From: Nitrospirales bacterium
Lineage (GTDB): Bacteria > Nitrospirota > Nitrospiria > Nitrospirales > UBA8639
Assembly: GCA_963422365.1 (NCBI GenBank)
Contig: OY729426.1
Location: 1,440,001-1,504,000 of the forward strand
Length of the DNA stretch: 64,000 nucleotides
Direction: 5' to 3'
The notes under the pieces are model-generated. The model was not told the origin of the DNA and made no database searches. It saw nothing but the letters and a program-made list of their open reading frames with translations. Position numbers and translations under genes: made by a program. Position 1 is the first letter of the stretch; every line of letters starts with the position of its first letter. This document shows, one piece after another, positions 1 to 64,000 of this stretch.

Positions 1-1518
1 TCCTTCGAGGGCTTGGGCCGTCGTCATGAGTTCCTTCATTCGTGTATCACCGTCGACTAACTCTTGCAGACGCGACTCTTGGGCTAAGGCGTCTTTCAAG
101 GTGATGTTGAGTTGTGTCGGCACGAGTTTGGCGACTCGATCCACTTCGGCGTAGGGCATATCCATCACGCGCCCTACGTCTCGGATGGCAGCCTTCGCGC
201 CCAATGTCCCGAACGTGATGATTTGGCACACATGGTCGGCGCCGTATTTTTCGATCACATAGTTGATGACTTCTCCCCGGCGATCCATGCAGAAATCCAT
301 GTCGATATCCGGCATGCTCACCCGTTCGGGATTAAGGAACCGTTCAAAGAGCAAGTTGTACGCGAGTGGATCCAAATCGGTGATGGAGAGGGCATAGGCA
401 ATCAAACTCCCGGCCGCCGACCCTCGACCTGGTCCCACCGGGATGCCGCGGAACCGAGCAAATTTAATAATGTCCCATACCACAAGGAAATAGCCGGCAT
501 AGCCCATATGCGTGAGCACGGCTAATTCTTCTTGAAGGCGCAGATGGTAGGCCTCCAGCGGAAGGCTCGAAGGCCGGAGCGTCAGGCGTTCGGCCAAGCC
601 CTCTTTGGCTAATTTCTCAAGGTAGGTTTCATGGGTGAATCCCTCAGGCACTTGGTAGTGAGGGAGCGATAAGGGGCCATCGATCCGGTCCAAATTGCAT
701 TGTTCTGCAATTCGACAGGTGTTCAGCACGGCTTCCGGCAGCTCCGAAAAATCCGCAACCATCTCTTCCGTCGACTTGACGTACAGTTGGTCGGTGTCGA
801 ACTTCAGTCGGTTCGTGTCGCTTAACGTTTTGCCGGTTTGCAGGCACAACATGATTTCATGCGGACGTGCATCTTCTTTGTTCAAGTAGTGGCAATCGTT
901 TGTTCCCACCAAAGGAATGCCGAGTTTTTTATGGATGTCCACGAGGCCTCGGTTGGCGATCAATTGATGATCGAGCCCGTTGGCTTGAACTTCGAGATAA
1001 TAGTGGTCTTTCCCAAAGATCTCGCGGTATTGTCCGGCCGTGTGCGAGGCCTTTTCCATATCCTGTTGGCCGATAAGATAGGGCACTTCTCCGCTCAAAC
1101 ACCCGGATAAGGCAATGAGGCCCTCGTGGTGTTCTTGCAAGAGCTCTTTATCCATCCGGGGTTTGTAGTAAAACCCTTCAAGATAGGCCTTGCTCGACAG
1201 CTTGATGAGGTTATGGTAGCCCCTGAGATTGGTAGCTAGGAGAATTAAATGATAATAGTCATTATGCGCCAACAGGCCTTCGCGTTGTCGCCGACTGCCG
1301 GGTGCGAGATAGGCTTCACACCCGATGATGGGTTTCACCCCTTGGGCCATGGCCCTTCCATGGAAGTCGATTGCTCCAAAGAGGTTGCCATGGTCCGTGA
1401 TGGCGAGAGCAGGTTGTTGAAATTCCTGGACCTGCTTGAGAAGCGGACGCAGTTGATTTGCGCCGTCCAGTAGGCTGTACTGAGTGTGCAGGTGCAGGTG
1501 AACGAATTGGGAAGACAA
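1..1518 (-). CDS. dnaE: DNA polymerase III alpha subunit (5' part; runs off the window edge)
   Basis: Manual minus-strand translation from TTG at 1518 gives SSQFVHLHLHTQYSLLDGAN...LAITDHGNLFGA (PHP domain) and later MGYAGYFLV and HVCQIITFGTLGAKAAIRDVGRV. The segments checked are in one frame through base 1. Absent from the ORF track because it has no stop in the window. Confidence 0.95.
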   Translation of the reverse strand, partial: MSSQFVHLHLHTQYSLLDGANQLRPLLKQVQEFQQPALAITDHGNLFGAIDFHGRAMAQGVKPIIGCEAYLAPGSRRQREGLLAHNDYYHLILLATNLRGYHNLIKLSSKAYLEGFYYKPRMDKELLQEHHEGLIALSGCLSGEVPYLIGQQDMEKASHTAGQYREIFGKDHYYLEVQANGLDHQLIANRGLVDIHKKLGIPLVGTNDCHYLNKEDARPHEIMLCLQTGKTLSDTNRLKFDTDQLYVKSTEEMVADFSELPEAVLNTCRIAEQCNLDRIDGPLSLPHYQVPEGFTHETYLEKLAKEGLAERLTLRPSSLPLEAYHLRLQEELAVLTHMGYAGYFLVVWDIIKFARFRGIPVGPGRGSAAGSLIAYALSITDLDPLAYNLLFERFLNPERVSMPDIDMDFCMDRRGEVINYVIEKYGADHVCQIITFGTLGAKAAIRDVGRVMDMPYAEVDRVAKLVPTQLNITLKDALAQESRLQELVDGDTRMKELMTTAQALEG

Positions 1519-1844
1519 GGGGGGAACCTTAGACTACAGCATTATGATCGGGAGGAGAGGGCGGTTCCCTCGCTTCCATGGAAAAATTATTGACCACCGT
1601 GGATTATGAATGTGACGGAAAAGACAGAGACGGGGTGAGGAGATGATCGCACCGACGGGTTATGCCTTGGGCTTCGGCACAATCCCCCCCCCTATGCCCA
1701 CCCAAGTGAGCTTCCCCAAGTCCTGGAAAATTCTAACCCTGGGTCTAGGGGATGTCAACGAAGGTATCCGTCTCAACCAGGATGACAGAAAGACCGTACA
1801 AGATGAGGAGGATGTGGACTTCGAAACCCTTGGGTGATCGGAAG

Positions 1845-2348
1845 TTATTGATTTTTCCCCAAGCTCAGCTCGTATAATAACGCCTTCCAGCCTTGCTCTT
1901 CTGTAATGAACCCCTTGGGTTGGACCACCGGCAGCATGCCTGTCCCCGGGACTCGCCTCGATTGGCCCATGCTTCCGTTTTTCAGGACCCACATCAGTTC
2001 GCCGGGTGTTCGTAAGGTATGAAATTTCGGATTCGTGAAGTTGCGGGGTTGGATCGGAAGGTTCTTGGCTGCGGCGCCGTCGCCCTTACCTTCGGGTCCA
2101 TGGCAACTGACGCAACCCCCAACACCCAGGAAGATGGTTTTGCCCTCCGCCAGTATTTCCGGAGTCGGTTCAAACGGTGGCTTGACTTTTTTGGTTTTGG
2201 CTAATGCACCGGATGGAACACGAGAAATCGTGATGTCATATTCTCCGCCGGCTTGCCCGTATCCGGTTGGATTCACGCTCCAGGCCACTCCGGAAAATCC
2301 CACCCACAACCCAGCACTGAACGCGACACAGAGCAAACTCCTTCTCAC
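1845..2348 (-). CDS. Monoheme c-type cytochrome, secreted
   Basis: N-terminal signal peptide, single CVSCH heme motif, GKGDG...PRNFT and GTGM (candidate axial Met). Confidence 0.85.
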   Translation of the reverse strand: MRRSLLCVAFSAGLWVGFSGVAWSVNPTGYGQAGGEYDITISRVPSGALAKTKKVKPPFEPTPEILAEGKTIFLGVGGCVSCHGPEGKGDGAAAKNLPIQPRNFTNPKFHTLRTPGELMWVLKNGSMGQSRRVPGTGMLPVVQPKGFITEEQGWKALLYELSLGKNQ

Positions 2349-2477
2349 GGCACTCCCTCCTCATAGATGAAGGTGTAATGATTAAGGCCTCGGACGAAAC
2401 GGATGCCCAGCCTTTGTAAAGGTTTACTCTAGCATTGCTGAAGAATTGCGGGCAATCACGCGGCGGGCATGTGTTGG

Positions 2478-2720
2478 TGTCATCCTCTGAGCCTTTTATT
2501 GGTCATTCTTGTTAGTCTTCACTCATTCGTCGACACTTCCTGCTGTCTCCTTCTGTCATTCTCTGTCAACGAGTGAGTGAATATTGACAATTCTGAGCGT
2601 AGCGCTTGTCCTGAGCGACAGCGAAGGGACTGTCTCTCGTTGAAAACCGAGATCTCTCAAAAAGCAGATCGTTGACGTCGTTCAGGATAACCACTCTGGT
2701 GTTTTGCTCAGGATGACAGA
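2478..2720. repeat. Degenerate REP-like palindromic element remnants
   Basis: Intergenic motifs tgtcatcct, tgtcattct, ttgtcctgagcgacagcgaaggga and gctcaggatgaca resemble decayed GTCA-type palindromic repeats. Confidence 0.4.
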
Positions 2721-2854
2721 AGGAGAACGCAGGGTATTCTCCTGTTAGGAGGCAGGGGAAGGTGTTATGCTAGAATGCGGATCGATCCAAAATCTGACGG
2801 GCCAAGGAGTTGACGGGGAGATGACTCTGACACGAATCCCCTGGGGGCATATCT

Positions 2855-3472
2855 ATGCCTTTTGATGAACGGACCAGAATTCGCTATTTCTCAGGCATGC
2901 GTCGCCGGATCGTTGAATTACGAGCACAATCGGAACGCAGTCTGGATTTTGCCATCGACACGATGATGCTGGAACGCGCTGAAAGTTACTTCAAGGTTGA
3001 AACCGGTCTGGTGGAAATCGAGCGGATGGTGACGCTTATCGAAGAGGAATTGGGTGAGGTCCAGGAACTGACCCATGCTCAACGCCTGGAAGCCCGCCTG
3101 GAATTCATTGAGGATCGTTTTGAAGATTTCGATAGCGAAATCTATCAACGTCCCAAGCGACGACGGCGAAAAATCAATCTGTTTGATTTCTTTAAGAAAG
3201 CGGCCGGCAATGGTGAGGTAACGGCTTCTCAAGGAGAAATCAGCTCTCACCAAGAAGCGTATCAGGCCTTGGGCCTAGATTTTGGGCGATCGATGGTGGC
3301 GGTCACCCGGGCCTTTCGTCAAAAAGCCAAAACACTGCATCCCGATTTTAATAAAGGTGACCGTAGCGCCGAACCCGAACTGCGGCGCATCATCGAGGCG
3401 TACCAATTTCTCAGGGCGGATTCCTCGATCCCTCGCACTGAAGCCCACGGGGCGGAAGACCAAACACGGTAA
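2855..3472 (+). CDS. J-domain (DnaJ-family) protein with N-terminal coiled coil
   Basis: C-terminal AYQALGL...AFRQKAKTLHPD...IIEAYQFL is a J-domain with an intact HPD motif. Confidence 0.85.
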   Translation: MPFDERTRIRYFSGMRRRIVELRAQSERSLDFAIDTMMLERAESYFKVETGLVEIERMVTLIEEELGEVQELTHAQRLEARLEFIEDRFEDFDSEIYQRPKRRRRKINLFDFFKKAAGNGEVTASQGEISSHQEAYQALGLDFGRSMVAVTRAFRQKAKTLHPDFNKGDRSAEPELRRIIEAYQFLRADSSIPRTEAHGAEDQTR

Positions 3473-3490
3473 GGCTAAGCGCCGTCAGGG

Positions 3491-3851
3491 TCATGCTCGC
3501 TCCCGTTCCAAGAGTTTCTTCGCCGTTTCAGGGGGCAGGGCAAGGATGACCATTTTGTCTTTTTCGACTAAGGGACGTTGGAGCAGGATAGGTAATCATC
3601 AGTTCGATCAATTCATCTTCGGACTTGTCGGCTTTGGCGAGGCCTGACGTTTCATACGGCTCTTCTTTCGTGCGTAGCACTTCCTAGGCGTTGAGCCCGC
3701 CCTTTTTCAGTAAGGCTGTGAGTGTGGTTTTCGACTAGGGTGTTTCGTAATAGTTGACGGCCGTAAAGGCTTGTACGCTTTCCTGAACGAGCTTCACGAC
3801 TTGCCGACATGTTGAACCCGTTGGTTTCTGGTAGATGGTGATGGGTGCCTT
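3491..3851 (-). pseudogene. ArsC/Spx-family (arsenate reductase-like) pseudogene
   Basis: Minus strand reads ITIYQKPTGSTCRQVVKLVQ...NYYETP*SKTTLTALLKKGGLNA*EVLRTKEEPY...DELIELMITYP then frameshifts to LQRPLVEKDK. There are two TAG stops, one frameshift, and AAG where the start is expected after AGGAGG. Confidence 0.8.
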
Positions 3852-3970
3852 CGGTTCCTCCTTTCACGAAGGCTCCTCGTTATCTTGACGGAATTTTTCT
3901 GTGCGTGGTACAAGCTGGCGGGACAGCCCTGTCCGTAACCTTCTTGTATGAGACGGCGCCTCCCACGATT

Positions 3971-4339
3971 ATGGCAACCCCACAGGTTCCTGAGGACATT
4001 GAATTTGAGGTGGCGATGGATTCCCGTCGGAGCTTAAAAGATCTTCGTGTACGCAAACACGGACAACCCGTTTGCGTCGTGGGATCTGGTGAGGATCGGA
4101 AAGGCAAAGAAGCCGTCTTTCAACATTTCAATGTTCGCTTGGCCATCGTGAAATTTCCTGATGGAAAAATCCTGGGCTATGATCCGCAGGACCTGTTGCT
4201 GCCGTGCGAGATTCATGAGGATGGAGAAGCGTTTTTTGAAGTTCGTCCCTGCGTGCTGTGCAATCAAATCTTCCCTTTGACTTCCGATGAATTTCGAGCC
4301 GAGCAGGAGCGGATCGAATGTCCTGAATGCCAGCCGTGA
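3971..4339 (+). CDS. Hypothetical protein with C-terminal zinc-ribbon
   Basis: ATG at 3971; CVLC...CPEC cysteine pairs at the C-terminus. Confidence 0.65.
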   Translation: MATPQVPEDIEFEVAMDSRRSLKDLRVRKHGQPVCVVGSGEDRKGKEAVFQHFNVRLAIVKFPDGKILGYDPQDLLLPCEIHEDGEAFFEVRPCVLCNQIFPLTSDEFRAEQERIECPECQP

Positions 4340-4350
4340 TCGTTGGAAAC

Positions 4351-5202
4351 TCAGTCATCGCCCCATTTCAGTTTATTCCGTAAGACATCATAGTACGTCC
4401 GGTCAGGAAAGCGGATGAGGCGTGTTCTGTGGGGTGAGGCGTTCATCCGTAACGTGTCTTCATGCTCCATGGGAATTCCGATTTGTCCATCAAATGTCAC
4501 GGTGCCCCCCTCGTTGCTGGTTAATTGGATCTCAAGCAATACTTGGCTTGGGACAAGGAGGGGACGGTGGGTGAGGGTATGGGGGCTGATGGGCGTCAGG
4601 ACCATGGTTTCGAGACGTGGGTCTAAAATCGGGCCGCCGACAGACATGGAGTAGGCCGTGGACCCGGTTGGAGACGCAAGAATCAAGCCATCGCCTCGGA
4701 GCGTCGTCACGAATTGTGTGTCTATCTGAATGCTCGTGGTGATCATTCGTCCCGAGGTCCCTTTGCTGATGACCGCGTCGTTCAATGCCGTTCGTTGTTG
4801 TTGTTCTCCGTTTTTGTGACAGATACGGGCCTGGAGGCGTAGACGGTGATCTACATAAAATTCTTGTGCAAAGACTTTTTCCAGAGAGTCGTACATCGTT
4901 TCTACCGTGCTCTCCGTCAGAAACCCCAAGCCTCCCAAATTGACCCCTAAAATAGGGATGGATCGTTCTTCGACGAGTCGGGCTGCCCGCAACATCGTCC
5001 CGTCTCCGCCGAGCACGAGCACAAGGTCGGCCTCAGCGGCAATTTGCTCGTCAATCGGTTGCTTGCCTTCGTAAAAGTATTCCCCGGAGGAGGAGCCGAA
5101 CAGGACGGTTTTCTGTTTCCGTTCGAGCCAGTCGAGCAGTTCCTCGAGGAGGGGGCGAATGTCGGGAAATTGGGGCTTGGTTAAGATGCCGATGATGGTC
5201 AA
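4351..5202 (-). CDS. nadK: NAD kinase
   Basis: GGDGTML, GVNLGGLGFL, ALND and DGLILASPTGSTAY motifs. TTG start at 5202 inferred from where the family-like sequence begins. Confidence 0.95.
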   Translation of the reverse strand: MTIIGILTKPQFPDIRPLLEELLDWLERKQKTVLFGSSSGEYFYEGKQPIDEQIAAEADLVLVLGGDGTMLRAARLVEERSIPILGVNLGGLGFLTESTVETMYDSLEKVFAQEFYVDHRLRLQARICHKNGEQQQRTALNDAVISKGTSGRMITTSIQIDTQFVTTLRGDGLILASPTGSTAYSMSVGGPILDPRLETMVLTPISPHTLTHRPLLVPSQVLLEIQLTSNEGGTVTFDGQIGIPMEHEDTLRMNASPHRTRLIRFPDRTYYDVLRNKLKWGDD

Positions 5203-5412
5203 GAGCGACTCATGCCTGTAGGCAAAAGATAGGTCAGTGAAGGGGAGCTGAAACTGTGAGACATGCCCGCACCGTTTTGAAGAGATAGACAAAAAATTGT
5301 ATCGTTCACCACATCCGGAGTCAACGGAGAAATGTTGCGAGCGTTCTGTCGCTCTTGACGTCGGCGTCGGAATATGAAACCTTACGTTATCAGTCTCAGT
5401 CGTGGCCGTGCC

Positions 5413-5442
5413 TTGACAGGTTTCTGATTGGATGGATACACT
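5413..5442 (+). promoter_or_regulatory. Candidate sigma70 promoter upstream of clpC
   Basis: TTGACA-N18-TACACT about 70 bp upstream of the clpC start. Confidence 0.45.
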
Positions 5443-5512
5443 AAATATCGTTTGCCGATGGGATTGACCTAACTCGTAAAGGGTGCATCTCTTTACCTTA
5501 GAAGGAGAGAAA

Positions 5513-7942
5513 ATGTTCGAGCGATTCACGGACAGAGGTCGTAAGATTATAATTCTGGCCCGCGAAGAGGCTGAACGCCATCAGAATGACTATCTGGGCA
5601 CGGAGCATTTAGTGCTGGCTATTCTCCGTGAGTCCGATGGCATTGCCCTCATGATCATTAAAAAAATGGGGTTGTCTCCCGAGCAGATTCGTTTAGAAGT
5701 TGAACGCAGTTTGCCCAGTGGTGGGACGACCATCACCTTCGGGGAAATTCCCTTTAGCCCCCGTGTCAAGAAGGTTATTGAATACGGTGTCGAAGAGGCT
5801 CGGCTTCTTGGACATAATCATATCGGGAGTGAACATCTCCTGTTGGGGTTGTTGCGAGAAGAGGAAGGGATCGGCGGAAAGGTGCTTCGCAGTTTAGGCG
5901 GCAATCTGCTCACGGCTCGTCAATTGACCGTGACCTTCTTGCGGAAATCGGGAACACGGGAGCGGGAGAAGAAAAGCAGTACCCCAGCGCTCGATGAATT
6001 CGGCAGAGACCTAACGCAACTGGCCCAAGATTCCATGTTGGATCCCGTCATCGGCCGCGGAGATGAAATCGAACGGGTCCTGCAGATTTTGAGCCGTCGT
6101 TCTAAAAATAATCCGGCCTTGATCGGCGAATCCGGGGTGGGTAAAACCGCGATCGTTGAAGGGTTAGCCCAACGAATCATCTCGATGGATGTTCCTGATA
6201 ATCTCTTGAACCGGCGGGTGATTGCGTTGGACCTGGGGTCTCTGGTTGCCGGCACGAAGTATCGAGGGCAATTTGAGGAACGGCTAAAGGTGGTCATGAA
6301 GGAAATTGTTCAGGCCGGCAACGTTATCTTGTTCATTGATGAGCTGCATACCTTAGTTGGGGCTGGGGCGGCTGAAGGGTCGATCGATGCCGCCAATATG
6401 CTCAAGCCGGCGTTGTCTCGAGGCGAGATTCACTGTATCGGGGCGACCACCATGGATGAATACCGAAAGCATATTGAGAAAGACGGCGCCTTGAAACGGC
6501 GGTTCCAGCCTATTTACGTGAATCCGCCTTCCGTGGAAGAAACCGTGAAGATTATTCAAGGCTTGAGGGACCGCTATGAAGAGCATCACGGCGTGGAAAT
6601 TTCGGATGATGCAGTGGTGGAAGCCGTGAAATTGACTGATCGCTACATCACGGATCGGTTTCTGCCTGATAAGGCGATTGATTTGATTGATGAGACAGGG
6701 TCGCGAGCCAAGTTGCAATCGTATTCACTGCCTCCGGAGTTGAAATCGTTGGAACAGGAACTCAAGCGCGTGGCACACGAAAAAGAACTCGCCATTGGGT
6801 TGCAAAGCTTTGAAGATGCCGTGCAATTCCGGGAAGAAGAAGAACGACTGCGTAAACTGTTGGAGGATGCCAAGCGTGATTGGAAGAAGAACCAAGAGCA
6901 GCACAAGCCTGTCATTGGGGCCGAGGAAGTCAGTTTTGTGGTGTCCAAGATCACGGGCATTCCGCTCTTTAAACTCGAGGAGGAAGAGTCTGAAAAACTA
7001 CTTCACATGGAAGACTTCCTCCACAAACGTATCGTGGGGCAAGAAGAAGCCATTTCGGCTGTCTGCCGCGCCATTCGTCGTTCACGAGCCGGTCTCAAAG
7101 AGTCGCGTAAGCCGATCGGCTCCTTTATCTTTCTAGGACCGACGGGTGTCGGGAAAACCGAGTTGGCCCGGGCCTTGGCGGAGTTCTTGTTTAATACCGA
7201 AGATGCCTTGATTCGAATCGATATGTCTGAATACCAGGAGAAATTTACGAGTTCTCGGTTATTCGGTGCCCCTCCGGGGTACGTCGGCTATGAAGAGGGC
7301 GGGCAGTTGACCGAGAAAGTGCGGCGGCGTCCCTATTCGGTGGTGTTGTTCGATGAAATTGAAAAAGCCCATCCGGATATCTTCAATGTCCTCTTACAGG
7401 TCTTGGATGATGGACTGCTCACGGATAGCCTGGGGCGGAAAGTTGATTTCAAAAATGCTATTCTCGTGATGACGTCCAATCTCGGAACAAAGCTTATTCA
7501 GAAGGGTGTGTCTCTTGGGTTCCAAAAGGTCGAAGAGGCTGAAACTCGGCAGCGAATGAAGAATGATGTGTTGGATGAATTGAAACGGAGTTTCAGTCCG
7601 GAATTTTTGAATCGGATCGATGATTTTGTGGTCTTCCATTCGTTGGAAAAAGAGCATCTGCTGAACATTGTCGATATTTTGATCCGCGAGTTGAACGACC
7701 GATTGGCGGAGCGTGACGTCCAGTTAGAGATCGGCGACGACGTCAAGCAATGGCTGATTGCACAAGGGTATCAACCGCAGTACGGGGCCAGGCCCATGAG
7801 ACGAACCATACAAAAGCTTCTGGGTGATCCCTTGTCCGATGAACTCATTCGAGGGCGCTTCAAGGAGACTAAGAAAATTAAAGTCGTGCTTCGAGATAAC
7901 GCTCCTATTTTTGTTGAAGAAGAGGCGATGGCGAGTGTCTGA
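5513..7942 (+). CDS. clpC: ATP-dependent Clp protease ATP-binding subunit ClpC
   Basis: MFERFTD start after an AGGAG RBS, two Clp N repeats, two AAA+ modules ([16 protein letters not shown]) and a UVR-like middle coil. Confidence 0.95.
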
Positions 7943-8071
7943 ACATTCGACGATGCCTCGGTTACGGTAAGACGACCGTCATTCACAGCTTGTTCCCCTT
8001 CCCTTGAGAGACGACTCTCGTTACCCCATGTGGCGAGAGTCGTTGTTTTTTATGACAACCTTCCCCCAGTG

Positions 8072-9163
8072 ATGCGTCGAAACGGCCAAGACCCCACAAG
8101 TCCTCCATCTTGCTTGCAACCCCCAAGTCTCTTGGGAATCGAAACGTCTTGTGACGAAACGGCTGCTGCGGTGTTATCACTCCAAGGATGTCTGTTGTCG
8201 AGTCTTGTGGCTTCTCAACACCAGGTGCATAGCCGTTTCGGCGGAGTGGTGCCGGAGTTGGCCTCGAGAAAACACCTGGAACGGATTGAAGGGGTGACGC
8301 AAGCGGCTCTTGATCAGGCAGGTGTCCGTTGGTCCGATCTTCAGGCGATTGCGGTGACGCGAGGGCCTGGGCTTGCCGGTGCGCTGGTTGTCGGGGTGAG
8401 TTTTGGGAAAGCCCTTGCGTATGCCTTAGGCGTGCCTTACATTGGCGTGCATCATTTGGAAGGCCATATCGCCTCTGCGTGGCTGGAATATCCTGATTTT
8501 GTGACCCCATGTATCGTCCTCGTGGTTTCCGGGGGCCATACGCATTTGTATCTCGTCCCCCAACGTGGCGAATATGAACTCCTTGGAAAGACCCTTGATG
8601 ATGCTGCAGGCGAAGCGTTTGATAAAGGCGCCAAGATGCTGGGACTTTCCTACCCCGGTGGCCCCGCGCTTGATCGTCTGGCTCAAGCTGGGGATCCGTC
8701 GGTCGTCCGTTTCCCGCGTCCGTATTTGAATCGGGGAGGGTTCAATTTTAGTTTCAGTGGACTGAAAACCTCATTGTTGTATTATTTGAAAGATCAACAA
8801 TCACGCAAGGCGTCGCCTTCGCCGGCGCATATTGCCTCAGGGTATCAGGAAGCCATTGTGGACGTGTTGGTTGAAAAATCATTTCGTGCGGTGCGTCGTT
8901 CTCATGTTGCCGGCTTGGCGGTGGTCGGAGGGGTCTGCGCGAACTCTCGCTTGCGAGCGGTTTTGCACGCTCGCGCGGAAAAGGAAAGGATTCGTCTTGC
9001 ATTGCCGCGAATGCATTTTTGCACGGATAATGCCGCGATGGTGGCTGCTGCCGGGTGGTGGGCCCACCAACGACAGCAGTGGTCTTCGTGGGACCTGGAT
9101 GCCCAGCCCCGTCTGGCTATCGAGGCCATGCCGCCCAGGAATGTTTCAGGCGTGACGACGTAG
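8072..9163 (+). CDS. tsaD: tRNA N6-adenosine threonylcarbamoyltransferase
   Basis: LGIETSCDET, GGVVPELASRKH, HHLEGH, VSGGHT, DDAAGEAFDK and CTDNAAMV motifs. Start uncertain (8030-8072). Confidence 0.95.
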   Translation: MRRNGQDPTSPPSCLQPPSLLGIETSCDETAAAVLSLQGCLLSSLVASQHQVHSRFGGVVPELASRKHLERIEGVTQAALDQAGVRWSDLQAIAVTRGPGLAGALVVGVSFGKALAYALGVPYIGVHHLEGHIASAWLEYPDFVTPCIVLVVSGGHTHLYLVPQRGEYELLGKTLDDAAGEAFDKGAKMLGLSYPGGPALDRLAQAGDPSVVRFPRPYLNRGGFNFSFSGLKTSLLYYLKDQQSRKASPSPAHIASGYQEAIVDVLVEKSFRAVRRSHVAGLAVVGGVCANSRLRAVLHARAEKERIRLALPRMHFCTDNAAMVAAAGWWAHQRQQWSSWDLDAQPRLAIEAMPPRNVSGVTT

Positions 9164-9192
9164 TAGGTCGGCACAATCGAAAGGATCCCTCT

Positions 9193-10914
9193 ATTCCACG
9201 TGCCATCGGACATCTGATGGGGTTGAAGCCCAGCCAGGTTACGCGGCTTGAACGGTTGTATCGCCGGCGCGTGCCAGTCGAGAAGGTCATTTCTCCAGAG
9301 TTGGCTCGCTCCTGTACGGAATTGTCGTATGAAATTCGACGGCAAATCGGGCTGCTGATCAATCGACGGGGAATCATTGAATGTGTCATCATTGGAACGG
9401 ACCGTCAGTTGGTGATCCCTGAACTGGCGCGGAGTCGGTCGGGGCCACGGTTATTGCGAGGCGTTCGGTTTGTGCATACCCATCTCAAGAATCAACCGTT
9501 CACCAAAGATGATCTCACCGACCTTGCGCTGCTTCGCTTAGATTTAATGGCGGTGCTTGGCGTGGGCAATGGGGGAGAACCGGTTTCCATCTCGTTAGCC
9601 CACCTGCTGCCGCCCAACCCGCAAGGGAAGGCCTATGAGACCTGGGCACCTCAAAGCTTACAGACGTTTCAGTTTCGATGCGATCACTTTGTGCAATCGC
9701 TGGAGGCTGAAATTTCTAAGGCGACTCCGGCGCTTCGCCGAACGGATGGCAAAGCCAGTGCGTTGCTGGTCAGTGTCACGGCGGGGAGTTGGGCCGATCA
9801 AGAGGAACGACTGCGGGAATGTCAGGAATTAGCGATGTCGCAGGGTATTCAGGTGCTCGGCACCGTGGTGCAACGATTACCTCGTATCAATCCCAAGTAC
9901 GTGTTGGGGGTGGGGAAGATTACCGAGGTGATCATCCACGCGCTTCAAAGCGGGGCTGATTTGTTGATTTTTGATCGAGATCTCACCCCGACCCACATTC
10001 GGTCGTTATCCGAGATGATCGAGTTGAAGGTCATTGATCGGACGCAGTTGATTCTGGATATTTTTGCAAGCCGAGCGCATTCGCGCGCAGGGAACATTCA
10101 AGTGGAACTCGCACAACTCACATATCTGTTGCCGCGGCTGTCTCAATCCAGCAAGGCGTTCTCCCGTTTAGGCGGAGGCATTGGGGCACGCGGGCCCGGT
10201 GAAACCAAACTTGAAACCGACTTGCGACGAGTCCGGGATCGGATTCATCATCTCGAGCGCGAACTGAAGGCTGTGCGTCGTCAACGAGAGCAACACCGGC
10301 CCACGCGTCTTCGCCACGGGATTCCAGTCGTGTCGATCGTGGGTTATACGAACGCGGGGAAATCCACTTTACTGAACACCTTAACCAAGAGCCAGGTGTC
10401 GGCTAAAAATCAGCCGTTTGAAACCTTGGATACCGTCCATCGACGGCTCAGGCTTCCTTCAGGCCTGAACGTGATTCTGACCGACACCGTCGGCTTCATT
10501 CGAGACCTTCCTCAGAATCTCCTGGAGGCCTTTCGCACGACACTCGACGAGCTACATCAGGCTGACTTGCTGGTGCATGTTGTGGATGCCACCGCTTCGG
10601 ATCGTGATCAGCAAATACACATTGTCGAAGGACTCTTGCAAGAACTTGAGTTGCAACACGTGGCTCGGGTAATGGTCATGAATAAATGCGATCGATTGCG
10701 ACTGGAAGACGTGGACGTTCTCAAACGGCGCTTTCAGACCCTTTGTGTCTCGGCTATCCGGAAAGAGACCTTGGTGCCGCTGCAAGACGTGCTGGCCGAT
10801 GCCCTGGGATCGAGCGTGCGATCCGGACAGGTGGCAGAGGCAGCCTGGAGGGTGGACCCGTCATCGGACTTGGTTGCTCCGGCTTCCGGAAGCAGAACGT
10901 CGGACTATGAGTAA
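9193..10914 (+). CDS. hflX: GTPase HflX (long form)
   Basis: DRTQLILDIFA, GPGETKLETD, GYTNAGKST, DTVGF and NKCD motifs. Start uncertain: ATT at 9193 or ATG at 9217. Confidence 0.93.
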   Translation: MPRAIGHLMGLKPSQVTRLERLYRRRVPVEKVISPELARSCTELSYEIRRQIGLLINRRGIIECVIIGTDRQLVIPELARSRSGPRLLRGVRFVHTHLKNQPFTKDDLTDLALLRLDLMAVLGVGNGGEPVSISLAHLLPPNPQGKAYETWAPQSLQTFQFRCDHFVQSLEAEISKATPALRRTDGKASALLVSVTAGSWADQEERLRECQELAMSQGIQVLGTVVQRLPRINPKYVLGVGKITEVIIHALQSGADLLIFDRDLTPTHIRSLSEMIELKVIDRTQLILDIFASRAHSRAGNIQVELAQLTYLLPRLSQSSKAFSRLGGGIGARGPGETKLETDLRRVRDRIHHLERELKAVRRQREQHRPTRLRHGIPVVSIVGYTNAGKSTLLNTLTKSQVSAKNQPFETLDTVHRRLRLPSGLNVILTDTVGFIRDLPQNLLEAFRTTLDELHQADLLVHVVDATASDRDQQIHIVEGLLQELELQHVARVMVMNKCDRLRLEDVDVLKRRFQTLCVSAIRKETLVPLQDVLADALGSSVRSGQVAEAAWRVDPSSDLVAPASGSRTSDYE

Positions 10915-11593
10915 GGTTCGATGTCTTACGAGATGTGGAACATCACCTCCATCCGTGCAAATCCGTGCCGGTCGGATTCTGGAACGCCTTCGAACGCATA
11001 GCCCCAATGCGTTGGTGGAACTCAGCTACACCAACCCATTTGAATTGCTGGTGGCGACGATCTTGTCGGCTCAATGTACGGATGAAAGGGTGAATCGTGT
11101 GACGCCGTCGCTGTTTGCGACCTATCCCGGAGCCGAGGCCTTAGCGCGTGCGTCTCAACATCGACTCGAAGCCCTGATCAAATCAACGGGGTTTTATCGA
11201 AGTAAGGCGCGACATTTAGTCACGTGCAGTCAGACCTTGGTAGCGCGGTTTGGCGGGATCGTGCCGAGGACCATGGAGGAATTAACGTCGTTACCCGGGA
11301 TTGGAAGAAAGACCGCCAATGTGATGTTAGGGGCTTGTTTCGGCGTGCCGGCGATTGTGGTGGATACTCATGTGAAACGTGTAGCCAATCGATTGCACCT
11401 CACACAGAACAACGACCCGACCAAAATCGAATTTGACTTGCAGGCGGTCTGGCCTTCACGAGACTGGATCGAAGGCTCGCAGCGGATTTTGCTCCATGGC
11501 CGCTATGTGTGTGTGGCGCGGAAACCCCACTGTGCCGCCTGTGTGCTGTATCAAGACTGTCATTGGGAAGGAAAGCTAGTGCACCCATGTTGA
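10907..11593 (+). CDS. nth: Endonuclease III
   Basis: LLVATILSAQCTD, HhH motif LPGIGRKTAN, VDTHV, and a C-terminal C-x6-C-x2-C-x5-C Fe-S motif. Confidence 0.95.
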   Translation: MSKVRCLTRCGTSPPSVQIRAGRILERLRTHSPNALVELSYTNPFELLVATILSAQCTDERVNRVTPSLFATYPGAEALARASQHRLEALIKSTGFYRSKARHLVTCSQTLVARFGGIVPRTMEELTSLPGIGRKTANVMLGACFGVPAIVVDTHVKRVANRLHLTQNNDPTKIEFDLQAVWPSRDWIEGSQRILLHGRYVCVARKPHCAACVLYQDCHWEGKLVHPC

Positions 11594-12465
11594 AAAGCAT
11601 GACGGGTTTTGGAAAACGGGAAGGTGCGTATCAGGAGCTCGCCATTGTCGCGGAAGTGCGATCGGTGAACCATCGCTTTCGGGAAATTGTCCTCCGGTTG
11701 CCTCAAGGGAGGCTTGAATGGGAAGAGGAACTGAAAGCGCTTGCGGCCCAAAAATGTCGTCGAGGGAGAATTGAGATTATCGTCACGTATAGAAGAGGCA
11801 ATGAACGTGGCACACATGTCACGCTTGATCGTCCTCTGGTGCGTCAGTATTATCAGGCACTCAAAAATTTACAGAGGGACTTCCGATTGGACGGGCACAT
11901 TGAGATCGGGCTCTTCGCCTCATTCCGAGAAATTTTCCTGGTGGCCGAGACCCCGCTTGATGAGAAAAAAGTGAGTCGGGTGATGAAGCGGCTCGTGTCG
12001 GGTGCGCTGGCGGATCTTGACCTCATGCGGTCGAAAGAGGGGAAAACCCTCCAGGTCGATATCGCGAAACGGCTGAAGTCTGTTCGAGAGATGTCTCGGT
12101 CGATACAGCACCGTCTGCCCCTCGTGGTCAAAGGCTTTCAGGAACGCCTGCGGGCGCGCGCGCAAGCGTTGGTCGGCTCGACAAGCGATCAAGCGCCACG
12201 GCTCAACCAGGAATTCGCGCTCTTTGCCGATCGGTGTGACGTGACGGAAGAACTCATCCGGCTCCAGAGCCATAGCACGCAATTTGAAGAGATGCTGAAA
12301 AACCGTGAGCCAGTCGGACGGCAGTTGGATTTTTTGTTGCAAGAAATGTGTCGAGAAGTGAATACGATAGGGTCCAAGGCTAATGATGCGGGTATCTCGA
12401 AGCACGTCATTCAACTCAAGAGTGAACTGGAAAAAATTCGCGAGCAGGTGCAAAATGTGGAATAG
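11587..12465 (+). CDS. yicC: YicC/YloC-family endoribonuclease
   Basis: MLKSMTGFG, SVNHRF, GRQLDFLLQEMCREVNTIGSK and EKIREQVQNVE; sits upstream of gmk as usual. Confidence 0.93.
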   Translation: MLKSMTGFGKREGAYQELAIVAEVRSVNHRFREIVLRLPQGRLEWEEELKALAAQKCRRGRIEIIVTYRRGNERGTHVTLDRPLVRQYYQALKNLQRDFRLDGHIEIGLFASFREIFLVAETPLDEKKVSRVMKRLVSGALADLDLMRSKEGKTLQVDIAKRLKSVREMSRSIQHRLPLVVKGFQERLRARAQALVGSTSDQAPRLNQEFALFADRCDVTEELIRLQSHSTQFEEMLKNREPVGRQLDFLLQEMCREVNTIGSKANDAGISKHVIQLKSELEKIREQVQNVE

Positions 12466-12476
12466 GGCCTCTTGCG

Positions 12477-13148
12477 ATGGTGCGGTCAGGTGAGCAAGCA
12501 GGTCTGATGCTGGATAAAGGCGTATTGGTTGTCGTGTCGGGGCCCTCTGGTGTGGGGAAAAGCACGTTGTGCAAAAATATCGTGACCCAAGTGCCGAATA
12601 CCATGTTGTCGGTGTCCTATACAACGAGGAGCCCGAGGCTTGGCGAGCAAGACGGGGTCGAGTATTGTTTTGTTGAGGGTGCAAAATTTCAAGACCTGAT
12701 TCAGGAGGATGCGTTTGTCGAATGGGCCGAAGTGTATGGTCATCAATACGGGACCCCGAAACAGCCGTTGTTGGAGTTCCTGCATCAAGGGTTCGACGTG
12801 TTGTTGGATATCGATGCTCAGGGGGCAAAGCAAATTATGGAACGTTTTGCCGGGGCCGTGTATGTGTTTGTGGCCCCCCCGTCGCTTGAAGTCCTTCGAA
12901 AACGGCTCTATCGACGGGCCTCGGATGCGCCGGAAGAAATCCAGCGTCGTCTCCATAAAGTAAGTGATGAAATTGTCAATTTCAAAGCCTATCATTACTT
13001 CATTCGGAATGAAGATCTTCTGCAGGCGACGAAGGAATTAGAGTCCATCATTGTAGCTGAACGGGTCAAGACCAACCGGTTGGACCCTGAATGGCTTGTG
13101 GACAATGGGTTAGTCGAACACGTGACGATGAAGGAGATTGCCACGTAA
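12477..13148 (+). CDS. gmk: Guanylate kinase
   Basis: SGPSGVGKST, SYTTRSPRLGEQDGVEYCF and EWAEVYGHQYGT. Confidence 0.95.
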   Translation: MVRSGEQAGLMLDKGVLVVVSGPSGVGKSTLCKNIVTQVPNTMLSVSYTTRSPRLGEQDGVEYCFVEGAKFQDLIQEDAFVEWAEVYGHQYGTPKQPLLEFLHQGFDVLLDIDAQGAKQIMERFAGAVYVFVAPPSLEVLRKRLYRRASDAPEEIQRRLHKVSDEIVNFKAYHYFIRNEDLLQATKELESIIVAERVKTNRLDPEWLVDNGLVEHVTMKEIAT

Positions 13149-13180
13149 CCGTTTGTGTATTCATGAAAGGAGTTTCGATC

Positions 13181-13558
13181 ATGATTGATACGCTTCCACT
13201 TCTTCCGGACGATAGAACCAGTAAGTTCGATTCTCGCTATCGAGTCGTGTTGGTTGCCGCCCAACGGGCGAAACAGCTCATGCGGGGGACCCAGCAATCC
13301 CAAACGAGTAAGTTTACAAAAGAAACCTCCATTGCTCTTGAAGAAGTCTTGAGAGACAATGTGGAGTATTTGATGGGAGAAGAAGCGCGTCAGGCTCTTC
13401 GTGAAGCTAAGAAAGGCCTGGAACGCGAATTTGAACCAGCCTTGTTGGCAGAGGCTGATGAAGATGCCAAGGAAATCAAGCGGCAACTCAGCGTCTACGT
13501 TGATGATTCGCCGAAGGAACCTGCCGTGGAGGCCGATGTCAGACTTGAGAGCAGCTAA
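13181..13558 (+). CDS. rpoZ: RNA polymerase omega subunit
   Basis: SRYRVVLVAAQRAKQL...KETSIALEE; AAGGAG RBS; gmk-rpoZ-coaBC synteny. Confidence 0.9.
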   Translation: MIDTLPLLPDDRTSKFDSRYRVVLVAAQRAKQLMRGTQQSQTSKFTKETSIALEEVLRDNVEYLMGEEARQALREAKKGLEREFEPALLAEADEDAKEIKRQLSVYVDDSPKEPAVEADVRLESS

Positions 13559-13607
13559 CCGTTTGTTAAGGGACGACGGAAGGACGGCCGAACGCGAAGA
13601 AACCAGG

Positions 13608-14864
13608 ATGAGCAAACACGCGTTACAAGGCAAGCGAATCGTCCTTTGCGTCACGGGCAGCATTGCAGCCTATAAAGCTGCGTCGCTCCTGCGGACGCTT
13701 GTTCAGCAAGGAGCGCAGGTGTCAGTGGTGATGACGGCATCCGCCACGCAGTTCGTGGCACCGTTGACCTTTGAAACGTTGTCCTGCCAGCCGGTACTTC
13801 AAGACCTGTTTGCCAATGTGGAACCCATGCCGCATCTGAGGATTACCGAAGAGGCAGACTTGGTGCTAGTGGCACCGGCGACGGCGAATTGTCTGGCCAA
13901 AAGTGCCCTGGGGTTGGCCGATGATCTGTTAGGCACGCTCGTCTTGGCGGCACGATGTCCCATCGTGATGGCCCCGGCCATGGATGGAGAAATGTGGGAT
14001 CATCCTGCGGTGGTCGCGCATACGCGGATGTTGCGGGATCGTGGGATCGTGGTGTTGGAACCGGAGGAAGGTCCGCTGGCGTCCGGGCTGGTCGGAAAAG
14101 GACGGTTCCCCGCCGAACTTGCGATTATCGAGGCGGTGCTTTCCCGTCTTGCTCTTCGGCAGGACTGGTCAGGACAGCAGGTACTCGTCTCGGCTGGCCC
14201 CACGCGGGAACCCATTGATGCGGTTCGCTTTATGACCAATGCCTCTTCAGGGAAAATGGGGTATGCGATGGCGGAAGCCGCGGTCCAACGGGGGGCAGCC
14301 GTCATTCTCGTCAGCGGACCGACGGCCTTGACTCCGCCTGCAGGCGTGGAGTGCGTGCCGGTGGTGACGGCTGAAGCCATGCACAAGGCCCTGGAAGATC
14401 GATTTTCCTGGGCTACGGTGTTGATCATGACGGCGGCGGTCGGAGACTTTCGTCCGCGGCACCCCTCGTCTGCAAAAGCCAAAAAACACGAGTGGTCCGG
14501 CGAGCCTTTAGAACTTGAGCGGACCCCTGATATTCTTCAATTATTATCACGGAAACGGACACATCACGTATTAGTCGGGTTTGCGGCAGAGTCCGATGAC
14601 CTGCTTGCCAATGGCCGCAAAAAACTGCATCAAAAAGACCTTGATTTACTTGTGATTAATAGGATTACAAGTGCCCAATCGGCATTCGGCAACGAGACCA
14701 ATCAGGTGATCCTCCTCCCTCGTCAAAGCACACCCATTCAGGTCGAACGATTGCCGAAGCGTCTCCTTGCCGATCGTATTTTAGATACGGTTCAGGAGCA
14801 TTGCATCATTTCCCCACCTTCTGTTTCTGAACAACGGCGTGCAGGAATCCGCCGGATTGAGTAA
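13608..14864 (+). CDS. coaBC: Bifunctional phosphopantothenoylcysteine decarboxylase/synthetase
   Basis: [40 protein letters not shown] and VGFAAE. Confidence 0.95.
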
Positions 14865-14929
14865 TTCCAACGCATGTGTTTTTCCTGAGTTCTGTTTGGC
14901 TCAAGCACATGGTCTGGAGAACCGCGTGC

Positions 14930-15238
14930 ATGGCGACTTCGATTCGACTTACTCCAGAAACTGAACAACAATTTGATTGTCTGGTGTCGCAGATCGGGCG
15001 CAGGAAGGCGTTCGACCTGCGTGAAATGGTCGGCCATGACCTCGCTTCTTCAGATCGACAAGCCGATGGCTCAGTGCATTGTCGAATACATGACCGAGCG
15101 GGTTATGGGGCTGGATGATCCTCCGGACCCTGGGCACGGCGCTGACCGGTCACCTGGGTGGGTTGTGGCGTAATCGGGTTGGGTATTGTCACCTAATCTG
15201 CGACATTTGAGGACGGTGCTTTGCGTGTCCTGGTGTAG
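14930..15238 (+). pseudogene. Collapsed RelB/RelE-type toxin-antitoxin relic
   Basis: MATSIRLTPETEQQFDCLVSQIGRRKAFDLREM (RHH antitoxin start) runs into IDKPMAQCIVEYMTERVMGLDDP and, in shifted frames, ALTGHLGGLWRNRVG...LICDI / EDGALRVLV (RelE/ParE-like). Shows an internal deletion and frameshifts. Confidence 0.7.
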
Positions 15239-15362
15239 ATGCCCAAGCAAGTGTGAACCAGTCGTCTTTTAGATGAGATTCAAACCTTTCTGACTTCACT
15301 CCTCTCAGACGGGGAAGCCGCCTAGTCCTCCGAAGCTTATGATGAACTCGAAGGAGACCTCA

Positions 15363-15576
15363 TCACAAAAGCTTGCGGAATTCTTCAGTGGTTAATCTGG
15401 AGTCCCTAACAATCCCCCCCCCCATAGTAAGGCATGTAAAGGGTTGTTTCTTGGGATAGTCAGAATACGCACCCCATCCGTCATGATGACGTGCTTGCCC
15501 TGGCATGCAATGTGAACCACGTTTTCTCTAAAGCTTGCCTTGCATCCAAATGGTTGACGCCTGGAATTTTTGGCAT
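15363..15576 (-). pseudogene. HicA-family toxin pseudogene
   Basis: MPKIPGVNHLDARQALEK / IACQGKHVIMTDG / RILTIPRNNP / TMGGIVRDSRLTTEEFRKLL* spread over shifted frames. The upstream ...REIELTV* may be a HicB tail. Confidence 0.75.
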
Positions 15577-15904
15577 CCTATACCGTCAACTCGATTTCTC
15601 GTAGAGAAACAACAAATATAATGATAACGGGACACTGTCTGCTTCGCCAGCCAACAGCAGGTACAGCTTGTGAAGGCCCGAGGGTCTGCGGGCAGCGGCG
15701 ATGGGGTTGCCTTCCACACTGGAGGGGTGCCTATGCTGTTCCCGACGATGGGCGATTCCTGATTTTTTCGAGGCTCATCTTCCATATACCTAGTCGCCGC
15801 CCTGTAAATCCGTAGCCGGCTCTCTCGCCTTTGGCAGATCCACGGTTTTATCAACTTTTTCGGCCAGCGAAATGATGCGATCGTCGCTCAGGTATGCAAC
15901 TAAG

Positions 15905-16310
15905 TAAGCCACGATGCTGACCAAGCTTGCGACGCTCCGCCCCCTGTCCCAGTATGATCAGCCGCAAGTTCCTGCAGAAGAACCGCTTTGCCAGCAGCGT
16001 CGTCACATTGGCGGGGTTCATGCTCGAAAGAAGGGCGTGGGGCTGCTCGAACCAGAAGTACTTGACCAGCCAGGGCAGGCAGATAATGTTCTTCCAGGAA
16101 GCAAAGTGACTACTGTCTTTACCGGCGCCAAGGTTGATCAGTCGAACGTCCTGCAGGATGGCATTCCAGTACGGGCCGCCCCGTGCGTGACCAGCAGATC
16201 AACGGCATGCCCGCGGTCAGCCAGTCCGCAATCTCTATCATGAGTCGCTCCGCGTCGCGGCCGCGCAGGGTCGGTAGAAAGAGTGCTATGTGTAACGGAG
16301 GAATCAGATG
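15905..16310 (-). pseudogene. GT4 glycosyltransferase relic with internal deletion
   Basis: HIALFLPTLRGRDAERLMIEIA / GHAVDLLV / LQDVRLINLG...QPHALLSSM (N-domain) joins directly to LRLIILGQGAERRKL (C-domain motif); frameshifted. Confidence 0.65.
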
Positions 16311-17097
16311 CTTACCATCACTTAGTTTACCCAAACGTTGGAGGATTGGTGTGCAGGTTTGTAGGGTATGCCGGCTGGGGTGGATTTCCAAAATCAGGCT
16401 GAGTTTGATAGCGATTCAGGAAACACTTGACGGCCATTCCGTTGGCATTCAATCACCCGCTGCCGGGTTTCCGGCGTGGGTCGGCCGGCTGTCGGCTCCA
16501 ACGGCATTCAAATCCGTGGACATGCCGGTCCTCTCCCTGCTCTGTCTCCGAAACGAGGCGGCGAGGGCTTGATGAAGAGAACCGGCATGATGACTATACG
16601 GGCACCGTCACATTGCGAATTTGTTCATAATTATAGTATATTTTTGCGAAAAGCGCCGCCCATTTTTCAGGTTCTGGTGGGATCAAATGGATGTTGATGG
16701 AAGCAGGCCTTAGGAAACTGGCGGGAAGGTTTGTCGCATCGGAGAAGCTGGAGACCTGCAAAGCCGACGGCGCGCGACCCACGAACAGATGGTGAAGTCG
16801 GTGCTTATGCACAGACCGTCCAGACAGTCTGCGAAGGGGTGAAGTTGCTTTAGGGTTTCGCCTTTGGTCTATAATCCCATTTTTCCGGGTAGAACAGAAC
16901 GCGTGGTTGGGAGATACGATTATCACATTGTTGCAGAAACACAAATGCCAGGGACCAACTATGCCCGACACAGATCTGGATTCTCTGACTGTATGCCACC
17001 ATATGAGTATGGCCCCCCCCTGATAAATTCAGGGATGAGGTCTCAGTTGCGCAAAAAGGGAGCAGTGTGTCCGGATGCAGAGAAAGGGGGTGTTTCC

Positions 17098-18054
17098 TTG
17101 ACTCGTTTTCCTTCGGTATCGGTGCTCATCCCAGCCCGCAATGCGGAGGCGAGCATTGCAGAGGCGCTCGACTCGGTGCTGACCCAGGAGTACGCGGGGG
17201 CGGTGGAGGTGATCGTGGCCGATGGTGCCGACACCCCGGGTATGGCCGAGCTTATCCGGCGGTCCCACCCGACGGTGCGGGTGGTCCCCAATCCGGAACA
17301 GGTCACCGGGGCTGGAATTAATGCGGCGCTTCGGGCCTCGAGCAGCGAGATCATCATGCGCTGCGACGCCCATACCACGTTCCCGCCCGGCTATGTCCGC
17401 CGTGCGGTCGAGACGCTTCAGAGGACGGGGGCGGCCAATGTCAGCGGCCGGCAACAGCCGGTCGGCACCACCTTCTTCGAGCGGGCTGTGGCGCTGGCGA
17501 TGACCACGCCACTTGGAGCCGGGGACGCCCGCTATCGGTTGGGCGGCGTTGAGGGACCGGTCGACACCGTCTACCTGGGCGCGTTCCGGCGCGAGGTGCT
17601 GGAGGAGGTGGGGGGATACGACGCTACTCTGGTCCGCAATCAGGACTATGAACTCAACTGGCGGCTGCGGGAACGCGGGGGAACGGTGTGGTTTGATCCC
17701 GAGCTCGTGGTCACTTACCGGCCGCGCGGCCGGTTGCGGTTGCTCGCCCGGCAATATTTCGACTATGGCCGATGGAAGCGGGTGGTGCTGCGACGACATC
17801 CGCGATCGCTGCGGCCTCGACATGTGTCCGCCCCGCTGCTGGTCCTGGGCTTGACCGCCTCGGCATTCCTAGCCGTGGCTGGAAACACGGGGGGAGTTGC
17901 GGTGTCGCTCGCCTACATGCTGGCTCTCGTGACCGGGGCGGCGGCTGTGGGTATTCGGCGCCGGGATGCGGCGGCTGTCCTCCTGCCCCTGGTGCTGCCG
18001 ACCATGCACCTGAGCTGGGGCCTCGGCTTCTTCCTGCCGGCCCGGCGGGGTTAG
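17098..18054 (+). CDS. Family 2 glycosyltransferase (ExoA-like)
   Basis: VSVLIPARN, VIVADG, RCDAH, VDTVYLGAFRR, RNQDYELNWRL, RQYFDYGRW and C-terminal TM helices. Visibly more GC-rich than the host genes. Confidence 0.9.
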   Translation: MTRFPSVSVLIPARNAEASIAEALDSVLTQEYAGAVEVIVADGADTPGMAELIRRSHPTVRVVPNPEQVTGAGINAALRASSSEIIMRCDAHTTFPPGYVRRAVETLQRTGAANVSGRQQPVGTTFFERAVALAMTTPLGAGDARYRLGGVEGPVDTVYLGAFRREVLEEVGGYDATLVRNQDYELNWRLRERGGTVWFDPELVVTYRPRGRLRLLARQYFDYGRWKRVVLRRHPRSLRPRHVSAPLLVLGLTASAFLAVAGNTGGVAVSLAYMLALVTGAAAVGIRRRDAAAVLLPLVLPTMHLSWGLGFFLPARRG

Positions 18055-18129
18055 GGCAGCCTGGGGCAGCATGCTCCAATCGAAGCCAGGAACAAGAGAG
18101 TCGCTGTGAGGACCCCGGACACGACTGGC

Positions 18130-18600
18130 GGACAGGATGTCGCTATCCTGTTCGCGACCCTGCTTGGCCTGCTCTTCACTCCCTGAGCCTAGCAGGGCGC
18201 GCAGTATTTCGTCTCGGCGCGATAAACAAGCGTTTCGCAGGACGTGTCCTCAGCCATAACCGTCGGTCTCGTCTGCTGAGGTTTGACCATCGCACTGGCA
18301 GTCCTGCTGATCCACAGCGATATCGCATTCTTTCAAAAGGCGGAGACGCGCGCCTTCCATCTGGTGCTCACCCTGATCCCGCTCATGGTTCTCTCGGCCG
18401 CGCTCAGGCGCTTTGGTCGCCTCGAGACCTTCTCTCTGCTCCGAGTCGCGGTGAATGTGTTTGCGCTCCTATTTCTCGTCCGGGACCGGGGGCTCGGAGT
18501 TGACGGTGCCATCCTGGTGTTCGCCGCCGGTCACCTTGTTATGATCGCCGTTTGCCTCTAGTACCTGCGGCATCACGTCTTTTCACGCGACGATCAATGG
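18130..18600 (+). pseudogene. Fragment of a polysaccharide flippase-like membrane protein
   Basis: Hydrophobic fragments AILFATLLGLLFTP*, QGAQYFV, LVLTLIPLMVLSAA and GLGVDGAILVFAAGHLVMI broken by stops; adjacent to the GT2. Confidence 0.45.
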
Positions 18601-18820
18601 TTCCGTGACGTGGGAGTCGCCACCACGGAAGGAGTGACGCTCAACCCCGGCGAATGGAGTGAATCTCACACGCAGGTCAGTACCATCCCGAAAGGCCAAC
18701 ACACGACACGAGGCCTTGCCGGGCTTTGTCATCTTGGACTGGTTTCAAAAGAATAATGAAGTCGAAATGCGGTTGCGAGAGGCTGTCGTTCCACTCTTAG
18801 GCGCACGGTTTTTGACATGA

Positions 18821-18908
18821 TGGCGGAGAGGGTGGGATTCGAACCCACGGACCGTTGCCGGTCAACGGTTTTCGAGACCGCCCGATTCGGCCACTCTCGC
18901 ACCTCTCC
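18821..18908 (-). tRNA. tRNA-Ser(CGA)
   Basis: Reverse complement GGAGAGGT...GCGGT-CTCGAAA-ACCGT, a long variable arm, GGTTCGAATCC and ...CTCTCCGCCA with encoded CCA. Confidence 0.95.
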
Positions 18909-18933
18909 GCATACACATTCCAGGTGAGATCTC

Positions 18934-19437
18934 TCAGTTCATGGTGAGGGGCTGGTTGTGCCTGAGTTGTTGAAAGAACTGTTGAAGAAGGCCACGAGAC
19001 TCGTTTTCCAATATGCCCTGTGTGACGGCTGTGCGGTGATTCAAGCGGGTATCCTCATGGAGAGCGAACAGGGAACCGCATGCCCCGGCTTTGGGGTCCC
19101 AGGTGCTGAAGACCAAGCGAGGAATCCGAGCTTGAAGCATGGCGCCGGTACACATGAGACAGGGTTCCAGCGTCACGTACATGGTTGTGCCAGTTAATCG
19201 CCAAGATTGCAACCTCTCGGCGGCTTCCTGAATCACGATGAGTTCGGCATGGGCGGTTGGGTCTTGTTTGCGTTCTCTGGTGTTTCGTCCCCTGGCAATG
19301 ATGGTATGATCACGCACGAGTATCGCTCCTACAGGTACGTCGCCGTCAGAAGCGGCTTGTTCCGCTTCCAGCAGCGCTTCACGCATGAAGGCTTCATCGG
19401 CCGGTAGATGTTGTTTTGCCGCTGTTTCGAGAGCCAT
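18934..19437 (-). CDS. tadA: tRNA adenosine(34) deaminase
   Basis: DVPVGA, DPTAHAE, TLEPCLMC, DPKAGACGS and LNH. Confidence 0.93.
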   Translation of the reverse strand: MALETAAKQHLPADEAFMREALLEAEQAASDGDVPVGAILVRDHTIIARGRNTRERKQDPTAHAELIVIQEAAERLQSWRLTGTTMYVTLEPCLMCTGAMLQARIPRLVFSTWDPKAGACGSLFALHEDTRLNHRTAVTQGILENESRGLLQQFFQQLRHNQPLTMN

Positions 19438-19514
19438 GGCGTTTCTTTCTCTCAGAAAGTGCGCATGGTACCATAGTGTCGCTCCATACTCCATGAGGAT
19501 GTGTTGTGAGGAAC

Positions 19515-20144
19515 ATGGCGTTTCACGCTCCACTCGACGTTCCCCTTTCTGCCGAAGGACTCCGGTCGATCTGGCAAGCATTGAACGCTTCCTATTTTCA
19601 GCAGCGATTGCCGGCCATTGAGATTCAATGGAGTACCCGTCTGACGTCGTCGGCCGGCCTTTTTCTGAGCCAAACGGGCCCACGTACTTCTCGCGTGGCT
19701 CCGGAAGAACGGCATGGCAAGGGACGGGTCATTCGTCTTTCGGTCCCGCTCCTTCGCGGCCGACCGTTGGCTGACATTCGGACCATCCTGGCCCATGAGA
19801 TGATTCATCAATGGCAATTTGACGTGAAGAAATGGTGCCCTTCACATGGGCGGGAATTTCGACGAATCATGGCCCTGATGAATGCCGATGGCCTGGAAAT
19901 CACGATTTATCATACGCTGGGTGAGGAAGCCATCGCGAAGTTTACGTGGCGTTGTGTGCGGTGTGGGCATGTGTATCATCGCCAACGCAACACCCTCTCG
20001 ACGAAACGCCATCGCTGTGGATGGTGTCGGGGGCTTCTTCAGGAAATTTCCGGGACTCCTTCCCTGATGCGTACTCCTCAAGAGACGGTTCGACCTCAAC
20101 CCCTCAAGGGGAGCGGCTCTATTCAACTGACCTTTGATTTTTAA
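19515..20144 (+). CDS. SprT-like zinc metalloprotease domain protein
   Basis: HEMIH, HGREF and C-terminal CxxC...CxxC. Confidence 0.88.
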   Translation: MAFHAPLDVPLSAEGLRSIWQALNASYFQQRLPAIEIQWSTRLTSSAGLFLSQTGPRTSRVAPEERHGKGRVIRLSVPLLRGRPLADIRTILAHEMIHQWQFDVKKWCPSHGREFRRIMALMNADGLEITIYHTLGEEAIAKFTWRCVRCGHVYHRQRNTLSTKRHRCGWCRGLLQEISGTPSLMRTPQETVRPQPLKGSGSIQLTFDF

Positions 20145-20819
20145 AGATGGTGAATGCCTGCGGTGGTGTGGACGAGACCTGAGCCTCTTTTCCCCGTGCG
20201 TGGATCAGGGTGAGCCGTTGTCGATTTCCTGGAGTTGAGACCGCCGGTCAATGTGGAGGCTCGCTCCAGACGTCGCAACATGGACACGTGGTCTCCTCTG
20301 GTTTTGTAAATATCGGCTAAGAGGCGGAGCACTGCGGCTTCGCTGTGTTCTTGCCCACGTTTGATAAAATGTTCGCTGGCGTTATTGAGACCGCTTGCCG
20401 CAGGAGCACGGCCTTGCCGCATTGGCTGAACGTGTTGGTCAGCCCTCATTCGTCTCCGACCATGCGGTGAGATTGCCGCGGTGCCAATGAATTTGGGCTC
20501 GTTGTGAGGCGTGACGCATCATGGGAAGGCTAGGAGAAAACGGAGAGAGGCGCTCTTGCACGAATCGAAGAACCGTCGAGTGCTCGGTCCATGTGTTGCC
20601 AAACCAGGCTTGGGTTTGATACCTACGTGCTTGAGCTTGTGCCCGCCCCTGAGCGGGGATCCTGTGTTAGCGGCGAAAGGCATCTTTGCCTTTCACAATT
20701 TTCGAGAGAAGATCGTCGGCTTGTTTGGATGCTTTTCGATGGCGCCACCACCGGATTCCGAATCGAAAAGCAAGCAGTCCGGCCAGACAACACACGACGA
20801 TTCCCATCTCATCACTCAT
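20141..20819 (-). pseudogene. Possible broken gene for a membrane-anchored helical/TPR-like protein
   Basis: A 50-codon ORF with a TM segment from 20819 ends at TAA 20669. The downstream fragment EAAVLRLLADIYKTRGDH looks like a TPR helix. Confidence 0.3.
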
Positions 20820-20920
20820 AGCACTAGTCTAGGGTAACCTCATTCTGTGAGCAAGGCGATCCTTTGATGATCCCGGCATGCCATTGTACCGATAACGGCT
20901 TGTAAAAGAATCGTCATCCT

Positions 20921-21925
20921 ATGGAATTGTGGGTATTACTCATTTCGCTCATTGCGATCTTCATCGGCGCAGAAATATTTACCAATGCGCTCGAACATCT
21001 CGGAGAACGTCTCAACATTTCCGAGGGGGTCACGGGATCGGTGTTTGCGGCCGTGGGCACGGCCTTGCCCGAGACTATGGTCCCTGTGGTGGCGGTGTTG
21101 GCCGCCAGCGGGGATTTATCGGTTCGGCAGGATGTCGGGGTGGGGGCCATTTTAGGCGCTCCGTTAATGCTTTCGACCATCACGCTCTGTTTAATGGGAA
21201 TATTTGCCGCCCAGCGTCGTGGGTGGCATCAAGCCTTTTGTCCAGAGCCCACCGGCGTGCATCGGGACCTGAATTGGTTTCTCTTTGCCTTTACGTTGGC
21301 CACACTCGCGATCTTTGTTCCTCCGGAATGGCGATGGGCGCGTGTGTCGTTGGCTTTGGGATTGACCCTGAGTTATGTCGTCTATTTATTGTTGACCATT
21401 CGCGCCTCACGGGGTCTGGTTGATCAGGGCCATGGAACCCAGGCGGATCATCCTCTTTTTTTGAGCAGGCTCCGCATCCCCGAGCGCCTTGCCACGATCT
21501 TTTTGCAATTGGTCCTTGGATTTGGGTTTATCATTGGAGGAGCCAATGGCTTCGTCTACGGCGTGGAGCATTTAGCCGCCTGGTTGGGGCTTTCCACCTT
21601 GGCCTTGTCGTTGTTAATCGTGCCGGTGGCGACCGAATTGCCGGAAAAAGTGAATAGTATTATTTGGGCGCGGCGGGGCAGGGACACCTTGGCCTTTGGG
21701 AATATCACAGGGGCGATGGTGTTTCAGGGGAGTCTGCTTCCAGCTTTAGGAGTGCTGTTGACTCCATGGGTTCCACGAAAAGAAGTCTTGTGGGGGATGG
21801 GGTTGACGGTCCTTGCCACGGGCTATCTCAAGCTTCATTTACGATCTCATGCCTTGAGGCCTGACCATCTGCTTTTCAATGGCCTGTGCTATATCGCGTT
21901 CGGCTTACTCATTGCCTTTGGGTAA
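20921..21925 (+). CDS. Sodium:calcium antiporter (CaCA family)
   Basis: Two alpha repeats (AVGTALPET, PVATELPE...GNITG) and multiple TM helices. Confidence 0.9.
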   Translation: MELWVLLISLIAIFIGAEIFTNALEHLGERLNISEGVTGSVFAAVGTALPETMVPVVAVLAASGDLSVRQDVGVGAILGAPLMLSTITLCLMGIFAAQRRGWHQAFCPEPTGVHRDLNWFLFAFTLATLAIFVPPEWRWARVSLALGLTLSYVVYLLLTIRASRGLVDQGHGTQADHPLFLSRLRIPERLATIFLQLVLGFGFIIGGANGFVYGVEHLAAWLGLSTLALSLLIVPVATELPEKVNSIIWARRGRDTLAFGNITGAMVFQGSLLPALGVLLTPWVPRKEVLWGMGLTVLATGYLKLHLRSHALRPDHLLFNGLCYIAFGLLIAFG

Positions 21926-22341
21926 TCGTCTGAATTTTCGTTCTTCATTCATGTAGAAACCCCGCGCGCTTGCCGGAGAAAAATGTCGAGGTCGAAGGGT
22001 TGCTCTGTTTGCTGACTGATCACGTGGATGTCGCCGTGCTGGACAGGGCTTCGGCTCTTCGAGCGGTCAGTCCCATGTCGGTAAGGGTTGATCGCATACG
22101 ACCCGCCATCGCATGGCAGTGATGGCTGCCGAAAATTTTTGTGCAGGGTTGAGGCAACGTCGCCTGCCTCATTGCATCAACCCGGAAGTGTCTCAATGAG
22201 TGACTGGAGACGCGGAGACGCTGAAACCGACTTCGGGATGAAAAGGTTTGTAGTCTTTCTCCGGTTTCTTATACAATATGGCGACTTTTCGGTGTCGTCT
22301 TTTTGCTTTCCATCTAGAGCGTGCGCGGTTTTGAGTGTCGC

Positions 22342-22962
22342 ATGAAATCTCCCGTGGTTACCTGTTTGGACATGGAGGGTGTGTTAACTCCGGAAATTTG
22401 GCTGGAGTTGTCCGAGAAAACGGGGATTGCCGACTTAAAGGTCACCACCCGAGATATTCCGGACTACGACGAATTAATGCAGCTTCGCTTAGACCTTTTG
22501 GCTCAATTTCAGCTTAAGCTGTCGGATATCAGGGACGTGGTCGCAGGGATGAAACCCCTGGATGGTGCTGCAGACTTCTTGACTTGGTTGCGAACGCGTT
22601 GCCAAGTCATTATTTTGTCGGATAGCTATTATGATTTAGTCAGTCCTCTGATGAAACAACTGCACTATCCTTCCATCTTTTGTCATACCTTAGAGATTGA
22701 CGACGCCGGATATATTCGGAACTACTCGCTTCGGCAAAAAGATCAAAAACGCCATGCGGTGGCAGCGGTCAAGAGTCTGAATTTTCGCGTATTGGCTGCA
22801 GGAGATTCATACAATGACGTGTCCATGCTGCAAGAAGCCGATGCCGGGTTTTTCTTCTGTCCTCCAGACACGATTTGTTCCGAATACCCTCAATTCCCCG
22901 TCACGCGCTCCTATCCCGAGCTTATGGAACAGTTCGTGTGTGCTGGAGGCCTGTGTCACTGA
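22342..22962 (+). CDS. thrH: Phosphoserine phosphatase/homoserine phosphotransferase
   Basis: CLDMEGVLTPEIW, TTRDIPDYDELM, ILSDSYY and AAGDSYND. Confidence 0.9.
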   Translation: MKSPVVTCLDMEGVLTPEIWLELSEKTGIADLKVTTRDIPDYDELMQLRLDLLAQFQLKLSDIRDVVAGMKPLDGAADFLTWLRTRCQVIILSDSYYDLVSPLMKQLHYPSIFCHTLEIDDAGYIRNYSLRQKDQKRHAVAAVKSLNFRVLAAGDSYNDVSMLQEADAGFFFCPPDTICSEYPQFPVTRSYPELMEQFVCAGGLCH

Positions 22963-23093
22963 CGTCGCAACATCAACTCGTTACGCATGAATCCGGTTGG
23001 TTATGCCGAAAAACGAAAAAGTGCAAGTTGCCGTTCATGCATTACCTATCATTGCAACAGATGGAAACTGTTGTGTATCAAAGGAGGCAACGT

Positions 23094-23846
23094 ATGAGTC
23101 GCCTGTCTGTCATGTACAAGGCGTGTGGCATTCTTATGCTCGTGTCATTGACGATAACGGGCTGCCTAGGCTCGCGAGATTGGACGTATCCTCCGCCCCC
23201 GGACGGGACGTATTTGGGTATCACGGCTGGCCAGAAGATTTCCGGTCGTCTGGTGGTTCGTCCTCTTGAGGATAAACGGGGCACGGAGGTGCGTGAAGAA
23301 TATTGGGCGGCCGCGATTCCCTTCGTTCCTCATGCCGTCACGGCCTATGACCGGCCTGAGACGATTGCGAACCCCGAACCTGTCGACGAAGTGTCTTTCG
23401 ACCCGTCACGCGATTTTTCGCGTGCCATGGCTGATGAAATTCGAGAAGCGGAGATTTTTTCTTCCGTGACGTTTGTCGACCAGGACCAACCGGTGCCTTC
23501 CAGTGATTTCGTCTTGCAGGGACGCCTCTATTCGACCCAGTGGAAACGGCGTGTTTCCACGTACCTTTTGGGTCCCGTCAGCACGCTTTTTTGGATGGTC
23601 GGCTTGCCGCTGGGAACGATCGAGACTGAAATGGAACTGGATATGCAATTAACCAAGGCTGGGGAGCCGAACAACGTGCTGTGGAGCTTTGCCATGGAAT
23701 TTCAAGCGCAAGAAACGGATGGCCTCTATTACGGGTTGGAAGATTCCGTGATGCATTATCCGAAAGCCCTTCAGGATGGGCTACGACTCGCCATCAGCGA
23801 TTTGGTGGCAACAGTTCCCGCACGCCTCATGCGTGAAGAAAAGTGA
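23094..23846 (+). CDS. Hypothetical lipoprotein
   Basis: AAGGAGG RBS and a signal peptide with lipobox ITGC. Confidence 0.7.
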   Translation: MSRLSVMYKACGILMLVSLTITGCLGSRDWTYPPPPDGTYLGITAGQKISGRLVVRPLEDKRGTEVREEYWAAAIPFVPHAVTAYDRPETIANPEPVDEVSFDPSRDFSRAMADEIREAEIFSSVTFVDQDQPVPSSDFVLQGRLYSTQWKRRVSTYLLGPVSTLFWMVGLPLGTIETEMELDMQLTKAGEPNNVLWSFAMEFQAQETDGLYYGLEDSVMHYPKALQDGLRLAISDLVATVPARLMREEK

Positions 23847-23882
23847 CAAGATGTTCCGAGGGGGCATGACCTCGCAAGGCAG

Positions 23883-24215
23883 GTGTCGAGCGTGGGAGAA
23901 CTTGTTGTATTGGTCACGGCTTCCAGCGAAGAAGAAGCGCGTCTAGTTGGTCGCCGCGTTGTTGAAAAGAAGCTGGCGGCGTGTGTCACGGTCGTGCCCA
24001 AAGTCATTTCCATTTTTGAATGGGAAGGCAATGTCTGCGAAGAACATGAGTGGTTGCTGGTCATGAAATCGAATTCCCATGTCTACGATGCCCTGGAAGC
24101 TGAAGTAAAATCCCTTCACAGCTATGAGGTCCCTGAAATCCTCGCCGTGTCGGTGGTGAAGGGCTCGATCGAATATTTGGCGTGGGTCAGGGCCATGACC
24201 CACGTGCCAGATTAA
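23883..24215 (+). CDS. cutA: Divalent-cation tolerance protein CutA
   Basis: KLAACV, SIFEWEG and LHSYEVPEI. Confidence 0.92.
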   Translation: MSSVGELVVLVTASSEEEARLVGRRVVEKKLAACVTVVPKVISIFEWEGNVCEEHEWLLVMKSNSHVYDALEAEVKSLHSYEVPEILAVSVVKGSIEYLAWVRAMTHVPD

Positions 24216-24382
24216 CCTGCCTGCCTCACTTGTTTCTCTAGATGGTGAGGGCGGTCGGGCATTTTGCCAAAAAGAAAAAAGATAGTGGGGGTAGAACATA
24301 TTGACACTCATGGTTTTTCTTCAGTACTGTAGTGCGTCAAGCGTCACACAAAAGGTAAAACACCGTTAACCTGAGTCGCTCA

Positions 24383-25357
24383 TTGAACCCATCTGACGAT
24401 AGATTAACCATCATGATTTTTCGGGGAATGACCACGAACCCTCTCAAGATCGGTTTGCGCAAAGCGACACTCAAGAAAGTGTTTCTGGCGGCCGTGGTTG
24501 TGTTAGCCGTGCAAGTGGGGGTACTGGTACATTATGTGGTTCAGACGAATCAAGTTGCCGAACTCGAAGAGTTGAGGGAAGAACTCAGCCAGTCTAGAGG
24601 GCAAACGGTTGCGTTTTCTGAAGCCATTGACGACATGAGGCAGCGCATGCTGTCCATGCAGGAGGTCCACGCAAAGTTGCAAACGATGTTTGGGCTTGAC
24701 CACGAGCAAAGAGACGGCCTTGTAGTCGATGGGCAGGGTGGTGAAGAGTTTCCGTATGACGCTTCATTCTCTAGGGCCACAGGCAGGCTCTCGGAGGAAG
24801 CTCCAGCCGATGAACTCATCAGGAGCAATCCCAACGCCTCTCGATCCACCTTGGTGGTGAAAATCGAAAAGGGGCTGGTTTGGCTTGATCGACAAGCGTT
24901 GAGACAACGACACGTTCTGGCTCGGTTGGAAGAAACCGCTGAGGAACGAGTGGAGCGGTGGGCTGCGACTCCCTCCATTTGGCCAGTCAAAGGGCCCGTT
25001 ACCTCCAAGTTCGGGCCACGCATTTCACCCTTTACCGGGAAAAAGGCGTTCCATTCAGGGTTGGATATCGGTTCGCCTCGTGGCAAAGAAGTGCGTGCTC
25101 CTGCTGCCGGCAGAGTGGCGGTGGCTGCCTATGATACGAGGATGGGCAATTTTATTCGTATCAATCACGGGTATGGCATAGAGACGACCTATGGACACCT
25201 TTTGAAAACGTTGGTCAAGTACGGCCAACGGGTCAAACGAGGGGATCTGATTGGATTGGTAGGGAGTACGGGGAGGTTTTCTACCGGGCCGCATCTCCAT
25301 TATCAGATTGCGATTCAAGATACAGTCGTTAATCCTCGGCAGTATATTTTGGACTAG
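24383..25357 (+). CDS. M23-family metallopeptidase
   Basis: TM anchor plus coiled coil, PSIWPV, HSGLD, YGHL and STGPHLHY. Confidence 0.9.
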   Translation: MNPSDDRLTIMIFRGMTTNPLKIGLRKATLKKVFLAAVVVLAVQVGVLVHYVVQTNQVAELEELREELSQSRGQTVAFSEAIDDMRQRMLSMQEVHAKLQTMFGLDHEQRDGLVVDGQGGEEFPYDASFSRATGRLSEEAPADELIRSNPNASRSTLVVKIEKGLVWLDRQALRQRHVLARLEETAEERVERWAATPSIWPVKGPVTSKFGPRISPFTGKKAFHSGLDIGSPRGKEVRAPAAGRVAVAAYDTRMGNFIRINHGYGIETTYGHLLKTLVKYGQRVKRGDLIGLVGSTGRFSTGPHLHYQIAIQDTVVNPRQYILD

Positions 25358-25626
25358 ATCCCTCCCTCTTAATTCGTCGCCGATTGTATGGGCTGCATAG
25401 TGAAACTGAAAAGCTGGACCAGCTTGAAACGAATCCACGAGACTGAGCCGTGCAACTGGCGAAATAGAAAGAATTCCACACCGATTTAGTTTATAGAGAG
25501 ATATCCTGAGGCGAGCAGCACATCCTTGCTGGGGAGTCATAAGAAGAGTACCTGTGTGGATGGTCCGTCCGGCGAACCGGTGGGGGGGAGACCGTCTGGT
25601 TAGGATAACGTCACCCGGCATCCCTG

Positions 25627-26415
25627 CTAGGATGCCGCCGCTTTTTTGAACACGATGTCGCCGAAATAGGCCACGGCCGATTCCTGGGTGTTGTCGGTAT
25701 CCGTCATTACGGCCACACCAGAGACCAGAGGCGGGTCGTCTCCGAATGCCTTTTGATAATCCTTGTAAAGGTTCCGCGACTCGGCAACCCATTGACCGAC
25801 TTTTTCCTGTCCACTTTCAAGAACAATCATTTTCACGCGATCCGTGTACGGATTGGGGACAATCGTCCCGACCGGACTTCGACTGTCCCAGATGTAATTG
25901 ATGGCTCCGATCGGGGGATACTGCCCGTAGACAAGCCGGGCCACTTCATATTGGGCTTTCTCGAAAAGGCCGACGTGGCTGCCGTCATAGGCGAAGGTGA
26001 TATAGAGCCGGGCGGGGTAGTCGTCACCCTCCTTGGTGGTGACGTCGCCGTGTTTTAGAATATTTTCGACCTTCCATCGCCATTCGACAATGGGATACAG
26101 CTTCGGGTCGATTGTCACCTCTCGGGTCAGCCCCGAGGAAGAACCATGGCTGACGGCTTTGACGACCATGGTCCCGTTGTCTTCCACCAACGAGTACTCG
26201 GTATGCTCGTTGATCCTTTCGAACGTGACGGGTTTCCAGGAATCAGGGTAGAGCCCTTCGGCCTTTGCGCGAGAAAAGGTTCCCACGTGAACCATGGACG
26301 GCGATTCCGCCTGAAGGGTTCCGGCAAGCAAGGCAAGGCTCAAGCCTATTCCGATACGTCCGACAAAAGAGCTTTTCCCTGCCTCGAGGCTTTCATGATC
26401 GAACCCCTTCTTCAT
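25627..26415 (-). CDS. DUF3047-family secreted protein
   Basis: Signal peptide, WRWKV, GDDYPARLY, INYIW and MTDTDNT. Confidence 0.85.
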   Translation of the reverse strand: MKKGFDHESLEAGKSSFVGRIGIGLSLALLAGTLQAESPSMVHVGTFSRAKAEGLYPDSWKPVTFERINEHTEYSLVEDNGTMVVKAVSHGSSSGLTREVTIDPKLYPIVEWRWKVENILKHGDVTTKEGDDYPARLYITFAYDGSHVGLFEKAQYEVARLVYGQYPPIGAINYIWDSRSPVGTIVPNPYTDRVKMIVLESGQEKVGQWVAESRNLYKDYQKAFGDDPPLVSGVAVMTDTDNTQESAVAYFGDIVFKKAAAS

Positions 26416-26456
26416 GATTCACATGCTTCGTCGAATCACCCGCAGCCAGCCATCGA

Positions 26457-29054
26457 TTATGAAAGGGGACGGTAAGCTTTTCTGCGAGGGCCATCATGAG
26501 GGCCGGCAGCCTGATGTTCCGCAACAAGTTCGCCGACTTGTTCTTTCCAGCGATCTTCAAACATCATCCTGAAAACAGCAGGCGGTTCGCAGACTTTCAT
26601 TTCGCCTCTGTCAAGGGCCGCGTTGTACGCCGCTTCAAGGGTCTCAAGCAGCTTCTTCTTGTAGCCCGTCTCCTCATTTCCCTTCAGGTGAACGCCTTTT
26701 GTTTCCAGAATCAGCAGTATCCCGTCACCTTGTCGGCAAGCCACAAAGTCGGGATAGACCCGCTGACGTCTCCACCCTTGGAGGGAATATTGTTGCCTTG
26801 CGGCGATCTTGTGCCACCAAGAGATGGAGTTGCTCTTGTCCAGGTACAGCGCAAAGTCTTTTTCGAGATTATTGAAATTGCTTTCATACACGGGCTCAAA
26901 AAGACTCTGCTGTATCGGCTGGCCGTGTTCGCCCTGAAGCGATCTTTCCTTGCTGGACACGAAAACCTCAAACGACTTGTCCAGTTCATAATCCAATGCC
27001 TCGTCGGTCTCAAGATGAAACCTGATCGCATCGCTTTTAACTTTGCGGTGGAAAACCGACTCGGCTTTCTTGTCCAGATCTGCCTTGATCCTTTGACGCA
27101 ACACCTCTGAGAGATCAATCCGGTTATTCAGCAGTGTTGAGTCGTTGTATCCCGTGCGCTTGTGCTGTTGGAGAAAATTCTCCGCTATGCACGCGGCCTG
27201 CCACGGGTTGGGCACCACGTCCGTCAGCCGCCGGACGAAATAATCAAGGCTCAATCGTTCTCCGGTCTCAAAAGCCTGTTCGGAGGACTTGCTTTCCGCC
27301 TGGATGTCAACTGTGGCGATGACCTCACGAATCGTGTCTTTCGCGTCCAGATTGACCGCCTTGCCCGCGTCGATTGTGTCCCAAGCCACCGCGCCTAGTA
27401 TGTCGCGGTCGTAATCAATCGGACGCCATCCATAACCCTCTTTGTGCAGAACCTGAGGGAGAAAGATCGCAAGCTTGCTATATTTTTGGCGGCGCTTGAC
27501 GGTTTGTGGCTTTGGTGCGTCACCTTCACCCTCGCTGCGAATGGCATCGCCGAGCCCAGTCAGCCCTTCGTTTTCCAGTCCGGCCTTCACCCCTTCGACG
27601 GCCCTGCCCACGTCCGTGTTGTAACAGTAGATGTAACATCTGTTCAGATTGTCGCTTTTCTCGATTCTGCGCGCGTGCGGCTGTCGCATGATCCGTCCGG
27701 TCATCTGGGTCATAGCCGTTGTCGCCGTGGTGTTGTCCAATAAAGCCAGCACGTAGGCGAACGAGCAGTCCCAGCCCTCTTTGAGCGCGTCTTTGGTGAT
27801 GATCCAGCGGACGAGGCTTTGTTCGCTCAATACATCTTCCTGCGCAAGTTCCTTGTTTTCAGACGACTGCACTCGTACCTGCGCCTCCGGTACGGAAAGG
27901 TGCCGTATCAGGTAGTTGCGCACGTCCTCGGAATGAATGTTCCCCTGGCTCCGCTGCTCCCTGCCCGTTCGTTGCACCCTCACCAGAGCGATGGGACGGA
28001 CATAACGGTTTTCCCGTGCTTGAAGGCTTCGGGTTTCGATTTCCAACTCCTGTAATTTCCGCTGGGTTTCGGCGAGCGTATGCTTCCAGTCGGAATTGGC
28101 GAAGCTGTGGATCTCTATCGGCAGCTTTATCATCTCCTCGGCTTGAAGCTCGGTTCCCGAGACGTTGACCAGGATGTTACTGATGCCGATTTTGGGTGTG
28201 GCGGACAGTTCGAGCACAAAGCGGGGGTTGAGTCGATTGACGGACTTGACGAACTCCCGGTTGTTTTTGTCGTTCGGCCCATATGCCTTGTGTGCCTCAT
28301 CCAGAATTACGGTGGGATGGATGAGTTTCAGGACGTTTATCAGGCTTTGCTTGACCCAATCGCCGCTGTGGTTCTTCTCTAGGTCTGGGAGGTGTTCTGA
28401 AAGCTCGCGGTTCGCGGCCATGTCGTCCTGCTCGGGAAAGAACGACGTATACCCGCCGCTGTCCCGGAATATCTTGAGAAAGTCCTTGCCCTTTTGTCTG
28501 TTGGCGGACGGCAGCATCAGCATCATGACGCACAGGCGGCTTGCCACGTCCTGCTTGGTGAATCGCTCGTCCTTCTGCAACAGCTTGACCTTGCCGCCGG
28601 AAATTCTTTCAAGCATTTGCCGGTACGGATGTTCGCGGGTTCTGAACGCCTTGAACGTCTGCTCGTAAATCGCCTTGGTCGGCACGATCCACAGCACAAA
28701 GCCGGTGTCCTGCTTGATACGCTCAAGCGCGGCCACGCCCAGCAGCGTCTTGCCGCCTCCGGTCGGGACTTTCAGGCAGACGTGCGGGACAGGTTCACCG
28801 GACGTGGCTGTGCGGGAGATGTAATCGGGGACTTCGGGGTTTCCGTCTTGGTGCTGAACGGCGGGAAGAATGTTCTGGTTTTTCAGGTTTCTCCAGGCAG
28901 AAAGGGGATAATTTTTCAGTTCTTCGGGAACATCGACGCCGCTCTCTTCAAGTGCCTTTGTGGCTTTTTTGTATTTCAGCCGGGCGTTCTTGAGTCCTTC
29001 GAGCCAGCGGTCCAACTGCTCAAGGGCGTTCTGCTGGTAGGTTTTGAGGTGCAT
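26457..29054 (-). CDS. res: Type III restriction enzyme Res subunit (SF2 helicase plus PD-(D/E)XK nuclease)
   Basis: PTGGGKT, LDEAH, LSATP, LKEGWD, QMTGRIMR and a C-terminal YPDF...LETKG motif; downstream of mod. Confidence 0.9.
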   Translation of the reverse strand: MHLKTYQQNALEQLDRWLEGLKNARLKYKKATKALEESGVDVPEELKNYPLSAWRNLKNQNILPAVQHQDGNPEVPDYISRTATSGEPVPHVCLKVPTGGGKTLLGVAALERIKQDTGFVLWIVPTKAIYEQTFKAFRTREHPYRQMLERISGGKVKLLQKDERFTKQDVASRLCVMMLMLPSANRQKGKDFLKIFRDSGGYTSFFPEQDDMAANRELSEHLPDLEKNHSGDWVKQSLINVLKLIHPTVILDEAHKAYGPNDKNNREFVKSVNRLNPRFVLELSATPKIGISNILVNVSGTELQAEEMIKLPIEIHSFANSDWKHTLAETQRKLQELEIETRSLQARENRYVRPIALVRVQRTGREQRSQGNIHSEDVRNYLIRHLSVPEAQVRVQSSENKELAQEDVLSEQSLVRWIITKDALKEGWDCSFAYVLALLDNTTATTAMTQMTGRIMRQPHARRIEKSDNLNRCYIYCYNTDVGRAVEGVKAGLENEGLTGLGDAIRSEGEGDAPKPQTVKRRQKYSKLAIFLPQVLHKEGYGWRPIDYDRDILGAVAWDTIDAGKAVNLDAKDTIREVIATVDIQAESKSSEQAFETGERLSLDYFVRRLTDVVPNPWQAACIAENFLQQHKRTGYNDSTLLNNRIDLSEVLRQRIKADLDKKAESVFHRKVKSDAIRFHLETDEALDYELDKSFEVFVSSKERSLQGEHGQPIQQSLFEPVYESNFNNLEKDFALYLDKSNSISWWHKIAARQQYSLQGWRRQRVYPDFVACRQGDGILLILETKGVHLKGNEETGYKKKLLETLEAAYNAALDRGEMKVCEPPAVFRMMFEDRWKEQVGELVAEHQAAGPHDGPRRKAYRPLS

Positions 29055-29055
29055 T

Positions 29056-29838
29056 CTACCCTATCTGGTCCGCAAGAAAATCCTTGATTCTCTTCCTGTT
29101 ATCCTGCATCAGACTGGAAAATTGACGGTCGCAAACATCCGTGAAGCGGGACAGCACTTTACGACTGATCTGTTCCTGGTCTTCAAAAATCCCCAACGTC
29201 AGAAAAGTTCGATTCCATCGCTGAAATTGCAAGATGCCGATGGTTGTATCACGACATTTATCGTCATTTCCTATGGCGTAGACGTGTAAAGGGCGAGCCA
29301 TGCCGTTGATGCGGCAATCCACCGCGTACTTGCCGTTGGGATCATGCGATGCATCATTGTAATCAAACGTGAATCTTTCGGGACTTACGGTTTCACTGAT
29401 AAATTCCTTGAAATCGTCTATGAATGTAGACGCCACTCGTTCTCGGCTCAGATAAGAAACGTCGGTGATGTTGATGAGACACTGGATAACGTTATAGAAC
29501 ACGTTGCCCGCGTTTGTGAGTTCATGAATCTGAGCAAAGAGTTGTCCTTCATGTTCTGTAACGCCGTATCGTTCCAAGGCCCCTTCAATAAACTCGTTAC
29601 GACTCTCCTTTTCGAGAGACGACAAATCCATGTGATAGCTCAGGTGCATATAGGTATGACCTTCATCGGTAATGATCCAATCGCCGATTTCATCCTTTCG
29701 TAACGCGAGAACAAAATGATCGCCATCATCAAAATGAAACGGCGTAAAAATCTTGTAACGATTGACTCCTTCGGGAATCAGTCGGATAGATTCGGTGACC
29801 GTCGCCTTGAATGAATCCTGTATTGCGTCGACGTTCAC
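29056..29838 (-). CDS. DUF1828/DUF1829-like protein
   Basis: IFTPFHFDDGDH...WIITDEGHT (DUF1828-like), then FIDDFKEFI...GKYAVDCRING (possible nuclease-like C-domain). Recognised by eye. Confidence 0.75.
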   Translation of the reverse strand: MNVDAIQDSFKATVTESIRLIPEGVNRYKIFTPFHFDDGDHFVLALRKDEIGDWIITDEGHTYMHLSYHMDLSSLEKESRNEFIEGALERYGVTEHEGQLFAQIHELTNAGNVFYNVIQCLINITDVSYLSRERVASTFIDDFKEFISETVSPERFTFDYNDASHDPNGKYAVDCRINGMARPLHVYAIGNDDKCRDTTIGILQFQRWNRTFLTLGIFEDQEQISRKVLSRFTDVCDRQFSSLMQDNRKRIKDFLADQIG

Positions 29839-30344
29839 GAGAACATCTCCATTTGGGACGAATTGCCGGAACTGTCACCTGCCACGTGGCAGTCCGCTAC
29901 AAGACACCGGAAGGCCTCGTTCAAATCCGCATAACGGTCAGTAGGCATGGCGTAATGTTCATCGTGATAAAAGGAGTGCTGATATGTCTCCGTCGCCTGG
30001 TGAATATGAAAATCGTAGAACGGTGGTTGCTCTTCCAGCCGATTTGTATGCTCATGGCTTTTGCCGTTGTAACGTCTCAGCATGAAGGCTTGATTTCGTC
30101 CTTGCGGAATGAATCCCAAACCACAGGAAAAATCCAGTGGATTCAGTTTGTTGCGCCGTAAGTATATGAGCCAATCGCCTTCGCCATTTTGTCTTGGAAA
30201 TCGGCGCGAATGAGCGAAGTGGGAAGATGCTCTGCCGCTTTTGATTTTCATGTTCCGCAAAAGGGAAACGGCAGAGCAATCAATCTGTTTAGGCTCATCA
30301 ATCAAATCCTGTATTTGTTCATTGGTGAGGAAAAACTTTTTCAT
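29835..30344 (-). CDS. Uncharacterised His-motif protein (DUF6978-like)
   Basis: LxxxxIxxLIxEPK start, LRRYNGKSHEHTN and FHIH; its stop overlaps the next start (GTGA). Confidence 0.65.
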   Translation of the reverse strand: MKKFFLTNEQIQDLIDEPKQIDCSAVSLLRNMKIKSGRASSHFAHSRRFPRQNGEGDWLIYLRRNKLNPLDFSCGLGFIPQGRNQAFMLRRYNGKSHEHTNRLEEQPPFYDFHIHQATETYQHSFYHDEHYAMPTDRYADLNEAFRCLVADCHVAGDSSGNSSQMEMFS

Positions 30345-30371
30345 GAAAGGTTAACCAATCCTATAACAATT

Positions 30372-32027
30372 TTATAAAGATACTCCATACGGCAAGCCGC
30401 AGAACGTAATCCCCATCTGGGTCAATTCCTTCTGGCCCATGAACTTGTGGGTGGCGAAGACGACCGCGGTTTTTTGCTTTTTCTTGGCCTGCCTGGCGAT
30501 GCGTTCGGCACGCTCGCCGTTCAGGGCGGACTCGGCGCTGCGCAGGAAGGCGAGGTCAGGCTCGTAGACCAGATAGAACAGCCTATCGTCGGTTTCATGA
30601 AAAAGGCCGTCCTGACTCCGTGCCTTGCGGGTCGTGTCCGGCGCTTGACCAGTCGCCGTATAGACAAGGTGGCGGGCCAGGGTGTCGTAGCCCGGCAGGT
30701 TTTCTCCGCTGAGCATCTTTTCCGGGCTGATTTCCTCGCCCAAGGTGCAATAGGTGAAACCGCCGCCCAGCCCGTTTTTCAGGGTTTCGTCCTTCGCCGT
30801 CGGAACGCCGTTGATGACGCGGCGCACACGCTCAGCGGTGATGGTGTCGGCGTAGTTTTCGCACTCGACCAGGATGAATTTGCGGTTGCCGTTATCTTCC
30901 GCGTTGAGCGCTAATACCGCCTGTGCCGTCGTGCCGGAGCCGGCGAAGGAGTCCAGGATGATAGCATTTTTATTGGTGGCAAGTTGAAAAATTCGCGTGA
31001 GTAGTCGAACCGGCTTGGGCGTATCAAAAGGAGCTTTCCCTTCATGCAGAGTCTTCAACTCCAAAGTCGCTTCCTTACTATGTCCAGCGAATTTATGGTC
31101 CCACCAGGTATTCGGCGTAAGGCCAGCCTGAGTCTCGGAGAGGAATCTTTTTAGCATCGGACGTCCGGTCCCCGATGTCCCAAACGTAATTCGCCGTTCG
31201 TTGAGCCATTTTTGATACTGGCACTTGTTCATGCGCCAATAACGGTTCGGTGGTGGGTCGAACTTGTCCCCTTTCGGTCCGATGATTGTAAATTGACCGG
31301 CGGAATATGGTTTGCTGGCAGACAGGTCCTGTGCTCTCCAAGGACCACGAGGGTCGTTGTCAGAGTTTTTGTAGTCTGCTTCTTGTTTGGGAGTTCGAGG
31401 GAGCTTATTTACTAAGAAATAGTCAATTGCTCTCGCGTAGCAGATTACGTGGTCGTGCATATCTGACAGAAATCCGGCGGTTACGTTTGAGACGTAACGC
31501 TTCTGCCAGACAATGTTTGCGACAAAATTCTCCTCCCCGAAAATCTCATCCATCATCATCCGCAGATGATGTTGCTCATTATCATCAATCGAAACAAAAA
31601 TCGCCCCGCCCTCGGCCAGCATCTCGCGTAACAGGTGCAGCCGCGGCCACATCATGCACAGCCACTTGTCGTGTCGCTCCAGGTCTTCGCCGTCCACCGG
31701 GCTTTTATCTTTCAGCCATTCCTGCATCAGCGGGCTGTTCACGTTGTCGTTGTACACCCAGCCTTCGTTGCCGGTGTTGTAGGGCGGGTCAATGTAGATG
31801 CAGTTCACCCGTCCGGCGTAGCGCGGCATGAGCGCCTTGAGCGCGTGCAGGTTGTCGCCGTGGATGATCAGATTGTCGTCGAGAGAAGGCTTTTCCCCCT
31901 TCGGCAGACGAGACCCCCGCTTACGTGGGGGAAGGCTTTTTGCAGCGTCCGGCTCAAGCGTTCGGGCAGGCACGCTCAGGTGATGGGCATACACGAGTGG
32001 CTTGCCTTTGAAATCAAGCGTCGGCAT
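30372..32027 (-). CDS. mod: Type III R-M DNA methyltransferase Mod
   Basis: NLIIHGDNL, IYIDPPYNTG, FVSIDDNE, TPKPV and ILDSFAGSGTT (beta-class amino-MTase). Confidence 0.92.
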   Translation of the reverse strand: MPTLDFKGKPLVYAHHLSVPARTLEPDAAKSLPPRKRGSRLPKGEKPSLDDNLIIHGDNLHALKALMPRYAGRVNCIYIDPPYNTGNEGWVYNDNVNSPLMQEWLKDKSPVDGEDLERHDKWLCMMWPRLHLLREMLAEGGAIFVSIDDNEQHHLRMMMDEIFGEENFVANIVWQKRYVSNVTAGFLSDMHDHVICYARAIDYFLVNKLPRTPKQEADYKNSDNDPRGPWRAQDLSASKPYSAGQFTIIGPKGDKFDPPPNRYWRMNKCQYQKWLNERRITFGTSGTGRPMLKRFLSETQAGLTPNTWWDHKFAGHSKEATLELKTLHEGKAPFDTPKPVRLLTRIFQLATNKNAIILDSFAGSGTTAQAVLALNAEDNGNRKFILVECENYADTITAERVRRVINGVPTAKDETLKNGLGGGFTYCTLGEEISPEKMLSGENLPGYDTLARHLVYTATGQAPDTTRKARSQDGLFHETDDRLFYLVYEPDLAFLRSAESALNGERAERIARQAKKKQKTAVVFATHKFMGQKELTQMGITFCGLPYGVSL

Positions 32028-32066
32028 GGCAGTCTTACAGAATTACAATCAAGCCGAGTTGACGGA

Positions 32067-32468
32067 TCATGTCCCGGCGTTGTGGCGTTGCAGATTGCCT
32101 TTCCACTTCAAGATGGTTTGGTCGGCGGTCACCAGGGTTGCTGAAGTTGCAATGGCCGTTGTCATAATCAGACGGTCGTCAGGGTCGCCGTGAAAATTTA
32201 CCAGTTCCGATGCGATGATCCCAATCCCGCCTGTCACGGCGACTTCATTCAGGCCCTGTTGCAACAGGTCTTGCATCCATTATGATACGGGTTTTGAAAG
32301 GGAGAGCCGTTTTTTTTGTATCAACGTGGCAATTTCCCAGAAGCTTATTGATGAGACGGCAATGTCCTTGTTCCTCAATCTTTTGTCAATAAGCTTTCGG
32401 GATTGTAACCCTAACCGTGTATTCCCTTCATCCATCCAGATCAGTGTCTGCGTATCGAGGATCATCAA
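32067..32468 (-). pseudogene. vapC: VapC PIN-domain toxin with an in-frame nonsense codon
   Basis: IILDTQTLIW...SSISFWEI...KPVS-TAA(32282-32280)-WMQDLL...HGDPDDRLI...LVTAD; both halves are in the same frame. Confidence 0.85.
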
Positions 32469-32692
32469 TGGTCTGCATCCCAGGTCTCATCAACGGGACA
32501 GGTAAGATCATCATGGCTCTTGATGACGCCGTGATGCAGTCCGAATAATGACGCCGGTTTCCGGTGAGAGGGAACAAGTCTGCCGACCGGTTTGCCGTGC
32601 TTGGTAATAATGATGGGTTCTCTTTTCTCAGAGACTTCATCAATGAATCCCAGGCATTTCGCTTTAAATTCCGATGCATTGACGGTTTTCAT
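32465..32692 (-). CDS. Phd/YefM-family antitoxin
   Basis: MKTVNASEFKAKCL...IIITKHGKPVGRLVP; overlaps the vapC start. Confidence 0.9.
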   Translation of the reverse strand: MKTVNASEFKAKCLGFIDEVSEKREPIIITKHGKPVGRLVPSHRKPASLFGLHHGVIKSHDDLTCPVDETWDADH

Positions 32693-32705
32693 AGCATTTC
32701 TCTCA

Positions 32706-33647
32706 TTAATGAAACGTCACGACAGGAAGATGCTTCCCGATATAGCCTATTTCCAGAGTCTTGTTTGGTTTGTCGATTCGGAAATGGATGCGATATCCGC
32801 TGCCAATCATTGCATGTAGACGGAAGATATTCCTCTGTCCGCTGATGCTTCTGAATTCCCGCTTGTTTCCATATCGTTGCATGGTTGCCTCACTTTCTGT
32901 ATGTACCATCGGTAATGCCGGTTTTTCTGTCCCTTCAAGTCGCCAATTTCGCACCGCGCCATCCAAGGTGATCAATTTGCCTCTTGCCAAGTTTAGAATC
33001 GCAACTGAAAGTTCAGCGGTTTGAGGATCTATGTCCAGCCCGAACGTCAGGTGAGGAAAACAATTGGCTTTCCTTTGCGCCAGAATCACCGGCTGCTCCT
33101 TCAGAGCCGCCTGATCTCTGCCAGCCATTTCATCAGAGATAACCGTGACGTGCGTCATCGTCGAAAGGTTGGGCACTTTCACTTCCTTTTCCCGTTCCAT
33201 TCCCGAGTTCTCAAGCCATGTATGACGTACTTGGACATGCGTCTGCCGCCAATATTCTTCAGAAGGTAGACTCACGGCGGTCGTATGGAGCAGATAAGCA
33301 AGCCCCAAGCCGCCTGCTTGCCGTTGTCCGAAATGAAAGTCCGAAAGGTAGAACCGATCCTTGACGGCATCGGACACAGCCTGCTCGAAATTCATCTTTG
33401 CTGAAATCTTCAAGAAAAAATTTCTCAAATCGCGATCGACTTGGTCATCGCATGACCACTGGAACACCGTATAGTCTGCCGCTAATGGAGTCTGATGTAT
33501 GGCGAAGTCCTTAATCCAAACGAGTGTCGGGACTTGGCCGCTCGCCAATGTCGCCACGGCCTTCACCAAATTCGTTGTCCGTTCTCTTGCCTGGTCACGC
33601 GATTACGCGATGTTGCTCGCGGAAAGTTCGTTGAATACCAGGATCAT
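32706..33647 (-). pseudogene. Putative defence effector (NsnC position) with a RelE-like C-terminus and a nonsense codon at codon 15
   Basis: ATG at 33647, 1 nt after the ATPase stop: MILVFNELSASNIA-TAA(33605-33603)-SRDQARERTTNLVKAV continues in frame to ...RLHAMIGSGYRIHF...LEIGYIGKHLP. Confidence 0.7.
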
Positions 33648-33648
33648 T

Positions 33649-34764
33649 TCAAATCCCGGTCTTCTGTTCTGGCGCTATCAGTGAAGCCAGGGTTTTTTCG
33701 TGTTGATCGAAGAAACCTTCAGGCCAGACGTCCAACCGGCCATCTTGCTGTATGACGGGTGTCGTGACTTCGGCGTCCAGCCCCTTTCGCTGAAAGTAAT
33801 GCAGGACAGCTTGTTCGGGTTCGATGATGGCATGACGAACCGCCAGGCGTAGCCCGTCCAGAATGTGGTCGCTGTGAGTTTCCAAAATAACTTGCCTTCC
33901 TCCTGAAACGGCTCTTGCCGCGAGTTCAGCCAGTCTGGTTTGCCCTCCAGGATGAAGATGGGCTTCGGGATTCTCAATGATCACCAAGTCGTCATTCTGA
34001 GCGGCCAGCAACGCGACAATGACGGGCAGGGCATAACTCAATCCGAATCCGACGTTTGTTGCTCGAAAGGGTTTTGTCATCACGTCTCCCTGTCGGAAGA
34101 AGGAAAAATCTGCCAAAGCGCTATCCGCTTTTGGTATGGAAGTGATGTTAAGCTTGGCTCCTGGACTGATAACCTTTAGCCAGGCATTGGTCTGGGAAAG
34201 CAGAGTCGTTTGATCTGCTTCTGGATGTCTAAGAATCTCCGGGATTTTCCGTTCGCCGTATTTTGCCAAAAACCAGAGCACGTGCTCGCCATTTTTGCCT
34301 AGCGGAGTATCCGATTCATGTCCCTGTTCAAAAAATGGCAGCATTTTTTGTGGTCCATGTCGCTCAGCACTCAGATAGAACATGGACCATCTATACAGTG
34401 AAGTATCTTGAGCACCGTTGAACCCCTTGGGTTGTTCTGCCTGAGGCATTTGAGACTCGTCTTTTATCTCGCCGACCTTGATAAATTTGGACCTGTCGAA
34501 TTTGGCTTCCAGTTCAATGGCGTCTTGCTCGGCACCTTCGTAGAGCATATCGCTGAACGAGCCGGTATCGACCAGCTTGCCTTGCCAGCGTAAAAATCTA
34601 GGGTGGCCTTGCTCGTCAAGACCAGCTTGACGGAGCAGCAATAGTGCCTGTATAAAGCTACTTTTCCCCGTGCCGTTCACCCCGGCCAAAATCGTCAATC
34701 CCCCGAGAGGCAGTTCGCATTCTTTGAAACATTTGAAGTTTTTCATTTGTATCCGGGTAATCAT
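33649..34764 (-). CDS. ABC/AAA ATPase with DUF3696-like C-terminus (Menshen NsnB-like)
   Basis: NFKCF, GVNGTGKSS, VGFGLSYALP, IENPEAHLHP, ETHSDH and WPEGFFDQ. Confidence 0.85.
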   Translation of the reverse strand: MITRIQMKNFKCFKECELPLGGLTILAGVNGTGKSSFIQALLLLRQAGLDEQGHPRFLRWQGKLVDTGSFSDMLYEGAEQDAIELEAKFDRSKFIKVGEIKDESQMPQAEQPKGFNGAQDTSLYRWSMFYLSAERHGPQKMLPFFEQGHESDTPLGKNGEHVLWFLAKYGERKIPEILRHPEADQTTLLSQTNAWLKVISPGAKLNITSIPKADSALADFSFFRQGDVMTKPFRATNVGFGLSYALPVIVALLAAQNDDLVIIENPEAHLHPGGQTRLAELAARAVSGGRQVILETHSDHILDGLRLAVRHAIIEPEQAVLHYFQRKGLDAEVTTPVIQQDGRLDVWPEGFFDQHEKTLASLIAPEQKTGI

Positions 34765-35915
34765 GCCAATACCTCCTGGAGGAGTTTTTTGATCCGTTCG
34801 AAGCGAGTAGCGACTCGATCATTCCACTGGGTCCCTATGCTGATGCTTTCCACGAATCTATCTTCTTCCATCAGGTCATTAAAACGATCTTGAACGTTCT
34901 TTCGTCGATCTATGAGGCGTTGGCCTTGAGATTCATCCACGCGCGCCAGATTGACCGACCAGCTTTCAAATAGGGGTTTGTTGATGGGACTTTTGCGTTC
35001 TATTCCTTTTTTGGGTGGTTTGCGGAATGCTTCGGTACCAAACAGAGCAGCGGCGAATCGCATCGCACGACGAAAATCATCGTTCAGTGAAGCCAATTGC
35101 TCTTCGCTCATATTGTTATTCAAGGAACCCATGGCGTTTACGAGGAAGGCGTCCAGATTCCCCTTGTATTCCTCTAAAGGCTGTAAGTGGAATGCTATGA
35201 ACCGCAGCACGCACTCACGGTCCGCCATGCGAGTCAAACCCACGCTGTTGTTGGTTGCCTTCAAAAAGTCTTGGTCTGTTGCTAATTCGTTGATAAATTG
35301 CCGTGCTCTGCCGGGGTTCAGGGCATGTCGAATTTCCTGTGGTGACAGGGGCTTGCCCCCGGTATTGATGCGTTTGAAAACGTTAAACATGACTTCCGGC
35401 GGTGTACCCGGTTGAATGACGTGGCAGGAAAGCTGTGTCTCGTCGATCCGTCGCTGCATAGAACGAGGGAGATCGTTATAAAGCTGGCCTTCAAATTGAT
35501 TCAGATATTCCAGTCCATGCAAACGAAGCGTCCTGTCAAGGACGAAGTCTTTTAACGTATCCAGTCGTTGCAGGCCATCAACAACCTGCCATTTGTCTTC
35601 TTTGTCCGCCGCCATGTAGAACACCGGGATGGGAATGCGTAACAGGAGTGACTCAATGAGCCGGCTTTTCCTTTTTCTCTCCCAGATGCCCGAGTGACGC
35701 TGAAAATCGGGATTCAGGTCTATTTCCTTACGTTCGATTCTTTTCATAATCAGATCAACGACGGGATTTTTCGTGTCGATGTCAATTTTCGTGGGATCGA
35801 AGGGATCTTTGATTGGAGGGACAGTGCGCGAAGAATCTAATCCTTCAACATCTTCTTGCTCAACGCCTTCCAAGGGTTCTTCGGACATGTCATGAATGTC
35901 AGAATCAGGTGCCAC
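34761..35915 (-). CDS. DUF262 (ParB-like) domain protein (Menshen NsnA-like)
   Basis: PDFQR, LIESLLLRIPIP, VDGLQRL, FKRINTGG and QEIRHA. Confidence 0.88.
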   Translation of the reverse strand: MAPDSDIHDMSEEPLEGVEQEDVEGLDSSRTVPPIKDPFDPTKIDIDTKNPVVDLIMKRIERKEIDLNPDFQRHSGIWERKRKSRLIESLLLRIPIPVFYMAADKEDKWQVVDGLQRLDTLKDFVLDRTLRLHGLEYLNQFEGQLYNDLPRSMQRRIDETQLSCHVIQPGTPPEVMFNVFKRINTGGKPLSPQEIRHALNPGRARQFINELATDQDFLKATNNSVGLTRMADRECVLRFIAFHLQPLEEYKGNLDAFLVNAMGSLNNNMSEEQLASLNDDFRRAMRFAAALFGTEAFRKPPKKGIERKSPINKPLFESWSVNLARVDESQGQRLIDRRKNVQDRFNDLMEEDRFVESISIGTQWNDRVATRFERIKKLLQEVLA

Positions 35916-36152
35916 TTCAATTCCTTTTCTCTCTTGCTTGAATTGCCTAGATCCAGAATACTTGTTCGACAGGGCTCTTTTTTACCCTGCTTCTCTTAAA
36001 CGATCTTTCCGTCCTTGAATACAGTCACCGAAGCTGATGTCGTCCACGTTCAGCAGCCTCGTACATTGCGGTCTTGGTGTCGGCGAGGTCAGAGATATTA
36101 GCTTTCTTTAAGCGCGTTCATGATAATGGATGTCACGGGCATATATCAAAGA

Positions 36153-36180
36153 TTCTCTTAGGGCTGTTCTCTTAGGGCTG
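36153..36180. repeat. Perfect 14-bp tandem duplication
   Basis: TTCTCTTAGGGCTG twice (36153-36166 and 36167-36180). Confidence 0.9.
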
Positions 36181-36313
36181 CTGATGATGGAGAGATTTTC
36201 TTTTCTGCTTCATTAAGGGAAAGTGTTTCGCTCAGAATGGCTCTGAATGATACGCGGCAGGCTAAACCTTCCTTGATTTGCATAGAGTGAGACACCTGAA
36301 CGAATACAACACC

Positions 36314-36343
36314 TTGACCGTTCATTTTTCGACGGCTTAGAAT
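36314..36343 (+). promoter_or_regulatory. Candidate sigma70 promoter for the radical SAM cluster
   Basis: TTGACC-N18-TAGAAT 60 bp upstream of the ATG at 36404. Confidence 0.45.
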
Positions 36344-36403
36344 AGATTAGGTCAATAGGGACTTGTTTGGACCAAGTTTTCTCACATCTAGTAAGGGCTG
36401 TCC

Positions 36404-38299
36404 ATGAGGATTGACTATAACAAAGGCGGGTTGCTCAACCCCCAGCTCATCCAGCTTCGCCGTAAAGAATTCCAGGCCGACGGCGGACCCAAGAAAAAGA
36501 TCATGCTGATTTTCCCTCCGGATTGGTATCCCTCCGAACCCTATCTGAGCCTGCCGGCGTTAACGGCTTTCCTGCGCCGTGCGGGTCATGACGTGGTGCA
36601 GAAAGATGTCAACCTCGAGATGTACGATTGGTATTTTAGCGCGGATTTTCTCAAGCGTGTCTTGAAACGAGTGCCTCAGCAACTGGACCGTTTGAAACGA
36701 CTGGCCCGAGACCGAGATCTCTCGGATGAAGAAACCGAGCGGCAGATGGCCTTGTGCGCATGTACCCGATCGCGAATGGCGGACTTGATTGAACAAGCCG
36801 AGCGCGCCAAAGCGATCGTCCGTTCTTCGGATTTCTACGACGCGGCTCAACTCGAATGGGCCATGAACGTCTTTCGGGACGTGATGACAACCATTTCGCT
36901 GGTGTACGCTCCCGCCCGTATTTGTATGCCGCCGATGGAAACGGATCTGTCGTATAAACTCTTTATGTCCTCGGAGATCCTTGCCGCTGTCGAAGACACG
37001 CAAGTCAACGTCTATCGCGAGGTCTTCGACCATATCGTGAAGCCGGCCATTATGGAAGAACAGCCGGATGTCATCGGCATCTCCATCGTCTTACGGCAGC
37101 AACTGTTTTCGACCATGACCTTCTGCGCCATGATCAAAAAGTACTTTCCCGATATCCACGTGACGATTGGCGGGAATACCGTGACTCGGTTACGCGATGT
37201 TCTGCCGACTACTCCCAAGCTCTTTGCGCTGTTTGATAGTGCGGTGGTGTATGAAGGAGAAACGGCGTTTCTTCAATTAGTGGAAGCGCTTGAGACCGAT
37301 CGAGATTTGAACGAAATTCCGAACGTCTTGTGGCGGGATGATTCGGGAATTCATACGTCTCCGGTCACCTCGGCAGAGAACATGGCGGATCTGCCCCCTC
37401 CGGACTTTGACGGACTCCCGTTAGAACGATACTTCGTGCCGGAACCCGTGCTTCCCTATCTCGCAACCCGAGGTTGCTACTGGGGGCGCTGTGAATTTTG
37501 CGATCATGGAGAAGGGTATACGGCTGGATATCGGACCAAGAAGATCCAGGAGATCATCGAGGAAGTTCGATTCCTCCGTGACAAGTATCATACGCATCAT
37601 TTTCATTTTACCGATGAATCCTATCCTCCGGCCCTCTTCCGAAAACTGACGCGTCAACTCAAAGAACATCAGCTGGGCATTGCGTGGACCACGCACATCC
37701 GCTTCGAGAAGAGTCTGTTGGATGATGAAGTGTGGCAGGATGCCCAGGCCTCCGGGTGCAAGTTTCTGCACATGGGTTATGAATCCGGCAGTGAGCGGGT
37801 GCTGCAACTCATGGATAAAGCCACGACCACCGAGGTGATTCAACGGAGCCTGGAGTTGTCCTCGACACACGGGGTGTGGAACCACGTCATGGGATTTTTC
37901 GGGTTCCCGGGCGAACGGTATGAAGACGCCAAGTTTTCCATGCAATTTTTGGAAGACAACAAGGCGCATGTGCACTCCATCGGCTTCGGCACGTTCGATC
38001 TCAGCAAGCATACGCCAGTAGCCAAGGATCCGGATCGATGGGGGATTACCTACTACCAAAACCCCGAGTGGGATCTGGCCCTGGATTATTACTTTACCGT
38101 GAAAGAGGGGCTGGGCGTCGAGGACGCGGAACGCGTGTTTGAAGAGTTCGAACAGACGCATTATGCCGGCTGGGATTTGAAGATCTATATTCGCGAGTAC
38201 GTGTTTCTCTACGTGGCGCACTTCGGCACCAATAAACTTCCGGCCCTGCAATTCCGCATTTCGCCGGAAGAGAACGCGGAGGCATTGGCGAAGGTCTAA
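36404..38299 (+). CDS. B12-binding (class B-like) radical SAM protein
   Basis: N-terminal FPPxWxPxxPYLSL...GHDV, a B12-binding Rossmann segment (VIGIS...VTIGG...YEGE), RGCYWGRCEFC and GYESG. Confidence 0.9.
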   Translation: MRIDYNKGGLLNPQLIQLRRKEFQADGGPKKKIMLIFPPDWYPSEPYLSLPALTAFLRRAGHDVVQKDVNLEMYDWYFSADFLKRVLKRVPQQLDRLKRLARDRDLSDEETERQMALCACTRSRMADLIEQAERAKAIVRSSDFYDAAQLEWAMNVFRDVMTTISLVYAPARICMPPMETDLSYKLFMSSEILAAVEDTQVNVYREVFDHIVKPAIMEEQPDVIGISIVLRQQLFSTMTFCAMIKKYFPDIHVTIGGNTVTRLRDVLPTTPKLFALFDSAVVYEGETAFLQLVEALETDRDLNEIPNVLWRDDSGIHTSPVTSAENMADLPPPDFDGLPLERYFVPEPVLPYLATRGCYWGRCEFCDHGEGYTAGYRTKKIQEIIEEVRFLRDKYHTHHFHFTDESYPPALFRKLTRQLKEHQLGIAWTTHIRFEKSLLDDEVWQDAQASGCKFLHMGYESGSERVLQLMDKATTTEVIQRSLELSSTHGVWNHVMGFFGFPGERYEDAKFSMQFLEDNKAHVHSIGFGTFDLSKHTPVAKDPDRWGITYYQNPEWDLALDYYFTVKEGLGVEDAERVFEEFEQTHYAGWDLKIYIREYVFLYVAHFGTNKLPALQFRISPEENAEALAKV

Positions 38300-38406
38300 T
38301 GCATGCTGGGGTTCGAAAAAAAATGGCGACATAAATAATGCCGCATAATCGTTGTAATATCGAAGTGGGCCTTTGTTCGACTATAGTGTACGGGAATGCC
38401 TTTTCA

Positions 38407-38469
38407 CTGGATACCGGATCAAGTCCGGTATGACGATGTGACGTCATTCCCGCGCAAGCGGGAATCCAG
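38407..38469. repeat. Inverted pair of GTCA-type REP-like palindromes
   Basis: CTGGATACCGGATCAAGTCCGGTATGAC followed by GTCATTCCCGCGCAAGCGGGAATCCAG (ATTCCC-N8-GGGAAT core). Confidence 0.8.
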
Positions 38470-38523
38470 TATGAGACATTATTTACGTCGTTGTGTAAAG
38501 AATCACCGCAGGGAGATTGAATT

Positions 38524-38937
38524 GTGAAAACGATCCTTACAGGATTGGCAATGGTCTCAATTTCATCCTCTGCTATCGCCGCTCCAGTAAACGTCACTTT
38601 GTCGGATTACGCATTCGACTTCACTGCTGTGGGTTATGAAATTTCCGTAACAGGTCTATCGTCTTATTTTGAACCGCTAAATGCTGGAGACTACTTTTCT
38701 CTCAGGGATGGCGCTTATACTATGAAAACAGTTATCGGCGGCCTATCTCGTAAAAACAAGAAGACATTTATTAACTACTACAATAAGAATTGTAAAGAGT
38801 CTTTCATAGGTAGTGACTGCCATATTAGGGTTACAGGAGAAGTTGCGTTAGACGACAACATGAAAATGTTTCTGACTGCAGATGAGATTAAGGTGTACAG
38901 TAAAGATTTTAAAGAGGTCTTGGCAGTCTTTGAGTAG
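38524..38937 (+). CDS. AT-rich secreted hypothetical protein
   Basis: GGAG RBS, GTG start, signal peptide MKTILTGLAMVSISSSAIA, two Cys; composition differs from the flanks. Confidence 0.7.
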   Translation: MKTILTGLAMVSISSSAIAAPVNVTLSDYAFDFTAVGYEISVTGLSSYFEPLNAGDYFSLRDGAYTMKTVIGGLSRKNKKTFINYYNKNCKESFIGSDCHIRVTGEVALDDNMKMFLTADEIKVYSKDFKEVLAVFE

Positions 38938-39148
38938 GGCCTGTTTACACTAGACGCGCGATGGGATGTGTCGAATGGCACTCAAATGCCTCTGAAGCTC
39001 TGTAGACCTGTAGGGCCGCATCTTATGCTGCCAAGACAAGCGCCATGAGATGGCGAAGCTACAAAGCCTAAGGGGTGTTCGCACTGAACGAATAATTTTC
39101 ATTACATTCAACAAGTTATATTGTAAATACGTCATAATCTGAAAACAT

Positions 39149-41116
39149 ATGGCTTCTTCCCTCATCCACATCGATCACTCGGCGTCGCAGGCAAAGAGCG
39201 GCCGGAAGTTGAAAACCATGCTACTCTTCCCGCCGGAGTGGGTGCCCACTGCTCCGTATTTAGCGTTGCCGAGTCTCACGGCGGTCCTTCGAGAAAATGG
39301 GCATGACGTCGTTCAGCAAGATGTGAATATCGAAATGTATGAGTTGTTCTTCAGTGATATGTTCCTGATCTGGGTCAATGCGCGAATGTTCCAACAGCAA
39401 CGGGCACTCGAAGCAAAGGAACAGCGCGAAGGCTTGAGTGAAAAGGAAATTGACCAGAAAGCCCGTTTGCAAGAAGCCTTGGCCCTTGACGTGATGGAAT
39501 TGGCCGCGAAGGCCGAGGAAGCGAAACACATCAACCGCAGCGACGATTTCTACGACGCCAATAAACTCGAATGGGCGTTGAACGTGTTTCGTGACGTCAT
39601 GCGGTATATTTCCGCCGCGTATTTTCCCGCTTCGCTCGTGTATTACCCCATGGAAAGCAATTTAGGCTATCGTCCGGGGGTCTCGAGTGAAGTCTTCGCG
39701 TGCCTGGACGATGAACAGGTGAATGTGTATCGAGACGTGTGCCGGCAATTAGTGTTGCCCGCCGTGGATAAAGTGCGCCCCGCAGTGGTCGGGGTCTCCA
39801 TCGGGACGAAAATGCAACTGATCGCGGGATTCACCTTCTGCAAAATGATCAAGGAGGCGTTTCCGCATATCCACGTCACGGTCGGGGGGAACGTGATTAC
39901 ACGGCTTCAGGAAGATTTGGCGAAACGGGAGCCGTTTTTCTCTTCCGTGTTTGATTCAGCCATTCTGTATGAAGGCGAACATGCCCTGCTGTGGTTGTTG
40001 GAAGCCTTGGTGGGTCATCGAACGTGGCAAGCGGTTCCCAATCTGATGTATCGAGAACATGGACATGTGCGTATCAATTCGGAGATTTATACGGAAAAAA
40101 CCACGGCGCTCCCTCTGCCGGATTTCGAAGGGATGCCGTTGGATGCCTATTTCGTGCCCACCAGGATTCTTCCGTATCTGGCGACTCGCGGGTGTTACTG
40201 GGGGCGTTGCACCTTCTGTGATCATGGGCAAGGGTACTTTGACCAGTATCGCGGTAAGCCGGCCCATGACGTGGTGCGCGAGGTCAAGGCATTACAGGAC
40301 AAGTATCACGCGGATCATTTCTTGTTTGCCGATGAATCCTATCCTCCCGCGCTTTTCAAAAAGGTCTCCCAACTCCTGATTGACGAACAGGTGGACATCA
40401 AGTGGACGACGTTGATTCGTTTTGAGGAAACGCTCCAGGATCCTGAAACATGGCAAATCGCTTCGCAATCAGGCTGTAAGACCCTGTACTATGGAATGGA
40501 GTCGGCCAATGAACGCGTCTTGGAACTCATGGATAAGCATGCACGGAAGAGCGTCATCGAAAATAATTTAAAGGAAGCCGCGAAGGTGGGGATTTGGAAT
40601 CATGTGATGGCGTTTTATGGATTCCCGGGCGAGACCAGAGAAGAAGCCGATGAGACGCGGCAGTTCTTGCTCGACAATAAATCCCATATCCATTCCGTCG
40701 AGGTGTTTTACTTCGTGGCCTATCGTCATACGCCGATGGTCAGGCATCCCGAAAAATTCGGCATGACGATTCAGAAGCAAGACGAATACGATATGCCCCT
40801 GGATTATTATTACACGCTGAACGACTCGGAGAGCCTGAGTTGTCTGGATGCCATGCAGTTGTGTGAAGAGTTTTATCAGAATGATTTTGAACCCTGGGCC
40901 GTGCGGATTAATGCCCGCGAGCAGATCTTCCTCTACATTTCACGGTTCGGCACGAACCGGTTATCACAAATTTATGCCGCCCAACATAGTCCTGCCGTCG
41001 CCGCCCCTGATACCGTGGCGGGATTGATTACGTGGCCGGTGGCCAAAGTCGATCCTGAAGGGGGAAAAGACGGGGAGCCGGGGATGACGAGGGTTGTCAG
41101 CCATTCGGCCTCATAG
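39149..41116 (+). CDS. B12-binding (class B-like) radical SAM protein, paralog of 36404-38299
   Basis: FPPEWVPTAPYLAL, VTVGGN, YEGE, RGCYWGRCTFCDHG and DESYPPALF are shared with the upstream paralog. Confidence 0.9.
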   Translation: MASSLIHIDHSASQAKSGRKLKTMLLFPPEWVPTAPYLALPSLTAVLRENGHDVVQQDVNIEMYELFFSDMFLIWVNARMFQQQRALEAKEQREGLSEKEIDQKARLQEALALDVMELAAKAEEAKHINRSDDFYDANKLEWALNVFRDVMRYISAAYFPASLVYYPMESNLGYRPGVSSEVFACLDDEQVNVYRDVCRQLVLPAVDKVRPAVVGVSIGTKMQLIAGFTFCKMIKEAFPHIHVTVGGNVITRLQEDLAKREPFFSSVFDSAILYEGEHALLWLLEALVGHRTWQAVPNLMYREHGHVRINSEIYTEKTTALPLPDFEGMPLDAYFVPTRILPYLATRGCYWGRCTFCDHGQGYFDQYRGKPAHDVVREVKALQDKYHADHFLFADESYPPALFKKVSQLLIDEQVDIKWTTLIRFEETLQDPETWQIASQSGCKTLYYGMESANERVLELMDKHARKSVIENNLKEAAKVGIWNHVMAFYGFPGETREEADETRQFLLDNKSHIHSVEVFYFVAYRHTPMVRHPEKFGMTIQKQDEYDMPLDYYYTLNDSESLSCLDAMQLCEEFYQNDFEPWAVRINAREQIFLYISRFGTNRLSQIYAAQHSPAVAAPDTVAGLITWPVAKVDPEGGKDGEPGMTRVVSHSAS

Positions 41117-41140
41117 AGGATGGGGTCCGGGGAACGGCTG

Positions 41141-41428
41141 TCAAACCGAAGAAGGCGCGTGACCGTGGTGTTCTATCCACTCCTTCAGCACGGAGTACGC
41201 AGCCTGAATTTTCTTGGTCATCGCCTCGGCTTTCTTATACATTTGCATATACTTGGTAGGATTGTTGGTCAGGTTGGCGTATCGATGAGGATGCCAAGTG
41301 ACCAAGAGTTCCTGATACCGTTGGTGGAGCGTTGTCGGGTGAAGGGGCAGGGTGAGGTTGAAGAGTTCGAGAGCTTTGGTAAACGGCTCCTCCGATGCAG
41401 GGTTCTGGTTTGAAGAGGATGAAGGCAT
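41141..41428 (-). CDS. Small J-domain-like protein (HPH instead of HPD)
   Basis: ALELFNL...LHQRYQELLVTWHPHRY...AEAMTKKIQAAYSVL. Confidence 0.7.
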   Translation of the reverse strand: MPSSSSNQNPASEEPFTKALELFNLTLPLHPTTLHQRYQELLVTWHPHRYANLTNNPTKYMQMYKKAEAMTKKIQAAYSVLKEWIEHHGHAPSSV

Positions 41429-41564
41429 AGACGATCTCGTGAGCAGGTCTCGTGCATCGAAATGTGTCAAACGTATCATGACGGTGTCAAGGAACCTCTG
41501 AAATAAGCGCCGAGGGGCTTGTGAACGGGACGAAATATAGGGGGAAAGGAGGACGGGACTAGCA

Positions 41565-42803
41565 ATGGGACGGGATCTTCCGGTGTTGGAGCCCACGCTG
41601 GTACTGCAAGGCAAAGGGCACAGGGAAGTGTTGATCCGCGAAATGGATGCGGGGAAAATACCCTTGAGTCTAGGGAAGAAGTGTCCGGTCGAATGCTCCT
41701 TTTGCTACGAACTCGACCATTCCTACCGCGAAACCCAGGACCCGCCGAAAACCACGCAGGATGATTGGGAGTTTATCGTCAATTATATCAATGCCAAGCC
41801 TACGGACCCCATGCAATATTGGTGTTTGGGTGGCAATGAATATATGGAATGGACCGATCTGTTCCTCCACCCTAAGGCCATGGAATGGGTTGAAGATTTT
41901 CTGAAATACACCGATAAGAACATTCAATTTTTCACGGTGGGGTTTGTTCACGTGCCGAAGATTCATCAGTTGGCGGAACAATACCCTGGGCGGATCAATT
42001 TTGAATTGTCGGTCATTACCCTGAGCCAGTATCGACAACACATGATGCCGCACGCGCCGTCCGTCCGACATCTGATGAAAGTGCTGGACGGCCCTTCAGT
42101 GTCATCGGCCAATTTTTATGCGTTTGACGAACATACCATGTCCAAGGACGCGAAAGAGATTTCGAAAATCAATCATCAATGCGTGTTGTGGATGGGCTGC
42201 CTCACGCCCGTGGGCGGCCTCAAAGAAGAGACGGCCAATCTCATGCGGCAGGGGCGGAAGGCACTGGGCATTGAAGCCGAACGAATTTATGACGCCGGGT
42301 TGCCGAATCTTACCACGATTCATACCGAAGCCTACGTGACGGCTTTTCTCAATCGAAAGCGAATCGTGAGTGCGTTCGATGCCCTGGAATTAGAGAAAAA
42401 AGATACGGTCGTGATGGCCCAAAGCGTTCATAAGATTCTGAACCTGTATCGAAAGAACCGTGCGCGGTTCCTGTTTGTGCCGAATGCGACGCTCGGCGGT
42501 GATTCCGATTGTACCGTGCTGCTGACGTTTGAGGATATTCGCGAACGGCTGACCAATCAGAAGCGATTGCACGTACCCAAATGCGTGATGGAATCCGGAC
42601 GGGGGACGAATATGGATATCAAGGGAGTGACCCTGGGCGAATTTACGAAAAAGACCGGGGTCACGGTCAAGATCCTCCATAAACTCGATACCAAATTCGC
42701 CAATTCACGATTATATCGCAATGGAACCCTGCGAAATTTTGTCGAAGATTACGTTCGGAATCCCTGGGCTGCTCAATATGAAGCCTTACCCTGTCGTGCG
42801 TAA
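41565..42803 (+). CDS. Radical SAM protein with putative DUF512-like C-terminal domain
   Basis: CPVECSFC (CxxxCxxC) near the N-terminus; C-terminal VPNATLGGDSDCTVLLTFEDI...LHVP. Confidence 0.7.
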   Translation: MGRDLPVLEPTLVLQGKGHREVLIREMDAGKIPLSLGKKCPVECSFCYELDHSYRETQDPPKTTQDDWEFIVNYINAKPTDPMQYWCLGGNEYMEWTDLFLHPKAMEWVEDFLKYTDKNIQFFTVGFVHVPKIHQLAEQYPGRINFELSVITLSQYRQHMMPHAPSVRHLMKVLDGPSVSSANFYAFDEHTMSKDAKEISKINHQCVLWMGCLTPVGGLKEETANLMRQGRKALGIEAERIYDAGLPNLTTIHTEAYVTAFLNRKRIVSAFDALELEKKDTVVMAQSVHKILNLYRKNRARFLFVPNATLGGDSDCTVLLTFEDIRERLTNQKRLHVPKCVMESGRGTNMDIKGVTLGEFTKKTGVTVKILHKLDTKFANSRLYRNGTLRNFVEDYVRNPWAAQYEALPCRA

Positions 42804-42880
42804 CGTCATGACGGCCTGCATGGTTTCCTGTTCCCTGGTTCGACAAGGTCACCATTGACGTCGCTGCTGATTCCCTTCGT

Positions 42881-43813
42881 ATGACGACTCCTACCAGACA
42901 TCTGCAATTTTACAAGGCAGATGTCTTTGCGGAAGAGCCTTTTGGCGGCAATCCCGTCGCCGTGATTCCCGATGCAACGGATTTAACCGAGCGGGAATTC
43001 CAGCAGATTGCTCGTGAGATGAATCTCTCGGAGACCGTCTTTGTGGTGCCCCCGACGGATCCGGCTGCGATTGACAAACTTCGCATTTTTACCCCCACCC
43101 AAGAAATTCCTTTTGCCGGCCATCCGGTGATCGGCACCTTTTTCGTGCTCAGTTCCTTACAAAGATTTCCCTTGCAAGAACCGGTGACGCGATACCTCTT
43201 CGAATGCAATATCGGACTCTTCCCCGTCGAATTGTATGTGGTCGATGGGCGGGTTGATTGCGTCGTGATGTCCCAGCCGAAGCCACAATTTTTAGAAACG
43301 GTCGATGGCATTCAAGACCTCTACGAAGTCAGTCGGGCCTTAGGGATGAATAAGACCGCTATTGCGGAAACCCATCTGCCTATCGAAGTCGTGTCGACCG
43401 GCTTGCCGGTCGCTATCGTGCCGGTCCGAACCCTGACTGCCGTGAAATCGATTCGAGCCGACCTGACGGGCACGAAGGAAGTCTGCGACAAACTCGGCGC
43501 CAGTGGCATCATGGTGTTTACGATGATCACCGTTGAAGAATGGGCGCATGTACATACGCGCATGTTCGCGGCACCCATTGGGATATGGGAGGATCCGGCC
43601 ACGGGAAGCGCCAGTGGAGCGCTTGGTGCCTATCTCGTCAAAAACGGAGTCGTGGACGTCGGCCCGACCACTGAAGTGCTCATGGAACAAGGATATGAAA
43701 TCGATCGGCCGTCGCGTATTACCGTCCAGGTGTTCTCCGATGATGATGTCATTCAAGAGATCAAGGTGGGAGGACAGGCCGTGATGGTGGCGGAAGGGAA
43801 GCTTCTGTTCTAG
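42881..43813 (+). CDS. PhzF-family isomerase/epimerase
   Basis: DVFAEEPFGGNP, EMNLSETVF, RIFTPTQEIPFAGHP, EDPATGSA and EQGYEIDRPS. Confidence 0.92.
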   Translation: MTTPTRHLQFYKADVFAEEPFGGNPVAVIPDATDLTEREFQQIAREMNLSETVFVVPPTDPAAIDKLRIFTPTQEIPFAGHPVIGTFFVLSSLQRFPLQEPVTRYLFECNIGLFPVELYVVDGRVDCVVMSQPKPQFLETVDGIQDLYEVSRALGMNKTAIAETHLPIEVVSTGLPVAIVPVRTLTAVKSIRADLTGTKEVCDKLGASGIMVFTMITVEEWAHVHTRMFAAPIGIWEDPATGSASGALGAYLVKNGVVDVGPTTEVLMEQGYEIDRPSRITVQVFSDDDVIQEIKVGGQAVMVAEGKLLF

Positions 43814-43830
43814 AGGCGTACCGTCTGTCC

Positions 43831-44328
43831 ATGAAAGCCGTCACCTTTCATCAACACGGCATTCTGGAACAGCTTACGTTTGAAGACGTTCCGCTCCCTA
43901 TCCTCAAAGCCGGGGAAGTCCTGGTACGGGTCAAAGCCTGCGCGCTCAATCATTTGGATATTTGGGTCCGTCAGGGGATACCCAATCTCCCAATTACGCT
44001 TCCGCATATTTCCGGGTGCGACGTGAGTGGCGTGGTTGAACGGATCGTAGAGGGCACGGACGTGCCTTATCCGAGCGGGCAACCCGTTGTCGTTGCTCCG
44101 GGCATCAGTTGTTGGCAATGCGAGTCTTGCCTGGTAGGGAAGGATAATTTCTGCCCGACGTACCATCTCGTGGGTGCCGGGGTTCACGGGGGCTATGCGG
44201 AATACGTCAAGGTCCCCGCGAGAAAGCTTCTGCCGATGCCTCCCGGGTTGACCTTTGAGCAAGCCGCAGCCTACTCCGGCCCTCTCCCACAAGGGGCGAG
44301 GGGGTACGGAAAATTTCCTCTCCCTTGA
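43831..44328 (+). pseudogene. Truncated zinc-binding alcohol dehydrogenase/MDR-family gene
   Basis: GroES domain (ALNHLD, PHISGCD, CWQCESC...C) ends at TFEQAAA and runs into a palindromic element; the NAD-binding half is missing. Confidence 0.8.
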
Positions 44329-44457
44329 TGAGAGAGGATAAAGGTGAGGGTGATGAGTCTTGTGGTGAGTAGGTTGGATTAGCGTAGCGTAATCCGACAC
44401 GGGCTGGCATCGTCACACCACGAGGCTGTCAGGTTACGCTTCGCTAACCTGACCTAC
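44272..44457. repeat. Cluster of REP-like palindromic elements
   Basis: CCCTCTCCCACAAGGGGCGAGGG, CCTCTCCCTTGATGAGAGAGG, and an inverted GTAG pair: GTAGGTTGGATTAGCGTAGCGTAATCCGACA (44369-44399) and TGTCAGGTTACGCTTCGCTAACCTGACCTAC (44427-44457). Confidence 0.8.
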
Positions 44458-44500
44458 GAGCAACTGTATGAGGGATTCCCACCGATTTCGCCATCAATCA

Positions 44501-44797
44501 TCATTGGGCAGTCGAAGCCGACGCGTGAAGTCGGAGGCCTAGGGCACGCATGACCTTGAGCACGGTGGCGAATTCCGGGTTGCCGTCTGGTGACAGCGCC
44601 TTGTACAGGCTTTCCCTACCCAAACCGACTTCGGTGGCGACCTTCGTCATCCCCTCGGCTCTTGCAATGTCGCCCAACGCAGCCGCTATAAGTCCAGCGT
44701 CGCCGTCTTCAAAAGCCGCTTCAAGATAGAGAGCCACATCTTTCTTGGTCTCTAGGTAATCCGCCGCGTCCCACGGCCGGGTCTGTCTCTTTGCCAT
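44501..44797 (-). CDS. Addiction-module antidote protein (HI1420-like HTH antitoxin)
   Basis: WDAADYL...YLEAA...ALGDIARAEGMTKVA...GRESLYKALSPDGNPEFATVLKV. Confidence 0.9.
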   Translation of the reverse strand: MAKRQTRPWDAADYLETKKDVALYLEAAFEDGDAGLIAAALGDIARAEGMTKVATEVGLGRESLYKALSPDGNPEFATVLKVMRALGLRLHASASTAQ

Positions 44798-44806
44798 TGT
44801 CGCCTC

Positions 44807-45089
44807 TTATAGGTCGCGCGCCAGATTGCGCGCCTTTTCGATGTCCTGATCCTGGGTACTCTTATCGCCACCAGGTAGCAAAAACGCCCAAAATTGCCCT
44901 CGCTGTAAGAAGTAAACGCGATAGCCAGGCCCAGTCGATGCGAAGCTCCGAGACGCCCTCCCCAACCGTTCGAATGTTTCAGGGGTTGCCCAATGACAGC
45001 CGCCTGATACGCGCCTTTGCCTGTTTGTCCCGAAGCTTCCCGAACCATCGGTCATACACATCGGTTTGGCGAACCTCAAGGATTACCAA
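44807..45089 (-). pseudogene. Addiction-module killer (HI1419-like RelE toxin) pseudogene
   Basis: EVRQTDVYDRWFGKLRDKQAKARIRRLSLGNP*NIRTVGEGVSELRID then frameshifts to GPGYRVYF...LLPGGDKSTQDQDIEKA. Confidence 0.85.
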
Positions 45090-45160
45090 TTGTATTCTAT
45101 AAGATACGAACAGGCAAGTGCTGTCATCAACACATAAGTGGAAGGAACATTGAGGGAACG

Positions 45161-45709
45161 TTATTTGCGCATTTCCCCGACGATGTGGGGAAGTTCAGGA
45201 AGGATCAGCGCCTCCATGGCCAATCGAACCGCTCCACTCGAACCGGGAATCGAGAAAATCACTTTTCCTTGATAAAGCCCGGCCGTGGCACGGCTCAGCA
45301 TCGCGGACGAGCCGATATCCTTGTAGGACAAGGAGCGAAAGATTTCACCAAACCCCATCAATCGCTTTTCCAAGACGCCATCGACAGCTTCAAACGTGGA
45401 GTCACGCTGGGAAATGCCAGTACCTCCATTGATGATCAGGGCTTCGAGCCCAGGAGTCTCTCCTAATTGTTGGACAAGCGTCCGAACTGAAACCGGCTCA
45501 TCTTTCACCACGTGATAGGCGCTGATTCGATGGCCTTCTTGTGTGAGTAACTCTCGAATGAGTTGCCCGCTTGTATCGGTTTCCGGGGTCCGCGTATCGC
45601 TACAGGTAATAATGCCGCACTCAATGGAAACGGGTCCTCGGGCTTTGTGTTCGGCAGGGGGGAGATGATGCCCGGATTCGTGCGTGTGAGGGCCGTCATG
45701 CGCAGACAT
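45161..45709 (-). CDS. MogA/MoaB-family molybdenum cofactor biosynthesis protein
   Basis: ITCSD, DTSG, VKDE, NGGTGISQRD, GFGEIFR, MLSRA and PGSSGAV. Confidence 0.92.
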   Translation of the reverse strand: MSAHDGPHTHESGHHLPPAEHKARGPVSIECGIITCSDTRTPETDTSGQLIRELLTQEGHRISAYHVVKDEPVSVRTLVQQLGETPGLEALIINGGTGISQRDSTFEAVDGVLEKRLMGFGEIFRSLSYKDIGSSAMLSRATAGLYQGKVIFSIPGSSGAVRLAMEALILPELPHIVGEMRK

Positions 45710-45736
45710 GATGAGAAGAACCTGATTGAAGAATTC

Positions 45737-46063
45737 CTACGTCCAAATTGAATCGGGATTGCATTGAGCAACCGGAGTTCCCTTTTTGATATGTTCATCG
45801 AGGATCAAGGGCACGTGTTCTTCTTTGACTTGGGAGTACCAAATGCCATCCGGGTACACAACCACGGTGGGGCCTTGCTCACAGGGCCCGAGGCAGGAGC
45901 TTCCGGTCACGAGAACTTCTCCCGGTTGAATCCCCCGTTCCATCAGACTCATGTTGAGATTCATTAAAATATTTTGAGAGCCCGCTCCGCCACACGAGGG
46001 TTTAGGGTGGCCTGGCGGTCTGGTGTTGGTACACACGACAATATGATATTTCGGCTTAGGCAT
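45737..46063 (-). CDS. Thioredoxin-like [2Fe-2S] ferredoxin
   Basis: HIVVCTN...SC...SCLGPCEQGPTVVVYPDGIWY. Confidence 0.9.
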   Translation of the reverse strand: MPKPKYHIVVCTNTRPPGHPKPSCGGAGSQNILMNLNMSLMERGIQPGEVLVTGSSCLGPCEQGPTVVVYPDGIWYSQVKEEHVPLILDEHIKKGTPVAQCNPDSIWT

Positions 46064-46160
46064 GACGACTCCTTTCGGTATTCAGGGCGTATGAAGGTGA
46101 GCAAAATATGATGGATTGAACAACTTGAACAAAGCCATTGACCGTGCGTCGACTCGAGGA

Positions 46161-46607
46161 TTATTGCTGAGGTCGAAACAGTTCCCACATGTCGAGACAT
46201 TCTTCCGGCAATTCCCAGTGCGTGATTCCTTTCCTGACGAAATTCAAGTAGTCATCCTTGACGCGGAATTTACCAATGGGATTGGCCGCATGGGTGATGA
46301 CCAATTTTTTTTGATCGTCTTCCGTCATCACCGTGACTTCAAGGTGCCGGAATGCCCCTTCAGGGACTTCCCCCTCAAAGGCATCAAAGATCTTCAAGTC
46401 TTCCTCAGTGAAGTCAAACACCGCCCCCCACACGCGTTCTCCTAGTGATGGGGTGATGCTGGCTAAGCCACATCGCCATTGTGAGGAAAAGCGCGGGAAG
46501 TGAATAGCGTGGTCCGGAAGATAGCCTTTGAATAAAAACGTGTGTTCAGGGGCTCGCCTTTTCAACTGGGTCGGATGAAGATTATCGGCATAAATAAAGA
46601 CTCGCAT
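46161..46607 (-). CDS. Gamma-glutamylcyclotransferase-fold protein
   Basis: VFIYADNL, GLASI, VWGAVF and FDAFEG. Confidence 0.75.
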   Translation of the reverse strand: MRVFIYADNLHPTQLKRRAPEHTFLFKGYLPDHAIHFPRFSSQWRCGLASITPSLGERVWGAVFDFTEEDLKIFDAFEGEVPEGAFRHLEVTVMTEDDQKKLVITHAANPIGKFRVKDDYLNFVRKGITHWELPEECLDMWELFRPQQ

Positions 46608-46711
46608 GTGTGACTGGCCTCGTGTCTGCTAGGGGTGTGTTGCTAAACACACCTTTCTATCATAACGGACTCTTTGCTTGTCAAGATCGAGACCGAAGGA
46701 TACGGATTGGG

Positions 46712-47488
46712 TTAGGGACGTTGGCGCAGAAATGCCAAAATTCTGTCCAGCCCCATTCGAAGGAGATTCTCTCCGGTATGGGACGCTTGATTTTCCTTGA
46801 CATGCCTGTCCGCCCAATCCATGGCAATGGGGAGGGGAATCAATTTCGCCGGGCCTTCAGTGATCTTCGCCCACATGAGGCTTAAGACCGTTCCAATGCG
46901 AAACGGTACGGATAAGGCTTGGATGGAATTCTGTGCGATGTCCTGACACAATTCAGCGGGGGACGTCACAAGAAGTTCTCGGCACGCCGCGGGTCGAAAC
47001 TCATAGATGCTGCACATGTCATCTTCTAGAAAGGGACAGGGTAAGCGCTTGGCGTAATAGGCCTGGTTGATGGGCTCCATATCCTCGTCGGACAACTGTG
47101 TGCGGGTTTCGGATAATTGCACAAGCCGGCTAAGAAGTCCGTCCTCATGTAACGTGTTCTGCATAGCCGAAAAGCGCTGACGAATTCGTTCTCGTTGGCA
47201 CGCAGGCAGTTGCTCGACCTTTTCCTTGAGCGCGAATGCCTCTGGAGGAGCAACGGGCACTAGCATCCGGCAACAGGCAGCACATCCTTTGTGACAGGAA
47301 AGCGTCTGCCCTGCCTGTTGATGGTTTTCTTCTTCAAGTTTGAGGGCTTGTTCTCCCAAGGACCGCATCAAGGGGACAATGTCGGACACCGGAATAAAAC
47401 TTGTGGGCACGGCAATCTCGGCGTGGAGTTCGCCGGCGGGAGTGGGGAGAGCAAGGCGAAAGGTGTCGAGAGTGTGCAGCGAATGCAT
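46712..47488 (-). CDS. YkgJ-family CxxCxxCC cysteine-cluster protein
   Basis: CHKGCAACC, CPFL and CSIYEFRPAACR. Confidence 0.88.
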   Translation of the reverse strand: MHSLHTLDTFRLALPTPAGELHAEIAVPTSFIPVSDIVPLMRSLGEQALKLEEENHQQAGQTLSCHKGCAACCRMLVPVAPPEAFALKEKVEQLPACQRERIRQRFSAMQNTLHEDGLLSRLVQLSETRTQLSDEDMEPINQAYYAKRLPCPFLEDDMCSIYEFRPAACRELLVTSPAELCQDIAQNSIQALSVPFRIGTVLSLMWAKITEGPAKLIPLPIAMDWADRHVKENQASHTGENLLRMGLDRILAFLRQRP

Positions 47489-48790
47489 GGAACCCTTCTC
47501 CGGCAGGGGAGCCGGTCGTGGACGTGGAGATGCTCACCATAGGGCAATGGGCCGGCTGGTCGCAAGGCGGGTGCTGAACGGACTTGCCCTGAGGATGTTC
47601 TGGGACCGCACGGCACTCGTATCCGGATCTGCACGAGCCGATCTCCTAGCCTGTTCGCCCCGACGGGCCGCTGGACGACTGACCGGCGTTCAACCTGTTC
47701 CAGGGGATTCTTGCCTGGCGACGACGGGAGACATTACAAGTCCGATCCTCTCTCTTTCGCTAGAGACCCTGAGGGGCTGCCTGCCCATGCGGGCGTTCTT
47801 CACGGTTCGTCCCGAAGGAGCAGAGGGCTGGCGAACAGGAGGTGCGCGTGGATGTCCATGACCGGAGTTGATCACCAAATTGGCAACGACACCAGTACGA
47901 CCCAAGCATCAGCGTGGTCGGCAATGCGACCAACGGCACGGTCACGATTGCCGCGACGATGCTACCGGTGAGGCTGCCGGGACGAGCCGGGGAAGGCGGC
48001 GGAAGACGAGACGTTCGACTTTGGCCACAAGGATCAGACAAGGGTTGACGTGGACGTGACCACTGCCGATGCCTCCTACTAGGTCACGCTCTGCCTCCCG
48101 CTGAGCACGGCATCATGCTGTACGACGACTTGCGCTGGTAGTGTGCTGACCGACGAGATGACTTCGCTGAACAAGGAAGGGTTCTTTTCCATGATAATGT
48201 TGTTTAACGCTCTCAAGGCTGCAGCCACTGCCTGTCCTTTCTGTCGAGCGTTCGGCTGTCGATACACTTTCGGGTTTTTGCTGGACTTTGTCATGCTTCG
48301 TCATCAGGTTTTGATCAATATTACACCAAGCAAGACTTTTCTTATACGTGATTTTACCGCTCATTATGTAGCTACATGGTCAGGTAATAAAATACGAAAT
48401 GGGGCCAAAGGCCTAGCCAAAAAATCCTGTATAGGCCTTCTTTGTAAAGAGGTGGGTCTTCTTTTTTGTTGCCTTCTTCTATGGTTCGGTCTTATGATAA
48501 GAGGGTCTCTGTTTTGCTCTGGATGACAATTGGGATGCTCTGCTGAATAATAAAGGCCATCGTCGTCCTATCAGGGGAATTGGGGGGCAGGAGGATCATT
48601 GGATTTGCGTAGGTCTTTATTGAGTGGACCCCTCTACGTGAATGTTGCTAAAATCTACCAGAAATACTAGAAAGAGAACGTCAGAAGGATAAGAACAAGG
48701 AATGGTTGAAAATTTTTGTGCAAATTGTTGAGAACCCCCGTGGGCTAAGTTACTAACTTAATAAATACGTATCAAGAAGGAGGGTCTGCG

Positions 48791-49681
48791 ATGAGCCTCG
48801 ATTATGTCAAGTTTACACCAGGCTTTGGAAAGTTCATGCCTAAAGAATATCGGGATATGGTGGAGCATGGTCCATTTGGAAAAAAAACAGCAGTGTCTCA
48901 AGTGGGAACCTTTAAGGAGATTTTAGAAGAACATCCGATGTGTGCAGGATGTGCCATGACCCTCTTTATTCGTTTGGCTATCATTGCTTTTCCAAATCCG
49001 GAAGATACCATCACGGTTGGGACGGCGGGTTGTGGCCGGCTGGCGATCTCGCAAGCAGCCATCCCATTCGTGTATGGCAATTATGGGGATCAGAATGGGG
49101 TCGCCAGTGGATTGACCCGTGGCCTTCGTCTGCGTTTCGGTGATAAACCAAAGGATGTTGTCGTGATGGCGGGGGATGGCGGGATGGCTGATATTGGTTT
49201 TGCCCAAACCTTGCACTCGTGGTTCAGGAAAGAAAAGTTCACCACCATTATGTTGGACAATGAAGTCTATGGGAACACCGGCGGCCAAGAAAGTGGGATG
49301 ACGAACCGGAATCAAGTGTTGAAAATGGCACCACTCGGTAAGAAGTTTGAGAAAATGGATATGTTGGGTATGGCAAAAGTTGCTGGTTGTGCGTATGTGG
49401 CGACGGTGGTCCCCAATAACCCACGGCGAGTCGAGAGTGTGATCAAAAAAGCCGTGTTGGTCGCGAGAGAAATCGGCCCCAGCTACATCCAGGCCTACAC
49501 GTCCTGTAATATCGAATACGCGATTCCAACGGACAAGGTGATGGAAGACGCCAAAACCGTTGAGACCGACCGCTACAAATTTTCGGAATATATTACGGAT
49601 GAAGCCAAGGAGTATTTATCCCAGTTATATGGGTACAAAGAATATCTCCAGAAGCCCGCGGCTGTCGTAGAAAAGCAGTAA
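48791..49681 (+). CDS. Five-subunit 2-oxoacid:ferredoxin oxidoreductase (Por/For type), beta subunit (TPP-binding)
   Basis: CAGC, GTAGC and GDGG...DNEVYGNTGGQ. Confidence 0.92.
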   Translation: MSLDYVKFTPGFGKFMPKEYRDMVEHGPFGKKTAVSQVGTFKEILEEHPMCAGCAMTLFIRLAIIAFPNPEDTITVGTAGCGRLAISQAAIPFVYGNYGDQNGVASGLTRGLRLRFGDKPKDVVVMAGDGGMADIGFAQTLHSWFRKEKFTTIMLDNEVYGNTGGQESGMTNRNQVLKMAPLGKKFEKMDMLGMAKVAGCAYVATVVPNNPRRVESVIKKAVLVAREIGPSYIQAYTSCNIEYAIPTDKVMEDAKTVETDRYKFSEYITDEAKEYLSQLYGYKEYLQKPAAVVEKQ

Positions 49682-49742
49682 GTGTTGTCGACTGAAGGAG
49701 AAAGGATTGGTGCGTACGTGACGAAAGAGGAGGGTGAAGATC

Positions 49743-50447
49743 ATGGCGATTCGTTATAACATTCGTATGGCAGGAGTCGGAGGGCAAGGGGTCGTCACGG
49801 CCTCTCATATCTTTAGTACAGGGGTGATTAATGCCGGCGGAGAAAGTACCATTGTGCCTTTTTATGGTTCCGAAAAGCGAATGGCGCCAGTGGAAAGTTA
49901 TGTGCGGGTCTCTGATGAACCGATTTATGAAATCGGCGAAATCACGTTTCCTCATATTATCATGATCTTTCACCCGCAGGTGATTACCCACGGGAAAAGC
50001 TACACGAATCCATTTTACTTCGGATTGAAAAAGGAAGGGATTGCCTTGATCAACCACGATGGGCCCATGAAACTCGAGGCTGACCAGGAGCGTGAACTCG
50101 CCGAACTGAATGCCAAACTGTTCTATTTGCCCGCAACGACACTTTCGCTTGATGTTGCCGGAATTGACTTAGCCACGAATATGGCCATGGTAGGAGCCAT
50201 GGGCGCCATTACGAGCCTTACGGATATGGAAGCCTTGGCGCAAGCGGTGAAAGATCGATTCCTCGGAAAAGGATTTGTGGTGTCTGGAGGAACGGCAGCC
50301 TTAGATAGTGTGGTCGAGAGGAAGTTCAAGAAGAAACAGGAATTGATCGATAAAAACCTGGCAGTGGTCCAAGCGGCTTGGGAATACGCCATAGAACACG
50401 ACTGGGTTCAAGAGAAACGGGCATCCACCACGCCAGCCATGGCGTAA
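49743..50447 (+). CDS. 2-oxoacid:ferredoxin oxidoreductase gamma subunit
   Basis: IRMAGVGGQGVVTA, YGSEKRMAPV and NMAMVGA. Confidence 0.92.
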   Translation: MAIRYNIRMAGVGGQGVVTASHIFSTGVINAGGESTIVPFYGSEKRMAPVESYVRVSDEPIYEIGEITFPHIIMIFHPQVITHGKSYTNPFYFGLKKEGIALINHDGPMKLEADQERELAELNAKLFYLPATTLSLDVAGIDLATNMAMVGAMGAITSLTDMEALAQAVKDRFLGKGFVVSGGTAALDSVVERKFKKKQELIDKNLAVVQAAWEYAIEHDWVQEKRASTTPAMA

Positions 50448-50473
50448 TGCTTTAACCGACGAGAGAGGCCTGT

Positions 50474-50803
50474 ATGTATTTAGTTGCGAATATCGATACC
50501 GAAATTTGTGCAGCCACAAGTTGCAAGTTGTGTACGCAATATTGTCCTGAGGCCAATACCATCTTATATGACAATGCGGCTGGTGAGGATAAAGGGTTCA
50601 AATATGGAGCCGCCTATGTTGCCGTGGACCGCTGCAAGGGATGTGCGCAGTGCGTCTGGGTTTGTGACAACATGGCCAAGCACAATGCCATAAAAATGGA
50701 AATGATTGATCAAATTGGTGACACAGCCCTGACGGAGAATGTGACCTATGGTGAAAAAACCAGCCATGCGCTCTTAGCCAATCCCGTTCGGGGGCAAATG
50801 TGA
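50474..50803 (+). CDS. Ferredoxin-like (epsilon) subunit of the oxidoreductase
   Basis: CAATSCKLCTQYCP and CKGCAQCVWVC. Confidence 0.85.
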   Translation: MYLVANIDTEICAATSCKLCTQYCPEANTILYDNAAGEDKGFKYGAAYVAVDRCKGCAQCVWVCDNMAKHNAIKMEMIDQIGDTALTENVTYGEKTSHALLANPVRGQM

Positions 50804-50886
50804 GGGATTGTGTCTGAGGTCACAAGGACAGTATTCGTCTCAACCACAGAAAAACCGAGTGACTAAAAACGGAGTGGAGGCCATAA

Positions 50887-51642
50887 GTGGAAGCAACCAA
50901 TTTAGAAAAAATCGTCGAACCAGGTCCGGCGGGATTTCATCCGCCATCTGCGGCTGAATTGGGTGTCCTTCCCCCACTATCGGAGCATGGACTGACGTTT
51001 GGCCATGAAGTTCCAGAAGAACAGGCTATGGAAGAAATGGCCAGAGCCATGTTGACGAGAAAGAATGCGACGATTTTCCCTGGTCCTTTAGTGTTATGGA
51101 ATTGGAATGACCATGCGGCTGAGAAGGCCAGAGCCGTCTTGGAACTCGCGGCTCAAGTCCCGGAAGTGCTCATTATCCCGATGCCCGATTATCGTCCCAA
51201 ATACCCGAAAATCGAGCCCGAGGAAGTGATCAACCCCAATCATCCCAATCTCACGATTTGGGGCAATAAAATCGAAGCGTGTATTTTCATCGGAGTGCAT
51301 TGTCATTACGCCAATCTGACGCTGAAAATGATTCGAGCCGGGACGAATTGCTGGACATCGGCTATTTGCGCGGAGCAAGGCCATGAAGATGCCATGTTTA
51401 CGGTTCGGGATTCTGATGCGGTCAAGATTCGAAAAGTTGCGCAGGTTTTCAAACGTGTTCGTGAGGAAATGGGGATTGCGTTGCCTGATAATGGCGAGAG
51501 TGTCCGTTTCACGGGGTTGCAGTCCCGCGTGCATGACGGCAAGACCCACACGAATCCATTAGCCATTGACCTGGGAGAAGAAGGGACGGCAAGCGCTGCT
51601 GCTTTTGGGCATACAGCCGAAGCTATGCAGCGTGAAGGATAG
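50887..51642 (+). CDS. Delta subunit of the five-subunit oxidoreductase
   Basis: PDYRPKYPKI...NPNHPNLTIW...FIGVHCHYAN; position in the operon. Confidence 0.82.
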   Translation: MEATNLEKIVEPGPAGFHPPSAAELGVLPPLSEHGLTFGHEVPEEQAMEEMARAMLTRKNATIFPGPLVLWNWNDHAAEKARAVLELAAQVPEVLIIPMPDYRPKYPKIEPEEVINPNHPNLTIWGNKIEACIFIGVHCHYANLTLKMIRAGTNCWTSAICAEQGHEDAMFTVRDSDAVKIRKVAQVFKRVREEMGIALPDNGESVRFTGLQSRVHDGKTHTNPLAIDLGEEGTASAAAFGHTAEAMQREG

Positions 51643-51714
51643 GCCTCTTATTTTTGATCGCACAACCCCAGAAAGTTTGGCATGGGATTGTCGTCACCCT
51701 AGAGGGGGTAAGCC

Positions 51715-53061
51715 ATGAGTGAAGCATTAGAAACGGAAGTCAAAACCAATCCGCAAGGCGACCCAATTACCAGTGCGGCTCCAGCACCTTCCAGTCAAGG
51801 CGGGAGAAAAGATCCTCATGAGGAGGCCAAACAGCAACAGGTGGTTTCCCCTGAGTATATGTTTTTTGAAGCGCCGCGGGAGCGAGAATTTATTACGGGC
51901 AGTGAAGCTGCAAAAGAAGCCGTTCGCCGATCCAATGTTGATCTCTCCATTGCCTATCCGATTACACCTCAAAGTGAAACCATGCAGCTGATTGGGGTAT
52001 TATATGGAGAAGGGTACGTCAAAGAATATTATCGGGGCGAGGAAGAATACGGTGTCATGTCGGCTATTGCAGGCGGGTCCCGTGCCGGCGTACGGTGTTT
52101 TACCGCCACGGCTGGACCAGGCACGCTGCGAGGGCTTGAACCGATTGCGTCATGGCCAGGGCATCGCCTTCCTGCCGTGGCCATGTTTACCTGCCGAGTG
52201 GTCAATGCTCCGTTAGCCATTCAACCTGACAATATTGAAGTGTCGTATTTGTTGAATTGCGGCATGATTGTCTTTCATGCTGAGAATCAGCAAGATTTGT
52301 TCGATTTCATTATGAAGGGTTTCATGATTAGTGAAAAGAATGATGTGACTCTTCCTGTCGGGGTTTGCTGCGATGGATTTTTCGTGACCCATGCGCGGGG
52401 CTATTGCTCCATGCAGGATCGAGGCTTCAAATTGCCGTCACGAGATTCCTGGAGAGGCGCGGTTCCCGTCTTGGATGCGGAAAATCCTCCGGCCAGATTG
52501 TCGCGAGACGCACCTGTCCAAAAATCAAATTTCATGGCGTACAACATCCATGCGGTGTGGCAACAGGAGGTGTGGGCGGCGGTGGAACGGTCACGAAAAT
52601 ACATCGAACAGTACATGGGGGGGTTGGTTCAGACGAAAGATGTTGATGGTGCCGATGTGCTTCTGATTGCGTCGGGAAGCGCTGCCGCACAGTCACGCGA
52701 AGCCATCCGTATATGCAAAGACAAAGGCATTCAGGCTGGGTTGATCAAAGTGCAGTCTCTTCGACCGTTCCCCACTCGAGAATTGCGGAAACTTTGCGCC
52801 AATGCCAAACTGATTGTGGTGCCGGAATTTAATTATGTCGGGTGGTTGGCCAAAGACGTGGCCACGGCCATTTATGGGTACTCGAAAGCCAAAATCGTGG
52901 CAGGGCCCCATGTGTATGGTGGAATGTCTATGCCGGTGGAAATGATTTTTGACGAAATCGAATGTGGGCTCACGGGGAAAAAGTCAGCGACGGTGCCTTC
53001 TTCCGCCGTGATGGGAGTTGTGGACCAAGAGGCCGTTGCTCACTTTATGAAAAATATTTAG
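51715..53061 (+). CDS. 2-oxoacid:ferredoxin oxidoreductase alpha subunit
   Basis: AYPITPQSE, TATAGPG, DGFFVTH and LRPFP. Confidence 0.92.
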   Translation: MSEALETEVKTNPQGDPITSAAPAPSSQGGRKDPHEEAKQQQVVSPEYMFFEAPREREFITGSEAAKEAVRRSNVDLSIAYPITPQSETMQLIGVLYGEGYVKEYYRGEEEYGVMSAIAGGSRAGVRCFTATAGPGTLRGLEPIASWPGHRLPAVAMFTCRVVNAPLAIQPDNIEVSYLLNCGMIVFHAENQQDLFDFIMKGFMISEKNDVTLPVGVCCDGFFVTHARGYCSMQDRGFKLPSRDSWRGAVPVLDAENPPARLSRDAPVQKSNFMAYNIHAVWQQEVWAAVERSRKYIEQYMGGLVQTKDVDGADVLLIASGSAAAQSREAIRICKDKGIQAGLIKVQSLRPFPTRELRKLCANAKLIVVPEFNYVGWLAKDVATAIYGYSKAKIVAGPHVYGGMSMPVEMIFDEIECGLTGKKSATVPSSAVMGVVDQEAVAHFMKNI

Positions 53062-53094
53062 AAAAGTTTGTAACCCTGTCTGTTGCGATTTCCG

Positions 53095-53134
53095 AAAAAA
53101 GCCTGCCTCAACGGCAATTGAGGGAGGCTTTTTT
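53095..53134 (+). terminator. Rho-independent terminator after the oxidoreductase operon
   Basis: AAAAAAGCCT.CCTCAA-loop-TTGAGG.AGGCTTTTTT hairpin with a T tract. Confidence 0.8.
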
Positions 53135-53160
53135 ATTGTACAGACGTATAACGGCCTGGG

Positions 53161-53940
53161 ATGAACATCGTAGTCACCAATGATGATGGCATCGAATCTT
53201 CCGGTATCCGCATCCTTGCGAAACATCTGAAAAAACTGGGCGATGTGTGGATCGTGGCTCCCGAGCGACCGCAAAACGCGATGGGGCGAGCCATTACCTT
53301 GCATAAACCCCTACGATTGAAGCGAAGCGGTCGGCAAGTCTTCTCAGTGAACGGAACGCCATCGGATTGTGTCATCTTAGCAGTGGGACAGGTATTCCGG
53401 GATCGTCAGATCCATTTGCTGGTGTCGGGAATCAACAAAGGGCTGAATCTTGGTGACGATGTGACCAATTCCGGAACCGTAGCCGCGGCGCTCGAAGGCG
53501 CGATCAGCGGCATTCCCTCGATGGCTGTATCACTGGATGGTCTGAAAAGATTTCGATTCGCAGCGGCGGCTCAGGTCGCGGTCGAGGTGGCGACACTGGT
53601 TCTGAAAGATGGCTTGCCGACCGACACCCTATTAAATATCAATGTGCCTGACGTTCCGGCTGAAGCCGTGACGGGGATGCAAGTCACGTCGTTAAGTCGG
53701 CGCCGTTATCGCAATGCCGTTATTGAAAATATCGATCCACGCGGAAGCGCGTATTATTGGATTGCCGGAGAACAGGTGACCTGGAATCGAAGAAAGAATT
53801 CAGACGTGGATGCCATTGCCGACAACAAGGTCTCCCTGACGCCGCTGCATTTTGATATGACGCAGTATCACGCCATGAGAAAATTGACGTCATGGGAATC
53901 TGTGCTGTCAACGCGAGTAAAGACGGGCAAGGCCTCCTGA
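53161..53940 (+). CDS. surE: 5'/3'-nucleotidase SurE
   Basis: VTNDDG, NGTPSDCV, SGINKGLNLG and SGTVAAA. Confidence 0.95.
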   Translation: MNIVVTNDDGIESSGIRILAKHLKKLGDVWIVAPERPQNAMGRAITLHKPLRLKRSGRQVFSVNGTPSDCVILAVGQVFRDRQIHLLVSGINKGLNLGDDVTNSGTVAAALEGAISGIPSMAVSLDGLKRFRFAAAAQVAVEVATLVLKDGLPTDTLLNINVPDVPAEAVTGMQVTSLSRRRYRNAVIENIDPRGSAYYWIAGEQVTWNRRKNSDVDAIADNKVSLTPLHFDMTQYHAMRKLTSWESVLSTRVKTGKAS

Positions 53941-53958
53941 GGAGTCGCGACGAGCCCC

Positions 53959-54567
53959 ATGTTCCAAGAACTCTATCAGTGGATGGTCTCCTGGTCTGAA
54001 TCCCCGTATGCGGAACCCGCGTTGTTTCTGTTGTCGTTTGCAGAATCCTCGGTCTTTCCGATTCCCCCTGATGTCTTATTGATGGCGTTAACCCTAGGGA
54101 ACCCGTCATGGGGCCTGTATTACGCAGCGATTACCACCGTCGGTTCCGTCTTGGGCGGCATGTTCGGCTATCTCATTGGGTGGTGGGGAGGAAGGCCGAT
54201 TCTGCTTCGGTTGATCGGGCAAGACCGTGTCTCCAAAGTCCATAACATGTTTGAGCGCTATGAGGGATGGGCGGTCTTGATTGCGGGTCTGACGCCTATT
54301 CCCTATAAAGTGTTTACAATCGGGGGTGGCGCGTTTTATGTTAATTTCCGAGTATTCGTCGTGGCGTCTCTGATCGGCCGAGGCGCTCGGTTTTTCCTGG
54401 TAGCCTGTATGTTGCAACTGTTGGGTCCGTGGGTCAAAGAGGGCATGGAGCAATACTTTAATCTGTTCTCCATCGTCTTGGTGGCGTTCATTGTTCTTGG
54501 CTATTGGATCGTAAAACGGCAAACGAAAAAAGCCCTGGAACATTCCGTTTCGTTTCCCTCTGAATGA
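53959..54567 (+). CDS. YqaA/DedA (VTT) family membrane protein
   Basis: SFAESSVFPIPPD, TPIPYKVF and GRGARF. Confidence 0.9.
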   Translation: MFQELYQWMVSWSESPYAEPALFLLSFAESSVFPIPPDVLLMALTLGNPSWGLYYAAITTVGSVLGGMFGYLIGWWGGRPILLRLIGQDRVSKVHNMFERYEGWAVLIAGLTPIPYKVFTIGGGAFYVNFRVFVVASLIGRGARFFLVACMLQLLGPWVKEGMEQYFNLFSIVLVAFIVLGYWIVKRQTKKALEHSVSFPSE

Positions 54568-54574
54568 ACGTTCC

Positions 54575-56035
54575 GTGAAGATTTTCAACACCTTGACGAA
54601 TCAAAAAGAACCGTTTATTCCCATCGCGCCCCCGCAGGTGGGGATCTACGTCTGTGGCGTCACCGTGTATGATGAATGTCATTTGGGTCATGCTCGAAGT
54701 GCAATCGTCTTTGATGTGCTTCGGCGTTATCTCATGTATCGAGGCTATGATGTGACCTATATCAAAAACTTCACCGATGTGGATGATAAAATCATCAATC
54801 GGGCAGCAGAGGAAGGTATGCCTTGGGACAAAGTTGTCGAGAAATATCTGCAGGCCTATGACCGTGACATGAAAAGATTAGGCGTTGGCATTCCGGATGT
54901 TGAACCTCGGGCCACGGAACACATGCCGGAGATTCTTCAGATGATCCGCACGATGATGGAAAAAGGGTTTGCCTATCAGGTCGATGGCGATGTCTATTAT
55001 CAGGTGTCGGCCTTTCCTGAGTATGGTCGTTTAAGTAACCGTCACGTCGAAGATATGCAAGCCGGGGCGAGAGTCGACGTGGATGAACGAAAACGAGATC
55101 CTCTGGACTTTGCGTTATGGAAAACGGCGAAACCAGGGGAGCCGGCCTGGGAGAGTCCCTGGGGACAAGGCCGGCCCGGTTGGCATATCGAGTGCTCGGC
55201 CATGTCTGTGCGCCATTTGGGCGCAACCTTTGATATTCATGGAGGCGGAAAAGATTTGACCTTTCCGCACCATGAAAATGAAATTGCGCAGTCCTGTGCC
55301 GTCACGGAACAAGCATGTGCTCGATATTGGGTGCATAACGGATTCGTCACCATTGATGAAGAAAAGATGTCAAAGTCGTTAGGGAATTTTTTTGCCGTGC
55401 GAGAGATTTTCGATCAGTCGAATTGTCCTGAACCCGTGACGGCCGAGGCGTTACGCTACTTTCTGCTCTCGACTCATTATCGTGGCGACGTGAATTTTTC
55501 TAACGTGGCCGTGGCAGAAGCCAAATCCGCATTGGATAACATGTATGACCTCTTCAGCCGTCTGTCCGAGAAGCCTTCTCCCGATTCCGAGCCCAAGGTT
55601 TCTTTGGGAAAGGCTTTGACCATGTTTCAAAAGGCGTTTGAAGACGCCATGGACGATGATCTGAATACACCCAAGGCGTTGGCAGAATGTCAGCAATTGC
55701 GAGCCGAGGCCAACCAAGTCCTGCAAGTGGGCCTGTCCGAGAAAGGCCGGCAGGAGATTCGCGAAATCTTTCGGCAATGTGGCGCGCCGTTAGGCTTGTT
55801 TCAACTCAACGAAAACGAGTGGGTGTTTCGCGAGTTGGATTTCGGCTTGGAGCAAGGCCGGACGCGCATTGATCAGGAGTGCACCGATGAGTGGATTCAA
55901 GAACAAATTCAACAGAGGGCCGAAGCGCGCGCGCGGAAAGACTTTGCCGCTGCCGACCACATTCGAGAAGCCTTGGCGGCCAGAGGGATTCTCCTCGAAG
56001 ATCGGCCGGACGGGGGTACCCGGTGGAAGCGGTAA
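54575..56035 (+). CDS. cysS: Cysteine--tRNA ligase
   Basis: YVCGVTVY, HLGH, DFALWK, GRPGWHIECS and KMSKS. Confidence 0.96.
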   Translation: MKIFNTLTNQKEPFIPIAPPQVGIYVCGVTVYDECHLGHARSAIVFDVLRRYLMYRGYDVTYIKNFTDVDDKIINRAAEEGMPWDKVVEKYLQAYDRDMKRLGVGIPDVEPRATEHMPEILQMIRTMMEKGFAYQVDGDVYYQVSAFPEYGRLSNRHVEDMQAGARVDVDERKRDPLDFALWKTAKPGEPAWESPWGQGRPGWHIECSAMSVRHLGATFDIHGGGKDLTFPHHENEIAQSCAVTEQACARYWVHNGFVTIDEEKMSKSLGNFFAVREIFDQSNCPEPVTAEALRYFLLSTHYRGDVNFSNVAVAEAKSALDNMYDLFSRLSEKPSPDSEPKVSLGKALTMFQKAFEDAMDDDLNTPKALAECQQLRAEANQVLQVGLSEKGRQEIREIFRQCGAPLGLFQLNENEWVFRELDFGLEQGRTRIDQECTDEWIQEQIQQRAEARARKDFAAADHIREALAARGILLEDRPDGGTRWKR

Positions 56036-56819
56036 GGCTGATGACTCCCTGTTTGGGATTCGTGCGGTCACAGAGGCGCTGCGATCTGAGTCGAGAAGTT
56101 TCGTAAAAATCTTCCTGTCGCACCGCCATCGTCAATTTTCCCAGATCATTCGTTTCGCCAAACTCCAAGGGATTCCCTTGCAGGTTCAACCGCGTGAACG
56201 ACTCGATCTGCTGGTCTCCTCCAGCCATCATCAGGGTGTGGTTGCCGTGGTGGCTGCTACATCCTATGCCTCAGAGGATGAGATCCTTGGGCATGCGGCC
56301 CAACAAGTGGAGTCAGGGTTTTTTCTTGCGCTCGACGGGGTGGAGGACCCTCAAAATTTCGGGGCGGTTCTCAGAACGGCTGTCACAGCCGGTATTCATG
56401 GGGTGTTTACTCCTGATCGTCGATCAGTAGGCTTAACGGCGAGTGTGGCCCGATCGTCTGCCGGTGCCGTCGAGTATGTGCGGGTGGCCCGGTGTCCTAA
56501 TATCGGCAAACTTATCGACCGCTTGCAGAAGCGTGCCGTGAACACCGTGGCCTTAGATTCTCACGCTCCCCAACTCTATACCGAGCTGGATTTCAAGGAG
56601 CCGATCTTGCTAGTGTTTGGGGGAGAGGGCAAGGGACTCAGATCGGGGATTTTAGAAAAGTGCCATGCGCAAGCCAGGATTCCCATGCGGGGGCCGGTGC
56701 ACTCGCTTAACATTTCGGCAAGTGTTGCCGTGGTGGCGTATGAAGTCGTTCGTCAACGGATGGAAGGAGCGAAAGCCTTACCGAATTTGAATCAGCCCTT
56801 CTTGAATAGCCGCATTTAA
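55887..56819 (+). CDS. rlmB: 23S rRNA (guanosine-2'-O)-methyltransferase RlmB (TrmH family); start uncertain
   Basis: HQGVVA, DPQNFGAVLR, GGEGKG and IPMRG..SLNIS. The conserved region begins near 56045 and the nearest in-frame ATG is 55887. Confidence 0.88.
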   Translation: MSGFKNKFNRGPKRARGKTLPLPTTFEKPWRPEGFSSKIGRTGVPGGSGKADDSLFGIRAVTEALRSESRSFVKIFLSHRHRQFSQIIRFAKLQGIPLQVQPRERLDLLVSSSHHQGVVAVVAATSYASEDEILGHAAQQVESGFFLALDGVEDPQNFGAVLRTAVTAGIHGVFTPDRRSVGLTASVARSSAGAVEYVRVARCPNIGKLIDRLQKRAVNTVALDSHAPQLYTELDFKEPILLVFGGEGKGLRSGILEKCHAQARIPMRGPVHSLNISASVAVVAYEVVRQRMEGAKALPNLNQPFLNSRI

Positions 56820-57041
56820 GAGTTGAGCGGCATTTGACACTCGCACCTTTTTCATCATATTGGCACGATGGGCCTCGACGGTTTTGACGCTGATCTCGAG
56901 ACGTTCGGCTATTTCTTTATTTTTGAGGCCGGACCAAATCAGTTGGAGAATTTCTTGTTCCCGTTCGGTTAGCGCTTCGGGGCGTTTCCGGCGCATGGGA
57001 AGCAGGTCTCTTTTTTTGATTGTTTTTGCTTGGACAGCCAT
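56778..57041 (-). CDS. Stand-alone LuxR-type HTH regulator
   Basis: LTEREQEIL...GLKNKEIAERLEISVKTVEAHRANMMKK; no receiver domain. Confidence 0.9.
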   Translation of the reverse strand: MAVQAKTIKKRDLLPMRRKRPEALTEREQEILQLIWSGLKNKEIAERLEISVKTVEAHRANMMKKVRVSNAAQLLNAAIQEGLIQIR

Positions 57042-57171
57042 CGATCCCAAAAATTTTTCTCAGGATAAACTATGTAGGTAATACTAGCAGTCTGTTTATT
57101 GAAAAGTAAAGTAGAGAAAAGATGTTGGCGGCACAAGAGACGGGAGTCTTTGTCGAGTCACGAGATATAGA

Positions 57172-57948
57172 ATGATGGATGTGCTGGGCCTCTATACTTT
57201 GTTGTTTGGGGTAGGATTGGTCATAGGGAGTTTCCTGAATGTCTGTATTCTAAGAGTTCCCCACGGTCAGTCCGTCATTTGGCCGGGCTCCCATTGCCCG
57301 CAATGTCAGACGCCCATTTGCTGGTTCGATAACATTCCCCTCTTGAATTTTGTATGGTTGAGATCTCGCTGTCGATGGTGTGGGGGCAAGATTTCATGGC
57401 GATATCCCCTGGTGGAATGTCTAAATGGAGTGGGCTATCTCGGGATCGTCTACAAATTCGGCTTGAACCAAAGCGCCCTCGTGTATGCGCTGTTTTTGTC
57501 CGCCCTCTTGGTTGTGATGATGATTGACCTCGATCATCTCATGATTCCGGATGTGATTTCTCTCTCCGGCATGATTATCGGATTTTTCGCGTCGGCATTC
57601 ATGCTTCCCTTGGGTTGGGTCGGGTCATTGCTTGGCATGGTGTTGGGAGGAGGGGTCCTTTGGATGCTCGCGATCCTCAGTCCGTATCTGTTTGGAAAGG
57701 AGGGACTGGGCGGTGGAGATATTAAACTCCTTGCGATGATCGGCGCTTTCCTTGGCTGGCAGCCTGTGTTCATGACCTTGTTCCTCGCTTCCCTTGCGGG
57801 GGCGGTGGTAGGTCTCGTCCTCATGGCCTTCCGTTACCTGGAGCGAGGTCAATACATCCCTTTTGGTCCGTTTTTGGTGTTGGGGGCAGTGGTGTCAATG
57901 TTTTTTTATCAGGACATGTTCGGCATGTATGAGTCCCTGTTTTTGTAA
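57172..57948 (+). CDS. pilD: Prepilin peptidase
   Basis: GSFLNVCI, CPQC, DNIP, CRWC, GGGDIKL and IPFGPFL. Confidence 0.93.
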   Translation: MMDVLGLYTLLFGVGLVIGSFLNVCILRVPHGQSVIWPGSHCPQCQTPICWFDNIPLLNFVWLRSRCRWCGGKISWRYPLVECLNGVGYLGIVYKFGLNQSALVYALFLSALLVVMMIDLDHLMIPDVISLSGMIIGFFASAFMLPLGWVGSLLGMVLGGGVLWMLAILSPYLFGKEGLGGGDIKLLAMIGAFLGWQPVFMTLFLASLAGAVVGLVLMAFRYLERGQYIPFGPFLVLGAVVSMFFYQDMFGMYESLFL

Positions 57949-57955
57949 GACGAAA

Positions 57956-58459
57956 ATGCGGAGCCCCTCATACCAGTTGATGGGCACACGGAATCTTGCG
58001 TGTCCGACGGATGGGCCATCAGGGTATACGCTGACGGAATTCGTGATAGTCCTTGGTGTTTTGGCTGTCGTGTTAGGGTTGAGCGGAATCTGGCTTTCTT
58101 TGCAACTGCCCCAGTATCGCTTGAATGGGGTGGTCCGACAAATACGCGCGGATCTCTTGGGATCGAGGGCACAAGCCGTAAGACAGGGCAATGAAGTCCG
58201 CATCTTTTTTGTGGACTCTCAGCATTACGATATTTTGGATGACGACAATAATAATGGACAAACCGATCCTGGTGAAACCATCGAGTCCAGGTCCATCCAA
58301 GAGGATTTTGGAGGAGTTGCGATTCAGTCCAACAATAATCCGATCTTCCATCCGAGGGGCACTGCCTCAAGTCTTGCCACGATCAGGGTTTCCAATACCG
58401 TGGGAGAAAAAGCGATCACGATCAGCATCACGGGTCGCGTGAAAGTCATAACCCCCTAG
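57956..58459 (+). CDS. FimT/GspH-like minor pilin
   Basis: G|YTLTE prepilin motif plus a hydrophobic helix; FHPRG...ITISITGRVK end. Confidence 0.85.
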   Translation: MRSPSYQLMGTRNLACPTDGPSGYTLTEFVIVLGVLAVVLGLSGIWLSLQLPQYRLNGVVRQIRADLLGSRAQAVRQGNEVRIFFVDSQHYDILDDDNNNGQTDPGETIESRSIQEDFGGVAIQSNNNPIFHPRGTASSLATIRVSNTVGEKAITISITGRVKVITP

Positions 58460-58475
58460 ACTCATTGTGGGCCTC

Positions 58476-58850
58476 ATGAACAACCATACGGGATTAACCC
58501 TTTTAGAGGCAGTCATTGCCATGGGGCTTTTCTTTTTAGCTGTATTGGCCCTTTCAGGATTAGCGGTCACGGCCAGTAAAGGCGCGGCAGCGAGTCAACA
58601 TCTCACCACTGCCACGATCTTAGCCCAGGATACACTGGAACAGGTGAGAAGCGCCGGCTACAACGCAGGTTTGACGGTTCCCATTGAAACCACGGAAGCC
58701 TATGCCACACTCCCTGACTTTCCTCTGTATAAACGTGTCGTCAGCATTCATCCCAGCCAGCCTGTTCCGGGTTTACAAACTGCGACGGTCACGGTGTGGT
58801 GGGCAGACGATCGACATTCCATGTCTGTCTCCACAATTCTTTCACCCTAG
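58476..58850 (+). CDS. PilV-like minor pilin
   Basis: G|LTLLE motif; ATILAQDTLEQVR; VTVWW. Confidence 0.82.
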   Translation: MNNHTGLTLLEAVIAMGLFFLAVLALSGLAVTASKGAAASQHLTTATILAQDTLEQVRSAGYNAGLTVPIETTEAYATLPDFPLYKRVVSIHPSQPVPGLQTATVTVWWADDRHSMSVSTILSP

Positions 58851-58856
58851 AAACCA

Positions 58857-59465
58857 ATGGATTCCGAGCTTGTGACGGATCAAAGAGGGGTAACCTTAAC
58901 GGAACTTCTGATAGCCTTGGCGCTGGGTCTGTTCACCGTTGGTGCAGTCTATAGCGTGCATCTTCATCAGGTGAAGCGTCAGATAGTTCAAGAGGATGTT
59001 TTGGCCATGCAACAAACCGCTCGTGCCGCATTAGACATGATGGCCAGGGAGATTCGCATGGCAGGGTATGATCCCATGGGGGTTAATTGGGATGTCGATC
59101 CCTCGAATGATTTTCATGGGATCGTCTACCACCCGACAGGTTTGCATATTCGAGCTGATTTGAATGGAAATGGTGTGCTCACTGATTCGAAAGAATCCAT
59201 TGTCTATCTGTATGATGACTCGACCGCCACGTTGCGACGCAAAGTCGGTGGCGGTGGTCGACAACCCGTGGCGGAGCATATCGAGTCCCTTACCTTTTCC
59301 TATCGTGATGCCCTGGGACAGCCAACGATACATGCGCCGAGTATTCGGGCCGTTGACGTGCAGGTGACGGCTAGGTCTGCACATGCCGACAGCCGATATC
59401 CTGAGAACGATGGGTATCGTACGGTGACTCTGCAGTCTCGTCTGACCCCTAGGAATTTGCAATGA
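58857..59465 (+). CDS. PilW-like minor pilin
   Basis: G|VTLTE motif; REIRMAGY; C-terminal PRN. Confidence 0.85.
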   Translation: MDSELVTDQRGVTLTELLIALALGLFTVGAVYSVHLHQVKRQIVQEDVLAMQQTARAALDMMAREIRMAGYDPMGVNWDVDPSNDFHGIVYHPTGLHIRADLNGNGVLTDSKESIVYLYDDSTATLRRKVGGGGRQPVAEHIESLTFSYRDALGQPTIHAPSIRAVDVQVTARSAHADSRYPENDGYRTVTLQSRLTPRNLQ

Positions 59466-59585
59466 AGGTTTCGCGTGTCGTCCATCCCTTGCCCCATAGG
59501 TGGGCGAGGCTAGGGTAGGGGTGTTTCTCATCATTTCCAACCTGTATTAACCCAAGCCTTGTTATTCGACGAAAGGAGTGAACCC

Positions 59586-59942
59586 ATGAGTGCACCTGGT
59601 CATGCCCATTCGATTACCATTGAGAAAAATCTCAATCGCGTTACGGTCGCCTTTCACGGAACCGTGATTGCCGATACTCAACAGGCATTGGTTCTAAAGG
59701 AAGGACTGCTTCCACCGGCCACGTACATTCCCCGTGAAGATGTGAACATGCCCTACCTTCAGCGGACTGATCACTCCACCCACTGCCCCTTTAAAGGCGA
59801 TGCGTCATATTTTTCCGTTTGTGTCGATGACAAAATAGCCGACAACGCCGTCTGGACCTATGAAGCCCCCATCGACTCCGTGGCGGCCATTACCAATTAC
59901 GTGAGTTTTTACAAAGAAAAGCTGGACGTGAGTGAAGAATGA
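59586..59942 (+). CDS. DUF427-family protein
   Basis: VIADT...YIPREDV...THCPFKGDASYF...AVWTYE. Confidence 0.9.
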   Translation: MSAPGHAHSITIEKNLNRVTVAFHGTVIADTQQALVLKEGLLPPATYIPREDVNMPYLQRTDHSTHCPFKGDASYFSVCVDDKIADNAVWTYEAPIDSVAAITNYVSFYKEKLDVSEE

Positions 59943-60027
59943 CTTGAGGCTTGATCAAACAAAGCGGGTATCGACGTGAATGTTGACGACAATCAGGTAG
60001 CAGCCCTCTTTCTGGAGAGCTCCTTCA

Positions 60028-60076
60028 CTTGTGAGAAAGGGACCCACAGGAAACCCACGGGGCTCTTTCTCACAAG
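60028..60076. terminator. 12-bp inverted repeat between the convergent DUF427 and icd genes (possible terminator)
   Basis: CTTGTGAGAAAG-N25-CTTTCTCACAAG. Confidence 0.45.
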
Positions 60077-60098
60077 CACGGTTCGTTCATGCGGCTTC

Positions 60099-62333
60099 TT
60101 ACCCCAATCTGTCTAAGATGGTATTAAAGGTGGCGCTCGGACGCATGGCCCCTTTGATCTTTGCCGGATCAGGGTGATAATACCCGCCGATATCCATCGG
60201 CTTGCCCTTCGCGGTTTTCAGTTCTTCGAGTATCTTCTCGATGTTGGCTTCAAGTTCTTTCGCAACAGGGGAAAACTTTTTCTGTAACGCTGGATCGTCA
60301 TTTTGCGCGGCGAGTTCCTGTGCCCAATACATGGCTTCATACACATGGCTTCCGAGGTTATCCAATTCCCCGAGCACCCGACCTGGGGCCTTGCGGTTTT
60401 CCATGAGTCTGCCCGTGGCCCGGTCCAAGGTATTCGCAAGGACTCGCGCCTTTTTATTGTCACGGGTTCGGCTTAAATGAGCAAAGGATTCTGACAATGC
60501 GAGAAATTCGCCCAGAGAATCCCATCGTAAATGCCCTTCTTTGAGAAACTGCTGCACATGTTTTGGAGCTGATCCGCCGGCTCCTGTTTCAAATAAGCCA
60601 CCACCATTGATGAGTGGAACAATGGAGAGCATCTTGGCGCTGGTCCCCAGTTCCAGAATCGGAAACAGGTCGGTGAGATAATCCCGAAGCACATTCCCTG
60701 TAGCGGCAATGGTGTCTTGCCCGTCTTTGGCTCGTTTGAGCGAATGCTTCATGGCATCCACCGGTGCCATAATCTTGATGTCCAGGCCTGTTGTCTCATG
60801 ATCCTGTAAATAGCGATTGACTTTTTCGATGAGTTGTGAGTCGTGTGCCCTGTCCTTGTTCAACCAGAACACCACAGGCGTTGAGGACGCTTTGGCGCGA
60901 TTCACGGCCAATTTCACCCAGTCTTGAATGGGAATATCCTTGACCGTGCATCCGCGGAAGATGTCACTTTTTTCCACATTCTGTTCATGCAGGATATTCC
61001 CTGCTCCGTCAATCATGCGGATGGTTCCACTTCCAGGCGCTTCAAAGGTCTTGTCGTGCGATCCGTATTCTTCGGCTTTTTGTGCCATGAGGCCTACGTT
61101 GGGCACACTGCCCATGGTTGCCGGATTAAATGCCCCGTTCTCTCGGCAGAAATCGACGACGGCCTGATAAATGCCCGCATAACTGCGATCCGGGATCATG
61201 GCCTTCATATCATGTTCCCTGCCGTCCTGTCCCCACATTTTCCCCCCGACGCGCAGAGCGGCTGCCATCGACGCATCAATGATGATATCACTCGGCACGT
61301 GAAGGTTCGTGATGCCTCTATCGGAGTCCACCATGGCGAGATCCGGGCCATGGTGCATGGCTGCCTCAAGGTCGGCTTTGATTTCCTCTTGCTGCGTGGC
61401 CGGCAATTGGCCGATTTTGTCATACACGTCGCCCAACCCGTTATTGGGGTTGACGCCGAGTTCGGCAAACACCGTTGCATGTTTCTGAAAGACGTCTTCA
61501 AAATAGACGGACACGCAATGACCGAAAATAATAGGATCCGAAACCTTCATCATGGTGGCCTTCATGTGCAGCGATAATAAAATGCCACTCTGTTTGGCGT
61601 CTTCGATTTGCTCTTTGAAAAATTGACGTAAGGCACCGGCGCTCATCTTCGTGGTATCGACCACGTCGCCGTTGTCGAGAGTCAGGTTATCTTTCAACAC
61701 GGTTAGGCTGCCGTTTTCGCCGACAAATTCGATACGGCCCTTTCCCGCCGTTTGCGCGGTAATCGTTGCCGATTTTTCATTGGCAAAGAAGTCTCCATCT
61801 GTCATATGGGCGACATGCGTGGTTGAATCTTTGGCCCAGGCACCCATTCTGTGCGGATTGTTTTGGGCGTATTGTTTAACGGAGGCAGACGCCCGACGAT
61901 CGGAATTGCCTTGCCGCAACACGGGGTTGACCGCACTGCCCTTTACCTTGTCAAATTTCGCTTTCGTGTTCTTTTCTTCATCAGTCTTGGGGTCTTCCGG
62001 ATAGTCGGGAATGGCATACCCCTGGGATTGCAATTCGGAAACGGCGGCTTTGATTTGAGGAATCGATGCGCTAATATTAGGGAGTTTGATGACGTTGGCC
62101 TCCGGCGTTTCAACCATTTCGCCCAGAGCGGCGAGGTCATCGGGCTGTTGTTGTTCCGGCCTCAAGATGTCGGGAAATTGCGCAATGATTCGGCCAGCCA
62201 GCGAAATATCTTTCCTGCCGACGTTCACTCCTGCGGTTTTGGCAAAGGCGTGGATGATCGGGAGAGACGATCCACTCGCCAGTTCTGGAGCTTCGTCGAC
62301 TTTTGTATAAATAATATCCGGTTCTGCTGACAT
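60099..62333 (-). CDS. icd: Monomeric NADP-dependent isocitrate dehydrogenase
   Basis: [57 protein letters not shown] and LRWDSLGEF; about 744 aa. Confidence 0.95.
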
Positions 62334-62747
62334 GGTTCCTTCCTCCATTCAAGATTGTGTAAGAGCAGACCAAAAAGGCTGGAATACTATTCCAGATACC
62401 CGACAAACAATTTTAGAGAGAACCGGCATTCGATGCAATCAACCGAAAGCCCCAGATCCTACCCAACGAAAGGACCAGAATGGAATAGGTCAAGTAGGGA
62501 GACCTGACATGCTTCTTCTGTCATCCCGGATATTTTCAATTGAGGCATGGATCCCCTCTCCGCTTAAGAATATCGGAGACAAGGATAAAAACCGCGAGGA
62601 TGACAGAGAGAGGTCCTACGGGCATGACACAGGGGGGCAAGGCCTGTCTTCTCCCTTTTTTGTAGCTCTGCACCATCTCATGGTGCGTCTTCTGGGCCGC
62701 ATAAGATGCGGCCCTACGCCTACACATGCAATGGCCGAAATCGCACG

Positions 62748-64000
62748 ATGATCGCTATTCAGAACGTCAGCCATCCCCGGGGTTTTGCGCTTGTGGCCGT
62801 CATGTTGTTGGTTGCGGTCGTGAGTCTTGTGACAGCGACGGTTCTACAGACGACCTCGACGGAAATCCAAATCAGCGGAAACCACAAGCAGGCGGTTCAG
62901 GAGTTTTATGCTGCCGAGGCTGGATTGGCTGAAGCACGCGCGCGTTTGCGCAAGACGATGGGGGCCGAGGCGTATTTCATCGGGGACACGGGTGTGTGGC
63001 ACGATCCTTTGTGGACTGCCTACATTGTGGAATCCGCAGATTGGTCTCCGTCCGTTGATCCCGAGTATTCCACGCACGAGACCAATGTGATGCCTGTCCA
63101 AGGCCATCCAACCAATACGGTTGTTCAACCGAACAGCTTGCAGACGGGCCTGCCGTACTGGGTGAAGATTCGGCATAAGACTGAATACGATGCCGAGCGA
63201 GACGGGCATCGTACGGCCACGCCTCATTATGTTGATCTTGACGGCAGCAGCTCTCGCCATAGCCAGGGCAATCGGGGCAACATTGTCTACTTTGGATATC
63301 CCTCACCGGCAGGTAGCGTTCCGGTATCCTTCACGACCAATACGGCCACACCATGGTTGCCTGTCGAGAAGATCGTCGCCCATGGAGCCGTCGCGAGCGG
63401 TAGTGTGGTTCTGGAGGAAGAAGTGTTTCACCATCCGGGCCCGAACCAGCTTGGGGCTCTCTATGCATCTGGAACCGTGAGCCTCACGGGCTCGTCAGGC
63501 GTGATCAATGGTCATGACGCCTGTGGAGTGGTCAGCAGTCTGCCACCGGTGATGTATAGAGGAGCCTTCACGAGTGCCTCGACCATTCAATTCGAAGGAA
63601 ACCCTGCGAGTCCCCATCTCAGTTCCCACGTGCTGAGTCTTGAGGAGGCCCTCGTCGCGCTCAATGCGGAAGCGGTGGTATTGAATGGGGATCAAACCAA
63701 TCAGCACTTGGGTACGGCTCAGGTGCCAATGATTTTTCTTGCGAAAAGCGAGTCATTTGTTCAACCGCAAGGAATCCGAATTCGGCACACGAGAGGATCC
63801 GGCATTCTTCTGGTGGATGGGAACGCGATTTTGGAAGGCGAGGTCCGATGGGATGGAATGATCCTTGTGACCGGCACCTTGTTTCTCCGCGGTCAGGGAA
63901 GTGGTATTGTGGTTCGCGGGGGAATCTGGGCCAGCCAGATCGACCAGCAGACAGGACCATTAACCGTCCAGTACGATAGTTGTCTTCTCCAGGCCGCGCT
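62748..64000 (+). CDS. PilX N-terminal-domain pilus assembly protein (runs off the window edge)
   Basis: Manual translation gives MIAIQNVSHPRG|FALVAVMLLVAVVSLV...TEIQISGNHKQAVQEFYAAEAGLAEARARL. Absent from the ORF track, consistent with no stop before the edge. Confidence 0.85.
   Translation, partial: MIAIQNVSHPRGFALVAVMLLVAVVSLVTATVLQTTSTEIQISGNHKQAVQEFYAAEAGLAEARARLRKTMGAEAYFIGDTGVWHDPLWTAYIVESADWSPSVDPEYSTHETNVMPVQGHPTNTVVQPNSLQTGLPYWVKIRHKTEYDAERDGHRTATPHYVDLDGSSSRHSQGNRGNIVYFGYPSPAGSVPVSFTTNTATPWLPVEKIVAHGAVASGSVVLEEEVFHHPGPNQLGALYASGTVSLTGSSGVINGHDACGVVSSLPPVMYRGAFTSASTIQFEGNPASPHLSSHVLSLEEALVALNAEAVVLNGDQTNQHLGTAQVPMIFLAKSESFVQPQGIRIRHTRGSGILLVDGNAILEGEVRWDGMILVTGTLFLRGQGSGIVVRGGIWASQIDQQTGPLTVQYDSCLLQAA

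Follow-up and report, generated by a model that had tools for sequence, protein, structure and literature searches.

The described system closest to the gene pair analysed here (A and B) is PDC-M24, a phage defence candidate of PADLOC-DB v2 (Payne et al. 2024, 10.1101/2024.01.29.577857). In the accessible parts of that paper, 145 such candidates (PDCs) are defined by embedding, none of them being tested, and defence is reported for seven of the nine embedded candidates assayed; the embedding screen covered BREX, DISARM, Hma and type I restriction-modification (RM) systems, but not type III. In addition, the available tables of DefensePredictor include, among the genes predicted to be defensive (Table S5), an E. 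coli DUF1828 gene and the gene overlapping it upstream, with log-odds of 5.6 and 4.9, respectively, while the accessions and name of that pair are absent from the screened units in Table S6. No toxicity, neutralisation or phage test of the pair was found in the accessible literature on DUF1828, DUF1829, DUF6978 and PDC-M24.

Other systems share single features with the pair. DS-6/HipAD is a validated two-gene defence system which its authors, in the available sections of their paper, propose to be a toxin-antitoxin (TA) pair (PMC13092281); its non-kinase partner, DS-6B/HipD, has a DUF1829, which the C-terminal half of B resembles, and is predicted to interact both with its partner and with DNA and proposed as the antitoxin. 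However, the first gene of that system encodes a HipA kinase and the N-terminal domain of DS-6B is a DUF3037, whereas A has no kinase match and B carries DUF1828. According to the available portion of its source, PrrC, an anticodon nuclease embedded in EcoprrI, is a precedent in type I systems (PMC12707154); A and B are likewise nested in an RM operon, but have no ABC ATPase or HEPN match and are not limited to one host system. TumE-TumA (DUF6516; PMC10584680) resembles the pair in having a small alpha+beta protein, a two-gene operon and an R-x-D/N..H..HxH motif, which is seen in the alignment, but the partner of TumE is unrelated to B. The TY-chaperones (T3SS CesT/YbjN-like) are described as peptide-binding chaperones in conflict systems (PMC9503650) and have the fold of B's N-terminal domain, which B combines with a nuclease-like domain, its partner being a protein with a His cluster.

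Anatomy of the cassette and its surroundings

The window, that is, the whole 64,000-nucleotide stretch of a Nitrospirales bacterium genome that was analysed, contains a type III RM operon on its minus strand, in the order mod (30372-32027, 551 aa), a 27-nt gap, gene A, gene B, a single nucleotide, and res (26457-29054, 865 aa, with its ATG at 29054). Gene A (29835-30344, minus strand) encodes a protein of 169 aa that includes RRYNGKSHEHTN and FHIH. Gene B (29056-29838, minus strand) encodes 260 aa from a GTG start that overlaps the TGA stop of A, giving a GTGA overlap at 29835-29838 on the same strand. These coordinates agree with the original prediction, which had described two intact genes of these lengths between mod and res, overlapping by GTGA and ending 1 nt before res. 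The type III assignment was equally borne out, as PADLOC identified Mod and Res as type III (E 8e-181 and 1e-212, respectively) and their motifs DPPY, FxGxGT, Walker A, DEAH and PD..ExK are intact. The pair is also more AT-rich than mod and res, as had been noticed, with GC contents of 47.1% for A and 45.8% for B against 55.3% for mod, 54.7% for res and 53.4% for the genome; among 1,936 genome windows of equal size, A and B together rank at the 3.4th percentile.

The dN/dS ratios were 0.09-0.20 for A (four relatives) and 0.07-0.18 for B (three of the four relatives, the fourth being saturated); therefore, both are real genes under purifying selection. A contig from run X4 is identical over 28569-30483, although this run and the source of the window are possibly not independent. 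A and B form a two-gene operon with an overlap, the arrangement looked for in type II TA systems. Scans for promoters, terminators and repeats revealed no excess over shuffled sequences, and the cassette showed neither an internal promoter nor a flanking repeat.

Immediately upstream of mod, Menshen nsnABC was observed (32706-35915, minus strand), in which the 15th codon of nsnC (about 33605-33603) is an in-frame stop, one that both relatives checked lack; the order of Menshen followed by mod recurs in loci L171 and L181. A PIN toxin gene (32066-32694, minus strand) has an in-frame TAA at 32282-32280, and the C-terminal piece of the interrupted gene matches PIN at E 0.0009. The small ORF preceding it presumably resembles a Phd/YefM antitoxin, judging by its motif. 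The earlier statement that neighbouring effectors have been inactivated holds for both of these interrupted genes.

Families, folds and predicted complex of A and B

B is a DUF1828 protein (68.7 bits against a cut-off of 22) with a DUF1829-like C-terminal half, in line with the identity first proposed for it. Among the PADLOC models it matches PDC-M24B (E 6.7e-17 and 1.4e-13) with its N-terminal half only, over positions 10-147 of the 255 in the profile. The match of A to DUF6978 is weak (E 0.016; 15.9 bits against a cut-off of 29.6), and the window's A has no match to the PADLOC models of PDC-M24A at E ≤ 0.1. Among 113 relatives of A, 72 match DUF6978 and 25 match a PDC-M24A model at E ≤ 0.1, the best at 6.9e-6. 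In profile comparisons, A reached an hhalign probability of 96% (E 3e-9) with a canonical DUF6978 set of seven proteins and B one of 98% with a canonical DUF1828 set of six, these sets excluding a phage pair from the window's own subfamily; reversed and crossed controls stayed below 0.5%. The matches of the relatives together with these profile matches make the pair a divergent sister form of PDC-M24, and since A lacks a direct PDC-M24A match, it was filed as such rather than as a strict member. Both forms have the same two-gene order, with a DUF6978-type gene followed by an adjacent DUF1828-type gene on one strand, but they differ in their motifs, which are RYNG..H.H.N in the window form against R.D....H.N in A, and DDGD against DRHND in B. 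The description of the cassette as undescribed is therefore not supported: it is a sister form of a named candidate, so that a match to a named system, which had been set to refute it, was obtained in part, and DefensePredictor already lists an E. coli DUF1828 gene with its partner.

The profile of A retrieved 1,360 cluster representatives at E ≤ 0.001, and its subfamily comprises at least 897 at E ≤ 1e-10. In a set of 175 sequences from three subgroups, R91, N101 and H113 are present in all 175 and H99 and H115 in 174; R91, N/D93, H99, N101, H113 and H115 are conserved in all three subgroups. The structural model of A (pLDDT 91.7) is a beta-meander with flanking helices. Foldseek found nothing for it at E ≤ 0.001 in PDB or BFVD, with one uncharacterised phage protein at E 0.002, and comparison with solved structures gave no clear fold match (best VIA-align Z 4.7); this missing match is no proof of a new fold. 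Sequence searches of PDB yielded no meaningful match and no kin of A or B at E < 0.08, NCBIfam gave no meaningful match for either, and in PHROGs both match unnamed families only. Homology of A to TumE (PF20126) was considered and rejected, as hhalign gave 0.25% and 7.7% at best and the widest profile scored 11.2 against 8.3-19.0 in 20 shuffled controls. Because no solved fold is clearly matched, the chemistry of A is read from its conservation only, by which A is a likely metal-dependent hydrolase; A is also the likely toxin of the pair.

The model of B consists of two domains. Residues 11-133 adopt a type III secretion chaperone/YbjN-like fold (Z 8.1-9.1, with 3cxj at 9.1 and Spa15 at 8.3), and residues of about 133-260 a restriction-endonuclease fold (Z 8.7-10.3), with matches to PspGI (Z 10.3, rmsd 6.2, 159 aligned), Cdn1 (Z 9.5, rmsd 3.8, 112 aligned), Can2 (Z 9.3, rmsd 3.5, 119 aligned) and BsaWI. 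The C-terminal domain has DUF1829 look-alikes at 0.93-0.94, the family being found on 10-14% of members. D40 is present in 160 of 161 sequences, and D142 and D174 in 157 each. Column counts over the same 161 sequences showed no (D/E)xK in the third strand, which was taken from the secondary structure of the model and not from residue-level superposition; its segment P183-A188 is hydrophobic in 155 subfamily members, with no conserved acidic residue or lysine. Of the nuclease-like C-terminal domain that had been suggested, the fold was thus recovered and the catalytic signature was not. B may nevertheless be an atypical nuclease, because its C-terminal domain keeps D142 and D174, and on that footing B would be the effector, an atypical PD-(D/E)XK nuclease with A as its regulator or sensor. 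With its third strand devoid of a conserved acidic residue or lysine, response-regulator domains scoring nearly as high as PspGI, Cdn1 and Can2 (Z 8.3), and B occurring without A at some loci (see below), this is the most improbable of the explanations weighed. The His cluster of A is a better catalytic candidate than the nuclease-like domain of B, and B is likely the antitoxin.

A complex of two B and one A was predicted with a score of 0.87 in three runs, against 0.00 for the best of three controls; of 157 solved complexes 116 reached the mark used, as did 2 of 215 mismatched pairs, counts that apply here only roughly. The runs share at least 88% of their contacts, with a partner pLDDT of at least 86. 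In this predicted complex, A docks on a dimer of B, at the N-terminal domains with the chaperone fold, and the D38-G39-D40-H41 loop of B lies on the N93/H97/H99/H115 cluster of A. The surest contacts are those of G39, D40 and H41 with A 97-100, of D40 with N93 and of D38 with H115; a helix of B (61-68) is also placed on R63, D71 and S73 of A. The contact residues are the most conserved ones in both proteins. A is accordingly predicted to bind B, with a loop of B over the likely active site of A.

Judged from the model, an acidic loop over a His cluster is equally consistent with a plug and with a shared active site. In the latter case, D38 and D40 of B would complete a metal site with the histidines of A, and the complex would attack phage nucleic acid or a signalling nucleotide, neither subunit being toxic alone. 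This is a possible though doubtful explanation, which the predicted interface fits as well, and D40 and the histidines of A are kept together in all three subgroups. It would also be favoured by the one in-frame A-B fusion observed (L078:7512-8774), but there the otherwise invariant H113 is a leucine, and the apparent fusion in L010 is a frameshifted A; fusions were therefore dropped as support. Such an enzyme would moreover predict equal loss of either gene, which is addressed by the survey below.

Distribution, context and loss of the pair

The genomic context was surveyed in the best 80 of 240 genome loci and scored with 13 reference proteins within 5 kb, several of which derive from surveyed loci. 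In 70 of these 80, an A homolog stands directly before B. An RM, Hma or BREX gene was found within 5 kb in 38 loci, compared with 6% of random sites in the window's own genome, and this agrees with the original prediction of an embedded module of likely defensive type. The pair lies between type III mod and res in seven loci, inside Hma in five, inside BREX in three and inside type I RM in one, and 22 loci have a reference gene on one side only. The remaining 42 have no reference gene within 5 kb, many of their contigs being short; among the 30 loci with full flanks outside the closest clade, 15 have none. On viral contigs, 22 of 55 copies are behind a cI-like gene, as in phage PQ758389. Related genomes contained any match to B's alignment in 9 of 61 cases, and plasmids gave no match to B. 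The pair is spread horizontally and tightly linked across many phyla, in many host operons.

All seven type III mod-res cases belong to the 14 closest loci, which form one clade of mixed phyla. This clade, comprising the window and L001-L014 with a support of 99, is the only use made of a quick tree, in which a long-branch phage row also falls inside it. The names of several of its loci suggest sponge symbionts.

Two further canonical-type DUF6978 and DUF1828 pairs occur in the same genome as the window (G000:C1:154500-155520 and G000:C1:623465-624250), and both are apparently eroded, with a stop in the A gene of the first and a split B in the second; one own-genome locus is matched by both PDLC04538 and PF22398. 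In four Nitrospirota loci (L021:4636-7305, L024, L030 and L043), the pair stands behind the gene of an 880-aa protein and ahead of a methyltransferase; the first 420 aa of the 880-aa protein have no Pfam match at E ≤ 1e-9, and it has no PADLOC match at E ≤ 1e-20.

The two genes are lost unequally. When the search started from B, 6 of the 79 genome loci that could be assessed had no A and 8 had a broken one, one of the 80 having been dropped for want of room. When it started from A, none of 57 metagenome loci with room lacked B and one had it broken (from the best 80 of 555, a further 21 having B cut by a contig end and two having no room), and on viral contigs B is absent in none and short in two of 55. 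The asymmetry gave a Fisher p of 0.004, and of 0.036 without the closest clade, values to be read with the provisos that different collections are compared, that each query favours its own intact gene, that the loci are related, that one clade accounts for 6 of the 14 decayed A genes and that some breaks may be sequencing errors. Loss of A with retention of B is the pattern expected of a toxin that requires its antitoxin, and B persisting without A, but not the reverse, argues against a shared enzyme, and the finding of B without A against B as the effector.

We prefer the reading, at a probability of roughly one half, that A and B are a self-contained, putative TA-like anti-phage module residing in a variable mod-res gap. 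Besides the unequal loss, the linkage of the genes, the predicted complex with its conserved contacts, the defence context, the toxin genes that occupy the gap in the genus (see below) and the DUF1829 of DS-6B/HipD speak for it. A would be a His-dependent, metal-dependent hydrolase toxin, probably acting on nucleic acid, and the acidic loop of B would block it, while the degenerate nuclease fold of B may bind DNA or sense infection. If B were lost or distracted during infection, A would be freed and the cell would arrest.

The pair might also be selfish, stabilising its operon or prophage as an addiction or stress module and giving no protection against phages. Its patchy occurrence, with a match to B's alignment in so few of the related genomes and remnants in three loci of the genus, would suit such a module, and so would the sharing of its slot with HicAB, ParDE and PIN pairs. 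We regard it as unlikely, since the pair is repeatedly embedded in four kinds of DNA-modification defence operons and stands behind cI-like genes on viral contigs, and since the accessible parts of Payne et al. (seven of nine embedded candidates defensive) and of DefensePredictor (5.6 and 4.9 for the E. coli pair) point to defence.

The mod-res gap as a cargo slot

Of the 37 other genomes in the genus, 18 have this Res, and the gap was surveyed in 17 loci with a Res identity of at least 69%, taken from 20 regions. The expectation that mod and res are normally adjacent failed locally, as mod abuts res in only one of these 17 loci, and there a further mod with cargo lies upstream; the remaining gaps range from 0.5 to 8 kb. 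The cargo includes PIN, HicAB and ParDE pairs, TPR proteins, a lipase and a kinase-ATPase operon, and a PIN, HicA or ParE toxin gene (named via cluster representatives) occurs in the gap of 11 loci. None of the 17 has an intact A and B between mod and res; three contain remnants of the pair, one has a frameshifted A with an intact B, and 16 have no full-length B nearby.

These counts bear on the proposal that the cassette is coupled to Res, in which case it would act as PrrC does, as a guard bound to the type III enzyme and set off once that enzyme is inhibited by a phage. The pair's tight spacing to res, seen in the window and in seven of its 14 closest loci, would fit, and PrrC offers a precedent in type I systems, as the available portion of its source describes (PMC12707154). 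However, the mod-res position is confined to one clade, and the pair otherwise occurs in unrelated hosts (Hma, BREX, type I RM and prophage repressor operons) or alone; in L001 an intact A and B occupy the same chromosomal site with neither mod nor res; and none of the 17 mod-res loci of the genus has an intact pair. Coupling to Res is thus very unlikely. A and B appear to be one passenger of a hotspot and not a partner of Res, and under the preferred module reading the host operon would probably offer them a promoter and a protected site rather than a trigger.

Further features of these gaps were observed. Short duplicates of the mod 3′ end (around aa 500-550) flank the cargo in L003, L004, L006, L008, L009, L168, L172 and L176, and some of these intervals also have duplicates of the res 5′ end (aa 1-70) beside the cargo, suggesting an array that grows or shuffles via recombination at these ends. 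A three-gene cargo recurs in L175:691-5316, L140:9008-13678 and L174:2309-6965, consisting of a methyltransferase-like protein, a Ser/Thr kinase with an ORC/CDC6-like ATPase, and a protein matching CARF6 of PADLOC. A TPR protein family next to res is also recurrent (L170:3011-4786; 23 clustered ORFs from 16 loci), with some members fused to HicB-like N-termini, and an IS1595-family (ISXO2-like) transposase lies within the gap at L140:14320-15102.

PDC-M24 is widespread, and no published test or mechanism for it was found in the accessible part of the literature searched. As a candidate it is already catalogued; new are the residue-level plug model and the prediction that A binds B, both drawn from structural models. 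A more ambitious and tentative combination would make DUF6978 a toxin class that combines an R/N/3His site with a fold unmatched by solved structures. An antitoxin of secretion-chaperone fold would hold this toxin with an aspartate plug and sense phage DNA through its dead nuclease domain. The same combination would make the type III mod-res gap of this lineage an expanding cassette array, driven by recombination at duplicated mod 3′ and res 5′ ends and minable for defence genes. The finding gives no new Res-coupled guard. It reveals a subfamily whose window member escapes the PDC-M24A models, it brings type III mod-res gaps within the reach of guilt-by-embedding, and it provides the kin of PDC-M24 with a predicted residue-level model, in which H99, H113 and H115 of A and D38 and D40 of B would be the key positions.
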